A DNA stretch of 60,094 bases, filler included, from 10 parts of 10 records of this genome joined end to end with filler, not necessarily neighbours in it, one strand, 5' to 3'; positions 1 to 60,094 are shown, numbered from the whole stretch's first letter. Numbers and translations are program-made. The notes: generated from the letters alone by a model not told the origin.

Positions 1-1462
<1,462 letters not shown>

Positions 1463-1473
1463 GCGATGATTGC

Positions 1474-1506
1474 GGAGCGGGTCCCGAACGGGACCCGCTT
1501 CTTTTT
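1474..1506 (+). terminator. Rho-independent terminator after groEL
   Basis: AGCGGGTCCCG-AA-CGGGACCCGCT hairpin followed by TCTTTTT. Confidence 0.85.
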
Positions 1507-1535
1507 CGTACGCGAGGCAGGAAGGAGTACGAAAT

Positions 1536-1826
1536 ATGGTAATGCGCTTCTACAGCAACGCGGTCTCTCAGGCCTCCCGAGCGCTGGCCTCGACGATCAT
1601 GGTCGTCGGCATGCTCCTGATCGGCTTCGGCGTCCTGATCGCGGCCCTTCCCGAGTTTTTCGCCTACCTGGCGGCCGCGATGTTCTTCATGGCCGGCGTT
1701 GGCTGTGGCATCACCGCCATCAAAATGTTCCTGACCCAGAAACGCATCGACGAGTACTCCGAGGAGGCCCCCCAGGTCTACCGACAGAACGTTCGCATCC
1801 ACAGCGAACAGCATGACGATCTGTAA
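1536..1826 (+). CDS. Small hypothetical membrane protein (about 96 aa, 2 TM)
   Basis: AAGGAG RBS before ATG 1536; two hydrophobic segments and a charged tail. Confidence 0.75.
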   Translation: MVMRFYSNAVSQASRALASTIMVVGMLLIGFGVLIAALPEFFAYLAAAMFFMAGVGCGITAIKMFLTQKRIDEYSEEAPQVYRQNVRIHSEQHDDL

Positions 1827-1886
1827 GCGAAACCATTCGATTTGCCCGCCCCGACGGCGGTTTCCCAGGCCAATTCTCGTAGTGCT

Positions 1887-1915
1887 TTGTCAGATCGTCC
1901 GTCTCGGGTTATAAT
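1887..1915 (+). promoter_or_regulatory. Sigma70-type promoter upstream of the SDR gene
   Basis: TTGTCA-N17-TATAAT. Confidence 0.65.
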
Positions 1916-1946
1916 CCGAGCACGGATGTCATTTGGAGGTGCGCAC

Positions 1947-2681
1947 ATGGCAGGACGCTTGAACGGGAAGGTCGCGATCGTGACCGGGGCCAGTCGTGGG
2001 ATCGGCCGGGCGATCAGTGTGGCGTTGGGGGCCGAGGAAGCGACGGTGGTTCTGGCGGCGCGGGCTCCGGCGGCGCTGGCCCGGGTGGCCGTCGAGGTCA
2101 ACGAGGCCGGCGGCCGGGCCGAGATTGTCACGATGGAGTTGGCCGATGAAACATCCATCAAGCAGCTCGTGCGAGCAACTTCTGAGCACTTCGGTCGGCT
2201 CGATATCCTCGTTAACAACGCTGGCATCACCCATTCGGCGGCGCTCGAAGAGACTCGAACCGAGGATCTGGACCGGTGCTGGACGATCAATGCGCGGGCG
2301 CCGTTTATCCTCTGTCGTGAGGCGCTGCCGTTGCTGAAACAATCCGAACGGGGCACGATCGTCAACATCTCCTCCGTGGTCGGCGTCAAGGGCTATCCGC
2401 TCCAGAGCGCCTATGCCGCTTCCAAGCACGCCCTGCGCGGGATGAGCATCGCGCTGGCCGAGGAACTGCGGGGCTCGAACGTGCGGGTCCATGTCATTTG
2501 CCCGGGGGGCGTCGATACGGAAATGGTCAGTCGCGTACGTCCCGATATTGCGAAGGATGAACTTATCGGACCGGACGAGATAGCCGAGCTGGTGGTGTAT
2601 CTGGTGACCCATCAGGGCAACGGGGTCCTGGACGAGTTGCACATACGGCGCGCCGCGTCGGCGCCTTGGTTTGTGAGCTGA
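1947..2681 (+). CDS. Short-chain dehydrogenase/reductase (classical SDR)
   Basis: TGASRGIG, NNAG, YAASK motifs; GGAGG RBS before ATG 1947. Confidence 0.93.
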   Translation: MAGRLNGKVAIVTGASRGIGRAISVALGAEEATVVLAARAPAALARVAVEVNEAGGRAEIVTMELADETSIKQLVRATSEHFGRLDILVNNAGITHSAALEETRTEDLDRCWTINARAPFILCREALPLLKQSERGTIVNISSVVGVKGYPLQSAYAASKHALRGMSIALAEELRGSNVRVHVICPGGVDTEMVSRVRPDIAKDELIGPDEIAELVVYLVTHQGNGVLDELHIRRAASAPWFVS

Positions 2682-2700
2682 AGGAAGGGGAGCTGGAAGT

Positions 2701-5463
2701 ATGGGGGTAAGGAAAAGCACGTGGGGCCTCGGAGTCGTTCTGGGGATACTGTGGCTCTCGACCTGGGGCCTGGCCGCCGAAACCGAGGTGGTGTACCTGT
2801 CGGGGCAAGGCAAGGACGATGCGGCGCCCTGGGAATTCTTCTGCACTGCCGGACGGGGCAGCGGCCAATGGACCACGATCGGCGTCCCGTCCAACTGGGA
2901 GTTGCAGGGCTTCGGAACCTACAACTACGGCCACGACCGGGACAAGGGAGCCGAGCGGGGCAAATACCGGCGCACGTTCTTCGTCCCCGAGGACTGGGAG
3001 GACAAGCGAATTCTTCTTGTCTTTGAAGGTGTCATGACCGGCGCCGAGGTCCGCGTCAATGGTCGGTCGGCGGGCCCGAAGCACCAGGGGGGCTTCTACC
3101 GTTTCCAGTACGAGATCACCGATTTGGTGGAGCCGGGGGAGAACCTGCTGGAGGTCGATGTCAGCAAGATCTCATCCGACCGGAGCGTCGAGCAGGCCGA
3201 ACGGCAGGCGGATTACTGGGTCTTCGGCGGGATCTTTCGGCCCGTGCACATCGACGCGGTTCCGCAGTCGTTCATCGAGTGGATTGCGATCGATGCTCGG
3301 GCCGATGGCGCGTGTCGGGTGGATGCCTATATCAGCGGCGAGCGTGATTACGATGCTGTGAAAGTGGAAGTTATAGGGCGAAGCGGCGATCGACTGGGCG
3401 ACGCGACCGTGGTGTCGGTCGAGCCGGGCGGCGACAAAGCAGTACTCCAAATGCATGTGACCGGGCACGCGCTGTGGACGGCTGAGACACCGAATCTGTA
3501 CACGGCTCGTGTCAGTCTGCTCAAAGACGGCGCGGTTGTGCACGCCGTCAGCGAGCGGTTCGGGTTCCGCACATTCGAGGTGCGGCCGGGCGATGGGTTG
3601 TATCTGAACGGGCAGAAGATCAGGCTCAAAGGCGTGTGCCGGCACAGCTTCTGGCCCGACTCGGGGCGCTGTCTCAGTCGGCAGATCAGCTACGACGATG
3701 TCCGGCTGATCAAGGACATGAATATGAACGCGGTGCGCATGTCCCACTATCCGCCGGATAGGCACTTCCTCGAGGCCTGCGACGAGCTGGGGCTCTACGT
3801 CCTCGACGAACTGGCGGGCTGGCAAAAGCCGCCTTACAGTACTGAAATCGGCAAGAAACTGGTCAAGGAGATGGTCACCCGCGACGTTTGCCATCCGTGC
3901 ATCCTGTTTTGGGACAACGCCAACGAAGGCGGCTGGAACCGCGAACTCGACGATCAGTTCGCGCTGTACGATCCGCAGCGGCGCACCGTGCTGCACCCTT
4001 GGGAGAACTTCAACGGCGTCGACACGGACCATTACGAGAGCTACGCCAGCACGCAGAAGAAGCTGAGCAACTCGACGCTGTTCATGCCCACCGAGTTCCT
4101 ACACGGGCTCTACGACGGGGGCCACGGCGCCGGGCTGAACGACTATTGGAATGCGACCCTGGCCTCGCCCATGGGTGCCGGCGGCTTTCTGTGGGTCCTG
4201 GCCGACGAAGGGGTGGTTCGAACCGATCGGAACGGGCGGATCGATACCGATGGCAATCATGCCCCCGACGGCATCGTGGGCCCGTACCGCGAGAAGGAAG
4301 GGAGCTTCTACACGATCAAGGAAGTCTTCTCGCCCGTCCAGATCGGCCAGGAGACGCTTTCTCGCGATTTCGACGGCAAGCTGGTTCTGGAGAACCGTTA
4401 CGATTTCACCAATCTGAACCAGTGCGCGTTCGAGGTGAAGCTGGTCATGTTTCCGGCACCGAGCTATATGGCGGGCGGGCAGCGGGTGCTGGCGGAGAAG
4501 ATGATCGCCGGGCCGAACGTGCTGCCGCACGAGAAGGGCACGATCGATCTGGGGCTGCCCGGGCGCCGGCAGGGGGCCGATGCCCTGTTCCTGACGGCCT
4601 ACGATCCGGCCGGAGAGGAGATCTGGACCTGGACCTGGGACCTGCGCGAGCGGGGCTATTATGGCGACCGGTTTGCCGAGACCGGCAGTGCCGACGGGGC
4701 CAAGGTCTCCGTTGGCGGCGGCGCCGATCAGATCAGTCTGCGCGCGGGCGATCTGGTCCTGGAATTCGCCGGCAGCACGGGTCAGCTGGCGGGTGTGAAG
4801 CTCAACGGCAGAGACATCGGCTTCGGTGGCCCGCGCCTGATCGGAGGCAGTGCCCAGGCTTCCAAGGTGACCTTGTCACAGAGCGATCAGAGCATGGTGC
4901 TCAACGTGGTTTACGAAGGCGATATGAACTACGCCCGCTGGCGGATGTACCCGAGCGGTTGGGTCTGCCTCGAATACCAGTACCAACTGGCCGGGTCGTT
5001 CGATATCTTCGGCGTGGATTTCGATTGCCCCCAGTACAAGATGCAGCGGATGCGCTGGCTGGGGCGCGGGCCATACCGCGTATGGAAGAACCGCACCAAG
5101 GGTGGGGCCCTGGGCGTCTGGAGCAATGAATACAAGAACCATGTCCCGGGCGTGACCTGGGAGTTTCCCGAGTTCAAGGGATACTATCGCGATTGGCGCT
5201 GGGTGGTCCTGGAGACGGACGTGGCCGATATCACCATGATCAACGGCGCGGAGGATCTGTTTCTCGGGGTCTATCGCCCGAACGATGGGCCCGATCCCAG
5301 AACGACGAAACTGGACGTGCCTGAGACGGGGATTTCCCTGCTCCATGGCATCCCGGCCATCGGTACCAAGTTCCAGAAGGCCGAGGCACTGGGCCCCGAG
5401 AGCCAGAAGAACAGCGCCTCCGGCACGTATCGGGGCACGGTCTGGATCCATTTCGGTTTGTGA
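2701..5463 (+). CDS. Secreted glycoside hydrolase family 2 (beta-galactosidase-like)
   Basis: Signal peptide; VPSNWELQGFG, NMNAVRMSHYP, WDNANE acid/base motif, PTEFLH nucleophile region. Confidence 0.9.
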   Translation: MGVRKSTWGLGVVLGILWLSTWGLAAETEVVYLSGQGKDDAAPWEFFCTAGRGSGQWTTIGVPSNWELQGFGTYNYGHDRDKGAERGKYRRTFFVPEDWEDKRILLVFEGVMTGAEVRVNGRSAGPKHQGGFYRFQYEITDLVEPGENLLEVDVSKISSDRSVEQAERQADYWVFGGIFRPVHIDAVPQSFIEWIAIDARADGACRVDAYISGERDYDAVKVEVIGRSGDRLGDATVVSVEPGGDKAVLQMHVTGHALWTAETPNLYTARVSLLKDGAVVHAVSERFGFRTFEVRPGDGLYLNGQKIRLKGVCRHSFWPDSGRCLSRQISYDDVRLIKDMNMNAVRMSHYPPDRHFLEACDELGLYVLDELAGWQKPPYSTEIGKKLVKEMVTRDVCHPCILFWDNANEGGWNRELDDQFALYDPQRRTVLHPWENFNGVDTDHYESYASTQKKLSNSTLFMPTEFLHGLYDGGHGAGLNDYWNATLASPMGAGGFLWVLADEGVVRTDRNGRIDTDGNHAPDGIVGPYREKEGSFYTIKEVFSPVQIGQETLSRDFDGKLVLENRYDFTNLNQCAFEVKLVMFPAPSYMAGGQRVLAEKMIAGPNVLPHEKGTIDLGLPGRRQGADALFLTAYDPAGEEIWTWTWDLRERGYYGDRFAETGSADGAKVSVGGGADQISLRAGDLVLEFAGSTGQLAGVKLNGRDIGFGGPRLIGGSAQASKVTLSQSDQSMVLNVVYEGDMNYARWRMYPSGWVCLEYQYQLAGSFDIFGVDFDCPQYKMQRMRWLGRGPYRVWKNRTKGGALGVWSNEYKNHVPGVTWEFPEFKGYYRDWRWVVLETDVADITMINGAEDLFLGVYRPNDGPDPRTTKLDVPETGISLLHGIPAIGTKFQKAEALGPESQKNSASGTYRGTVWIHFGL

Positions 5464-5485
5464 CACATTTGGACAGTGAGGTGAC

Positions 5486-5935
5486 ATGCGCGCGGTGATT
5501 CAACGGGTTCGTGAGGCGAAGGTCGAGGTCGATGGGCAAATCGTCGGGCAGATCGAGCAGGGATTGCTCGTCTATCTCGGAGTCGGTAAGGAGGACACCG
5601 ACAGCGACGCGGCGTTCATGGCGGACAAGCTGGTGAACCTGCGCATCTTTGCCGACGAGGCGGGCAAGATGAATCGCAGTGTGATGGATGTCGGCGGAGG
5701 GATTCTGGTGATCAGCAATTTCACGCTGTACGGTGACTGCCGCAAAGGCCGTCGCCCGGGCTTCGACGCGGCCGGTCTGCCCGAGCCGGCCGAAGCCCTC
5801 TACGAAAAGGTTGCCGAGCTAATCGCCCGCAGCGATGTTCCCGTCGCCCAGGGCTCCTTCGGGGCCTACATGCAGGTCAGCAGCACCAACGACGGGCCAA
5901 TCAACTTCCTGCTCGACAGCACCCGACTGTTCTAA
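5486..5935 (+). CDS. dtd: D-aminoacyl-tRNA deacylase
   Basis: MRAVIQRV, SNFTLYGD, FGAYMQV-NDGP motifs. Confidence 0.96.
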   Translation: MRAVIQRVREAKVEVDGQIVGQIEQGLLVYLGVGKEDTDSDAAFMADKLVNLRIFADEAGKMNRSVMDVGGGILVISNFTLYGDCRKGRRPGFDAAGLPEPAEALYEKVAELIARSDVPVAQGSFGAYMQVSSTNDGPINFLLDSTRLF

Positions 5936-6128
5936 CTCAATCCGCGAGCTGTTTCGCGCTGCTACATATCTTCCGGGACGATCACCAGGGCGCCCATGNN
6001 NNNNNNNNNNNNNNNNNNNNNNNNNNNNNNNNNNNNNNNNNNTTAATTAATTAANNNNNNNNNNNNNNNNNNNNNNNNNNNNNNNNNNNNNNNNNNNNGG
6101 TCTGTTCATAAAAACGGACCCGGGGAAA

Positions 6129-7754
6129 ATGATCATGGGGCCTAAAATGCTCAGGACCCTGTGCTGTCTGCTCCTGGTATGCTTTTCTGCCTGTTCTCAG
6201 GAACCGGAACATATAAAGGAAAAGAACCGGGCAGCAGCCTCCAATACCGGCCAGGTGGAGGTCATCCGCCTGGCCGGGGGGGATTATGGATATCCCTCAC
6301 CCTATGCCCACTACCCCAGGGGGCCCGGTGGATATAAAATGTGTCTGATCTTCGACAGCCTGCTGGAGCGGTCGAACCAGGGGCTGATTCCCTGGCTGGC
6401 GAAAGAATGGCAGGTAAGGGACCAGGGAAAAACCTATATCTTCACCCTCCGCCAAAAGGTTGAATGGCAGGACGGCCATCCCCTGACCCCGGAGGATGTG
6501 GCCTTCTCCCTGGACTATGCCGCCCGGCATCCCATGACCTGGTCCTATGTATTTGACCTCATCGAATCTGTGACGCTTCTGCCCGGCAACCAGGTCAAGG
6601 TAAGCGTGAAGCACCCTGGTGCTCCTATGCTGGGCAACCTGGGCCGCACCCGGATTCTCCCCAGACATGTATGGGAAAAGGTGGACAATCCCAAGACCTT
6701 TACCGGCCCGGAAGCCGTGATCGGTACCGGCCCCTTTCGGCTCACTGCCTACAGCCGGGAACACGGCAGTTATCGTTTTGAAGCCTTTGACCGGTTCTGG
6801 GGCCCCAAACCCCGGGTAAAGCGCATCGAGTTTATCCCGGTGAGCGAGCCCGTCCTGGCCTATGAAAGGAGGGAAATCGATTTGATCCGGGTCTCGCCGG
6901 ATCTGCTGCCCAGGTTTGCCAAAGATCCCAGGCACCGGGTGATTAAAAGTCCGGCCTTTTGGGGGTATCGCCTGCTGTTTGACACGGCTGGCAAGGGGCC
7001 TTTACTGGACAAGGGTGTCCGTCAGGCCTTTGCCCATGCCATTGACCGTGGGGAACTGGTGACAAAGATTGCCAGGGGTGCGGCTTTGCCCGGCAGGTTG
7101 GGCATCCTTTCCCCGGACCATCTCATGGCAGCAGACCCGGTAAAGCGCTATGAGTTTAATCCCGAAGCAGCAGGAATGCTTTTGGACCAGGCAGGTTTTT
7201 TTCTGCCCGAGAATGGGGAATTCCGGGTCGGCCCGGACGGCCATCCCCTTTCCTTTGATCTGTTGTGCAGCAGCCGGGAGGTCCGCATGGCCGAAATCCT
7301 CAAACAGCGCCTGGCAGCTGTGGGTATGGATATCCGCATCCTGGCCGTGGACGGCAAAACCCGGGACAGCCGGGTCAGGAACCATCAATTTAATCTGGCC
7401 ATCATCGGTCACGGCGGATGGGGCAATGATCCGGACTACCTGAGGGCGCATTGCTCCAATACCTTTTCCGTGTCCGGTTCGCCGTCTGCTTCCGGCGGCA
7501 TCGGACTTAAGATTCCGGCCCTGGCATTTCTTTTGGAACAGCAGCGCCTTCAAACCGATCCGGTTAAACGGCGGCAGTTGATCAAAGAGATCCAACACCT
7601 GGCCGAAGAAGAGGTCCCGGAAATACCTCTGTTTTACACCACGGCCTTTAACCTGTTCCGGCCGGACAAATACGACGGGTGGATGTTCATGTTTGATCAC
7701 CACAGTCTGGTACACAGTAAACTTTCCTATCTGGACTGGAAAGGATGGCATTAG
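6129..7754 (+). CDS. ABC transporter substrate-binding lipoprotein, peptide/nickel (SBP family 5)
   Basis: Lipobox FSAC; PWLAKEW, W.DG.PLTPEDVAFS, GTGPF motifs. Confidence 0.9.
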   Translation: MIMGPKMLRTLCCLLLVCFSACSQEPEHIKEKNRAAASNTGQVEVIRLAGGDYGYPSPYAHYPRGPGGYKMCLIFDSLLERSNQGLIPWLAKEWQVRDQGKTYIFTLRQKVEWQDGHPLTPEDVAFSLDYAARHPMTWSYVFDLIESVTLLPGNQVKVSVKHPGAPMLGNLGRTRILPRHVWEKVDNPKTFTGPEAVIGTGPFRLTAYSREHGSYRFEAFDRFWGPKPRVKRIEFIPVSEPVLAYERREIDLIRVSPDLLPRFAKDPRHRVIKSPAFWGYRLLFDTAGKGPLLDKGVRQAFAHAIDRGELVTKIARGAALPGRLGILSPDHLMAADPVKRYEFNPEAAGMLLDQAGFFLPENGEFRVGPDGHPLSFDLLCSSREVRMAEILKQRLAAVGMDIRILAVDGKTRDSRVRNHQFNLAIIGHGGWGNDPDYLRAHCSNTFSVSGSPSASGGIGLKIPALAFLLEQQRLQTDPVKRRQLIKEIQHLAEEEVPEIPLFYTTAFNLFRPDKYDGWMFMFDHHSLVHSKLSYLDWKGWH

Positions 7755-7755
7755 G

Positions 7756-8778
7756 ATGATCAGATTCCCCAAGGGCATTGTAAAAATGATCTCTTACCTT
7801 GTTACGGTCTGGGTGATCCTTTCCCTGAATTTTTTATTGCCAAGATTGATGCCCGGAGATCCCTTTGTCTTTCTTTCAGGGGAGGAGGGAGAGGATCTGC
7901 CCCAAATCAGCCAGGCCCAGAAGGCCTACTACATCACCCAATACGGGTTTGATGAGCCTCTGTACCGCCAGTACGGCCGTTATCTTGTCCGCCTGGCCAA
8001 AGGAGATCTGGGCCAGTCCATCTATTACAATGCCCCGGTATCTCAGATGCTGATCCGGCGTCTGCCCTGGACCCTTGGCCTGGTCTCCCTGTCCATCCTC
8101 TTTTCCACTATTCTGGGCACCCTGCTGGGGGGGATTGCCGCTGCCCTGCGCCACCAATGGGCAGATCGCTTTTTGTTCGTCGGCCTCATCCTGGTCTCGG
8201 AGATCCCTGCTTTTCTTTTGGGACTGGGCCTGCTCTTTTTCTTTGCCGCCTTTCTGGCGCTCTTTCCCCTTTCCGGGGCCATGACCCCTTTTGCCGGCCC
8301 CATGACAGCTGGGGAAACCTTTTTTGATATCTGTTGCCACGGCGCCCTTCCCGTGGCAACCCTGACCCTGACCCGTTTGGGCGGCATCTTTTTGCTGGCC
8401 CGCAACAGCCTGGTCACTGTTATGGCAAAGGATTATCTGGTCACGGCCCGTGCCAAGGGGCTTGGCCGGATGCGCATATTTTTTCGCCATGCCCTGCGCA
8501 ACGCCATGCTGCCCATTGTCACCCGGGTGTTCATGAGCCTGGGGGCGCTGACCGGCGGTGCCATCCTGGTTGAAAACGTGTTCAACTATCCAGGCCTTGG
8601 CACCCTCATGCGTCAGGCTGTGCTCTACCAGGACTACCCCCTGATCCAGGGGATCTTCCTTTTGGTCACCCTGGCGGTTCTCCTGGCCAATTTCATGGCA
8701 GACCTGGTCTACAGACAATTGGACCCCCGCATCCGGACCCCGAAAACAATTTCAAGAAATAGGGCGGCGACGGCATGA
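7756..8778 (+). CDS. ABC transporter permease (DppB/NikB-like)
   Basis: PGDP, GDLGQS, EAA loop TARAKGL, FNYPGLG, DYPLIQG. Confidence 0.92.
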   Translation: MIRFPKGIVKMISYLVTVWVILSLNFLLPRLMPGDPFVFLSGEEGEDLPQISQAQKAYYITQYGFDEPLYRQYGRYLVRLAKGDLGQSIYYNAPVSQMLIRRLPWTLGLVSLSILFSTILGTLLGGIAAALRHQWADRFLFVGLILVSEIPAFLLGLGLLFFFAAFLALFPLSGAMTPFAGPMTAGETFFDICCHGALPVATLTLTRLGGIFLLARNSLVTVMAKDYLVTARAKGLGRMRIFFRHALRNAMLPIVTRVFMSLGALTGGAILVENVFNYPGLGTLMRQAVLYQDYPLIQGIFLLVTLAVLLANFMADLVYRQLDPRIRTPKTISRNRAATA

Positions 8779-9638
8779 ACAGGATCTGTGTTGGGGAGGG
8801 GCATATCCGGCAGATGACCCCCGCCGGCCGAACCGGGCTTGTCATCCTTGCCGGGCTTGTCTTTATGGCCCTGGCAGCTCCCCTGATCTGCCCCCATTCC
8901 CACCAGACCATCTCGGGTCCGGCCCTGATTCCCCCCGGCCGGTGCCACCTTCTGGGAACCGACGAGCTGGGCGTGGACCTCTGGGCCCAGATCTGCCACG
9001 GTGCCCGGATCAGCCTTTTCATCGGCCTTGGCACCGCCCTGACAGCCGGACTTGGCGGGGGCCTGGCAGGTATCCTGGCCGGATATGCCGGTGGCCGGGT
9101 GGACATGGCGATCATGCGGCTGGTGGACATCATCCTGGTGTTGCCCGACCTGCCGGTGATGATTGTGCTGGCCGCCTTTTTCGGCCCAAGCCTCTTCACA
9201 ATCGTCCTGGTGCTGTCCTGTTTTTCCTGGGTCCATACGGCCAGGATTGTCCGGTCCAGAATTCTGATTGTTAAGCAGCGGCAGTATATCCGGGCAGCCG
9301 CCCTTTGCGGGGCCGGTCCCTGGTATTTGATCCGACGCCACTTTCTGCCCGAGGTCTTCCCCCTGGCTGCCGTAAGCATGATCCGTCTCACCGGCCGGGC
9401 CATTGTGGCCGAGGCCGGCCTTTCCTTTCTGGGCCTGGGAGATCCTTGTTCCCGGTCCTGGGGCCTGATCCTTCACCATGCCACAAGCTTTCCCGGGATT
9501 TATTACACACGTTTCTGGCTGTGGTGGCTGGTGTTTCCCTGGCTGGCCCTGACCCTGATGGTGGTTTCCCTTGCCCTGGTGGGCAGGGATATGGAAGCCA
9601 TCGCCCACCCCCGCCTGGGCATAGGGGGTGGATCATGA
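8775..9638 (+). CDS. ABC transporter permease (DppC/NikC-like)
   Basis: HLLGTDELGVD, EAGLSFLGLG; ATGA overlap with previous gene. Confidence 0.92.
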   Translation: MNRICVGEGHIRQMTPAGRTGLVILAGLVFMALAAPLICPHSHQTISGPALIPPGRCHLLGTDELGVDLWAQICHGARISLFIGLGTALTAGLGGGLAGILAGYAGGRVDMAIMRLVDIILVLPDLPVMIVLAAFFGPSLFTIVLVLSCFSWVHTARIVRSRILIVKQRQYIRAAALCGAGPWYLIRRHFLPEVFPLAAVSMIRLTGRAIVAEAGLSFLGLGDPCSRSWGLILHHATSFPGIYYTRFWLWWLVFPWLALTLMVVSLALVGRDMEAIAHPRLGIGGGS

Positions 9639-11398
9639 CCGGCATCAGGCCTGCCTTGCTGGAGATCCGGGATCTCTGTCTGGACTATGGACAGGTAGAT
9701 AATTCTGTCCCGGCACTGGACCGCATCCATCTAACCTTGAACCCGGGGGAAAGCCTGGGGATTATCGGGGAGTCCGGATGCGGCAAGACCAGTCTTGCCA
9801 TGGCCGTTATGGGGCTGTGCACCCATGCCCGGGTTTCCGGTTCCATCCGGTTCAAGGGCAAGGATTTGACCTGCCTTACAGAAAAGGACCTGGCCTGCCT
9901 GCGATGGAACAAGATTGCCCTGGTGTTCCAGAACAGCCAGGAGGTATTCAATCCGGTTCTGACCCTGGGAGAGCAGGTGACCGAGGCGTTAGGTACCCAT
10001 CTGGGACTTGCCGGGGCTGCGGCAGACAAACGGGCGGCCCAATTGTTTGGCCTGGTGGGCCTGGACCCTGTCTGGTGCAATGCCTTTGCCCATCAGCTTT
10101 CGGGAGGTATGCGCCAGCGGGTGCTCATGGCCATGGCCGTCAGCTGCGAGCCCGAGTTGCTCATTGTGGACGAGCCTTTTACCGCCCTGGATGCCCAATC
10201 CAAAGAATCCATGATGGAATTGCTCTTGTCCCTTCAGGAACAAATGGGGTTTGCCATGATTCTTATCTCCCACAGCATGCCGGCCATTGCCCGGCTCACC
10301 TCCCGAACCCTGACCCTGTATGCCGGCCAGGTGGTGGAGGAAGGACCCACCAAGGTCCTGCTGGCCGATCCCTGGCACCCCTATACCCGGGGTTTGATCA
10401 ATGCCTGCCCGGAATTTTACGGATTCAAAGACCTTTGGGGCATTGGGGGTTCCCCGTCCATTCCGGGCCAGTCACCGGGCTGCCCCTTTAACCCCCGCTG
10501 TGTCCAGAAAGGCCCGGATTGTCATAAGCACCGTCCGAAATTAACGGCAGCCGGCCCGGACCGGAAGGTGGCCTGCCACAAGGGGGGCATTGAAATTCTT
10601 CTGGAAGCAAGGGGGCTTACAAAGACCTATGTCCTGAATACCGCCATCATCCGGGCGGTACAACAGGTGGACCTGAGGGTGAAAACCGGGGAAGTCGTGG
10701 CCTTGGTGGGAGCGTCCGGCTCAGGGAAATCCACCCTGGCACATCTGCTGGTCCAAATGGAAACCCCGGATAGAGGCCGGGTCATTTTTGAGGGCCGGCG
10801 TGTCGCGGGCATGGAAGCCACGGCCTGCATGGAAGGCATGCAAATGGTGTTTCAGGACCCTGCCCAAGCCGTCAGCCCCAGGCTGACCGTGCTCTCTGCA
10901 GTACGCGAACCCCTGGACATCATGGGATGGAAAGACCGGGATGCACGGGACCGAAAGGCCCTGGCATCTTTGACCTCTGTGCATCTGCCATCTGATCCCG
11001 AATTTTTAAAACGCCCCTGCCATGCCTTAAGCGGCGGGCAGCGCCAGCGCCTCTCCGTGGCCAGGGCCATGGTCACTGACCCCAAATTGCTCATTGCCGA
11101 CGAAATCACAGCCATGCTGGACCCCTCTGCCCAGGCCGTACTGCTTCGCCAACTCAAAGGGCTCCAGAATGAAAAGGGATTTTCCATGCTGTTTATCACC
11201 CATGACCTTCACCTGGCGCGAAAGATCGCGGACCAAGCCTATGTTCTGGACAACGGCGTGGTTATTTCCCGGGGCGCAGGGTTTGAAGTGTTCAGCAGCA
11301 AGGTCCCAGCTCATCCGGCCCGGTCCACTGCGGCACGGCCGGTCACCCATCCTCCTTTGGGAGTACCCATATTTTCAGGAAAGGAAAAATTCGCATGA
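9635..11398 (+). CDS. ABC transporter ATP-binding protein with two fused NBDs (DppD/DppF-like)
   Basis: GESGCGKT/LSGGM and GASGSGKS/LSGGQ; Cys-rich oligopeptide-ABC motif between the domains; ATGA overlap. Confidence 0.92.
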   Translation: MTGIRPALLEIRDLCLDYGQVDNSVPALDRIHLTLNPGESLGIIGESGCGKTSLAMAVMGLCTHARVSGSIRFKGKDLTCLTEKDLACLRWNKIALVFQNSQEVFNPVLTLGEQVTEALGTHLGLAGAAADKRAAQLFGLVGLDPVWCNAFAHQLSGGMRQRVLMAMAVSCEPELLIVDEPFTALDAQSKESMMELLLSLQEQMGFAMILISHSMPAIARLTSRTLTLYAGQVVEEGPTKVLLADPWHPYTRGLINACPEFYGFKDLWGIGGSPSIPGQSPGCPFNPRCVQKGPDCHKHRPKLTAAGPDRKVACHKGGIEILLEARGLTKTYVLNTAIIRAVQQVDLRVKTGEVVALVGASGSGKSTLAHLLVQMETPDRGRVIFEGRRVAGMEATACMEGMQMVFQDPAQAVSPRLTVLSAVREPLDIMGWKDRDARDRKALASLTSVHLPSDPEFLKRPCHALSGGQRQRLSVARAMVTDPKLLIADEITAMLDPSAQAVLLRQLKGLQNEKGFSMLFITHDLHLARKIADQAYVLDNGVVISRGAGFEVFSSKVPAHPARSTAARPVTHPPLGVPIFSGKEKFA

Positions 11399-11506
11399 AA
11401 CGTATTNNNNNNNNNNNNNNNNNNNNNNNNNNNNNNNNNNNNNNNNNNNNTTAATTAATTAANNNNNNNNNNNNNNNNNNNNNNNNNNNNNNNNNNNNNN
11501 NNNNNN

Positions 11507-12266
11507 CGGCAGCGAGGCGACCAAGAACGCGGTCCTCAGTTCACGCCGATCCGACGGTTTCAAGAAGTCGTTCCGGGACGATGCGTTGGTCGCCCAGGTC
11601 GCCATCGTCGATTCCGAACTGCTGGCGACCTGCCCGGCCGGCCTGATCGCCGCCAACGGCATGGATGCCTTCACCCAGTTGCTGGAATCCTTCGTGTCGG
11701 TGCGCGCCAATCCGCTGACCGACGCCCTCGCCTGGTCCGGCCTTGAAGCCTTCGGGCGTGGTTTTTTCAATGCCTGGAAAGGCGCCGGAAAGGATGACGA
11801 CAAAGCCGCTGCCGGCCGCGCCGACACCGCTTATGCTTCGCTGATATCGGGCATTACCCTGGCCCAGGTCGGACTTGGCTCGGTACATGGGCTGGCCTCG
11901 CCGCTGGGCGCTTATTTCCCGGTTCCGCACGGTACCGTCTGCGGCACCCTGGTCGGGGTGGCGACCGAAGTGAACATCCGGGCGCTGAAGGCGCGCCTTC
12001 CGGACAGCCCGGCATTGGTGAAATATGCCCGCGTCGGCCGTCTTCTAAGCGGCAAGGCGGCTTTGCAAAAAGAAGACGCCCTGGCGGCGTTGATCGAGAC
12101 CCTTGGACGCTGGATCGACGATCTCGGTATTTCCCGCCTCGGCGAATTCGGAATGACCGAGGCCGATGTCGCGTCCGTCGCGGCGGCATCGATGCCGGGC
12201 ATGAAATCCAATCCCGTAATGCCGACCGAAGCGGAAGTATCCGAGCTTCTGCAGCGTCGCCTCTGA
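11507..12266 (+). CDS. Iron-containing alcohol dehydrogenase (5'-truncated)
   Basis: GSEATKNAV, GMDAFTQLLES, GSVHGLASPLG, PHG metal-ligand region. Confidence 0.9.
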
Positions 12267-12379
12267 TACCCAAAACCGTCGGAAATTGTTTGCCCCATGG
12301 CGTCGAACCGGGTACGAGTGACCCGGCGCCGTGCCGGAGCGGCACCAACCTTTCCGGCCCGCAAACAAACAACGAGGAT

Positions 12380-13591
12380 ATGCGCTTGCACATCCATCTC
12401 GACGCCGTCGGCGGTGTCGCCGGAGACATGTTTCTGTCCGCCATGCTGAATGCCAGGCCCGACCTGGAGGAAAGCGTGATGTCGGCCATTCGCGCCTGCG
12501 GGCTGCCCGACACCTGGACCGTCGAGTTGCGCGATCACAAGGCCTCGGGCCTGACCGGTGCGCACCTTCACGTCGACGGGCCGGCCGAGGGCGACCGCCG
12601 CCCGGCCCACACCTTCCGCGCCATCCGCGCGATGCTTTCCGAATCAGCGCTGGCGGAAGCGGTGGCGGCCCGGGCCATCGCCATCTTCTCGGTGCTGGCC
12701 GAAGCCGAAGGCGCCGTCCACGGCAAGGATCCCGAAGATGTGCATTTCCACGAAGTAGCCGATTGGGATTCGGTGGCCGATATCGTCGGCGCGGCCGCCG
12801 CCATCGAAGCGATCGGTGCGACAAGCTGGTCCGTTTCACCGCTGCCGATGGGATCGGGCCGCATCAAGTCGGCGCACGGAATTCTGCCGGTGCCGGCGCC
12901 GGCTACGGTCAAGCTTTTGTCCGGCTTCGAATTGATCGACGACGGTATTGCCGGCGAGCGTATCACCCCGACCGGGGCTGCCATCCTCAAGCATCTGGCG
13001 CCGCAAGGACCGGGTGTGCCGAAGGGGTTGGTCCTGACGGGCGAGGGAAGCGGCTTCGGGACCCGTGAATTGCCGGGAATTCCCAATATCCTCAGGATAC
13101 TGGTTTTCGAGCCAAAAAAGGACGACGACAAATCCCCGGCCGATTCCGGCGTGGTCGCGGTGATCGAGTTCGAGGTCGACGACCAGACACCCGAGGATTT
13201 GGCCACCGGCCTTGAAAAAATCCGCGCCGACGCCGACGTTTTGGATGTGGTGCAGGCGCCGGTTTTCGGGAAAAAGGGGAGAACCGCCGCCGCCGTCCGG
13301 ATCTTGTGCCGGCCGGAAGCCGTCAGCGCGGTTGCCGAGACCTGTTTCCTGGAAACGACGACCATCGGCCTGCGCTGGCAACTGATGCAACGCCTTGAGT
13401 TGCGCCGTCGCGCCGCGGATGCCGACGGCGTCCGCGTCAAGGTGATCGAACGGCCCGACGGATCGCTGAGCGCCAAGGCCGAGGCCGACGATCTTGCCGG
13501 CATCGACGGTGGCCGGGCGGCGCGCAAAAAAGTGGGCGCCAGAGCAGAAGACGCAAACCTGAACCAACCACGAGATACCGACGACAAATGA
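12380..13591 (+). CDS. larC: Nickel-pincer cofactor nickel insertase LarC
   Basis: GGVAGDMFL, VHFHEV, HGILPVPAPAT, TPTGAAI, ETTTIGLR; GAGG RBS before ATG 12380. Confidence 0.9.
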   Translation: MRLHIHLDAVGGVAGDMFLSAMLNARPDLEESVMSAIRACGLPDTWTVELRDHKASGLTGAHLHVDGPAEGDRRPAHTFRAIRAMLSESALAEAVAARAIAIFSVLAEAEGAVHGKDPEDVHFHEVADWDSVADIVGAAAAIEAIGATSWSVSPLPMGSGRIKSAHGILPVPAPATVKLLSGFELIDDGIAGERITPTGAAILKHLAPQGPGVPKGLVLTGEGSGFGTRELPGIPNILRILVFEPKKDDDKSPADSGVVAVIEFEVDDQTPEDLATGLEKIRADADVLDVVQAPVFGKKGRTAAAVRILCRPEAVSAVAETCFLETTTIGLRWQLMQRLELRRRAADADGVRVKVIERPDGSLSAKAEADDLAGIDGGRAARKKVGARAEDANLNQPRDTDDK

Positions 13592-14436
13592 ACCAGGCCG
13601 AAACATCTCCGATCCTTAAGCTCAATGCCGTCCTCGATGCCCTGGGGCCGGTTGCGGTCGCCGTCAGCGGCGGCGTCGACAGCCTGACCCTGGCTCAGGC
13701 GGCGCACCGGCATCTCGGCGGCGGCGCCGAAATGATCCATGCGACCTCGGCCGCCGTGCCGCCGGAAGCGACGGCGCGCACGCGGGCCATCGCCGAAACC
13801 AGCGGTTGGAAGCTGCGCATCATCGATGCCGGAGAATTCGCCGACGAGAACTATCTGGCCAATCCGGTCAACCGCTGCTTTTTCTGCAAATCGGCCCTCT
13901 ACGGCAGCCTGTCGCGGCTGACCGACCGGCAGGTGGTGTCGGGCGCCAATATCGACGATCTCGGCGACTATCGCCCGGGCATGGAAGCGGCCGGCAACAA
14001 CGGTGTCCGTCATCCCTTCATCGAAGCCGGCATCGACAAGGCCGGCATTCGCGCGGTGGCGCGCTTTTTGGGATTGGACGACGTTTCCGAATTGCCGGCT
14101 TCGCCCTGTCTGTCGAGCCGCATCGAAACCGGCATTGCCGTTACGCCGGAAAGCTTGGCCTTTATTCACGCGGTCGAAACCCGGGTCGGCGACTGGCTGT
14201 CGGCGAACGGCGGATTTTCGGGCGCCGTGCGCTGCCGGGTGCGGGCGACCGGTGCGACGGTGGAACTGGACAAGGCCAATCTGGCGATGGTTCTGTCAGA
14301 GGACGCCATGGCATTGCGTTGCGAAATCGATCAAATGGCTTCCGAAAACGGGTTCAAGGAAGGCGTTCCGTTCGAGCCCTACCGCATGGGCAGTGCTTTC
14401 CTGAAGGACAGGGACGAAATGGAAACCGGACAATGA
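13588..14436 (+). CDS. larE: ATP-dependent sulfur transferase LarE (PP-loop)
   Basis: SGGVDS PP-loop, NRCFFCK, DDLGDYRPG, PASPCLSSRI. Confidence 0.9.
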   Translation: MNQAETSPILKLNAVLDALGPVAVAVSGGVDSLTLAQAAHRHLGGGAEMIHATSAAVPPEATARTRAIAETSGWKLRIIDAGEFADENYLANPVNRCFFCKSALYGSLSRLTDRQVVSGANIDDLGDYRPGMEAAGNNGVRHPFIEAGIDKAGIRAVARFLGLDDVSELPASPCLSSRIETGIAVTPESLAFIHAVETRVGDWLSANGGFSGAVRCRVRATGATVELDKANLAMVLSEDAMALRCEIDQMASENGFKEGVPFEPYRMGSAFLKDRDEMETGQ

Positions 14437-15107
14437 CCGCCGAAGCCATCTGGGATGCGGAGCGCCCGGTTCGCATCGGATTGGCCGAAGCGATCATGTG
14501 CCTGGGCAAGACGGCCGGTCAAATCGCGTCGATCTGCGAGAAGGCCTTTGACGGCGACGCGCCGATTCTGCTGACCCGACTCGATGCCGATATCTTCGCG
14601 GCCCTGCCCGGTGCGCTTCGGGAGCGACTCGACTACGAGCCGACCTCGGGCACGGCGATCCTCGGCGATGTGCCGAAATCGGCCAATCCGGCGCGCATCG
14701 CGGTGGTCACCGCCGGCACCGCCGACCTCGGCGTCGCCCGCGAGGCCATGCGCACTCTGGCCGTCTACGGCGAGGATTACGCAGAAGTTTTCGACGTCGG
14801 CGTCGCCGGCCTGTGGCGCCTGATGGGCCGCCTCGACGACATCAAGAAATACCCCGTCGTCATTGCCGTCGCCGGCATGGATGGGGCGATCTTTTCGGTC
14901 ATCGGCGGATTGGTGCCCGGCGCCATCATCGCGGTCCCGACGTCGACCGGATACGGCGCGTCGAAGCAGGGCGAAACGGCGTTGAATTCGGCCCTGGCCA
15001 GTTGTGCCCCCGGCGTTCTGGTCACCAACATCGACAACGGATACGGCGCCGCCTGCGCCGCCCTGCGCATCCTCAGGGCCGTGTCGGACCGAGAACGACC
15101 GGAATAG
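14433..15107 (+). CDS. larB: NaAD carboxylase/hydrolase LarB
   Basis: AGTADLGVA, DVGVAGLWRL, AVPTSTGYG, NIDNGYGAA; ATGA overlap with larE. Confidence 0.92.
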   Translation: MTAEAIWDAERPVRIGLAEAIMCLGKTAGQIASICEKAFDGDAPILLTRLDADIFAALPGALRERLDYEPTSGTAILGDVPKSANPARIAVVTAGTADLGVAREAMRTLAVYGEDYAEVFDVGVAGLWRLMGRLDDIKKYPVVIAVAGMDGAIFSVIGGLVPGAIIAVPTSTGYGASKQGETALNSALASCAPGVLVTNIDNGYGAACAALRILRAVSDRERPE

Positions 15108-15275
15108 ACGAACCCCACGCTTGTTGCCGGCCGCTGTCGGTCCGTGCGAAAATTGTTTTCACCTTTTGCGGCGACCAGAAGTGCGGCGCCGCGGTGGCGA
15201 GACATGGAGAAAAACCGATGAAGAGCAGAAACGAAGCCATCTTCACCCGCTTCCATTCCTGCGGATTGGTTCGTC

Positions 15276-16871
15276 ATGTCCATCATCTCGTTTCACAACG
15301 TTTCTTATGTGTTGCCTGACGGCAATCCTCTTCTCGAGACTCTCGACCTGACCTTCGGCCGCGAACGGGTTGCGGTCGTCGGCCCCAACGGTATCGGCAA
15401 AACCACCTTGCTGAAGCTTGCCTGCGGCGAACTGCAACCGTCTGCGGGATCGGTCGAGCGTCAAGGCATGGTTCGTGTTTTCCGCCAGATCCTGCAAACC
15501 GACGCTACGGATACGGTGGCGGATGCGTTTGGTATTGGGGGCAAGATCACCCGGCTCATGCAGGCGTCCAAAGGGAAGGCGCATGCCGAGGAGGTCTCGC
15601 AAGTCGATTGGACACTTGAAGCGCGGCTCGGCGCGTCGCTTCGCAGCGTCGGCCTCGAAAACGTCGCGACTGACCGTCCGTTGTCCACGCTGAGCGGCGG
15701 ACAGCATGCCCGCGTCGCCCTTGCCGCCCTCGTCTTCGACGAACCGGACATGATTCTGCTCGATGAACCGACCAACAATCTGGACCGGCAGGGGAAACGG
15801 CAGATCTATGATGTTCTAGCAAATTGGCGCGGCGGCGCAATCGTGGTCAGCCACGACCGGGCGCTCTTGAGATGTGTGGACCGGATCGTCGAACTTTCGA
15901 GCCTGGGAGTGCGGGTTTACGGTGGGAACTGGGATTCCTACTCAGCGCGAAAAGAGAAGGAACAAGAAACGGCCGAACGTCAACTTGCGTCCGCCGAGCA
16001 TCGGCTGAAGCTCGTCCGTCGCAAGGTCGAGATCGCGCGGGAACGGAAGGCAAAACGGGACGCGATGGGTCGGCGGGAACGGCCCAAAAGCTCGCAGACG
16101 AAAATGGTGCTCGACGCCCGGAAGCAACGGGCCGAAAACACGGCCGGGAACGAAAGCCGTCTTGCGACCCGGCGGTTGGATCAAGCCGCGCAGGGGCTGG
16201 AAAAATCCCAGGCCGCTGTCGAACGGGTGAAGAAGCCCTGTGTCCGGCTTTCCTCCGTATGCCTTCCCGCGGGCAGGACCGCGCTTGTCTTTGACCGCGT
16301 TACCGGGGGATATGACGTCAGGCATCCTGTGGTGCGAAACCTGTCCTTTTCGATCACTGGCCCGGAGCGCATAGCCATCGCGGGCCCGAACGGATCGGGC
16401 AAGACAACGGCATTAAAGCTTGCGCTCGGCAAGATCGATCCGTTCTCCGGCGAAATTCATCGCCCCGTACCGGCCGCCATGCTGGAGCAGCAATTGTCGA
16501 TGCTTAATTGCCAAGCAAGCGTTCTGGACAATTTCCGACGCTTCAACCCGGCCGACAACGACAATGCCTGTCATGCCGCGCTCGCTCGTTTTCTTTTCCG
16601 TGCGGATACGGCGTTTCGCCGTCTCGACAGCCTTAGCGGCGGTGAAACGCTGCGGGCGGGGCTCGCATGCGTCCTGGGGGGGAGCGAGCCGCCGCAGCTC
16701 CTTATGCTCGATGAGCCGACAAACCACCTCGATCTGGTGTCGATCGCGTCGCTGGAATCGGGACTCAACGGTTATGACGGCGCCCTGCTCGTCATCAGCC
16801 ACGACGATGATTTTCTCGAAGCGATCGGAATCGAACGCGTGATCACTCTTGAGGCGGGGAGAACCAACTAA
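15276..16871 (+). CDS. ABC-F family ATPase (ribosome-associated; two NBDs, no TM)
   Basis: GPNGIGKT...LSGGQ...DEPTNNLD; GPNGSGKT...LSGGE...DEPTNHLD; charged interdomain linker. Confidence 0.9.
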   Translation: MSIISFHNVSYVLPDGNPLLETLDLTFGRERVAVVGPNGIGKTTLLKLACGELQPSAGSVERQGMVRVFRQILQTDATDTVADAFGIGGKITRLMQASKGKAHAEEVSQVDWTLEARLGASLRSVGLENVATDRPLSTLSGGQHARVALAALVFDEPDMILLDEPTNNLDRQGKRQIYDVLANWRGGAIVVSHDRALLRCVDRIVELSSLGVRVYGGNWDSYSARKEKEQETAERQLASAEHRLKLVRRKVEIARERKAKRDAMGRRERPKSSQTKMVLDARKQRAENTAGNESRLATRRLDQAAQGLEKSQAAVERVKKPCVRLSSVCLPAGRTALVFDRVTGGYDVRHPVVRNLSFSITGPERIAIAGPNGSGKTTALKLALGKIDPFSGEIHRPVPAAMLEQQLSMLNCQASVLDNFRRFNPADNDNACHAALARFLFRADTAFRRLDSLSGGETLRAGLACVLGGSEPPQLLMLDEPTNHLDLVSIASLESGLNGYDGALLVISHDDDFLEAIGIERVITLEAGRTN

Positions 16872-16897
16872 GACCCGGGACAGCAGACCCGACGAGA

Positions 16898-17959
16898 TTA
16901 TTCCGCCGCCGCGGCTTTGGGGCTGTAGAGCGGCACCACGTAGGGACCTTCCGGTACGACGGCGATGCGCCGATCGCCGGTTTTTTCAACGCTGCGGCGA
17001 ATCGCTTCCTCGACCGAAGAAATCATCTCAACGCCGGTCAGCGCACGCTCCTCGGCGCTGAGCGCTTCGGTATAGAGCTGGATCGAGCCGACCCGCATGG
17101 CCTTGATCTGATATTCGGTCTGCCATTCGTCGATGGCGGCATGGCGTTTGTCGAGGATGCTGTCGATGAAGCCGTCGGTGCCTTTTTCGATAAGGATGCG
17201 CTGGGCCTCCAGATATTCGGGCGAGCCGAACCCTTCCGAGATTTCGGACACGACGATCAGATCGCCGCCCGGTTCCAGGATGTCGACCGGCGACACCATA
17301 CCCTTGACGGTCTGGTAGTAGGTTTTGTCGAGCGGGTATCCGGCGCTGCTGCTGAGGATCGTTTTGAACCGTTCGGGCACCGACACGACGGCATATTTCA
17401 TCATGAAGTCGACGGCGGCGAGGTGGCTTTGCTTGATCTCGCCGAAATTGACGAAGGACATGTTGCGGAATTCGTCGATCACCGTATTGACCGCATAGGC
17501 GCCGCCGAGCAGGTCGACGACCGCCAACTGCTCTTCGTGCAGCGGATTGCCCTCAAGCACCAGATTGGCGGCGCATTCGTGTTCCATGAACTTGGCGGTA
17601 TGCAGGGTCGTGATGGTTTCGGCGTGCGCAACGCCCGGCGTGATGACCTTGCGGCCGCCTGAAAAGCCGGCCATGAAATGCGGTTCGACCAAGCCGGTGG
17701 CGATGCGCAGGTCGGCGTTGACAAATCTTTTATCGATGCGCACGACGGTGCCGCGGTTTGTCGTGCCGAGATGCACGTGGTCGTCGTCGTTGCGGGCGAA
17801 ATGGTTTTCGACCCGAACCGTGTCCATGACCCAGGAATTGCCGACAACCTCGGCCAGTTCGTCGCCCTCGTTCGGCCGGTGCAGACCGGTGGCGACAAGG
17901 ACGCGGATGTTTTCCGCCTTCATGCCGGCGTCGAGCAGGGTGCGGATCATCGGCGGCAG
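16898..17959 (-). CDS. larA: Nickel-pincer-dependent lactate racemase-family protein (LarA homolog, 5'-truncated)
   Basis: ATGLHR, ENH, EPHFMAGFSGGRK (cofactor-binding Lys), YQTVKG. Confidence 0.88.
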   Translation of the reverse strand: MPPMIRTLLDAGMKAENIRVLVATGLHRPNEGDELAEVVGNSWVMDTVRVENHFARNDDDHVHLGTTNRGTVVRIDKRFVNADLRIATGLVEPHFMAGFSGGRKVITPGVAHAETITTLHTAKFMEHECAANLVLEGNPLHEEQLAVVDLLGGAYAVNTVIDEFRNMSFVNFGEIKQSHLAAVDFMMKYAVVSVPERFKTILSSSAGYPLDKTYYQTVKGMVSPVDILEPGGDLIVVSEISEGFGSPEYLEAQRILIEKGTDGFIDSILDKRHAAIDEWQTEYQIKAMRVGSIQLYTEALSAEERALTGVEMISSVEEAIRRSVEKTGDRRIAVVPEGPYVVPLYSPKAAAAE

Positions 17960-18059
17960 NNNNNNNNNNNNNNNNNNNNNNNNNNNNNNNNNNNNNNNNN
18001 NNNTTAATTAATTAANNNNNNNNNNNNNNNNNNNNNNNNNNNNNNNNNNNNNNNNNNNN

Positions 18060-19748
18060 GCGGCCACCTCCTCCGCCGCAGCAGAATGCATGTTCCTTGC
18101 TGCGCTCCAGTTCTTCGAGTCGGACGCCTGGCACTTGACAACATACCTGCCGCAGGGGCTCGTAAATACCGTTGTAGCGACCCAAGTAGCAGGGGTCATG
18201 AATGACCAGCGACTTGGCAAAAGGGTACTTCAGTGCTACCCGGCCGTCTTGGATCAACTGCTCTATCATTTTAACGGCAGGGACAACCTCCACATCACAA
18301 CCCAAAGCTGAATACTCCCGGCCAAGGGTGTTGAAGCAGTGGGGGCAGAGTGTAACAATTTTTTTTATGTGGTGCTGTTCAAAAAGTGCGATATTGTGTC
18401 TAGCCAGCTTCTGAAACAGGGCCTCGTCGCCTAGTTTGCGGGCCGGATCGCCACAGCAGAACTCCTCCTGGGCCAATATGGCAAAGTCAATATTGCCGGC
18501 GCGAAGCAGTCTCACCAGATCCCTGGTAGTCTGCTGATAATCCGGATGAAAGGCACCACTGCAGCCGACCCACAGCAGGACCTCGGGGACCGTGGGGGAT
18601 GAAGCTACATGGGGAACGTGGCGATTCATTGCCCAATCAGCCTTGTGGGACGGTCCCTTGCCGTTCACATCCCCATACAGTTCCAGGTTACGGATTACGG
18701 GACGAGCCTCCTCCGAAAGATCGCCCGATCGAAGCACGCGACCGCGCCGCAGTTCGATGATTTTGTCCAGCGGACGGATATACGCCGGGCAGTGGGCCAC
18801 GCAGGCCATGCAAGTAGTGCAGGCCCAGATCTCATCATCGCTAAACGTATCCATGGGAGGAACCGTACCGGCCTGTGGGCAGGCCTCCATCTGATCGACG
18901 ATTTTGCCCATAATCGTTCGTGGTGACAAGGGTTTACCGGAAATCAGCGCTGGGCACTGCTCGTCACAGCGGCCACAGCTGACACAGGCGTCAGCCGCAC
19001 GGAGTTGCTGTTCGGACAGGTCCATTACCGTTGCGGCGCCCAGTGGTCCCTGGTCCAGATTGATGAGAGCCGGAAATGAAGTTGGGCCTTTGCTGTTGTA
19101 TAGGAGATGCACCGCGGTGGATGCCAGATGGCGCATGAAGGTGAATGGCACCGCAGCAACAAAAAGGATGACAGAAACTAAATGAACACGGAGCATCAGC
19201 TGCATAAAGCCGATCGATTCGGGCATAAACGCTGAGAAAAGCGTTCCCACCGGTGCCGCCCAGACAGATTGATCGGGTACCAGGCAGAGTCTCGTGCCTT
19301 CGGCCAGAAAACCGCTGAATAAAGTGACGAGCAACAAAACCAGCGGCAGTACGGTCCTTCTGGGCGGCCGCAAATCTTTCTTCGACCAACTGCGAGCAAG
19401 CCGGCGGATCAGTAAAAACAGAGCGCCAACGATCATCGACAGGCCGGCCATATCCAACAGCAAAGAGATGGTGTGGGCAGCCGAAACTGGGACGCGTAAC
19501 GGTGTCTGGGCCAGGATCACGATCAGAAAGAAAAGAGTAAATCCCCATACCAGGCAAAGGTGCGCAACGCCCACCAGGGGCCTCGCAAGCAATCGTTTCT
19601 GCAGATACACCATGGCGAGCAATGCGGACCAGTCGGCCCTTTGTCCGGTCGTGCGGTTGCCGGCCGGCAACCGCCAGCGTCTGGACAGCCCCGTGGCCAT
19701 GACAACCACAGCCAAAATGACCAACAGCAATTCCAAAGCGTTGAACAA
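18060..19748 (-). CDS. Membrane-anchored Fe-S/CCG oxidoreductase (HdrD/FadF/EMO-like; 3'-truncated)
   Basis: N-terminal TM helices with His; CVSCGRCDEQCP and CTTCMACVAHCP; CCG domains (CCGDPA, CPHC, HDPCYLGR, CCGGGGG); GGAGAG RBS before TTG 19748. Confidence 0.87.
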
Positions 19749-19758
19749 AATTCTCTCC

Positions 19759-20547
19759 TCAGCGTCGTTGGGTGCCGGAAAATTTCCGGATAAAAAAGAC
19801 CATGCCGCCAGCCAAGAGCAGACTGAGGACAATCTGGTAAACGATGGCCATGGCGAATACGCCGGTCTGTCGCCCCGCATCGGCCTCGGAATGCATGACG
19901 CCCAGCATGGGGTTCCGATTCTCGGCATTCAGGTGGCAGCGATGGCAGGTCTCCTCGCTGATCAATTCTTCTTCACCGTGGACCGCCCTACCCTGGTGGC
20001 ATCCAACGCAATTTCTCGCTTCGTAATTGCCGGAAAGATCAGCCTTGGGATGGGTGGCAATTTTAACGGACGGTAGCCACGACAGGTAATCGACTCGGCC
20101 GCTTTGGGCAGGATGACACCGGGCGCATGTCTCTTCCATTTGATCCGGATGAATGGAAGACTGTACATCGGCTTTACCCAGGATATGGTGGCGGGTGTGG
20201 CAGTGGAAGCAATCCGGGCGATTGTCGCCTGCACCGCCAAGGCCATGTCGATTTTGTTGATCGTGACACACTGTGCAGTTTACGGCGCCAGATCCCGCCA
20301 GCCCGGAATGGCTTTCATCTTCCACCTGGCTGTGGCAGTCCGTGCAATCAGCATTGTCGGCATGTACCGATCGGGTAAAAGCCTGAACATCTATGCGAAG
20401 TCGGCTCTGGGTACTCCGCAGACCGTGGCAGTCAATACACGCATCGGCCTCGTAGGCCAATCCCGAATCAGGCCGGTAAATATTCAGCCCGATTAACAAT
20501 AGCAGCAAACAGATTCGAAATTTCATCGTTCCCATTTCATCCGTCAC
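19759..20547 (-). CDS. Multiheme cytochrome c (7 CxxCH) with signal peptide and C-terminal TM anchor
   Basis: CIDCH, CTDCH, CTVCH, CFHCH, CARCH, CVGCH, CHRCH; alternative start at 20526 (MKFR). Confidence 0.9.
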   Translation of the reverse strand: MTDEMGTMKFRICLLLLLIGLNIYRPDSGLAYEADACIDCHGLRSTQSRLRIDVQAFTRSVHADNADCTDCHSQVEDESHSGLAGSGAVNCTVCHDQQNRHGLGGAGDNRPDCFHCHTRHHILGKADVQSSIHPDQMEETCARCHPAQSGRVDYLSWLPSVKIATHPKADLSGNYEARNCVGCHQGRAVHGEEELISEETCHRCHLNAENRNPMLGVMHSEADAGRQTGVFAMAIVYQIVLSLLLAGGMVFFIRKFSGTQRR

Positions 20548-21541
20548 TTTTCTCGGTCATTTCTTCCAGGCGTTCGACCAGAAGGGGCAGCACCCGATGA
20601 AGGTCTCCCACGATTCCCAGATCGGCAAACCGGAAAATCCTCGCCCGGGGATCGCTGTTTATGGCGATGACCAGCTGGGACTTCTCGATGCCGGCCGTGT
20701 ATTCATTGGCACCTGATATACCGCAGTTGACAATCAGGCGGGGGTTAACGGATTTTCCGGTCTGGCCGATCTGCCGTTCAAAGGGCAGGGTCTGCCAGTC
20801 GATGACTGGCCGGGTGCCGGCCACCGATCCCCCCATAGCCGCTGCCAGTCGATGAATGATCTCAAAGGCCTCGTCTCTGCCCACCCCACGGCCGCCGGCG
20901 ACCACAATGTCGGCCTCCTCGATATCCAGTGTTTCCGGGTCAGCAGCGATAATTTCCACGGTTTGCATACCTCGTGTACCGGGATCCAGGTCTGGTGTAA
21001 CAACCTGGATGTCGACCTCAGACTGCCGGACCGGCCTGACATCACCCAGCGCCCCGGGCAGAAAGGTCAGCAGTGTGGGCCTGGACCCGTTTGCCTCGAG
21101 GGTTTCAAACAGGTACCCGTTGGCAACGGGCCGCACCGCCTGGATGCAACCCTGATCGTTCGTATGGGCATCCACGACCCGGGTGATAACGGCCGAGGCG
21201 AGCAGGGCACCCAGTCGCCCTGCCAGATCAGCGGCCTGGTCGTTGTGGGCCAGCAAGAAGGCGGCGGGACGCTGGCGACGAATCATATCCCGTAAGGCCT
21301 GTGCAAACAGATCGCCGTCGTAGGATGATAGATGAGGCGACGTAATATGTACCACCTTGTCGGCACCGTACTCTCCCAGCGAGCGCAAAAGATCCTGCGC
21401 GTCCTGCCCAACAGCCGCCACCGTCACCGTTCCGCCACCGGCTTCGCGGGCCAGACGCTGCGCCTCGGCGATTAGGCTCAGATCCGCCTCGTCAAGGGTA
21501 TCGCCGGTTATGTGAAGCCATGTCCAGAAGTCAAAGTTCAT
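20537..21541 (-). CDS. etfA: Electron transfer flavoprotein alpha subunit
   Basis: VVAGGRG, QIGQTGK, GISGA, AINSDPRARIF..AD.GIVGD. Confidence 0.92.
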   Translation of the reverse strand: MNFDFWTWLHITGDTLDEADLSLIAEAQRLAREAGGGTVTVAAVGQDAQDLLRSLGEYGADKVVHITSPHLSSYDGDLFAQALRDMIRRQRPAAFLLAHNDQAADLAGRLGALLASAVITRVVDAHTNDQGCIQAVRPVANGYLFETLEANGSRPTLLTFLPGALGDVRPVRQSEVDIQVVTPDLDPGTRGMQTVEIIAADPETLDIEEADIVVAGGRGVGRDEAFEIIHRLAAAMGGSVAGTRPVIDWQTLPFERQIGQTGKSVNPRLIVNCGISGANEYTAGIEKSQLVIAINSDPRARIFRFADLGIVGDLHRVLPLLVERLEEMTEKSDG

Positions 21542-21589
21542 GTGTTGTCCTGTTCCATTTCCTATGTAGGCGTATCCTATCTTTTTTTG

Positions 21590-21791
21590 GACGGCTTCGT
21601 AAAAAGCGGTTTCTGGCAGTGCATGGACAAATATCCACGCAAAAGAAACTCGTTTCTTTTGGCCAGTGAGTTCCGTGGAAGCCCGAAATCAAGGCTTGCG
21701 AATCCCTAAGGAATGAAGCTGTATGTGTGATACGCTGTAGTGACGGAAGATTCGCGTATGGTTGATATCGTGTTTATTACGAAAACCGTCA
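21590..21791. repeat. Degenerate MITE-like dispersed repeat with imperfect terminal inverted repeats
   Basis: GACGGCTTCGTAAAAAG ... TTATTACGAAAACCGTC ends; internal CAAGGC..GAATCC..AGGAATGA..TACGC.GTAGTGACG resembles an intergenic repeat I recall from Desulfobacterota. Confidence 0.55.
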
Positions 21792-23514
21792 TATTCGCCT
21801 TCCGACACGATGTCCCTCCACGATGGCCATGTCGGTCCACCTGGGGGCCACGCAGTCACCGATGCGATACAATTCAACGTCATCACTGATCCGCTGTTTC
21901 AGCTCGAAATACAACCTGTCGTCGGCGATATTTCCGGCCGCCAATACGATAGTGTCATTGCCTGCAAAATCGAACATCTCATTGGAGTAGACATTGAGTC
22001 CCTTGGCCGTGGTGCTGTTGATTTCCAACACGGCAATGTCCGGCGTGCAGGTGACTCCTTTTTCGGCCAGTCGCTGCCGGGTCAGGTAGAGATCCTGAAG
22101 CGGTCCCAATGCCGATCCCTGAAAGAGAGCTGGGGTCAGGACATGCACGGTTTTCCCCTGGCCGGCCAATAGTTCGGCCGTGCCAGTGCCCTGATGATGG
22201 CCGTTTAGATCAATGAACAGCACCTTTTCTCCGGCCTCGACCTCACCGGTTAAAATCTGCTGGGTGCTAACGACCTGGGGGAAGTCATACTCGCCGGGAA
22301 ACGGCTTTTCCTTGGGAACCGATCCGGTAGCAATCACAATGGCATCGGGATTTTCGGCCAGAATCGACTCGGCCGTGGCCTCGACGCCCAGATGCCACCG
22401 GATGGGTAGCTTGCTGACCTGACTGACCAGCCAGCGCGTAACGCCTTGGATCTCCTGGCGGCCCGCCACCTTGGCGGCCGTTAGGTTCTGGCCGCCCAGC
22501 TCCTCCCCTCGCTCGAATACGATGACCTGGTGCTTGCGCAGGGCCAAGGTGCGAGCCGCCTCCAGGCCGGCCGGCCCGCCCCCGACCACAACAACCGTTT
22601 TAGGGGTTTCACAGGGCCGCAGTGTTCCCACGCCCAGTTCCGCCTCGTTGCCGGCCGCGGGATTCTGAATGCATCCAATGGTGTAGCCGATCCCCATGCG
22701 GCCAATGCAGCCCTGGTTGCAGGCGATGCAGTGGCGGATGTCATCGTCCCGGCCTTCCCTGGCTTTGTTGGGCAGCTCGGGATCGGCAATCAGCCCGCGA
22801 ACCATGTTGACCATGTCTCCGTGGCCGTCTTCGAGAATTTTTTCCGCCAGGTGAGGATCATTGATGCGGTTAGTGGCATAGACCGGCAGTTGAACAACCG
22901 AGCGAATGCCGGCGGAAAGGGGCGTCGTGTAGGCCAGCGGCGTGTGCATGGAGCCTTCTACGAGAAAAAGGTTATAGAACGTTCCCAGGCTGATGTCCAC
23001 AAAGTCGATCCGGCCATCTGTTTCCAATACCTTGGCGATCCGTTTGGCATCCGCGTGCGTGAGGCCGCCCTTGGGGTGCATCTCATCGGCGTTGAGCCGA
23101 ATCCCCAGAGTAAAATCGGATCCCACGGCGGCGCGGACCGCGGCAATCACCTCAAGGGCAAATCGCATGCGGTTGTTGAAGCTGCCGCCGTACTCATCCG
23201 TCCGTCGATTGGTAAGCGGTGAAAGAAATTGGCGAATCAGCGAACTGTGTCCCAGCTGCAGTTCGATACCGTCGAACCCACCGTCCACGACATGAGTCGC
23301 GCTACGTGCGAAGTAATCGATGCACTCTGCGATCTCCTCGATCTCCATAGCCTTGGCGGTCTCACGGAAGATCGGATCCCGTCCCGGTGAAGGCCCCCAC
23401 ACTGGCAGCCGGGAGAGCTTGCCGTCGGCCTGCATGCCATTGTGGTTGAGCTGGGCGAATATTTTGGTCTCGTACTGGTGAATGCTTCGGGTGAGCTTTT
23501 TAAATCCGGGGATC
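21789..23514 (-). CDS. FadH/Old Yellow Enzyme-family oxidoreductase, mycofactocin-system type (5'-truncated)
   Basis: FAQLNHNG..SRLPVWGPS..DPIFRE, GHSSLIRQFLSPLTNRRTDEYGGS, CIACNQGC cluster motif, GGGPAG FAD-binding motif. Confidence 0.85.
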
Positions 23515-23614
23515 NNNNNNNNNNNNNNNNNNNNNNNNNNNNNNNNNNNNNNNNNNNNTTAATTAATTAANNNNNNNNNNNNNNNNNNNNNNNNNNNNNN
23601 NNNNNNNNNNNNNN

Positions 23615-24318
23615 TTATCGAGAGAGCGGAGCAGACTGAGAAAGAGTTCGGGATGGAAGCGTTCTCCTCCGGGGAGCACAAGCTTTTCGGGTGGGTCCCC
23701 CGTGTTCAGGGAAGATCTGAGCAGATAGGCCGCTGTCTCTTCTTCGGAAAAGGGATCCCCCGCTTTCTGAAGAACGAGGACCAGGTCGGGAAGCTCCTCG
23801 CCGGTGAGACGGCGGTGGAGCAGTTCGTCGTCGATCCCTTCTATCTCCCGGTAGCTCAGCTCCAGTTTGTGCAGGCTGCACCATATGCCGATCTGTTTCT
23901 CAAAGCCCTCCAGTCCCGGTTCGGCCCAGAGCAACAGCTCCTCCTCTTTCATGCGCCGGCCGAAGAGCTCCGCCCGGCGGGGCCGGCTGTAGCGGCTGCC
24001 GTCCCAGACCAGTTCCCATACCCCGTCTGCGCCGCGGACGAGCCGGGCCTCTCTCATCTTTTCCTCATCACTTTCCAGCCGGGCGTCTCCGCCCCTGAAG
24101 AGCAGGTGCAATCCCCTGGGATCTTCCATCAACGGAAGGAGGAGGGCGAAAGGGAGGGACGGGGGATTGCGGTCAGAGGGGATCTCCGTGACAAGGGCGT
24201 CCAGGGCCTCGTCTGAGTAGCTGCGCCACAGGACATCATTCACATAGACGTCCAGGGCCGAAAGAGTCGAAAAGGCTGATGCTGCCAGCAGAACAATGAG
24301 TGCCGGGACTTTTTTCAT
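23615..24318 (-). CDS. Secreted hypothetical protein (3'-truncated)
   Basis: Signal peptide MKKVPALIVLLAASAFSTLSA; long open frame. Confidence 0.7.
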
Positions 24319-24406
24319 GGTAGGGAAATTGTATCCTTTCCCTCTGCCCCTGGCAAGCTGTTCTTTAAAAAGAGTCATTCCCTGACGGATACGGCTAAGC
24401 CCTGAA

Positions 24407-25453
24407 TCAGCCCAGGAAGCTGTCTATGGCATCCTCGGGTCTGATCTCCCTGTTCAGGATGGAGTAGACCATTTTGATTATGGGCAGCTTCAGGTTGTAG
24501 CGTTCGGCGAAGGCCGCGGCGTATTTGGCCGCCACCGCTCCCTCGGGCAGATAGCCTATGCTCCCGATGTGCTCGATCAGATCGTCGATGCCGTTGAACT
24601 GCTCATGCATTCGCTTCAGGATGATATCCCTGCCGAAGCGTCTGTTCCGTCCGTGGACGGAGCGGCAGGTTACGTCCAGGTCTCCCACGCCGGCGATGGA
24701 GGTGAAGGTCTCGGGATGGGTAGATCCCAGGCTCTTGCCCAGCAGCTGAATCTCGTTCAGCCCCGCTGCGAAGAGGAAGGATTCGGTGTTGTCTCCCACT
24801 TTTTCGGTGGTTTCCTTCAAGGCGTCCAGGATACCGAAGGCGATGGCTATGACGTTTTTGACTGCGGCGCAGGTCTGTACCCCGATGGTGTCCAGGGAGG
24901 AGAAGAGTCTGGTGTTGGGGGAGCTTAACAGCTCTCTGATCTCGATGGAGTTCCGCGGATTGAGAGAGGCCGAGATCAGTCCCGTGACCTTGCCCGCGCC
25001 TATCTCCTCGGCATGACTGGGGCCGGAGACGTAGACCACATTTCCCTTGTAGAAACCGGGAAGGTAGTTTTCCAGGGCCTCCAGTATGAACAGGGGTCCG
25101 TTCTTTCCGGGGATAAAGCCCTTGGTGATGGTGGCGATGACCGTTTCGCCCTCAAGGATGTCGGGAACCGAGAGGATCTGCTTCAGCGTATCCACAAGGA
25201 AGAGGGAGGGGGTCGCGACGATCAGGTAGTCGCGCCCTGTGGCCGCCTCTATGATATCCGTCGTGGCCCTGACCGAGGGGGGGACCTTGACCCCCGGAAG
25301 GAACTGGCAGTTCTCCCTTTTGTCATTGATATCGTCCGCTCCCTCTTTCGTGAAGCTCCAGATAACCGTATCCAGGCCCTTGTCGCCCGCTATCTTGGCA
25401 ATGGCCGTTCCGAAGGCGCCGGCGCCGATTATGCCTACTTTCTTGTCTGTCAT
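24407..25453 (-). CDS. gpsA: NAD(P)H-dependent glycerol-3-phosphate dehydrogenase
   Basis: GAGAFGTA, SGPSHAEE, KNVIAIA, GVGDLDVTC.S..GRNRRFG. Confidence 0.95.
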   Translation of the reverse strand: MTDKKVGIIGAGAFGTAIAKIAGDKGLDTVIWSFTKEGADDINDKRENCQFLPGVKVPPSVRATTDIIEAATGRDYLIVATPSLFLVDTLKQILSVPDILEGETVIATITKGFIPGKNGPLFILEALENYLPGFYKGNVVYVSGPSHAEEIGAGKVTGLISASLNPRNSIEIRELLSSPNTRLFSSLDTIGVQTCAAVKNVIAIAFGILDALKETTEKVGDNTESFLFAAGLNEIQLLGKSLGSTHPETFTSIAGVGDLDVTCRSVHGRNRRFGRDIILKRMHEQFNGIDDLIEHIGSIGYLPEGAVAAKYAAAFAERYNLKLPIIKMVYSILNREIRPEDAIDSFLG

Positions 25454-25458
25454 TGGTT

Positions 25459-26199
25459 TTACCTCGATTGATATGTGAGTGAGTAGATCAGTTCCTCTTC
25501 GTGAAGGAGAAGGTCCAGCAGAGGGATCCGTATTTTAAGGGTGTCGGGACTGAGTTTCCGCCCGCCCTGCTGATCCGTTATCCTGCCGTTGACCTTTATG
25601 ATCAGGTCCAGCGAAGCCTGTCTGATCAGAGACTTCAGAAGCTCTTCGGGGGCCCCGTCTTCAAAGATGAACAGGAGCATCTCTTCGTACTCTTCCCGCG
25701 GGATATCCGGTTCGGGCAGGAAATACTGAAAGCCCGGATCCTTAAGGACGGGGAAAAGCTGGAAGATCTGCTGGAAATTGTCATCGTCTACTCTCAGGAC
25801 GAGCTTCCGACTCCCGTTCGCCTGTTCTATGTGGCTGATCACGGGATTCGCACTCTGTCCTGTAACGGCGAACAGTTCTTCGATACGACGGAAGGAGAGC
25901 TCTCCCCTGTACTCCCCATCGGTCGGGGAGACGACCCGGACACCATCGAAGTAGGGATTCAGGGTCAGTTCTCCCTCTATGGAATCGGCTTCCAGAGGGC
26001 TTTTCTCTCCCTCTCCCGCCTGTCCCAGGTCCGTCAGGTCCTTCAGGGTGGACAGAAAAAAATCTTCCATGAAAACGGAAGACTCGACCTGCCCCGATCC
26101 ATCGGGATTGAGTGTGATCTGCTGGCTTACGGAGCAGGAGAAAAGAAGCATGGCTCCCAGGGAAATCTTAAACAGTCTCAGTATCTTTTTCCAATTCAT
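25459..26199 (-). CDS. Hypothetical lipoprotein
   Basis: Lipobox LLFSC after a basic N-terminus; co-oriented 5 bp upstream of gpsA. Confidence 0.75.
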   Translation of the reverse strand: MNWKKILRLFKISLGAMLLFSCSVSQQITLNPDGSGQVESSVFMEDFFLSTLKDLTDLGQAGEGEKSPLEADSIEGELTLNPYFDGVRVVSPTDGEYRGELSFRRIEELFAVTGQSANPVISHIEQANGSRKLVLRVDDDNFQQIFQLFPVLKDPGFQYFLPEPDIPREEYEEMLLFIFEDGAPEELLKSLIRQASLDLIIKVNGRITDQQGGRKLSPDTLKIRIPLLDLLLHEEELIYSLTYQSR

Positions 26200-26285
26200 A
26201 TCAATAAAACAACCGCCTCGGCTCAGGATACACGATTGGGGGGCTTAATAAAAGAGCCTCATCCCGGGCTCCCGGAAAACGGGAT

Positions 26286-26314
26286 TTGTACGGATTGCCA
26301 TTTCCCCCTATAAT
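26286..26314 (+). promoter_or_regulatory. Sigma70-type promoter of ilvY-nrpR
   Basis: TTGTAC-N17-TATAAT. Confidence 0.6.
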
Positions 26315-26348
26315 GGAAAGATACCAGCAGCGGGAGAATCCCTGATTT

Positions 26349-27239
26349 ATGGACATACGAGAACTACAGCTGTTCCTCAAGCTATCCGAGACTCTGCACT
26401 ATACGAAGACCAGCCATATCATGGCCATCAGCCCTTCGGCTCTCAGCCGTACCATCCAGAGGATGGAGGATCAGGTAGGACAGAAACTTTTCTTTAGGGA
26501 TAACCGCGGCGTCGTCCTGACACCGGCTGGAAGCCGTTTCCGTGATTACGCTCTCTCGGTGCTGGAGGACTGGCAGATCCTTCAGAACGATCTTTCCGAG
26601 GAGAGCCGCGATATCAAGGGAGAGCTCACCCTCTACAGCTCCGTGACCGGGTGCTACACCATCCTTCCCGATCTTCTGGAGCGTTGCCGACGGGACTACC
26701 CGGGAATCCATATCCATCTCAAAACCGGCTCCGCGGAGGATGCGGTTTCCATGGTCATGGGAGGGATGGTGGATGTGGCCGTCGCCGCCGAACCCGACTC
26801 CCTGCCGGAGAACCTCGTTTTCCGTAACGTGACGAGCACGCCCCTGGAACTGATCGCTCCCGCCCGGAGCTGCCAGCTTTCCGAACAGCTGGAGAGGGGA
26901 GGAATCAAGTGGTATGATCTGCCCCTGGTCCTTCCGGAAAAGGGACTCGCCAGGAAGCGTCTGGACCGCCTGTTCCGCAACCTGCAGGTCCGTCCCGAAA
27001 TCTACTCCGAAGTGGACGGAAACGAGGCCATCCTGGCCATGGTAAGCCTCGGCCTGGGGCTGGGGGTGATCCCCTCTCTCGTCCGGGAGCACAGCCCTTT
27101 CCACGACAGGGTCCGGGTCCTCCCCGACCATCTTGAGCTGGAACCCTACCATGTGGGGATCTGCGTCAACCGCAGAAAGAGCCAGACCCCCCTGCTACGG
27201 GCCTTCGGCTCCCTCATAGTCGGTGAGAACGACGAGTAA
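26349..27239 (+). CDS. ilvY: LysR-family transcriptional regulator IlvY
   Basis: ISPSALSRTIQRME, LFFRDNRGV, YSSVTGCY, GNEAILAMVSLGLG match the IlvY pattern. Confidence 0.82.
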   Translation: MDIRELQLFLKLSETLHYTKTSHIMAISPSALSRTIQRMEDQVGQKLFFRDNRGVVLTPAGSRFRDYALSVLEDWQILQNDLSEESRDIKGELTLYSSVTGCYTILPDLLERCRRDYPGIHIHLKTGSAEDAVSMVMGGMVDVAVAAEPDSLPENLVFRNVTSTPLELIAPARSCQLSEQLERGGIKWYDLPLVLPEKGLARKRLDRLFRNLQVRPEIYSEVDGNEAILAMVSLGLGLGVIPSLVREHSPFHDRVRVLPDHLELEPYHVGICVNRRKSQTPLLRAFGSLIVGENDE

Positions 27240-28252
27240 TGGATAAATCCGACGCCAAGCGTCTCCAGATCCTCAAGATACTGAATGATGACGATCAGCC
27301 CCTGTCCAGTCAGGTGATCAAGGAACGCCTGCAGGAACGGGGCACCCAAATGAGCGAAAGGACCGTCCGTTTTCACATGCTGGCCCTGGATAAGGCGGGG
27401 CTGACCGAGTACAAGGAGAAGAAGGGCCGTTACCTGACCGCCTCCGGTTACAAGGAGATCGCCCGGAACCAGGTCTACGACAGGGTCGGCTTTCTCTCCT
27501 CCCGGATCGACGAGCTGGCCTACCAGATGGATTTCGACTGGAAGAAAAGGAAGGGGACCATCCTGGTCAATGTCAGCCTTGTTCCCATGGAGAACAGCTC
27601 TGTGGTCTACCATCATATGGCTCCGGTCTTCGAATCGGGGCTGACCATGGGGCGGCTCGTCGCCGTCTTCCGTCCCGGAGAGAAGGTGGGGGGGACGGAG
27701 GTCCCCGAAGGATTCTTCGGTCTGGGGACGGTCTGTTCCTTCGCCCTGAACAGCATCTTCCTGAAGAGCGGCATCCCTGTGAACTCCCTGTTCGGAGGGC
27801 TTCTTGAGGTTTCGGGCAGCCGGCCCGACCGCTTTACGGCCATCATCAACTACGACGGAACCAGCCTGGATCCCATGGAGATCTTTATCAGCAGCGGGAT
27901 GACCGACTGCCGGGGCGCTTCGGAGGCGGGGCACGGTTTCATCGGAGCCAGCTTCCGGGAGATCCCCGCGTCCGCCCTGGACCGGGTTACCGAGATACAC
28001 GGGCGGCTGAGCGAGATGGGGCTGGGGGGGATCCTGAAGACCGGGTATTCAGGCCATGCCCTCCTGGGCATCCCCGTTCCCGACGGGCGCATAGGCATGA
28101 TCAGCACCGGAGGGCTCAACTCCGTTTCGGTTCTGAGCGAAGCGGGCATCCCCGTGCGATCCAAGGCCCTGACGGGGATGATCGAGTTCGACCGCCTTCT
28201 GGAGTATACCGATTTGTATGAGGCCCTGAGCCGGGTCAGGCAGGGGCGTTAA
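27239..28252 (+). CDS. nrpR: NrpR-family transcriptional regulator (wHTH plus DUF128/NRD domain)
   Basis: SERTVRFH wHTH; GTILVNVS, TVCSFALN, YDGTSLDP.EIF, GGLN. Confidence 0.82.
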   Translation: MDKSDAKRLQILKILNDDDQPLSSQVIKERLQERGTQMSERTVRFHMLALDKAGLTEYKEKKGRYLTASGYKEIARNQVYDRVGFLSSRIDELAYQMDFDWKKRKGTILVNVSLVPMENSSVVYHHMAPVFESGLTMGRLVAVFRPGEKVGGTEVPEGFFGLGTVCSFALNSIFLKSGIPVNSLFGGLLEVSGSRPDRFTAIINYDGTSLDPMEIFISSGMTDCRGASEAGHGFIGASFREIPASALDRVTEIHGRLSEMGLGGILKTGYSGHALLGIPVPDGRIGMISTGGLNSVSVLSEAGIPVRSKALTGMIEFDRLLEYTDLYEALSRVRQGR

Positions 28253-28802
28253 GGGCCCTGATCTCCGCCGTTTCGAGATGGCCTAAAGAACGGTGACGGC
28301 AGGGCGGGGCGCCTTCGAACCAGGTCTGGGCGATCTGCAGCAGATCGCCGTGGGATATAAGAAGCAATGTCCGCCCCGCGTATTCCGTTTCCATCCGCCC
28401 GATGCAGCGGCGGAACCGGATTTGTACCTCTTCGGGACTCTCCACGCCGTGCCCTTTGTTTCCGTCGTTCCCCTCGTCTCCGGTCCAGACCCGCTTGTAG
28501 TTCTCATCTCCGGACAGTTCGAAATCACCGAAGTTCCTCTCCCGGAGTTCCTCACAGGTTCTGATCGGAGCCGCCTTAAGGATTTCCGCCGCCAGTGCGG
28601 CGCTCTCTCTGGTCCTCAGAAAATCAGACGCGATGATCAGGGTGTCCGAACCGAGGACGGCCTGGGACTCAAGGCTGCTTCGGATCTGCTCCCTTCCCCG
28701 GCGGGCCAAACCGTATCCCGTCAGGCCGTTCCGGGGGCTGCTGACGATCAGTCCCTTTTCGTTGGCCAGGCTTCTTCCGTGGCGCATGATGAAGTAGCGG
28801 TT
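28236..28802 (-). CDS. Histidine phosphatase (phosphoglycerate mutase) family protein (5'-truncated)
   Basis: RHG, SDFLRTRES, LRERNFG, SHGD. Confidence 0.88.
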   Translation of the reverse strand, partial: NRYFIMRHGRSLANEKGLIVSSPRNGLTGYGLARRGREQIRSSLESQAVLGSDTLIIASDFLRTRESAALAAEILKAAPIRTCEELRERNFGDFELSGDENYKRVWTGDEGNDGNKGHGVESPEEVQIRFRRCIGRMETEYAGRTLLLISHGDLLQIAQTWFEGAPPCRHRSLGHLETAEIRALNAPA

Positions 28803-28902
28803 NNNNNNNNNNNNNNNNNNNNNNNNNNNNNNNNNNNNNNNNNNNNTTAATTAATTAANNNNNNNNNNNNNNNNNNNNNNNNNNNNNNNNNNNNNNNNNN
28901 NN

Positions 28903-29372
28903 AAATAAAGAGAAATTTTCTAGGTTACCGTCAGGCGGCGGGCGCCTTCAAGAACAATCAACTGGATGCTTTCTGGCTCTTCACCGGGTTTCCCAACTCG
29001 GCGGTGATCGAGGCGGCCCTTCAGACGGATATCCGTCTCGTGGACGTTTATAAGGATGCGGAAGAGGCGGGGATGTTTAAAAAGTACCCCTATTTTTCCA
29101 AGGTGGTTATCCCCGCCAATACCTACAAGGGCGTCACCACGGATACGGTGACTTTTCAGGATTCCACACTGTGGGTGGCCAACAGCAAGGTGTCCGCCGA
29201 CCTGGTCTACAAACTGCTGAACATCGTTTTCAGCAAGGAAGGCCTCGCATATATGGTGAGCGTTCACAAATCCGCCAAAGCCATGAGTATTGCAAATGGC
29301 GTCAAGGGGATTGTGACGCCCATGCATCCGGGTGCGGAGAAGTTCTGGAAAGAAAAAGGGATTCTCAAATAG
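28903..29372 (+). CDS. TAXI-family TRAP solute-binding protein (5'-truncated)
   Basis: IPANTY, PMHPGAEKFWKE; directly upstream of a fused TRAP permease. Confidence 0.88.
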
Positions 29373-29493
29373 ACCCGAAAGGCGCTTTTTCCAAAATGTG
29401 TGGTGGGCGGGATGACATAAGCGGAAACAAAGATCCATGAACCGGAATGTTGGCGCAGCCGGATCTTTCACAGCAATGGAAAGGGGTGAAGCC

Positions 29494-31233
29494 GTGTTCG
29501 ATAAATTGAATAAGATAGAAAAGACGATCTTTGATATCCTGGCAATGGCGCTGCTCCTTTTTTACTGCTATTCCGCCGTTCTGAGGCCCGCCGCCACACA
29601 GTATCACAGGGGAATTTACTGCCTGATCACCTTTGTCCTGGTCTTTCTCCTGTACAAGTCAAGACACCCCATCATGCGGGCCGTGGACTATCTCTTAATT
29701 CTTCTGTCCATCACCACCATCGGTTATTGGATTTTGAACTTTGAAGCCATCAACTACCGTTCCGGGGCGGAGACCCCGACGGACCAGACCATCGCCGTCA
29801 TCGGCATCCTCATCGGGATAGAACTGGCCAGACGGGTGGTGGGGCTTTCATTCGTGATCATCGGGTGCGCTCTTCTGGCCTACGGGGTCTGGGGGCCCTA
29901 TGTCCCCGAGCTTTTGGCCCATCCCGGCGATACTTTCGTGGGGTTGTGCACCACCTGTTTTTACAAAAGCGACGGGGTATTCGGCATCATGGCCAATGTG
30001 CTGGCCACTTACGTACTCCTCTTTGTCCTGTTCGGCGCCTTCCTGGAGGCCTCGGGGGCCCAGCGTTTCTTTATCGATTTCCCCCTTGCCGCCGTGGGGC
30101 ACCGAATCGGCGGGCCGGCCAAGGTATCGGTTCTGGCCAGTGCCCTGTTCGGGTCCATATCCGGGAGCGCCATCGCCAATACCGTATCCACGGGCGCTTT
30201 CACCATCCCCATGATGAAAAAGGCCGGGTTCAGACCCCATATTGCGGGGGCCATTGAGCCCGCCGCATCCATCGCCGGCATGTTCATGCCCCCCATCATG
30301 GGGGCCGGCGGATTTATCATGTCGGAACTCACCGGGATTCCCTATTCTAAAATCATGCTCGTGGCTATTTTCCCGGCCCTCATGTATGTCTTCAGTGTCT
30401 ATATCATGGTGCACTATGAGGCCAAGATTCATAATATCAAGGGTGAAAAAAGCAAACACCGCCCCTTGGAGATCCTGAAAAACGAGTGGTACTTTACCCT
30501 CCCCCTCATCATTATTACCGTCTTGATGCTCATGGGTTATTCGGCCGGTTTTTCAGCCGTTATCGGTCTGTTCACCTGCGTGGTCATCAGCTGGTTCAAA
30601 AAGGAGACCCGGATTACGCCCAAAAAATTTCTGGTGGCATCCCGAACAGGGGCGGAAAACAGCCTGAAGATCGGCGCCACCGTGGGCGTCATCGGGATCA
30701 TCATCGCAGTCCTCACCTTCTCCGGACTGATCCTAACATTCGCGGACATCGTCATCAGTCTGGCCGAGGGGCGATTGTTCATTACCATTTTATTGATCGC
30801 CCTGGCCTCCCTGGTCCTCGGCATGGGGGTTCCGGTGACGGCGGCCTACCTGATCACGGCCGTGGTGGCGGTCCCCGCATTGACCCATCTCGGGGTCAAC
30901 GAAGTGGCCGCCCACATGATCGTTTACTGGCTCTCCCAGGACAGTAATATTACCCCTCCCGTGTGTATCGCCGCCTTTGCGGGCGCCGCCATCGCCAAGG
31001 CCAACATGTGGAAGACCGCATTTTCAGCTTTCAAGTTTGCCAAGTTCCTTTACCTGTCGCCGTTTCTGTTCGGATATGTACCCGGCTACAGCCTGCAGGG
31101 GGGAACCATGGCCATTGTGAAGGCCATGGTGCTCATTGTCATCGGGACCTATCTGTATGCCTATTTCATGAGTTTTCACTGGGCTCATTTCCTCAACAGG
31201 AAGTTTTTCAAGAAGGCCGAGGCTCTCGGATAA
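29494..31233 (+). CDS. TRAP transporter fused permease (4TM/12TM, TAXI-type)
   Basis: GGPAK, SGSAIAN, PPIMGAGGF, LGMGVP, ITPPV; GTG start with GGGGTG RBS. Confidence 0.92.
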   Translation: MFDKLNKIEKTIFDILAMALLLFYCYSAVLRPAATQYHRGIYCLITFVLVFLLYKSRHPIMRAVDYLLILLSITTIGYWILNFEAINYRSGAETPTDQTIAVIGILIGIELARRVVGLSFVIIGCALLAYGVWGPYVPELLAHPGDTFVGLCTTCFYKSDGVFGIMANVLATYVLLFVLFGAFLEASGAQRFFIDFPLAAVGHRIGGPAKVSVLASALFGSISGSAIANTVSTGAFTIPMMKKAGFRPHIAGAIEPAASIAGMFMPPIMGAGGFIMSELTGIPYSKIMLVAIFPALMYVFSVYIMVHYEAKIHNIKGEKSKHRPLEILKNEWYFTLPLIIITVLMLMGYSAGFSAVIGLFTCVVISWFKKETRITPKKFLVASRTGAENSLKIGATVGVIGIIIAVLTFSGLILTFADIVISLAEGRLFITILLIALASLVLGMGVPVTAAYLITAVVAVPALTHLGVNEVAAHMIVYWLSQDSNITPPVCIAAFAGAAIAKANMWKTAFSAFKFAKFLYLSPFLFGYVPGYSLQGGTMAIVKAMVLIVIGTYLYAYFMSFHWAHFLNRKFFKKAEALG

Positions 31234-31288
31234 TGCATGAGCGACGACCGAATATGAGACCTTTTTCAAATACCAGGGGGATTTGATC

Positions 31289-31789
31289 ATGGGAACAGAT
31301 TTGTTGAGTGAAAAGAAAATCAAAATCCTCATCGTGGATGATGAACCGGACGTACTGGAAACACTGGAAGATCTGTTATCCATGTGTGAAGTGGCATCCG
31401 CCTCCAGCTTTCAGGAGGCCAAAGCGTTACTTGACAACCGATATTTTGATATGGCCATTCTGGATATCATGGGGGTTGACGGGTACAAGCTGCTGGAAAT
31501 CGCCAAAGAAAAAGAGGTGATTGCCGTCATGCTGACGGCCCATGCCGTGAGCCCTGAACATGTCATGAAATCGTACAAGGAAGGGGCCGCCTTTTATGTC
31601 CCCAAAGATGAGATGAGCAACATCACCACTTATCTGGAAGACATCCTGGAGGCCCGGGAAAAGGGGAAGCATCCCTGGCGGCGCTGGATGGAAAGGATTG
31701 GGAACTCCTACTGTAAAAGGAAGTTCGGTCCCGATTGGCAGGAAAATGATAAAGAATTCTGGGCAAAGTTTGAATATATGAGAGAATGA
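31289..31789 (+). CDS. Response regulator receiver with Trp-rich C-terminal extension
   Basis: ILIVDDE, ILDIMG, MLTAH, PK. Confidence 0.88.
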   Translation: MGTDLLSEKKIKILIVDDEPDVLETLEDLLSMCEVASASSFQEAKALLDNRYFDMAILDIMGVDGYKLLEIAKEKEVIAVMLTAHAVSPEHVMKSYKEGAAFYVPKDEMSNITTYLEDILEAREKGKHPWRRWMERIGNSYCKRKFGPDWQENDKEFWAKFEYMRE

Positions 31790-31801
31790 TTTCGGAGGAG
31801 G

Positions 31802-33298
31802 ATGATGAACCGATTTTTGGAAAATGGTCCCCAAAATCCCATAAAAATTCAAGACACGACCTTTAGAGATGGCCATCAATCCCTCCTGGCCACACGGATG
31901 CGGACCGAGGACATGCTCCCCATTGCGGAGAAAATGGACCGTGTCGGTTTCTGGGCCATGGAGGTGTGGGGAGGAGCCACATTCGATACCATGCACCGTT
32001 TCCTGGGGGAGGATCCCTTTGAACGGATCAGAACCCTGAAAAAATATATCAAAAAGACCCCCTTTTCCATGCTGCTGAGGGGTCAGAACCTGGTGGGGTA
32101 CCGCAATTATGCCGATGATGTGGCGGAATTGTTCGTGGACAAGAGCTGTGAGGCGGGCATGGATATTTTTCGCGTGTTCGACGCCCTGAATGATTTCCGC
32201 AATTTCCAGACGGTTGTAAAGCGCATCAAGGCCAATAAAAAGCACTTTCAGGGGACCATCTGCTATTCCCTGACGGAGCGTCGCATGGGGGGGAAGGTTT
32301 TCAACCTGGATTACTATCTTAAAAAGGCGAAAGAGCTGGAAGAGATGGGCGCGGATACCCTCTGTATCAAGGACATGGCCGGCATCATGGCTCCATTTGA
32401 CATGGCCAGAATCATCACCGAACTGAAGAAAAATATGGCCATTCCCATCCATCTGCACACCCATTACACCAGCGGCATGGGCTCCATGATCTATCTGGAG
32501 GCCATCAAGGCCGGTGTGGACATGGTGGACACCTGTCTCGCCCCCTTTGCCCTCAGAACTTCCCAGCCCGCCGTTGAACCCATGGTGGCCACCCTTTTCG
32601 GAACCGTCAGAGACCCGGGATTCGATCTTTCGCTCCTCCTCGAACTGGGGGACTACATGGAAACCATCGCGCCCAAATACCGCGATTATCTGGCGAAAAA
32701 CAAGATGAGCGTTATTGACACCGGGGTTCTGGCCCATCAGGTGCCGGGCGGCATGATTTCCAACCTGGTGAGCCAGCTCGGTCAGGCCAAGGCCCTTGAC
32801 CGGCTGCCGGAAGTCTATAAGGACGTGGCCGTCACGCGGAAGGAGTTGGGAACGCCCCCCCTTGTGACGCCCACCAGCCAGATCGTCGGTGTTCAGGCCG
32901 TCTTGAACGTGCTCTTCGGGCGGTATAAGATGGTGACCAATGAGGTCAAGGATCTGGTCTACGGTCTTTACGGCAAGACGCCCACCCCTGTGGACCCGGA
33001 TGTCCGGAAAAAGGTGCTGAAAGGGTACAAGCGGGGGGAGACCCCCATAACCGGCCGGGCGGCCGATTACCTGGCGCCGGAACTGGACAAGGTGAGAGAA
33101 AAATTCAAAGATCTGGCAAAGGATGACTGTGACCTTCTGATTTGCGCCCTCTATCCCGCGACCGGGGAAAAATTCCTTAAATGGAAATACGGCCTCGAGG
33201 AGCGCCCCATTGAGGTGGAGCCCAAGACCCTGGATGATATCCGCAAAGAGGACGAAGCCATGGCCGCGGCCATTGAACGGGTGTGTAAGACCATGTGA
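31802..33298 (+). CDS. Pyruvate carboxylase subunit B / oxaloacetate decarboxylase alpha-like carboxyltransferase (no biotinyl domain)
   Basis: RDGHQSLLATR, WGGATFD, IKDMAG, HLHTH, PPLVTPTSQIVG; no MKM motif. Confidence 0.9.
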   Translation: MMNRFLENGPQNPIKIQDTTFRDGHQSLLATRMRTEDMLPIAEKMDRVGFWAMEVWGGATFDTMHRFLGEDPFERIRTLKKYIKKTPFSMLLRGQNLVGYRNYADDVAELFVDKSCEAGMDIFRVFDALNDFRNFQTVVKRIKANKKHFQGTICYSLTERRMGGKVFNLDYYLKKAKELEEMGADTLCIKDMAGIMAPFDMARIITELKKNMAIPIHLHTHYTSGMGSMIYLEAIKAGVDMVDTCLAPFALRTSQPAVEPMVATLFGTVRDPGFDLSLLLELGDYMETIAPKYRDYLAKNKMSVIDTGVLAHQVPGGMISNLVSQLGQAKALDRLPEVYKDVAVTRKELGTPPLVTPTSQIVGVQAVLNVLFGRYKMVTNEVKDLVYGLYGKTPTPVDPDVRKKVLKGYKRGETPITGRAADYLAPELDKVREKFKDLAKDDCDLLICALYPATGEKFLKWKYGLEERPIEVEPKTLDDIRKEDEAMAAAIERVCKTM

Positions 33299-33601
33299 CC
33301 GGCGGAATGATGACAACGGAATCAACTTAATACGTTACGTTTTCATGCACAGTGCAGGCAGGTTCCGCCGGAATTCCGGGGACAGCATACCTAATTCGGC
33401 CTTTGTCCCGGGTCTCCTCATATTTCCGACACCATTCCGCCGTCAACTCAATACGGCTTAACCCATTGAACCCGGTTTTCTTTCTGCTTTCATCAAAAAG
33501 AATATTTCTTCTATACAGGTTATGCTGAAAGCTGTTATAAAAGCCCTCTCATTCAAGGGGAGACGCCCCTTAAGGACCGTAATCGGGAGTGAACTGGCAC
33601 G

Positions 33602-34471
33602 ATGTCCGAGCCTGACCATTTAGACGCAATACTGGAATCCATTGACAGATTACCCCCCTTCCCGGAGACGGCGAGAAAAGTCCTGGAGCTTTCAGGGGAT
33701 GAGGACGTAGACTACAGGGAAATCATAAATGTCATAAAATATGATGAAGCGATCACCTCCAATTGTCTGAAGGTCTGCAATTCCGGTTATTACGGTTTGC
33801 GTGTAAAAACTTTCACCATTGATCAGGCCGTGGTCATTTTGGGTATCAAAAATATCCAGATGATAGCCCTTGCAAGCTCCAGCGGGTTATCGGCCTATTC
33901 CAAAGCCCATGAAGGCTACGGCTGTATTGCGGGGGAGTTGTGGAGGCACAGTGTCACCACCGCTGTTATTTCTCAACTCCTGTTTAAAGGGAAAAAGATT
34001 CAAGAGGGTTCCATCCTCTTTACGTCCGCCCTTCTTCACGACATGGGGAAGATAGTTCTCAATAAATATGTGGGTAAAGAGATCGGCAATCTGGTTGCAT
34101 TGGCCCAACGGGAGAAATTATCACTGGTTGAAGCGGAAAGAGCTGTTTTCGGCATCGATCATGCTGAATTGGGGGGGGTCATTGCTGAAAATTGGCAATT
34201 TCCTTCCCTGTTGTGCAATGCCATTCGGAATCATCACAGATCTCCCGATACCTTTATTCCGAACATCGAGGCATGGGTCAGGCTGAGCAATCTGGCCTAT
34301 TATGTATGGCATGCAAATTCGGTCTATTCTCACCGTCGGGAAATCATCTCCCGCATCAGGGAATCGATCCTCTTCCAATTCGGTTTGAAGCGGAAGGATA
34401 TCGATCGACTCACCGCTGATCTGCAACCCGAGTTGAAAAAGATCGAGAGCCTGTTGCGGCTGGCGTTATGA
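33602..34471 (+). CDS. HDOD domain signal transduction protein
   Basis: LPPFP, NSGYYG, LWRHS, LLHDMGK, DHAELG, W.FP..HH. Confidence 0.9.
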   Translation: MSEPDHLDAILESIDRLPPFPETARKVLELSGDEDVDYREIINVIKYDEAITSNCLKVCNSGYYGLRVKTFTIDQAVVILGIKNIQMIALASSSGLSAYSKAHEGYGCIAGELWRHSVTTAVISQLLFKGKKIQEGSILFTSALLHDMGKIVLNKYVGKEIGNLVALAQREKLSLVEAERAVFGIDHAELGGVIAENWQFPSLLCNAIRNHHRSPDTFIPNIEAWVRLSNLAYYVWHANSVYSHRREIISRIRESILFQFGLKRKDIDRLTADLQPELKKIESLLRLAL

Positions 34472-34505
34472 CGGCGGTTGCCACAAGAGGGAGTACCCAT
34501 CCCTG

Positions 34506-35646
34506 TTACCCCGTTAAATCCTTGTCGAGGGCCCTTCGGATGGCTTCGGCCAATTCCTTTTTCACGAACGGTTTCGTGACCAGCTTACGTGCGCCGAAGG
34601 CCTTTATTTTTTCAGGGGTGATCTTTTCACTGAATCCCGTGCAGATAATGACCGGCATATCCGGCCGGATACGGATGATTTCCCGGGTCAGTTTGTCGCC
34701 GGTCATGCGGGGCATGGTCATATCGGTGATCAGCAGATCGTATTTTAAGGGGTCACGACGAAACAGTTCAAGGGCACTTTCGCTGTCGGTTTTCGCCTCC
34801 ACCCGATACCCTATGCTTTCCAGCATTGTTTTCTGTAGTGACACGATTTCAGCCTCATCATCCACCAGCAGCAGGGACTCCCGACCCCCCTTTACCTCAA
34901 CACTGTCCGACGGCGCTTCTTCCTCTGATTTTGGGTGTGCCGCCGGAAAAAACAGGTTGAAGCGGGAGCCCCTGCCCGGCGCGCTCTCCACCGTGACGGC
35001 GCCGCCATAGCTGTTGACGATCCCCTGTACCATGGCCAGACCGAGGCCGGTCCCTTTTCCCCTCGCTTTGGTCGTAAAATAGGGGTCAAAAATTCTGTCT
35101 ACGGTATTTTTATCCATTCCCATGCCGGTATCGGAAATCTGCAGGCACACATGGGTCCCCTCATGGATGGGCAAAAGTTCCACATCCGTCGGGCCAAGTT
35201 CTCTCTCTTCAAGAACCACCGACAGGATGCCGCCCTGATCCTCCATGGCATGATAGGCGTTTGTGATGAGGTTCATGGCAATCTGATGCATTTTTACCGG
35301 ATCCCCCACGATCGGGCTGCAATGCTCATCAATTTTCTGATGAATTTCGATGGTTGCCGGCAGGGTGGACTTCATCAGCTTCAGCACTTCCTTTATGGTC
35401 GGCTGAATTCGAAAGGGCATGGGTTCATAATCGGTCTGCCGGCTGAAATTGAGGATCTGCATGACAAGGTCCTTGGCGCGAGTTGAAGCGTTCAGGACCT
35501 TCTGCAGCCTGTTCCGGACTTGAACATCCTCATTCATGTCGAGCATGACCATCTCCACATACCCGATGATGGGGCTGAGAATATTGTTGAAATCATGGGC
35601 AATTCCGCCGGCGAGAGTTCCGATGGCTTCCATTTTCTGAGCCTGG
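34506..35646 (-). CDS. Hybrid sensor histidine kinase/response regulator (5'-truncated)
   Basis: AHDFNNIL H-box, NLITNA, DTGMG, FTTK..GKGTGLGL, C-terminal receiver domain. Confidence 0.93.
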
Positions 35647-36439
35647 NNNNNNNNNNNNNNNNNNNNNNNNNNNNNNNNNNNNNNNNNNNNTTAATTAATT
35701 AANNNNNNNNNNNNNNNNNNNNNNNNNNNNNNNNNNNNNNNNNNNNGCCCTGTTTAATTTTCTCTGGGACAAAGATTAGGATCCTTAATAGATTTTTTCA
35801 TGGAATCAGGTCAAACAAATGATTACGGGATAGGTACGTCTATACAATGCCAAAAGAGGGTGTTTTTGACCAACTCGAGCCATTCGGACGATAACTTGAG
35901 CTTAAAATAGACTCATCCGATAAAAAAACTTCCCCGAATTGCCAATGCGAAATTTTGCAAAAAATAGGCCGTGGATTTGGGAAATTTAGGTTTACTTTAA
36001 AATCTACGCCTGATAAATGATAAATAGATTGTTTGATTTTTATTAAGGTTGTTCCGGATATCATATCCAGTCTCCAAGATATTCCGGCACCTGATTTCAC
36101 AATTCATCAGAAATTCTGACTCCCACTCAAGATCGGGCAATATCGAACACAATTGATGTTCGAATCAACACAATCGTCCGGAAAAAGCAGTGGCGTCCAT
36201 TGAATATTAACAGATAATGGCTGCTGGAAGCTAAACCGCTTGAAACGCATCAGCACAATCGTTCTCATTTTATCTGATGGCAGACCTGTTTTATGACAAC
36301 CGGGGTGTCGGCAGGACCTGGAAAACAGGCCGTCATACAAAAAAGCACTGCAGCTTTTATACAACTTGAATCATAGGTGTTAGGAGTTTTATTTCAGGCG
36401 TTTCACTCGTATGTATGACATTTTAAAAAGAGGTGTACT

Positions 36440-38524
36440 ATGGAAAAACAGGGAGACGGCAGACAATCTTCTCACAACACTTTGGATAACACTCGGGCGG
36501 CTGTCTCAAAAGCAGTGTCCCGGGGTGCAAAGGGATCTGCCTTTGCGACATGCCAGGCACATCGCCTTGCCGTTGCAGCGGCCCGCAGCGCCAATTTCTC
36601 CATTGAGATCGACCCAGGAATTCAGCATGGTGTGATGGATGGTACACGGCTGGTCAGGGATATGGACACCTTGAGCCGGCAGCTTGAGAATCCCCTGACA
36701 GCAGCCGGTGCACCAGTAGAGGTTCACACATCAGAGAATTATAAAATATACCAATGCCTCAGGAACATGCCCAACTGCATCAAATCAATGGAAGTCACCA
36801 GGGGGGACACCGGCAGCAGCATCGGAACCAACCGGCCACTGGACAATACCATCTGTGTGGCCATTCATCATTTAGATGATAAAACCTATGGCGGGTTATG
36901 CGTTCTGCGGGAATGGGGTGCCATTGACATGGCAGCCGTCTTTGTCGGATATAATCCCCTCCAGAATACGATCTGGCGGGAAATGATCGATGATATTCCG
37001 GACGCGCTTTTCCGGGCCTGCATACTCCAGTCGACCCAGCCGGCTCATGATGCACCGGGATGGGCCGAAGGCATTTACCAGATCGTCCGGGACTTCAGCA
37101 AGTTTCCCGCGGGCAGGTCTCTTCCTGAAGATCAGTTTAACCGGATATTCAACGGGGATGACACAACGATCACCCCCGACGGAAAACCGCTGACATTTTT
37201 CAAGGCCCAGCGCAGCCTTGCCGCATATAATTTTCTTCAGGCAGCCGCCCGTGCACATCAGGCCCAAAAACAGGTGTTCGTCTGGGAAGACGGCGGCTAT
37301 CTCAATCCCATTATCGACCAGGCAATCCATGACAATATCTCGGTTGCCATGTTCAGAAAAATCCACATGGTACCCGAGGACCCGGAAACAGACAGCATCC
37401 TTGGACACAATTTTGCCAACGCTATTGCCAATGTATTCATCGGCACCGTTGAACTGACACGTAACGGGTATGACATGAGTGCCGCCATTGCCGAAGAGCG
37501 GCAAATGGAAACCCGTTTTTTTTCCATCGCAGCCTCATATGAAAAAGTCATGCTCGAAGGGGATTCCATAGCCATTGCATGTATCAATGCCATGACCCAG
37601 GTCCTTTACTCCACCGGATACAGCCTTCGGGACAGAAATGTTCTGGTGATAGGCGCACGGGGAAATCTGGGGCGGCTGAGTGTCGGACATCTGGTTAACA
37701 TTCTTCAGACGGCAGGGGATCAGCTGTGGGGCTGTGATCTGAAACTGGATTGGCCGAGCCCTGTGCCCGGCTCCATACCGGAATGGGCAATGTGGTCTGC
37801 CTGTGATGTTCCTCTGGAGGGTGTGGCCGGCGAGGTGGCGGCATATAAAGATCTGGATGCAGATGTCCGCTGCAATCTTGATGTGATCCTTGGGTGGACC
37901 GGCGGCCCCAGGACGGTGACAGAAAAAGATCCGGTCACGGGGGCGGTTACCAGATCTGATTACCAGACCATAACGGGTCAGGATGTTGCCGAGTGGCTCA
38001 CCATGGGGGAACAAAAATCACGCCTCTACCTGGTTTCCGGCAGTACCAAAACGGTTGAGTTTTCAGATGTACTCAAGTGGATCGAAGATATTTTAAATCA
38101 ACCGTCAGATGAGCGCGAGATAAACGGTATTGCCCTGGAAGATTTCATTCCGGGACCGATACCGGATCAACTGTCCATTGCAGCGGTCACCCAGATGTTG
38201 CCGGATCAGAAAGATGTCCCAAAACAGATCAAGCGCAATTTCGGAACACAGTTTACATTTAAGTTCAGGCAAAACGACAGCCTTGTGGAAAAAACCATAT
38301 ACCTGGTTAACAACACGATGCCGGTTAATTTTATGTATTATGGTACACCCACCGAGATTATGGATCTGACCTACAGCCAGGTTTCCAGTTGTGCCGTGGC
38401 CTTGATTGAAAACCAGAACGCCCCGAATGGTGTTTATCCGACTGACTATGACAGGAATGCCACTGACCATGTTTATCTCGGGCAGCATCTTGACAAGGAT
38501 TATCCGTTTCCTCCGTCCCTGTAG
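36440..38524 (+). CDS. Divergent S-adenosylhomocysteine hydrolase-fold (AHCY-like) NAD-binding protein, paralog 1
   Basis: AGAGGTG RBS; motifs in AHCY order: NMP, IHH, EDGGY, GTVELTRNG, SYEKVMLE, GARGNLG, GCD, VNFMYYGTPTE. Confidence 0.7.
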   Translation: MEKQGDGRQSSHNTLDNTRAAVSKAVSRGAKGSAFATCQAHRLAVAAARSANFSIEIDPGIQHGVMDGTRLVRDMDTLSRQLENPLTAAGAPVEVHTSENYKIYQCLRNMPNCIKSMEVTRGDTGSSIGTNRPLDNTICVAIHHLDDKTYGGLCVLREWGAIDMAAVFVGYNPLQNTIWREMIDDIPDALFRACILQSTQPAHDAPGWAEGIYQIVRDFSKFPAGRSLPEDQFNRIFNGDDTTITPDGKPLTFFKAQRSLAAYNFLQAAARAHQAQKQVFVWEDGGYLNPIIDQAIHDNISVAMFRKIHMVPEDPETDSILGHNFANAIANVFIGTVELTRNGYDMSAAIAEERQMETRFFSIAASYEKVMLEGDSIAIACINAMTQVLYSTGYSLRDRNVLVIGARGNLGRLSVGHLVNILQTAGDQLWGCDLKLDWPSPVPGSIPEWAMWSACDVPLEGVAGEVAAYKDLDADVRCNLDVILGWTGGPRTVTEKDPVTGAVTRSDYQTITGQDVAEWLTMGEQKSRLYLVSGSTKTVEFSDVLKWIEDILNQPSDEREINGIALEDFIPGPIPDQLSIAAVTQMLPDQKDVPKQIKRNFGTQFTFKFRQNDSLVEKTIYLVNNTMPVNFMYYGTPTEIMDLTYSQVSSCAVALIENQNAPNGVYPTDYDRNATDHVYLGQHLDKDYPFPPSL

Positions 38525-38583
38525 GCAGGGGATGCCGGATCAATATAGTGTGTACGTCAACCCAATAAGATAAGGAGACCATC

Positions 38584-39072
38584 ATGTCCATTGAAGACAC
38601 TTTTACAGGTGCTAAAATTGCTTATACACAGCTGTATGTATACGTAAACGCTGTTGCCGATGAGATCGGTATGGAGCGGGCGCTCGCCATACTGACCCGA
38701 ACCAATGAAAAAATGGGAACCGAGACAGGAAAAAAAATTAAAGAGCAGTCCGGCCAGGAGAAGTATGATGTCAAAAAGACGGCACTTAAAATCATGGAGG
38801 TGGCCAGAGGCATCGGCTCCATTGATGAGATCGTTGAGGAAAGTCCTGAAAAGGTGGTCACCATGACCGCAAGCGGAAAATGCACCAACTATGAGGCAGC
38901 CAGGGCTGCCGGCCTGGATGATCAGACCATTGAAGCCATTTGCGGTGCAGGATCTCTTCACTTTCTGAATGCCCTTGTCAAACAGCTGAATCCCGATCTG
39001 GGTTACCAGCTGGGCAAGTTCCGTTCGGGTCCGGAGGACTGCTGCCTTGAAAACATTGTTCTGGAAAGGTGA
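38584..39072 (+). CDS. Small Cys-containing protein, ATC-hydrolase/V4R-like
   Basis: TAAGGAG RBS; helical N-terminus, then KCTNYEA..GL....IC....LNP......CC pattern. Confidence 0.65.
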   Translation: MSIEDTFTGAKIAYTQLYVYVNAVADEIGMERALAILTRTNEKMGTETGKKIKEQSGQEKYDVKKTALKIMEVARGIGSIDEIVEESPEKVVTMTASGKCTNYEAARAAGLDDQTIEAICGAGSLHFLNALVKQLNPDLGYQLGKFRSGPEDCCLENIVLER

Positions 39073-39136
39073 TCATTTATTTTCAAGACCATGATCAGCA
39101 ATGAAGTCAATCAGCCCGAAAAAAAGGAGTTGAACC

Positions 39137-40966
39137 ATGGAACTGGAACAGACCCATTTAACACAAAGCCTCATACAGGCAGCCAGAAACGGCGTTGCAC
39201 TGGAGCATCCGTTTTCAATGATGTCACTGGATCCCCTCTCGCACCGGGAGCGCTTTATCCGCACAGCAGCCACAAAAGAATCAAAAAATAAATGCCGGGT
39301 GGATGATTACGTCCATAATATGCCTGCTATCGGCGGGCTGGTCGAGGCCGCGCGAAAAATTGGAGATCCGACACCGTTTGCAGATACCTCTATCTTTATG
39401 ATTCAACACATTACCGCCGAGGTTTTGGGCTGCATTTCCGTATTACGGTCGCTGGGCTGCAGGGATCTTACCACTGTCTTTGTCGGGTACAATGCTGATG
39501 CCGAAACCGCTTACCGGCCCGATTTGCTGGACATTCCTGAAAATGAAAGCCGCTGTTTTATTCTGGCAAACAGCACCACCGGCAGCAGTGCTCAGGCCCA
39601 GGGTATCTACTCGGTGAAACGGGACTTTACCATTCTGCCGGCAGCTGAGCAGGCCCTGATGCAGTATGACCAACTGGACATGGTGATGAAAGACCAAAAC
39701 ATGACCTTTATTCAGGCGATGAGGTGTCTGAGCATCTATGTCTTTTTTCAGCAGTTGTCCCGGTCCGGTCCTGCAGACCGTAAACTGATCGTACTTGAGG
39801 ATGGCGGGTATATCACCCCGATTCTCAATCAGTCGGCTATTGGAGGACTGACTGTGGAAGATGTCAGGCAAAAATATTATTGTCCGGCCGACATGGAGAC
39901 CGATAAACGGCTTGGCAGCAGACAGTGGATGTCAGATGTTCTGGATGACAATCAGGTGATTGGTAGCGTTGAGTATACACGGAACGGTTATGACCATGAT
40001 GTGGATACCCAGAACGACTGCGGCGGAATATTGTTCATACCCAATATGGCGGTGGCGGTCTCCTTTAAGAAGACACAGATCGAGGCAAGCGGCGTGGCAG
40101 AATCCTGCCTGAATGCTATTACTTCGGCAATGTATTCCTACGGCATGGTTCTCAAACATCGTAATGCCATGGTTATCGGTAGCCGTGGGAATATCGGCCG
40201 CTGGTTTATCCGTTCCCTTCATGCGCGCCTGGACCGCAGGGGACTTGACAATGATGCCAGGCCGGCAGTTATCGGGTGTGATATCAAAGTCGGTCGTGAA
40301 CAGGGACCTGACCCCATACCGTCCTGGCAGAAACGGGATGATGAGCCTTCCCTGCCCGATATTGACGAGCGCAGCTCCTATGATGATTTTGACCGGTCCT
40401 GCCTTCATGAACTGGATTTGGTGATAGGTATTACCGGCGGTCCAACACCGGGACATCAGACCATGGGCCGGGAACACCTGATTGACTGGTTGGTAAACGG
40501 CAGCAAAGAGACCCTTTTCATTGCATCCGGGTCCACCAAGACCGACGAGTTTCCCGACCTGCTGGCCTGGGTCAATGAAATCCTGGAAAAGGAGTCGCTG
40601 GATCTTTTGGGCCAGCCGGCCACCGTGGTTAAAAATGACCTGAGAGATGCCCTTTCCAAACGGAGTTTCGGGGCACGGTACCAGTTTGTGCTGCAAGAGA
40701 ACAACGGATCCGCCTCCAGAACCCGGAATGTTATTTTTCTGAATAATCTGATGCCCATTAATTTTCTTTTTTTCGGTGTCCCCACAGAGATAATAGACGA
40801 GACCCTGGCGCAACTGCTCTCGGTTACGGCAAACCTGCATCGTCAGGCACCCAAAATTCAGAGCCCCAGGGTATTTGCCATTGATTATGACAGGATCGCT
40901 TCTGAGAATGTATATGGCGCCATAATGCCGGAACGCGATATACCCATCCCCCCTTCGGTCAGCTAA
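39137..40966 (+). CDS. Divergent S-adenosylhomocysteine hydrolase-fold (AHCY-like) NAD-binding protein, paralog 2
   Basis: AAGGAG RBS; NMP, IQH, EDGGY, GSVEYTRNG, SFKKTQIE, GSRGNIG, GCD, INFLFFGVPTE. Confidence 0.7.
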   Translation: MELEQTHLTQSLIQAARNGVALEHPFSMMSLDPLSHRERFIRTAATKESKNKCRVDDYVHNMPAIGGLVEAARKIGDPTPFADTSIFMIQHITAEVLGCISVLRSLGCRDLTTVFVGYNADAETAYRPDLLDIPENESRCFILANSTTGSSAQAQGIYSVKRDFTILPAAEQALMQYDQLDMVMKDQNMTFIQAMRCLSIYVFFQQLSRSGPADRKLIVLEDGGYITPILNQSAIGGLTVEDVRQKYYCPADMETDKRLGSRQWMSDVLDDNQVIGSVEYTRNGYDHDVDTQNDCGGILFIPNMAVAVSFKKTQIEASGVAESCLNAITSAMYSYGMVLKHRNAMVIGSRGNIGRWFIRSLHARLDRRGLDNDARPAVIGCDIKVGREQGPDPIPSWQKRDDEPSLPDIDERSSYDDFDRSCLHELDLVIGITGGPTPGHQTMGREHLIDWLVNGSKETLFIASGSTKTDEFPDLLAWVNEILEKESLDLLGQPATVVKNDLRDALSKRSFGARYQFVLQENNGSASRTRNVIFLNNLMPINFLFFGVPTEIIDETLAQLLSVTANLHRQAPKIQSPRVFAIDYDRIASENVYGAIMPERDIPIPPSVS

Positions 40967-41097
40967 ATATGGCCGGTCCCGACCCAAAAGCCGGATAAGT
41001 GTTAAATTCTTATTTACAAAAAGACAGAGTTCCGGCCTTAAGATCAGGATAGACACGGGTTAAATCATGCCTCTGAAATTCAAAAGGAGTTTTACTG

Positions 41098-42969
41098 ATG
41101 AAAGCATATCTTGAAAATGAAAAAATTTCCGTACAGGCGGTTGCCGGGACCCATATTGTTCTCCTTGGATTCAATGCCTCTAATCAAGGCAGAAAAAAAC
41201 TGGCCGGGTTCGGTGTTTCCAGAAAAGATCAAAACACAGGCAAAATTAAAATTCTGAAAGGATACCGGCATTATCCTGAGGCAGACCCGAATGCCGATTC
41301 AATGACCAATCCCATTCAATCTTTTTTGTGGGGGGATTACTCGGCTAAACCGGGCCGCGGTTATACATACAGGATCGTCCCGTTCTACGGATATCCTGCA
41401 ATGGCAAAAACGGATGCCGCACTTGAAATAAAAGTTCAAACGGAAGATCCCGATCACAAAATCCATGCGGTATATTTTAACCGCGGGGTTGCCGGCAGCC
41501 AGTACTACAGCAGAAGGTTCCAGCCATATCGCAAATACTTTCTCAAGGAAAAATATGGCAGGCAATATTGGGAAGCATGCATCAGGCCCGAGGATGTGCC
41601 CGGCAATGCAGCATGGGACTGGCTGTCAAGGGGGCTGGAACAGGCCATGATCGGATTTGTCCGGCAGGCTGACGGTCCGGAATACAGTCTCTGCGCCTCA
41701 TTGTATGAGCTGACTTATGGCCCTGTACTGGACTCGTTTGCCCGGGCCATGGAGTCAGGCGCCGATGTTAAAATATTACATCACTCGAAAACAACAAAAA
41801 CAACTGTCATCAAACGGGGGAAACAGGTCGTCGTGCAAGGACTTGATGAGGTGGGTGCCGACGCTCAGGAGGCAATCAGGGCTGTGGGGATCAGAAAAAA
41901 AGAGAACACCCGAAAATGGTCGCGCGTTTTTATCAGAAGGACAAAGGCACAGATCTCCCACAACAAGTTTATTATTCTGCTCAAAAACGGCATACCGACC
42001 CAGGTGTGGACCGGATCAACCAATATGACTGCCGGTGGTATATTCGGCCAGTCCAACGTCGGGCATATTGTCAGGGACAAAAAGGTGGCAGCCAGCTACT
42101 TGGATTATTGGAAAGCCCTTTCCAAAGATCCAAAACGGAAGCCCCCAAGAAACGGGCAGGGGGAAAAAGGGATCAGCAACTGGAATGTCGATTATCAGAA
42201 AGATCTGATCGGCCGCCCTGAGCCAGGCTCGATCACGACCATTTTCAGTCCCCGAACCTCCACTGATATGCTTAAATGGTATGCCCGTCAACTGGGTGCG
42301 GCAAAAAATTCCATACATTTTACTGCGGCATTTGGCGTGAGCAGCGAAATCGGTGCTGAGCTGATCAAGATACCAAAAGATACCTTGAAGGGACCGGTTG
42401 TCCGGCAGGTGCTGCTGGAAAGCAGGAAAAGCAAAAAACAGTCAGAGAATCTCAAGTATCGAGCCAAACAGGCCGGGAAACCGATTCCCCTGGATTATTA
42501 CGATTTCATCAAAGTGTCCGGCAACCAGATTGCATACGGGGATCTGCTGGAAAACCGGGAGTTGGAAAAAGAGGCCGGCACACAGGAATTTTACCAGGAG
42601 TATCTGACCGGCCTGAACACATATGTGGATTATCTGCATACCAAATATCTTCTGGTGGACCCCCTGACCGACAACCCGCTGGTCATTTCTGGATCTGCCA
42701 ACTTCAGTGATGCCTCAACCGTGTCCAATGATGAAAACATGCTGGTGATAGAGGGCAATACACGTGTGGCAGACATGTTCCTGACAGAGTTTGTAAGATT
42801 GTTCCGCCACTTCAGCAACCGGAATATCCTCAACAACCTGAGTCGGGATGAACGCAAAAAAACGGTTTGCCTCTCCACAGATGATTCATGGACCGATAAA
42901 TATTACTCAAAGGGCACGCCCGAATATAATGAGCGGATTTTATTCGGCACTAAAAAAGCCGGGTATTAA
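41098..42969 (+). CDS. Phospholipase D/Nuc-superfamily protein with two HxK motifs
   Basis: HNKFIILL..TGSTN and HTKYLLVD..SGSANFS..NDEN; AAGGAG RBS; no signal peptide. Confidence 0.88.
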   Translation: MKAYLENEKISVQAVAGTHIVLLGFNASNQGRKKLAGFGVSRKDQNTGKIKILKGYRHYPEADPNADSMTNPIQSFLWGDYSAKPGRGYTYRIVPFYGYPAMAKTDAALEIKVQTEDPDHKIHAVYFNRGVAGSQYYSRRFQPYRKYFLKEKYGRQYWEACIRPEDVPGNAAWDWLSRGLEQAMIGFVRQADGPEYSLCASLYELTYGPVLDSFARAMESGADVKILHHSKTTKTTVIKRGKQVVVQGLDEVGADAQEAIRAVGIRKKENTRKWSRVFIRRTKAQISHNKFIILLKNGIPTQVWTGSTNMTAGGIFGQSNVGHIVRDKKVAASYLDYWKALSKDPKRKPPRNGQGEKGISNWNVDYQKDLIGRPEPGSITTIFSPRTSTDMLKWYARQLGAAKNSIHFTAAFGVSSEIGAELIKIPKDTLKGPVVRQVLLESRKSKKQSENLKYRAKQAGKPIPLDYYDFIKVSGNQIAYGDLLENRELEKEAGTQEFYQEYLTGLNTYVDYLHTKYLLVDPLTDNPLVISGSANFSDASTVSNDENMLVIEGNTRVADMFLTEFVRLFRHFSNRNILNNLSRDERKKTVCLSTDDSWTDKYYSKGTPEYNERILFGTKKAGY

Positions 42970-43085
42970 TATACTGGCTGATTTAAAGCTTAAGTTGAAT
43001 ATCCGAAGAATTTACATTGGGCGGATCATGGTTACCTATATCCCAAAGCCCAAGGTGACCTAAATTTTTTTCGAATTTCTGCCCT

Positions 43086-43436
43086 TCAGGGTATTATGTC
43101 GAGTTCTTCAATAAAGCTGATAATGTGCATCTGCCCCCAACATTTCGGGCAAATAAGCGGGCCCAACTCATAGATTTACTGAATCAAGCGAGCCCAACTC
43201 TGACGGAACTTTTTAAAAGAGATCTTGTTCGGGACAACGGCAGAAATGGTGTCATCCTGATCAGCCTTTCTTCTCGCCCCCGGGATTTATTCGAATACAG
43301 GCCATGATATCTCACCGTCTGTTCATATCGGCCGGGAATATGCGTCACCAGCCTTGCCAGCCAGTCCATGGCATTAAAAGGTTTCCGCGGCTTCCGGTCT
43401 TTCGATGTGTATACGACCTTGGCGGTACCGTCATGG
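43086..43436 (-). pseudogene. IS91-family (Y2 rolling-circle) transposase remnant, C-terminal part
   Basis: DWLARLVTHIP..VRYHGLYSNKSRG; frameshift near 43280; then SWARLIQ*IYELGPLICPKC..M.IISFIE with in-frame TAA at 43176-43178. Confidence 0.82.
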
Positions 43437-43629
43437 NNNNNNNNNNNNNNNNNNNNNNNNNNNNNNNNNNNNNNNNNNNNTTAATTAATTAANNNNNNNN
43501 NNNNNNNNNNNNNNNNNNNNNNNNNNNNNNNNNNNNGTGGCGCGAACGCGCCGGGTGAGGTGGGGATTGACGCCGAATTCGCCCGAATTCGGTGGACATC
43601 CCGGCAAGGGGCGACATATTAACCGGGTC

Positions 43630-44469
43630 ATGACAGGACTGCCGTTCATAAAGATGCACGGGCTCGGCAACGACTTCGTCGTGCTCGATGCCCGCAAGCA
43701 CGCCGTCGAGCTGACCCGCGCCCGCATCCGGGCGATCGCCGATCGGCGCACCGGCGTCGGTTGCGACCAGTTGATCGCGGTCGGCCCGGCCAACGACGGC
43801 ACCGCCCAGGCGCGCATGGCCATCTTCAATGCCGACGGCGGACAGGTCGAAGCCTGCGGCAATGCGACCCGTTGCGTCGCCGCCTTGATCATGGCCGAAA
43901 CCGGCAAGAAAACGGCGGCCATCCAGACCCCCGTCGGGGTTCTGGCGGCCCAATCGGTCGGACCCGGCACCATCGCCGTCGACATGGGCGAAGCCAAATC
44001 GAATTGGCGCGAAATCCCGCTGGCGCAAGCCGCCGATACCCTGCGCCTCGATTTGACCGTCGGGCCTTTGAGCGAACCGACCGCCGTCAACATGGGCAAT
44101 CCGCACGCCGTCTTTTTCGTCGACGACGCCGAAGCCGTCCATCTGGAGGAGCTCGGCCCGGTCATTGAGACCCATGCGCTGTTTCCAAAGCGCACCAATG
44201 TCGAGGTCGCCGAGGTGATCGGGCCGCAACGCATCCGCATGCGCGTCTGGGAACGCGGCGTCGGCATTACGCGGGCCTGCGGCACCGGCGCCTGCGCCAC
44301 CGTGGTGGCGGCCCATCGGCGCGGTTTCGCCGAACGCGCCGCCGAGGTCGTTCTGGACGGCGGGACGCTGGCCATCGAATGGATGGAAAACGGCCATGTC
44401 CGCATGACCGGACCGGTGACGGCGGCTTTCCGTGGAGTCATCGAGAAGAACCTGCTGGGTCGGAAGTAG
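43630..44469 (+). CDS. dapF: Diaminopimelate epimerase
   Basis: KMHGLGNDF, CGNATRC, MGNPHAV, ERGVGITRACGTGACA. Confidence 0.97.
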   Translation: MTGLPFIKMHGLGNDFVVLDARKHAVELTRARIRAIADRRTGVGCDQLIAVGPANDGTAQARMAIFNADGGQVEACGNATRCVAALIMAETGKKTAAIQTPVGVLAAQSVGPGTIAVDMGEAKSNWREIPLAQAADTLRLDLTVGPLSEPTAVNMGNPHAVFFVDDAEAVHLEELGPVIETHALFPKRTNVEVAEVIGPQRIRMRVWERGVGITRACGTGACATVVAAHRRGFAERAAEVVLDGGTLAIEWMENGHVRMTGPVTAAFRGVIEKNLLGRK

Positions 44470-44473
44470 CGCC

Positions 44474-45727
44474 ATGGCGTCGCCCAAGGTTGTCACGCTG
44501 GGGTGCCGGCTCAACGCCTTCGAGGCCGAGGTCATGCGCGCCCACGCCGAGGCGCAAGGATTGGACGACACCGTCATCGTCAACACCTGCACCGTCACGG
44601 CGGAAGCCGAACGCCAAGCCCGCCAGACGGTGCGCCGGCTGCGCCGCGAAAATCCCGACGCCAAGATCATCGTCACCGGTTGCGCCGCCCAGATGAGCGC
44701 CGAAAAATTCGCCGCCATGCCCGAAGTCGATAGGGTTATCGGCAACGCCGAGAAACTGAACCCGGCCGAATTGGCGAATGGCTCTCGCCTGCACGTCACC
44801 GACATCATGGCCATCCGCGAAACCGCCGGGCATCTGCTGAATACGCCGCTGATTTCCGATTTCGGCGCGCGCACGCGGGCCTTCGTGCAAATCCAGCAGG
44901 GCTGCGATCACCGCTGCACTTTTTGCATCATCCCGTTCGCGCGCGGCCCCAATCGTGCCATCGAACCGGACCGTATCGTCGAACAGGTCCGCCGCCTGAC
45001 CGATAGCGGGCATGCCGAAGTGGTGCTGACCGGCGTCGATATCTGTTCCTACGGCGACGACGCCCCCGGCGGGCCGCGCCTGGGCGACGTCGCGGCGCGT
45101 ATCCTGGAAGACGTCCCCGACGTCGCCCGGCTTCGTTTTTCGTCGCTCGATCCGGCCGCCATGGATGATCGGCTGTTTGAGTTGCTGGCCGACGAAGAAC
45201 GCCTGATGCCGCATTTGCATCTCAGCCTACAGGCCGCCGATAACATGGTCCTGAAGCGCATGAAGCGGCGCCACAGCCGCGACGATGCCGCCCGTGTGAT
45301 CGAACGCGCCCGCAAGCTGCGGCCCGATGTGGTTTTCGGCGCTGACCTGATCGCCGGTTTCCCGACCGAGACCGACGAAATGTTCGACAACACGCTGGCC
45401 GCAATCGGCGAATTCGGCCTGACTTACCTGCACGTCTTCCCCTATTCACCCAGACCCGGCACGCCGGCCGCTCACATGCCGCAGGTACCGTCGAAGGTAC
45501 GAAAAGCGCGCGCCGCCGCCATTCGCGCCGCCGGCGATACCGCCCGTCAAAGCTATTTCGAAGGCCTGGTCGGGCAGACCGTCGAGGTCCTGGTCGAAAC
45601 CGGTACCGGTGGCCATACGCCGCACTATGCCAGCGTCGAACTCGATTTCGACGCCGAACCGGGAACCTTCGTTGCGGCCCGTATCGTTTCGGCCGACGCC
45701 GACAAACTGCAAGGAACACGCGCCTGA
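44474..45727 (+). CDS. mtaB: tRNA methylthiotransferase MtaB (radical SAM)
   Basis: TLGCRLNAFE, NTCTVT, GCDHRCTFC; dapF-mtaB-ftsY synteny. Confidence 0.92.
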   Translation: MASPKVVTLGCRLNAFEAEVMRAHAEAQGLDDTVIVNTCTVTAEAERQARQTVRRLRRENPDAKIIVTGCAAQMSAEKFAAMPEVDRVIGNAEKLNPAELANGSRLHVTDIMAIRETAGHLLNTPLISDFGARTRAFVQIQQGCDHRCTFCIIPFARGPNRAIEPDRIVEQVRRLTDSGHAEVVLTGVDICSYGDDAPGGPRLGDVAARILEDVPDVARLRFSSLDPAAMDDRLFELLADEERLMPHLHLSLQAADNMVLKRMKRRHSRDDAARVIERARKLRPDVVFGADLIAGFPTETDEMFDNTLAAIGEFGLTYLHVFPYSPRPGTPAAHMPQVPSKVRKARAAAIRAAGDTARQSYFEGLVGQTVEVLVETGTGGHTPHYASVELDFDAEPGTFVAARIVSADADKLQGTRA

Positions 45728-46662
45728 TGGCCGGAAATGAAAACGGCGGCTGGCTTGGCCGGCTGAAACGCGGCCTCAGCCGTTCGTCGTCGAAACTGAC
45801 CGGTGGCATCACCGATCTGTTCACCAAGCGCAAGCTCGACGATGCCGCCATCGAGGAGCTCGAGGACCTGCTGATCACGGCGGACCTCGGCGTCGGCACA
45901 TCGGCCCGGCTGGCCGCCAATTTCGCCAAGACCCGCTTCAACAAGGAGGTCGAGCCCGACGAGGTCAAAAGCGCCCTGGCCGACGAGGTCGCCGAGATTT
46001 TGGCCCCGGTCGCCCGGCCGCTGGAAATCGACGGCACCCACAAGCCCCATGTCGTGCTGGTCTGCGGCGTCAACGGCAGCGGCAAGACGACGACCATCGC
46101 CAAGCTGGCCCGGCGGTTCAAGCTCGATGGTAAATCGGTGGTGCTGGCCGCCGCCGATACGTTCCGCGCCGCCGCCATCGAACAGTTGCAGATCTGGGGT
46201 GATCGCGCCGGTTGCAAGGTGGTCTCGTCGAAACTGGGATCGGACGCCGCCGGGCTCGCCTTCGACGCGCTGATCCAGGCCCGCGAGGACGGCGCCGACG
46301 TGCTACTGATCGATACCGCCGGGCGCCTTCAGAACAAGAAGGACCTGATGGCGGAGTTGCAGAAGATCGTCCGCGTCATCCGCAAACTGGACGAAAGCGC
46401 GCCGCACGACTGCCTGCTGGTGATGGACGCCACGGTCGGCCAGAACGCGCACAGTCAGGTCGAGATTTTCCGCGAGATGGTCAACGTGACCGGCCTCATC
46501 GTCACCAAGCTCGACGGTTCGGCCCGTGGCGGCGTTGTCGTGGCGCTGGCCGAAAAATTCGGCCTGCCCCTGCACGCCATCGGCGTCGGCGAGGGCATGG
46601 ACGATCTGCGTCCGTTCGAGGCCCGCGCCTTCGGCCGCGCCCTGATGGGGCTGGAAAGCTAA
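45727..46662 (+). CDS. ftsY: Signal recognition particle receptor FtsY
   Basis: GVNGSGKTTT, DTFRAAA, DTAGR, TKLDG. Confidence 0.97.
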   Translation: MAGNENGGWLGRLKRGLSRSSSKLTGGITDLFTKRKLDDAAIEELEDLLITADLGVGTSARLAANFAKTRFNKEVEPDEVKSALADEVAEILAPVARPLEIDGTHKPHVVLVCGVNGSGKTTTIAKLARRFKLDGKSVVLAAADTFRAAAIEQLQIWGDRAGCKVVSSKLGSDAAGLAFDALIQAREDGADVLLIDTAGRLQNKKDLMAELQKIVRVIRKLDESAPHDCLLVMDATVGQNAHSQVEIFREMVNVTGLIVTKLDGSARGGVVVALAEKFGLPLHAIGVGEGMDDLRPFEARAFGRALMGLES

Positions 46663-46728
46663 ACCGGGTCTCCGATTGCAGCCGGCATCGGCGACGGGAA
46701 CCGAACAGAACGACGAGGATTTTCGGAT

Positions 46729-47211
46729 ATGCGACACCTCGCCTTGATCGGACTTTCGGTTTTCGCCGTGCTCGCCCTCACCTCGCTGCCCGCTTCGGCC
46801 AAGGACCGGCACGAAGGCTACTATTATCCGAAACCGGCCGCGGTCGAGGTCTACGAGGCACGCTCGGGCATCCTCGACGAGGCCGACCGCCGCCGCCGCG
46901 TCGGCTTCGTCGTCGCCGTCGTCAACGACATGCTGCGGCGGCCCTACCCACCGCCGCTGTCGGTTTTCGTCAAAGGGGAAGAAGCGCAAAAGCTGATCAT
47001 CGTTGCCAACGTTTCGGGTCGTCTCGATACCGTCTATCGGGTCCGAGCCTATCTGGCGACGCTGACGGCGTCGGCCCGCGCGACGCCGATTTTTGCGGAA
47101 TACGAGGTCGAGGACTGGTTCACCTTCCTTGATCTTGCCCGCATGCTGGGGTTCGAACAGATCACCGTTTCCGACGGCGATGCCTTCGCCCACCAGATCG
47201 TTCTCAAATAG
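46729..47211 (+). CDS. Secreted hypothetical protein
   Basis: GAGG RBS; signal peptide ending PASA; no recognised motif. Confidence 0.75.
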   Translation: MRHLALIGLSVFAVLALTSLPASAKDRHEGYYYPKPAAVEVYEARSGILDEADRRRRVGFVVAVVNDMLRRPYPPPLSVFVKGEEAQKLIIVANVSGRLDTVYRVRAYLATLTASARATPIFAEYEVEDWFTFLDLARMLGFEQITVSDGDAFAHQIVLK

Positions 47212-47232
47212 CGCCAAACCCTCCAGCCGGGC

Positions 47233-48216
47233 CTAGCCCGCCGTCGCCCCGTTGGCGCCGACGGCGGACACATGCCTCAAAGAAAAATGAAGCCAGCTTT
47301 CCGGGAGCTTTTTTCGCGCAACCGCGGGAATCAGATCCGGATTGGATTGACAAAATCCGATAAATTCCTTGGCCGCGAGACAGATGCCGCGCCGCAGGAA
47401 GGCAAGGCCCAATTCCTCGTATAACTGCAGGTCCGGAACCGGCAGCACGATCAGGCTGCGATCCGCAAGTTCACGTTGAATGGCCCAGTCGGGCAAGAAA
47501 GCAATGCCGAAACCGACCTCGACCATGGCTCGGATCAAATTGGTGTCGTTGGACTGCAGCACGATATCGGGAACGACTCCGGTCTCGCGGAAGAAAAAAT
47601 CGGCAACGGCTCGAAAGTTCATCCCCTCCTCGAACAGGATGAATCGTGCCGCCGCCAAATGATCTACCGTCAGGTTCTTCTTTTTTGCCAGCGGGTGCCC
47701 GGGAGCGGCAACCAGCATCGCCTCGTGGTTGCCGAGCGTCCGGCCGGTCATTCGCGCGCGGGTCAAGGGGAAGGGCAGGAAACCGACATCGAGTTCGCCG
47801 CTCAGGATATGTTCGACGGTTTTGACCGTTTGCGATGTCGTGCGTACGTCCAGATCGATGTTCGGGTACGAGCTGGCAAAGGCCTGAAACATCGGCGCCC
47901 AAAGGAACGCCGTCGCCGACGAACTGGTCCCGACGCGAAGGACGCCGGTTATGTTCTCCGGCCGCGGGGCCGACCTTTCAACCAGCGATTGGCGCATTTT
48001 CAGGATCTCGTTGGCCACCGTCAGAAGATCGACCCCGGCGTGGGTCAAACGCACTTTGCGGCCATCGCGGACAAAAAGCGGCTCGCCGATATCGTCTTCG
48101 AGGCGGCGGATCAATTGGCTGACCGCCGATTGGGTCAGATGCATATGGTCGGCCGCACGGGTGAAGCTTTCGCGCTCCGCCGCCGACACGAAGGCTTCGA
48201 GGTGCCTGAATTCCAT
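47233..48216 (-). CDS. LysR-family transcriptional regulator
   Basis: SFTRAA.HMHLTQSAVSQLIRRLE HTH; divergent from dctP. Confidence 0.93.
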   Translation of the reverse strand: MEFRHLEAFVSAAERESFTRAADHMHLTQSAVSQLIRRLEDDIGEPLFVRDGRKVRLTHAGVDLLTVANEILKMRQSLVERSAPRPENITGVLRVGTSSSATAFLWAPMFQAFASSYPNIDLDVRTTSQTVKTVEHILSGELDVGFLPFPLTRARMTGRTLGNHEAMLVAAPGHPLAKKKNLTVDHLAAARFILFEEGMNFRAVADFFFRETGVVPDIVLQSNDTNLIRAMVEVGFGIAFLPDWAIQRELADRSLIVLPVPDLQLYEELGLAFLRRGICLAAKEFIGFCQSNPDLIPAVARKKLPESWLHFSLRHVSAVGANGATAG

Positions 48217-48370
48217 CTTCCAAATCCATTAGTACAACTAATCTTAATCATTATAACATGTCGTTTGACTAATGAAATAGCGAATGACAGCATCGTCTCG
48301 TCAATTGGGCTTTATGGCGACAAGCCAACGAGTGGTCTCAATTCCCTCGTTCAATTCATGACATTGGGAG

Positions 48371-49348
48371 ATGCAGATGCGAAAGATCTTGGCATTAACC
48401 GCGGTTACCTGCCTAGTGGCGGGTTTGACCGCGGGCACAACGAGTGCGGCGGAGCGGACATTCAAGGTGTCGCACGTTTTCAACACCACCCACCCGGTTC
48501 ATTCCGGGCTCCTCAAGGCAAAGGAACTATTGCAGCAGAAGACCGGCGGAAAATTCGATCTTCAGATATATCCGGCCGGGACCTTTGCCAATTACAAGGA
48601 CGCCATCAAAGCGGTCAAGATGGGGGTCCTCGACCTGTGCCCCCTGGACACCGCCATCGACTATTACCCCGAATCCGGCGTGCTTCTGTCGCCGTACACA
48701 TTCCGCGACTACGATCACTGGCGCGCCTTCAAAAAAAGCGGCGTCTACAAAGAGCTTCTCGACACCATCGGCGACAAGGTCGGGGTCAAGCAGCTGTCGC
48801 TTTACACCTTCGGTTTCCGCCATGCGACGACCAAGAGCGTCAAGGCGAAAACACCGGAAGATTTCAAGGACCTCAAACTGCGTGTCGTCAACTTCCCGCC
48901 CTATCCGGAAGCGGCGACCGTTCTCAACGCCCACGGCACGCCATTGCCGATCGGCGACGTCTATATGTCGCTGAGCAGCGGCGTCGCCGACGGCCAGGAA
49001 AATCCGTTCACGCAGATTCTCACGATGAAATTCTTTGAGGTTCAAAAGTACCTGATCCTGACCGGCCATATGCTGGCGACCTCGGGAACCATTATGTCGA
49101 AGAAGACCTGGGATTCCCTGTCCGCCGAGGAAAAGAAAATCTTCGAAGAGGTTTTCGCAGCCGAGGCCGAAGCGATCGATCAAGAAGTCATCGACGGCGA
49201 GGCCGAACTGAAGAAGATCCTGATTACCGAAAAAGGCATGGAAGCGATCGAGGTGGACAAGGCCCCCTTCATGGCCCGGGTTCCGCTGGTGCTGAAAAAG
49301 TACCCGCAGTTCAAGGAACTCTACGAGAAGATCCAGGCCATCAAATAG
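48371..49348 (+). CDS. dctP: TRAP transporter solute-binding protein DctP
   Basis: Signal peptide; GFRH, LKLRV, DGQENP, EVQKY. Confidence 0.9.
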   Translation: MQMRKILALTAVTCLVAGLTAGTTSAAERTFKVSHVFNTTHPVHSGLLKAKELLQQKTGGKFDLQIYPAGTFANYKDAIKAVKMGVLDLCPLDTAIDYYPESGVLLSPYTFRDYDHWRAFKKSGVYKELLDTIGDKVGVKQLSLYTFGFRHATTKSVKAKTPEDFKDLKLRVVNFPPYPEAATVLNAHGTPLPIGDVYMSLSSGVADGQENPFTQILTMKFFEVQKYLILTGHMLATSGTIMSKKTWDSLSAEEKKIFEEVFAAEAEAIDQEVIDGEAELKKILITEKGMEAIEVDKAPFMARVPLVLKKYPQFKELYEKIQAIK

Positions 49349-49490
49349 CCGGTTGCGAGCGCAATCTCGAAAAAACCGATTGTCGCGCGGNNNNNNNNNN
49401 NNNNNNNNNNNNNNNNNNNNNNNNNNNNNNNNNNTTAATTAATTAANNNNNNNNNNNNNNNNNNNNNNNNNNNNNNNNNNNNNNNNNNNN

Positions 49491-50349
49491 CCCGGTTGGT
49501 GGCGGCAATGACCCTGAAGTTGGTGGTGATGGGCTGGGTGCCGCCCACCTTGTAAAACACCTTGTCTTCCAGCACCTGGAGGAGATCGATCTGCATCCTC
49601 ATGCTGATTTCGCCGATCTCATCCAGGAAGAGGGTGCCGTTGTTGGCCATCTCAAGGCGGCCTTTGCGGGTCTCTTTTGCGTCGGTAAAGGCTCCTTTCT
49701 GGTGGCCGAACAGCTCGCTCTCCATGAGATGGGGAGGAATGGCCCCGCAGTTGACGTTTACCAACGGCCCCTTTCGTACCGGGCTGTTGGTGTGGATCGC
49801 CCTGGCGGCCAGCCCTTTGCCCGTGCCGGTCTCGCCCGAGATCAGCACGGTCGACCGGCAGTCCCGGATGTCGTGGATCAGGTCGAATATCTCCTGCATG
49901 GGGGGGGACTGGCCGATGATGCTCTCAAACCGGGTCTGTTCCCGGTGCTGCTCCCGCAGGTAGAGGTTCTCCTGCTTTCTTGCCCGGTGATCCATGAGCC
50001 GCTCCAGGAGCACCCCCAGCTTTTCAAGGGCAAAGGGCTTCAGCAGATAGTCATAGGCCCCCGCCTTCATGGCCGCCACGGCCGAGGTGACGGAGCCGAA
50101 GGCCGTGATCATGATCACGTCGATGTCGGGGTAGAACTCCCTGACATGCCTGAGCACCTCCATGCCGCTGGTCTCGTCCGTGGTCATGTCCACCAGCAGG
50201 ATGTCGAAGCGGTGTTTCTTCAGCATCCCGAGGCAGGCCTTGCCGTCCGGGGCCGTCCGCACATGGCAGTTTACCCGTTCGAGCCAGCCGGAGAGTGACT
50301 CCCGGATGATGGGCCCGTTATCGACGATGAGAATCTTTGTCGTGTCCAT
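49491..50349 (-). CDS. Sigma-54-dependent response regulator (NtrC/AtoC-like; 3'-truncated)
   Basis: Receiver domain plus GETGTGK, ESELFGH.KGAFTDA, GTLFLDEI. Confidence 0.92.
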
Positions 50350-50525
50350 GGCGGGGTGCTTCCTGGGTTAACCTTGTTATATCCTACCCTTGCCGTTGGC
50401 CGTTGTAAAGGCAGGCCTGCCTGTTGTGCCTGAAAAATATTGTCTTGGGCCGCCTGGTTTGTTACCGTGGTCGCTTAAAACAAGGAGGATGATGTGCAGA
50501 CAATAGAAGGGATGGGGGCGTTCAA

Positions 50526-51128
50526 GTGAGCGATTTTTACATCATAGACCAGGGCAGGACCGTGACCATGAAGATCAAGCGGTCCGAGTTTATCTGTGTG
50601 CTTGAGCCCGTCACCACGGTGGACGATGCCAAGGCGTTCATCTCCGCCGTATCCGCCCGGCACCGGCAGGCCAACCATAACTGCTGGGCCTATCGGGTGG
50701 GTGAAACAGGGGAGATGAGCCATTGTTCGGACAATGGGGAGCCCTCGGGCACGGCCGGCCGCCCCATGCTCAACACCCTCGCCACCAACGGGCTGACCCA
50801 GGTGGCTGCTGTGGTGACCCGCTATTTCGGCGGGGTGAAGCTTGGCAAGCGGGGCCTGATCGATGCCTATGCCGGGGCGGTTCAGGCTGTGGTCGACCTT
50901 GACCCCCTCACCCGGCTGGTCCGGCTGGAACGGTTTGTGGTCCAGGTGCCCTATGCCTTTAATGACACCTTTCTCTACGCCGTGAACGAGCAGGGCGCAA
51001 GGGTGGTCGATACGGTTTACACCGATATTGCCACCCACACCATCGAGGTGGAGGAGACGTACCTGGATGCCACGGAAGCGATGCTCCGGGGATATGGGGC
51101 CGCCGGCAGGATTGTCCTGGTGGATTGA
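50526..51128 (+). CDS. yigZ: YigZ/IMPACT family protein
   Basis: ANHNCWAY, SDNGEPSGTAG.PM, VVTRYFGGVKLG. Confidence 0.92.
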   Translation: MSDFYIIDQGRTVTMKIKRSEFICVLEPVTTVDDAKAFISAVSARHRQANHNCWAYRVGETGEMSHCSDNGEPSGTAGRPMLNTLATNGLTQVAAVVTRYFGGVKLGKRGLIDAYAGAVQAVVDLDPLTRLVRLERFVVQVPYAFNDTFLYAVNEQGARVVDTVYTDIATHTIEVEETYLDATEAMLRGYGAAGRIVLVD

Positions 51129-51247
51129 GGTTTTTGTTGACATGGACGGAATGAAGTGAATAGATGCTATTCATGGCATATGCCAATATGCTCCTGCCGC
51201 AATGTTGGTTGGAAGGTTTTATCGTGTACACCCCAAAGGAGGTAACC

Positions 51248-51799
51248 ATGAAAAAAAAATCAGTCGTATTGCTGTTCGCTCAATTCCTGGTATTAAGCTT
51301 CTCCCTGGCCTGTTTCGCGGATTCAACACTTCCCAAAAAAAAGCAGACCGTGCTTGGCAAATATGTGACGGCCCAACAGGCCTATGAGCAATACATCCGG
51401 GATTCGGACAAGGTCAAGATCCTCGATGTCAGGACCATGGGGGAGTACGTGTTCGTGGGGCATCCGACCATGGCGGTCAATATTCCTTTTTTGTTCCTGA
51501 AACCCGGTATAACGGCAGACAACAAACCCGTGATGTCCCCCAATGATAACTTTGTGGCCCAGGTGAAGGCGCGGTTTCAAAAAACGGATACCCTCTTTAT
51601 CATGTGCCGGTCCGGCGGCAGGAGTGCTCAATGTGTCAATACCCTTGCCAAAGCAGGATTTACGGATGCCTACACCATCACCGACGGATTTGAGGGCGAC
51701 AAGGACAAGGACGGCAGGAGAACCGTCAACGGCTGGAAGAATGCCGGTGCGCCCTGGACGACCAAGCTTGATCCGGCCCTTGTCTATAAAGGGCTTTAG
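51248..51799 (+). CDS. Exported rhodanese-like sulfurtransferase
   Basis: AAGGAGG RBS; signal peptide; LDVRT..EY..GHP, CRSGGRS active-site loop. Confidence 0.88.
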   Translation: MKKKSVVLLFAQFLVLSFSLACFADSTLPKKKQTVLGKYVTAQQAYEQYIRDSDKVKILDVRTMGEYVFVGHPTMAVNIPFLFLKPGITADNKPVMSPNDNFVAQVKARFQKTDTLFIMCRSGGRSAQCVNTLAKAGFTDAYTITDGFEGDKDKDGRRTVNGWKNAGAPWTTKLDPALVYKGL

Positions 51800-52021
51800 C
51801 ACCCTTTAATACCGGTTTTTCATTTTTAAAACCTTCTCTCCATCCGGCAATCCATTGTGGTCATGCCGGGGCAATCAGGGGCTTTCACCAGGTTCCGGAA
51901 GCCACGGTTTTTTATTGGGCCGGCAAGGCGTCCGGTTTTTTTGTTGACAGGCTGCTCCCGGAGGAGTATTCGACTTATTGGCATATGCCAATTTAGTCCA
52001 ATAATTATTCCAGGAGGAACA

Positions 52022-52399
52022 ATGTCAGCATTACCGGAACTTGTGGCCAAGGCATGGGAAGACCGCCAGGGGCCCATCATCCTTACCACCGTTGGCGAGG
52101 ACGGGATCCCCAATTCGATCTATGCGTCCTGTGTCAGCCTTTACGGCAACGACACCGTGGTGGTTGCAGATAACTATTTTGATAAGACAAAAAAGAATAT
52201 CCTTGGGGGCAGCAAGGGAACCCTTCTCTTTATCACCAAGGAGAACAAGTCCTTTCAGCTCAAGGGAGCCTTTGACTACCTGACCGAAGGCGAAATCTAT
52301 GACGACATGAAAACCTGGAATCCTGCCAAGCATCCGGGTCATGCCGCGGCGGCATTGCGAATCGAAGCCGTCTATTCAGGAGCAGAGAAGCTGGTATAA
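52022..52399 (+). CDS. Pyridoxamine 5'-phosphate oxidase-like FMN-binding protein
   Basis: AGGAGG RBS; LTTV..DG.PN, ADNYFDKT..N, FQLKG. Confidence 0.85.
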   Translation: MSALPELVAKAWEDRQGPIILTTVGEDGIPNSIYASCVSLYGNDTVVVADNYFDKTKKNILGGSKGTLLFITKENKSFQLKGAFDYLTEGEIYDDMKTWNPAKHPGHAAAALRIEAVYSGAEKLV

Positions 52400-52475
52400 A
52401 CAGTTACCGGAACGGAACGCGGCCAGGAAGCAGTAATGCGCCGTGTTCCGTCAAACGTGTTTTGCGAGGTTCCCC

Positions 52476-53465
52476 ATGTCATATCGAATATCGCCTTTGT
52501 GGTGGCCGGGGCTTGTCCTGGCTTCCCCCGTTATCGCCCCCTGGTTATTGATCAAAAACAGCCGGTACAAGGAAAACCTGGCCCGGGCGGCCATCCTGAA
52601 CCAGCAGCGGATCAAGGCGGCCGAGCCCCTTGACCTGCCGGAGCTCGATTTCCTGGAGATCACGGTGCTGGTGGAGTGGAGAGCCGAATCCGGTTTCATG
52701 GGGGATGCCGGGGTTTCCTACCTCTTTGAAACCAACCTGGGCGCCATGCTCTTTGATGTCGGGTTTGGCCCCTCCCGTCCCTCCTTCAGCCATAATGCCG
52801 AGAAACTCGGATTTCATATGGACCAGGCAGATGCCCTGGCCATTTCCCATTTTCATTGCGATCACATGGGGGGGCTTGCTGCCCAGCGCTCCCGGCGGGT
52901 CGCCCTGCCCGGCGAATTCATGCCGAAAGACTCCAAACCCTGCTTTCTGCCGGACCAGGGCCATGCCCCGGGATTTGAGGCAGAGGTGGTCACTGCCCCC
53001 AGGATGCTGGCTGCGGGCATCGGCACCACCGGCCCCCTGGCAAGGAGCCTTTTCGTGCTGGGGCACACCGAGGAGCAGTCCCTGGTGGCAAGAATCCGCG
53101 GCAAGGGCCTGGTGGTCTTCACCGGCTGCGGCCATCCCACCATCGAGGTGATTCTGGCCATGGCCGTCCGCTTGTGCAACGATCCCCTTTATGGGATCGG
53201 GGGCGGGCTTCATTTTCCCGTTTCCGACGGCCGGGGCAACCGGGCCGGCATTCGGTTCCAGACCTTCATGGGCACGGGCAAACCGCCCTGGCAGCGGATC
53301 GAAAACAGGGATCTCGACCGCACCATCGGCGCCATCAACAGGGCCGCTCCCGGCAAGGTGCTGCTTTCCGGCCATGACACCTGCGACCGCTCCCTTGCAA
53401 GGATGGAAACGGTGCTTGACGCTGAAACCCTGGTGCTGAAAGCCGGGCAGACCTACCGGTTCTGA
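52476..53465 (+). CDS. MBL-fold metallo-hydrolase
   Basis: LFDVG, SHFHCDHMGGL, TGCGHP, GGLH. Confidence 0.85.
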   Translation: MSYRISPLWWPGLVLASPVIAPWLLIKNSRYKENLARAAILNQQRIKAAEPLDLPELDFLEITVLVEWRAESGFMGDAGVSYLFETNLGAMLFDVGFGPSRPSFSHNAEKLGFHMDQADALAISHFHCDHMGGLAAQRSRRVALPGEFMPKDSKPCFLPDQGHAPGFEAEVVTAPRMLAAGIGTTGPLARSLFVLGHTEEQSLVARIRGKGLVVFTGCGHPTIEVILAMAVRLCNDPLYGIGGGLHFPVSDGRGNRAGIRFQTFMGTGKPPWQRIENRDLDRTIGAINRAAPGKVLLSGHDTCDRSLARMETVLDAETLVLKAGQTYRF

Positions 53466-53620
53466 CCGGGCCTTCATTTTCTTCCCTCGGCCCGGCCTAG
53501 AAATCGCGGTATTGCTATGGATAGTAAATATCATTGCATAACTCTTGATAGTTTTGTATGTAACCCATCAGTTATGCGGGAGCTGAATGTCGATACGGTT
53601 ATCTAGGGGGAGGAATTGTT

Positions 53621-54945
53621 ATGGGGCTGAAGCGTGTTGGAACAAAGTTAAACATCTTGATAGCAATCATGCTGTTGCTTACCTGTGTCATCGTGACCTC
53701 GGTGAGTTACCGGATCGGCCGCTCCTGCATGGGAAAGATGCTCCAGACGATCCACATGCCGGCGGTCATGGAAAACATCTCGGCCGTGGTTGACAGGAAT
53801 CTCCTGGAACCGGCGGAGGGCCTTGCCCTGGTGGCGGAAAGCCCCTTTTTGACCCGGTGGATCATGGATGGCGAGCCCCAGGGGGATGTTGAAACCGTGT
53901 ATGCCCTGCTTCAGGGGGTGATCTCCCATTACGGCACCAGCGGGGCCAACGTGGTCCTGTGGGACACCCAGAATTACTACGATATTCAAGATTCAAAGCG
54001 CACCCTGAAAACCCTTTCTGCCCAGGATACCTGGTTCAAGGCGTTCAAGGAGAGCGGCGAGCGGGTCTCGATCAATGTCTACATCAATGACAAGGTGTAT
54101 GGCTCCACCGCCTTCATCAACCGCCGGATCGAGAAGAACGGGCGTTTTCTGGGCCTGACCTCGGTCTCCCTGAACCTGGATGCCTTTATCCGGAGCGTGA
54201 CGGACACGGTTGTGGGGGACAGGGGCGAAACCTATATGGTGGACAAAAAGGGCCTTGTCCAGATGCATAAAAAACAGGCCTGGCTACAGAGCCTGAACCT
54301 GGCGGATAAGCCCGGATGGGCCGGCCATGTCAAGGAAATGCTCTCAAAGGAGCAGGACTCCTTCACCATGACGGACGGGAACGGGGAGACCATCATCGTC
54401 ATGACCCGGTATGTGCCGTCCCTGGGCTGGTATCTCGTGGCCGAAGCCAATGAGGCCGAGTTGATCGAGACAGCCTCCAATGCGCTTTTTGAGGACATGA
54501 ACGGGGCGTTGTTCGCCATCCTCCTGGCAAGCTTTCTCCTCCTGGTCGCAGGCGTTGGCGTCTGCCTCTTCTTCTCTTCCCGCACCATTACAAAACCCAT
54601 CAATGAAACCGTGAATCGGCTGAAGGATATCGCCACCGGCGAGGGCGACCTGACCATGCGCCTTCCCGTGACCAGCAACGATGAGATCGGCGCCCTTGCC
54701 TCCTGGCTCAACACCTTCATGGAAAAGCTCCAGGGCATTGTCTCCAACATCTCCGCCAGCGCCCAGAATGTCAGCACCTCGTCCGGGGACCTGCTCGCCA
54801 TCGCCTCGGATCTTGTGACCGAAACCAGGGAAACCTCGGAGAAGGTTGTCACCGTTGCCACGGCCACCGACCAGACCAGCGGCAACATCGGCGCCATTGC
54901 CGCCACCATGGGGGAAACCTCGTCCAAAACCGCCATGATCGCCGC
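53621..54945 (+). CDS. Methyl-accepting chemotaxis protein with Cache and HAMP domains (3'-truncated)
   Basis: Two TM helices flanking a periplasmic domain; GEGDLTMRL..NDEIG HAMP; start of signalling helices. Confidence 0.88.
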
Positions 54946-55045
54946 NNNNNNNNNNNNNNNNNNNNNNNNNNNNNNNNNNNNNNNNNNNNTTAATTAATTA
55001 ANNNNNNNNNNNNNNNNNNNNNNNNNNNNNNNNNNNNNNNNNNNN

Positions 55046-55102
55046 TAGAGCACCAGATTCCTAATCTGGGTGTCGCAGGTTCGAGTCCTGCCGGGGTCGC
55101 CA
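55046..55102 (+). tRNA. tRNA-Arg(CCT), 5'-truncated at the contig edge
   Basis: Anticodon arm CCAGA-TTCCTAA-TCTGG; T-arm GCAGG-TTCGAGT-CCTGC; 3' CCA. Confidence 0.9.
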
Positions 55103-55104
55103 GT

Positions 55105-55878
55105 TCATTCGGCTACGCCGTTCCCGTTTTTCTGGACGATCCCCTGCGTACCACGCGCCAGCAGGTGCGAAAGATGCGTGTACATGTAGCACACGCCGCG
55201 CGCCTTCAGCGCCTCGACGTTTCCCGCTTTGACCGGATGGCCGAGAATGCGGCCCTGCCGCTGGGCTGCGGCAAAAACGGTTTCGATGGCGCGGGCCACC
55301 GGTTCGGCCTTCGGATCCCCCGGGAAACCGAGCGATTGCGACAGGTCCGACGGACCGACGAACACCACGTCCACACCCTCGACGGCGGCAATCTCGGCCG
55401 TGCGGCCGACCGCCTCGGCATCTTCGATCTGTACGCAGACCAGGGTTTCGGCATTGGCCGCCGCCGCATAATCCGACAACGAACCTGTGAAATCATAACC
55501 CGCCGGCCGCGTTCCGGCCGCCAGTCCCCGGCAGCCCAGGGGATGGAACTTGACCGCCGCAACCGCCCGCTCGGCATCGACGACGGTGCGTACATGCGGC
55601 ACCTGCACGCCCATGACGCCCCGGTCCATCACCCGGGAAATCTCGTCCGGCGCAGGGGTCGCGGGCCGCGCGATGGCGATGATCCCGGCGGCTTCGGCGG
55701 CCATCGTCATGATCTCGACCGTTTCCAGGTTGAAGGTGCCGTGCTCGCAGTCGATCAGCACCCAATCGAAGCCGACGGCGCCGGCCATCTCGACGATTTG
55801 CGGCGAGGGAATCATGACCGACAGCCCGATCGCGGGTTCGCCGGCCAAAAGCTTGCGCTTCATCGGGTTGGGTTTCAT
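55105..55878 (-). CDS. HpcH/HpaI family class II aldolase
   Basis: FDWVLIDCEHG, VQIED, GVDVVFVGPSDLSQSLG. Confidence 0.92.
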   Translation of the reverse strand: MKPNPMKRKLLAGEPAIGLSVMIPSPQIVEMAGAVGFDWVLIDCEHGTFNLETVEIMTMAAEAAGIIAIARPATPAPDEISRVMDRGVMGVQVPHVRTVVDAERAVAAVKFHPLGCRGLAAGTRPAGYDFTGSLSDYAAAANAETLVCVQIEDAEAVGRTAEIAAVEGVDVVFVGPSDLSQSLGFPGDPKAEPVARAIETVFAAAQRQGRILGHPVKAGNVEALKARGVCYMYTHLSHLLARGTQGIVQKNGNGVAE

Positions 55879-56202
55879 GGGGTCTACTTTTATCCCCGGT
55901 CCGCAGCGGTGAAAACCCCGGATCGCAGGCCGGGGCCCTCGCTTAACCCGACAACCGACACGACACCAGCCACACTCAATAGCCGGATTTAAGTTGCGGT
56001 TAATTCACATTGAAATAATGCTAAATCTCTGCTACCAGAATTCCCACTAATTAACTGGGCCAATTTGTGGCCTTCGTGAATCAATTTGTTGGGTGGGAAT
56101 TTCAGCCATTTTTTCGACAGCCGACACCCGTGATTCCAGATCATTTCCGTATGTCACGCCAAGCCCGGCGGACACCGCCCATTTGCCCGATGGGAGACCA
56201 GC

Positions 56203-57684
56203 ATGAACGAAGCGACATCGGCCAGAAGCGCAGGCGCCGGCCCTGCCGCCTATGACGAAGAGATCGTCCGAAAATTTGTCATCGCGGCGACGTTTTGGGG
56301 AATCGTCGGGTTCCTTGTCGGCGTCATCATCGCCTCGCAACTGGCTTGGCCGGTTCTCAATCCGCCGCTCGAATGGCTGACCTTCGGCCGGCTTCGCCCG
56401 GTCCATACCTCGGCGGTGATTTTCGCCTTCGGCGGCAACATCCTGCTCGGCACCTCGTTCTACGTCGTGCAGCGAACCTGCCGGGCACCGCTTTTCGGCG
56501 GGCCGGCATTGGCCAATTTCGTCTTCTGGGGTTACCAGTTGTTCATCGTCATGGCGGCGCTGGGCTACGTATTGGGTATCACCCAAAGCAAGGAATACGC
56601 CGAGCCGGAATGGTATGTCGATCTGTGGCTCACCGTCGTCTGGGTCGCCTATCTGATCGCCTACGCCGGCACCCTGATCAAGCGCCGGGAACCGCACATC
56701 TACGTCGCCAACTGGTTCTATCTGGCCTTCATCCTGACCATTGCGATGCTTCACATCGTCAACAACATGGCCATTCCGGTGTCGTTCACGGGCGCCAAAA
56801 GCTACGTCATCTGGGCCGGTGTCCAGGATGCGATGACCCAGTGGTGGTACGGGCACAACGCGGTCGGCTTTTTCCTGACTGCCGGTTTCCTCGGCCTGAT
56901 GTATTATTTCATTCCGAAGCAGGCCGAGCGGCCGGTCTATTCCTACCGGCTTTCGATCGTCCATTTCTGGTCGCTGATCTTCCTCTATATCTGGGCCGGC
57001 CCCCATCACCTGCACTATTCGGCGCTGCCGGACTGGGCCCAGACACTGGGCATGACGTTTTCCATCATGCTGTGGATGCCGTCCTGGGGCGGCATGATCA
57101 ACGGCATCATGACCCTGTCCGGCGCCTGGCACAAACTGCGCACCGATCCGGTGCTGCGGTTCCTGGTCGTATCGGTCGGCTTCTACGGCATGAGCACCTT
57201 CGAAGGGCCGTTGATGTCGATCAAGGCGGTGAACAGCTTGAGCCATTACACCGACTGGACCATCGGCCACGTTCATTCCGGTGCCCTCGGCTGGGTCGCC
57301 TTCGTCAGCTTCGGGGCGCTTTACTTCCTGGTGCCGAGGCTATGGCACAGCGAGCGGCTGTATAGCCTGCGCCTGGTTTCCTACCATTTCTGGGTCTGCA
57401 CCATCGGCATCGTCGTCTACATCGCGGTGATGTGGATCTCCGGCATCATGCAGGGCTTGATGTGGCGGTCCTACGACGAATTGGGCTTCCTGCAGTATTC
57501 GTTCATCGAAACCGTCGAGGCCATGTATCCGTTCTATGCGTTCCGGGCCTTGGGCGGGTTGCTGTTCCTGCTCGGGTCCCTGATCATGGTCTACAATCTG
57601 TGGATGACGGCGAAAGGGCGGATCAGGGACGAGGCCGCCTATGACGACGTACCGGGTGCGGCTGCGGCCGGCGCCGGCGAATAA
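56203..57684 (+). CDS. ccoN: cbb3-type cytochrome c oxidase subunit I
   Basis: [35 protein letters not shown]. Confidence 0.98.
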
Positions 57685-57695
57685 GGGAGGCCGAC

Positions 57696-58418
57696 ATGAA
57701 CCATAAATCCCTTGAACGCAATGTCGTCCTTCTCGCCATTGCCATCCTGATCACGGTTTCCATCGGCGGTCTGGTCCAGCTGGTTCCGCTTTATACGATG
57801 GAAGTAACCATCGAGAAGGTCGACGGCATCAGACCCTATTCGCCGCTGGAACTGGCCGGGCGCAACATCTACGTCCGCGAAGGCTGCTACCTTTGCCACA
57901 GCCAGCAGATCCGGCCCTTCCGCGACGAGGTCGAACGGTACGGCCACTACAGCCTGGCCGCCGAAAGCATGTACGATCACCCGTTCCAGTGGGGATCGAA
58001 ACGGACCGGGCCGGATCTGGCCCGCGTCGGCGGCAAATATTCCAACGAATGGCATACCGAACATCTTCGGGCGCCGCGCGACCTGGTGCCGGAAACGGTT
58101 ATGCCGGCCTATCCGTTCCTGGCCGAGAAGGACCTCGCCTTCGACGACATCGCCGAACATATGAAAACGCTTCGTATCGTCGGCGTGCCCTATACCGACG
58201 ATCAGATCGAAAACGCCGTCGATGACGTCAGCAACCAGGCCAACGGCGAGGAATTCGACCCGGACGCGGTTCAGGAGCGTTACCCGAAGGCGGTGATCGG
58301 CGATTTCGACGGCGATCCCGAAAGGATTACCGAGATGGATGCCATCGTCGCCTATCTCCAGGTGATGGGCACGCTGGTCGACTTCACCTCTTTCAAGCCC
58401 GAATTCGGGCGGCGTTGA
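57696..58418 (+). CDS. ccoO: cbb3-type cytochrome c oxidase subunit II
   Basis: [21 protein letters not shown]. Confidence 0.98.
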
Positions 58419-58433
58419 GAAGGGGGAAGGCAC

Positions 58434-58592
58434 ATGGATTTCTCGCAAATCGCCGAATTTCTTCGGCCTTTGTGGCTGGTCTGGCTTGTGATCCTTTTCG
58501 CCGGGGTCGTTTATTGGGCCTTCCGGCCGAAAAACAAACGCCGGTTTGAAAAAGACGGCATGATCCCCTTTGAGGACGGAAACGGAGGCTGA
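58434..58592 (+). CDS. ccoQ: cbb3-type cytochrome c oxidase subunit CcoQ (52 aa; not in the ORF track)
   Basis: MDFSQIAEFLRPLWLVWLVILFAGVVYWAFRPKNKRRFEKDGMIPFEDGNGG between ccoO and ccoP. Confidence 0.92.
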   Translation: MDFSQIAEFLRPLWLVWLVILFAGVVYWAFRPKNKRRFEKDGMIPFEDGNGG

Positions 58593-58595
58593 ACC

Positions 58596-59453
58596 ATGGC
58601 GGAACGGGAAACCGATACCGTAACCGGGACCGAAACCACCGGCCATGAATGGGACGGCATCAAGGAACTGAACACGCCGCTTCCGAAGTGGTGGCTGTAC
58701 ACGTTTTACGCCACCTGCATTTGGGCCGCCGGCTATTTCGTCCTGTATCCTGCCTGGCCCGGTTTTTCGGACTTCACGAAAGGCGTCCTCGGCTACTCGT
58801 CGCGGGCCGAGCTTGAGGCGACCATGGAACAGGTCAAGGCGGGCCGCAGCGGCTGGCTGGCCAGGTTCGAGGAAGCCTCGGTCGACGACATCGTGGCGGA
58901 TCAGGAATTGCTGCAATACGCCATGGCCGGCGGACGTTCCATTTTCGCCGACAACTGTGCGCCTTGCCACGGCGCCGGCGGCGGCGGTGCGCCCGGATAT
59001 CCGGTCCTCGCCGACGACGATTGGATCTGGGGCGGCGAAGTCGAAGCCATCTACGAAACCGTTCAATACGGCATTCGTTCGGCCCACGAGGACACGCGCG
59101 ATTCGCTAATGCTCAATTTCGCCGAGGATGAAATGTTGACGACCGCCCAGATCGACACCGTTGCCGATCAGGTTCTGTCGCTTTCCGGGGGTGGCAAGGC
59201 AAGCGAGGAAGGCGCCCTGATCTTCGAGGAACAGTGTGCCGCCTGCCACGGCGAAGACGGAACCGGCGTGCCCGAACTCGGCGGCCCCAACCTGGCCGAC
59301 GGCATCTGGTTGTACGGCGAGGGCAAGGAAGGGATCGTCGCGCAGGTTTCCGGCCCCCGTCATGGTGTCATGCCGGCCTGGGTCGACCGTCTTGAAGACG
59401 CCTCGATCAAACAGGTGTCGGTCTATGTTCACGCCCTTGGCGGCGGACAGTAG
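58596..59453 (+). CDS. ccoP: cbb3-type cytochrome c oxidase subunit III
   Basis: TTGHEWDGIKEL..PLPKWW; CAPCH and CAACH. Confidence 0.98.
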   Translation: MAERETDTVTGTETTGHEWDGIKELNTPLPKWWLYTFYATCIWAAGYFVLYPAWPGFSDFTKGVLGYSSRAELEATMEQVKAGRSGWLARFEEASVDDIVADQELLQYAMAGGRSIFADNCAPCHGAGGGGAPGYPVLADDDWIWGGEVEAIYETVQYGIRSAHEDTRDSLMLNFAEDEMLTTAQIDTVADQVLSLSGGGKASEEGALIFEEQCAACHGEDGTGVPELGGPNLADGIWLYGEGKEGIVAQVSGPRHGVMPAWVDRLEDASIKQVSVYVHALGGGQ

Positions 59454-59674
59454 TTTCGCCTCACGGCCCGACAGCGGGCGGCGGGGATGTTTCCGGCAAA
59501 AATGCCATGGATTGCTCTGGCGACAGCTTTATATTAGAATAATCTAAATTAATGAGGTGCCGGAGCTATTCATCGACGCGGTTACACATAAAAGTGTGAC
59601 CGCCCGCCGCCTTCGGACCGAAAGACACGCCGGCCCATTCGGAAATCAATCGGATTTCGCGCGGAACCAAAAAA

Positions 59675-60094
59675 ATGAACCAAAGCGTCAAGATCGAAGC
59701 CCCCGACCCGCGTGCCGATAGCGGCGGTTCAGGATCGACGGGCCGGCCGCAACCGCTTTATGCCGCCCACGAATGGGTCTATTCGCGAAGCGTCAAGGGA
59801 ACCTTCCGGACGATCAAATGGGCGGCGCTGATCGTTCTGCTCGGGTTCTATTACATCGCGCCCTGGCTGCGTTGGGACCGGGGCGCCGGCGCCCCGGATC
59901 AGGCCTTCCTGATCGATATGCCGTCGCGCCGGGCCTATTTCCTGTGGATTGAAATCTGGCCGCAGGAAGTCTACTACCTGGCCGGGCTGTTGATCATCGG
60001 CGCCATCGGTCTTTTTTTTGTCACCTCCCTGGCCGGCCGCGTCTGGTGCGGGTTCACCTGTCCGCAGACGGTCTGGACCGATCTGTTCCTGTGG
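59675..60094 (+). CDS. ccoG: Cytochrome c oxidase accessory Fe-S protein CcoG/FixG (3'-truncated; not in the ORF track)
   Basis: PWLRWDRG, IWPQE, GRVWCGFTCPQTVWTD. Confidence 0.95.
   Translation, partial: MNQSVKIEAPDPRADSGGSGSTGRPQPLYAAHEWVYSRSVKGTFRTIKWAALIVLLGFYYIAPWLRWDRGAGAPDQAFLIDMPSRRAYFLWIEIWPQEVYYLAGLLIIGAIGLFFVTSLAGRVWCGFTCPQTVWTDLFLW

Follow-up and report, generated by a model that had tools for sequence, protein, structure and literature searches.

The locus studied here raises two questions: whether its four genes, encoding two paralogs of the S-adenosylhomocysteine hydrolase (AHCY) fold, a small V4R-like protein and a phospholipase D (PLD)-type enzyme, form a single system, and whether their task is metabolic or defensive. 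The window (the whole stretch of DNA analysed, 60,094 nucleotides) consists of 10 contigs concatenated through linkers of the form N44-TTAATTAATTAA-N44. The genuine context of the four genes is therefore 35747-43436 alone, one 7,690-bp contig bordered on its 5' side by the N-linker at 35647-35746; its GC content of 0.491 was the lowest among the ten, the others ranging from 0.526 to 0.630.

The features of this contig are listed in Table 1. An earlier note had described four co-oriented genes with ribosome binding sites, short gaps and no terminator between them, and both the ORF calls and the terminator scan agreed with this. The intergenic gaps are 59, 64 and 131 bp, a ribosome site of the AAGGAG type or GAGG precedes every start (4/4 genes), and no terminator-like site was detected between the four genes on the + strand in a scan of the region. 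Four terminator-like sites were found in the region as against 8.5 expected from shuffled sequences, the sole + strand one being located at 43272. The AT-rich leader of about 690 bp was also recovered; the promoter of the operon is presumed to lie within it, and the matches to consensus promoters found there were weak and fewer than in shuffles. At the opposite end, the Y2_Tnp match (E 2.1e-4, 21.8 bits against a cut-off of 20.9) covers 40 positions at the end of the profile (141-180 of 183), and the contig end at 43436 cuts off the remainder.

Table 1. Features of the 7,690-bp contig, in window coordinates.
Feature	Coordinates	Strand	Basis
Non-coding AT-rich leader, contig start	35747..36439		693 bp, GC 0.391 vs 0.491 for the contig
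A-type AHCY-fold protein P0001, 694 aa	36440..38524	+	ORF, homology to P0003
Small V4R/Bet3-fold protein P0002, 162 aa	38584..39072	+	Model and Foldseek, weak Pfam ATC_hydrolase match
B-type AHCY-fold protein P0003, 609 aa	39137..40966	+	AlphaFold2 model, Foldseek
Two-HKD PLD-superfamily enzyme P0004, 623 aa	41098..42969	+	PLDc_2 match
Putative IS91-family (Y2_Tnp) transposase, C-terminal piece	43187..43435	-	Pfam PF04986

The two large proteins, P0001 and P0003, had been proposed to be paralogs of AHCY fold. They align over approximately 600 residues with 32% identity (192/607, E 6e-87), and every motif listed for them is present in the alignment. The fold was modelled for P0003 (pLDDT 87.3, pTM 0.87) and assigned to P0001 by homology. 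A Foldseek search with the P0003 model returned AHCY for every top match listed (best E 6.0e-15), and the comparison with 3x2f (VIA) gave a Z score of 28.1 and an rmsd of 2.8 Å with 372/406 residues aligned (model residues 34-596), so that the predicted structure bears out the proposal; identity in the structural alignments was 12-19%. No Pfam or NCBIfam model scored above its cut-off on P0001 or P0003: the Pfam AdoHcyase models (PF05221/PF00670) yielded no match on either at E values up to 1, and the NCBIfam adenosylhomocysteinase model NF004005 reached 12.4 bits on P0001 against a cut-off of 275 (E 0.05) and matched nothing in P0003. When a profile of 35 family members was searched against the PDB, the best matches were AHCYL and AHCY chains, in three collinear stretches. 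The modelling and profile data show P0001 and P0003 to be members of one uncharacterised family, with a predicted two-domain AHCY architecture that includes a Rossmann dinucleotide-binding loop. Canonical AHCY was also present in three of the five checked genomes carrying the new family, which is therefore no AHCY replacement in those three.

The protein encoded between them, P0002, had been called V4R/ATC-hydrolase-like, and this description also stood. Its model (pLDDT 92.6) retrieved Bet3/TRAPP subunits and the phenol-sensor domains of DmpR/PoxR/MopR as top Foldseek matches (E 7.7e-4 to 1e-2, TM 0.57-0.65). P0002 itself matched Pfam ATC_hydrolase (PF14196) with 22.2 bits (E 2.8e-4), below the cut-off of 28.1; its orthologues in loci L007 (28.4 bits) and L011 (35.3 bits) passed it, and those in L001 and L021 gave no PF14196 match at E 1e-5. 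Residues C100, C120, C154 and E156 were invariant in all 10 sequences of the P0002 family, a Cys3(+Glu) set which we take to be a possible zinc site as in the phenol sensors. The A-type and small V4R proteins were both present in 11 of 12 A-type loci and were fused as a single ORF in two (L015 and L181), such fusions being found in Ruminococcus records; a full V4R domain was located at the C-terminus of 10 of 61 A-type database matches. Since the genes of the A-type protein and the V4R/Bet3-fold Cys3 protein lie side by side in nearly all loci and form a natural fusion in some genomes, the two are shown to work as an obligate unit, in which the V4R partner would bind a small, probably hydrophobic ligand and serve as a substrate-presenting or regulatory subunit. 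A-type orthologues with 62-72% identity were found in Bacteroidota, Bacillota, a Deltaproteobacteria MAG and Herpetosiphonaceae, and identity of this order over four phyla points to frequent transfer.

As had been noted, the last gene encodes a PLD-family enzyme: P0004 matched PLDc_2 in two stretches (E 8.5e-19, 68.1 bits against 27), and its two HKD motifs (H288/K290/G306-S-T-N309 and H514/K516/G532-S-A-N535) were invariant in 23/23 sequences. About 120 aa extend the protein at its N-terminus. Its nearest solved sequences were the Nuc endonuclease 1byr (E 3.1e-7) and Zucchini/MitoPLD, matched at the second HKD motif only. The family is large and independent, with members in at least 574 of the species genomes scanned, and these carry no more specific name than 'phospholipase D-like domain-containing protein'. 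No AHCY-like or V4R gene was found within 8 kb of PLD-family loci (0/80), where the recurrent neighbours were redox enzymes: GMC oxidoreductase (20 of the 80 loci), Ferritin-like (17) and SRPBCC (14).

The proposal of one four-gene system was thus upheld in part: the A-type/V4R pair recurs across phyla, but the B-type is often alone and the PLD was unlinked in the loci just described. Direct observations of the full set are limited to Marinifilum flexuosum (L001) and a near-identical metagenome locus (L164). Database matches to A, B and PLD share longest-contig sizes (15539, 8850, 54119 and 18218) in four further records, which indirectly suggests the full set in four further metagenome contigs. 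Beyond Marinifilum flexuosum and a few metagenome contigs, which are the closest relatives, the PLD link does not hold. One alternative is that there is no single four-gene system, and that in a single lineage a mobile island collected three independent modules, [A-type + V4R], [B-type] and [PLD], which are inherited together but share no pathway. In line with this, the A-type + V4R pair stands alone in L007, L011, L017, L021 and other loci, and the B-type in L002, L003 and L165-L170 (without PLD in L002, L003 and L165); the A-type and B-type form deep separate clades and are not recent duplicates (quick tree, SH-aLRT support alone); and the PLD loci and the few direct sightings of the full set agree with it as well. 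We nevertheless consider this reading unlikely, as gene order, orientation and short gaps are conserved between the studied operon and Marinifilum at 61-76% protein identity, A, B and PLD are indirectly co-placed in the four further records, no + strand terminator separates the genes, and in L180 the A-type + V4R pair adjoins a second, very different PLD (23% identical).

The neighbourhoods of the wider family bear on the choice between pathway and defence. In 87 of 159 loci, or 76 of the 115 with enough upstream DNA, the gene immediately upstream was MDR/zinc-ADH-like and had the same orientation, and in P0127 an AHCY-like family protein is fused with an MDR/zinc-ADH-like protein. Cupin + SDR and Cupin_5 + DUF952 fusions also occur, 17 loci with the Leptospira-type neighbourhood have a NUDIX gene downstream, and a homolog (P0140) was found in a diatom transcriptome. 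The AHCY-like family was not found in the phage, plasmid and IMG/VR collections searched. The suggestion of a defence module has so far gained no support: PADLOC gave no match for the A-type, V4R and B-type proteins (3/4 operon proteins), and recognised defence genes were found near one of eight loci scanned (L008; 114 neighbours) and near one further locus. Given the sparse defence context and the coupling of dehydrogenases to the wider family, we favour an accessory pathway over defence. Our best explanation, to which we assign a probability of about 0.5, is that the operon is an accessory, horizontally spread pathway for small-molecule salvage or modification (of a nucleoside derivative or a liponucleotide-like compound), that it is built around an undescribed branch of the AHCY fold, and that it is not an immune system.

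An anti-phage or other conflict system is an alternative reading. The V4R and/or AHCY-fold proteins would detect or transform a signal of nucleoside type, such as SAM/SAH-like or NAD-derived metabolites altered in infection, and the PLD would be the effector, of phospholipase or nuclease type, that kills or arrests the cell. Such a system would suit the patchy distribution and the high identity between phyla, as well as the transposase, integrase or recombinase genes that adjoin the studied operon, L007, L008, L165 and L169. The neighbouring hydrolase also varies by locus, as effectors do in modular defence systems: a PLD in the operon and L001, the divergent PLD in L180, a PF04185 phosphoesterase in L166, and in L171 a patatin and a cNMP-binding TIR protein (PycTIR, E 2.2e-8), whose genes run in the same direction immediately upstream. 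In L008, ThsB-like TIR genes and PDC-M50A lie upstream, and for the HKD region of the PLD the nearest matches are DrmC and two nucleases, Nuc and Zucchini. The match of PADLOC's DrmC to P0004 (E 2.8e-8) is, however, restricted to residues 509-555, some 45 residues round one HKD motif, and PADLOC-DB 2.0 (DrmC, ZacB, DpdK, PbeA) gave only local HKD matches on P0004, within residues 509-573. Three of the four proteins match no PADLOC model, a clear defence cluster was seen in L008 only among the eight loci, members of the main clade are linked with dehydrogenases by coupling or fusion, redox enzymes are the usual PLD-family neighbours, and the diatom homolog likewise argues against a conflict role, which we regard as improbable. 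A broader version, which places the AHCY branch at the centre of signal handling in a modular conflict system with V4R sensing and interchangeable effectors, appears to us doubtful at best. If it were true, the ligand sensed by the V4R protein would be small and either hydrophobic or a nucleoside, the AHCY-fold enzymes would make or destroy a ribosyl signal through NAD-assisted chemistry, and the effectors attacking membranes or nucleic acids would be PLDs of two kinds, a PLC-type phosphoesterase, patatin and TIR.

Residue conservation in the family was examined with AHCY as reference. Thirty-four residues were invariant in 35/35 diverse family members, among them H91, E221-D222-G-G, E279, T281, K312, E316, G348/G351/G354, D382 and N542. 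The mapping to AHCY consists of weak motif-level profile alignments (hmmsearch, hhalign) and not of residue-level superposition: hhalign paired HxTxE, (E/D)DGG, ExT..G, SxxKxxx(E/D) and the glycine loop with AHCY at a probability of 15.7%, and beyond the glycine loop the correspondence of blocks is one of motif order and not of a tool alignment. By motif order, Asn346 of AHCY presumably corresponds to the family's 'LVNLG'. According to passages of PMC4647836, Lys186, Thr157 and Asp190 of AHCY hold and oxidise the ribose 3'-OH, His55 and Asp131 perform acid/base chemistry at C4'/C5', Glu156 contacts the 2'-OH, and Thr57 and Glu59 contact adenine. In the weak motif-level alignment the counterparts of His55, Asp131, Thr157, Lys186 and Asp190 are H91, D222, T281, K312 and E316, kept in 35/35 members, the Asp190 counterpart being Glu. 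At position 280, the Glu156 counterpart, H was found in 24, Y in 7, L in 3 and W in 1 of the 35; position 548, matched to His353 by motif order, was V in 28/35 and T in 5/35; and no invariant His counterpart of His301 was found within the S464-G-S-T-K468 block (motif order, 35 members). The glycine loop reads G348-x-x-G351-x-x-G354 (GxxGxxG), and D382 supplies the acidic residue that follows Rossmann strand 2.

With the Rossmann glycine loop and most ribose-side catalytic residues of AHCY kept, the best reading of P0001 and P0003 is that they are putative AHCY-fold NAD enzymes repurposed for a non-SAH substrate; as the counterparts of Glu156, His301 and His353 are not conserved, their chemistry may differ from that of AHCY. 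Those three losses, together with GxxGxxG where the canonical loop is GxGxxG, could also suggest catalytically dead binding or regulatory proteins, of the kind that animal AHCYL1/IRBIT is held to be, acting solely as sensors or scaffolds, which is very improbable given the 34 invariant residues, including the catalytic counterparts, the glycine loop and the Rossmann acidic residue, a kind of conservation typical for active sites, and the repeated coupling or fusion of the family to other enzymes.

The adenine-contact positions separate the two types. Position 93 was T in 28, D in 5 and S in 2 of the 35 members, and position 95 was E in 29, K in 5 and D in 1. The B-type and most members keep His-x-Thr-x-Glu, and the A-type has His-x-Asp-x-Lys (H144, D146 and K148, invariant in 13/13 sequences). 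Retention of the adenine-contact Thr and Glu of AHCY suggests that the B-type probably takes an adenosyl compound, and Asp and Lys at these positions that the A-type probably takes another base or moiety. In the pathway that we propose, the AHCY-fold proteins would be active enzymes with bound NAD, a transient 3'-keto intermediate allowing a bond to be broken or made on the 5' side of a non-SAH ribosyl compound. The PLD-type phosphodiesterase, the least-supported step, might act in the same route by freeing or transferring a phosphodiester-linked head group, which would then be processed by the two AHCY-fold enzymes.

Parts of this set resemble known systems. P0002 resembles the DmpR/PoxR/MopR phenol sensors and TRAPP Bet3 in its predicted fold and in having conserved cysteines, and some of its orthologues pass the PF14196 cut-off; it differs from the V4R/Bet3 systems in being a stand-alone protein or a C-terminal AHCY-fold fusion instead of belonging to a transcription activator or to TRAPP. 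P0004 shares two intact HKD motifs with Nuc, Zucchini/MitoPLD and the DrmC of DISARM, its best solved-sequence and PADLOC matches, but these matches extend over some 45-60 residues round one HKD motif, P0004 has its own N-terminal domain, and no DISARM or other defence-system partner genes were found on the 7.7-kb contig. AHCY/SAHH (PF05221, PF00670) resembles the family in its whole two-domain fold, in motif order and in having an acidic residue after the Rossmann loop; the new family differs by 150-260 extra residues, some of which form N-terminal helices and, at about 488-535, an insertion of three strands, by His/Tyr for Glu156, no His301/His353 counterpart and GxxGxxG for GxGxxG, and in the A-type additionally by altered adenine-contact positions. 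AHCYL1/AHCYL2 (IRBIT), also of a diverged AHCY fold, gave the best PDB profile hits (3gvp, E 0.0031; 3mtg, E 0.0043). The AHCYL proteins are animal, close AHCY paralogs that are recognised by the AHCY Pfam models, whereas the new family is far more divergent and mostly bacterial, and has kept the catalytic core.

The window is an artificial join of ten contigs of 5.0-7.7 kb, with GC contents from 0.49 to 0.63, its 18 runs of 44 N making up nine N44-TTAATTAATTAA-N44 linkers. Genes on either side of a linker are therefore no genomic neighbours, and the true context of the operon is only the contig at 35747-43436 (7,690 bp), the GC content of which (0.491) is the lowest of the ten (0.526-0.630 in the others). 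The four co-oriented genes described in the earlier note were recovered exactly as open reading frames, with their ribosome-binding sites and with gaps of 59, 64 and 131 bp between successive genes; a scan of the + strand between them detected no terminator-like sites. The leader before P0001 is 693 bp long and has a GC content of 0.391. The transposase downstream, which had been called dead, is an IS91-family piece cut by the contig end, so that this label cannot be asserted. The closest relatives are Bacteroidota, yet all four genes have strong AAGGAG-type Shine-Dalgarno sites. Such sites are mostly lacking in Bacteroidota, and for this reason the host of the contig may belong to another phylum.

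Coordinates of the operon, its contig environment and a related gene pair
Feature	Position	Strand	Remark
P0001, A-type AHCY-fold protein, 694 aa	36440-38524	+	ORF
P0002, small V4R/Bet3-fold protein, 162 aa	38584-39072	+	ORF
P0003, B-type AHCY-fold protein, 609 aa	39137-40966	+	ORF
P0004, PLD-family enzyme, 623 aa	41098-42969	+	ORF
Shine-Dalgarno site of P0001	36428-36439	+	strong, purine-rich, AAGGAG-type, 5' of start
Shine-Dalgarno site of P0002	38571-38583	+	strong, purine-rich, AAGGAG-type, 5' of start
Shine-Dalgarno site of P0003	39124-39136	+	strong, purine-rich, AAGGAG-type, 5' of start
Shine-Dalgarno site of P0004	41083-41097	+	strong, purine-rich, AAGGAG-type, 5' of start
IS91-family Y2_Tnp transposase, last part only	3' of P0004, at contig end	-	cut by contig end
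Linkers	5999-6098, 11407-11506, 17960-18059, 23515-23614, 28803-28902, 35647-35746, 43437-43536, 49391-49490, 54946-55045		N44-TTAATTAATTAA-N44
MDR/zinc-ADH-like gene with AHCY-fold gene	L024:7581-9041 with L024:9038-11491		also L018, L043, L058 and many others

The two large proteins of the operon, P0001 and P0003, are 32% identical across about 600 residues (E 6e-87), and every motif listed for them in the earlier note is present in the alignment, in agreement with its view of them as paralogs. Its assignment of both to the fold of S-adenosylhomocysteine hydrolase (AHCY) was confirmed on a model of P0003 made with AlphaFold2 from a 35-sequence alignment (mean pLDDT 87.3, pTM 0.87). When this model was compared to the PDB with Foldseek, all listed matches were S-adenosylhomocysteine hydrolases (best E 6.0e-15), and VIA-align superposed residues 34-596 of the model on the Thermotoga enzyme with a Z of 28.1 and an rmsd of 2.8 Å over 372 of 406 residues. 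At the sequence level the link to AHCY is faint but consistent. No Pfam family matches P0001 or P0003, the sole NCBIfam match is adenosylhomocysteinase on P0001 at 12.4 bits, and PDB searches with either protein as a single sequence gave nothing useful. A profile of the family had AHCY and the animal AHCY-like (AHCYL) chains as its best PDB matches (E 0.0031, in three collinear stretches). An hhalign comparison with three canonical AHCYs, from genomes in which the family is present as well, aligned the same motifs at a probability of only 15.7% and was used for motif correspondence only.

Relatives of these proteins are numerous. A word-seeded search with P0003 returned 180, nearly all of them metagenome proteins without a name, and a profile search of 1.84 billion cluster representatives gave 908 proteins at E<=1e-3 and 158, these being clusters at 50% identity, at E<=1e-30. 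They are encoded in 216 of 250 pattern-matched stretches (one genome per species), and thus in at least 216 species genomes, mostly of Planctomycetota, Leptospira, and Desulfobacterota-type and Chloroflexota MAGs. The ESM Atlas listing was headed by 'hypothetical protein' clusters, followed by AdoHcyase_NAD/2-Hacid_dh_C clusters. Two members, P0140 (from the diatom Attheya septentrionalis, MMETSP) and P0051 (a EukProt entry), come from eukaryote transcriptome sets and are possibly contaminants. In a quick tree with SH-aLRT support only, P0001 and P0003 fall into separate deep clades and are therefore not recent duplicates. The stem of the A-type group is long, and its sister is an 'intermediate' group (L171, L172, P0043); the B-type group lies among several clades of ~600-aa proteins, and a ~800-aa clade is distinct. 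The literature searched, including the main text of preprints on defence discovery and defence modularity, held no description of a bacterial family of this kind. Taken together, these proteins belong to a new AHCY-fold enzyme family that is deeply diverged and for which neither Pfam nor NCBIfam has a model; the operon here carries two of its ancient subfamilies.

The small protein P0002 matches the Pfam family ATC_hydrolase below the cut-off, which two of its orthologues exceed. Its model (pLDDT 92.6) matches Bet3/TRAPP subunits and the phenol-sensor domains of DmpR, PoxR and MopR (E ~1e-3, TM ~0.6), and the fold so predicted is V4R/Bet3; C100, C120, C154 and E156 are invariant in 10/10 sequences. 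A V4R-type gene adjoins the A-type gene, or is fused to it, at 11 of 12 A-type orthologue loci with A-type identities of 62-72% (L001, L007, L008, L011, L015, L017, L021, L164, L180, L181 and L191, where L164 is nearly identical to L001). At L019, a sensitive profile search found no V4R-type gene within 10 kb of the A-type gene. Both parts form a single ORF in L015 (829 residues) and L181 (797 residues), and a full V4R domain is C-terminal in 10 of 61 A-type database matches. This natural fusion is strong evidence that the two proteins act together, and it offers a handle for biochemical work; the P0002-type protein is an obligate partner of the A-type. In a Ruminococcus MAG (L008:9686-12175) the fused frame is interrupted, either through a break or through an error of assembly, and reads as two ORFs at 9686-10975 and 11261-12175. 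The N-terminal extension of the ~800-aa clade holds no V4R-like domain, as the V4R profile matched only A-type fusions among 430 proteins.

The PLD-family enzyme P0004 has two intact HKD motifs. Its nearest solved sequences, the nucleases Nuc and Zucchini, align with the second motif only, and the matches found with PADLOC, to DrmC and others, are just as limited in extent. The family to which it belongs is large, with more than 2,500 matches among 8,000 scored candidates and at least 574 relatives in a genome scan, and relatives were found on rhizobial megaplasmids. At the best 80 loci of this family (L084-L163, 37-52% identity), the 8 kb around the PLD gene contain neither an AHCY-like nor a V4R gene. 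Instead, the genes that recur downstream of the PLD gene across phyla, for example at L091:8001-14281, encode a GMC oxidoreductase (20/80), a ~180-aa protein (18/80), a Ferritin-like PF12902 protein (17/80), a 134-aa protein (16/80) and an SRPBCC/Polyketide_cyc2 protein (14/80); a Dyp peroxidase is a neighbour at some loci. The set is suggestive of a redox gene cluster not described so far.

The full four-gene order was found again in Marinifilum flexuosum DSM 21950 (L001), with identities of 72, 61, 76 and 68% to P0001-P0004, and in the near-identical metagenome locus L164; as the former is a cultured strain, the operon is directly testable. Co-occurrence of A-type, B-type and PLD is indicated indirectly in four further records, where the matches to all three have equal longest contigs (15539, 8850, 54119 and 18218); a longest contig of 76470 is common to A-type and PLD matches, and one of 5926 to matches of a B-like protein and PLD. 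The A-type and V4R pair of L180 is adjoined, in divergent orientation, by a PLD of quite another kind (23% identity). This PLD gene (L180:1272-3080, - strand) appears to be split by a stop into ORFs of 369 and 226 aa, possibly as a pseudogene or through a sequencing error. Neither a PLD nor an A-type gene is present at the B-type orthologue loci L002, L003 and L165. The full gene order thus recurs at L001 and L164 and the A-type and V4R pair more widely, and only among a few relatives is the PLD gene linked to the others. The best PLD loci and the three B-type loci are what would be expected if the four genes were a chance assembly of modules, an explanation that we regard as unlikely. We favour, with a probability of about one half, an accessory small-molecule pathway as the function of the operon.

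Some surroundings are conflict-like. The A-type locus of L008 is preceded, at a distance of ~2 kb, by several ThsB-like TIR genes together with a TIR-SLOG protein and PDC-M50A. At L171:7702-11914 an intermediate-type AHCY-fold gene has directly upstream of it, in the same orientation, genes for a patatin-like phospholipase and for a cNMP-binding TIR protein (PycTIR E 2.2e-8); a PQQ dehydrogenase follows it, and a NACHT protein is encoded upstream on the opposite strand. A PF04185 phosphoesterase is found upstream at L166, and integrase, recombinase or transposase genes lie near L007, L008, L165 and L169 and at the end of the operon's contig. Nearness to defence islands, raised in the earlier note, was nevertheless not general: of eight A- or B-type loci, with 114 neighbouring genes between them, only L008 showed a clear defence cluster. 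Of the mobile-element collections searched, neither plasmids nor phages held relatives of P0003, plasmids held none of P0001, and IMG/VR contigs, scanned with the peptide patterns of the family, held no member. A defence system is thus an improbable reading despite L008 and L171, and the small-molecule pathway is preferred to it.

Other branches of the family have partners of their own. In 87 of 159 loci (76 of the 115 that have enough upstream DNA) the ~800-aa AHCY-fold gene is immediately preceded by an MDR/zinc-ADH-like gene of the same strand, and the two constitute a second conserved two-gene unit. The MDR/zinc-ADH-like gene is divergent in sequence, encodes ~485 aa and often overlaps the start of the AHCY-fold gene; in P0127 (1280 aa) the two are fused. 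A NUDIX gene is downstream in 17 loci with a Leptospira-type neighbourhood, and other members are fused to Cupin_2 and SDR or to Cupin_5 and DUF952. The B-type orthologue at L002:9968-15112, with 74% identity, directly adjoins without a gap a downstream DEDDh/RNase_T exonuclease and is followed, further 3', by a long thymidylate-synthase-family protein (363 aa), a 208-aa protein and a SAM methyltransferase; this neighbourhood looks nucleotide-centred.

As described in PMC4647836, AHCY holds the 2'-OH of its substrate by Glu156 and Asp190, the 3'-OH by Thr157 and Lys186, the 5'-OH or attacking water by His55, Asp131 and His301, and the adenine by Thr57, Glu59 and the His353 main chain; acid/base catalysis at O3' falls to Lys186, while His55 serves as general base and Asp131 protonates C4'. 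Counterparts were taken from motif alignments and their conservation was counted over 35 members. Those of His55 (H91), Asp131 (D222), Thr157 (T281), Lys186 (K312) and Asp190 (E316) are invariant, as are the glycine loop G348-x-x-G351-x-x-G354 and D382 following the next strand. This numbering is that of P0003; in P0001 His55 and Lys186 correspond to H144 and K369. The position of Glu156 (280) is occupied by H in 24 members, Y in 7, L in 3 and W in 1. By motif order only, His353 corresponds to position 548 (V in 28/35, T in 5/35) and His301 has no counterpart, the expected block being without an invariant His. At the adenine-contact positions Thr is kept in 28 and Glu in 29 of the 35, the B-type being among those with both; in the A-type group they are Asp and Lys throughout (13/13 sequences). 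The predicted substrate of the B-type is most likely an adenosyl compound. From these residues we infer that P0001 and P0003 are active NAD enzymes, which would apply AHCY-type 3'-oxidation chemistry to different ribosyl substrates.

The family thus keeps the residues of 3'-oxidation and of C4'/C5' acid-base chemistry while other AHCY residues differ, and its subfamilies differ in their partners (V4R protein, MDR dehydrogenase, cupin/SDR fusions, phospholipase-type genes), all of which recommends it as a candidate for novel NAD-assisted nucleoside chemistry. AHCY is usually viewed as one highly conserved enzyme that catalyses one reaction; in contrast to this view, the proteins described here represent a separate, deeply diverged family built on the same fold.
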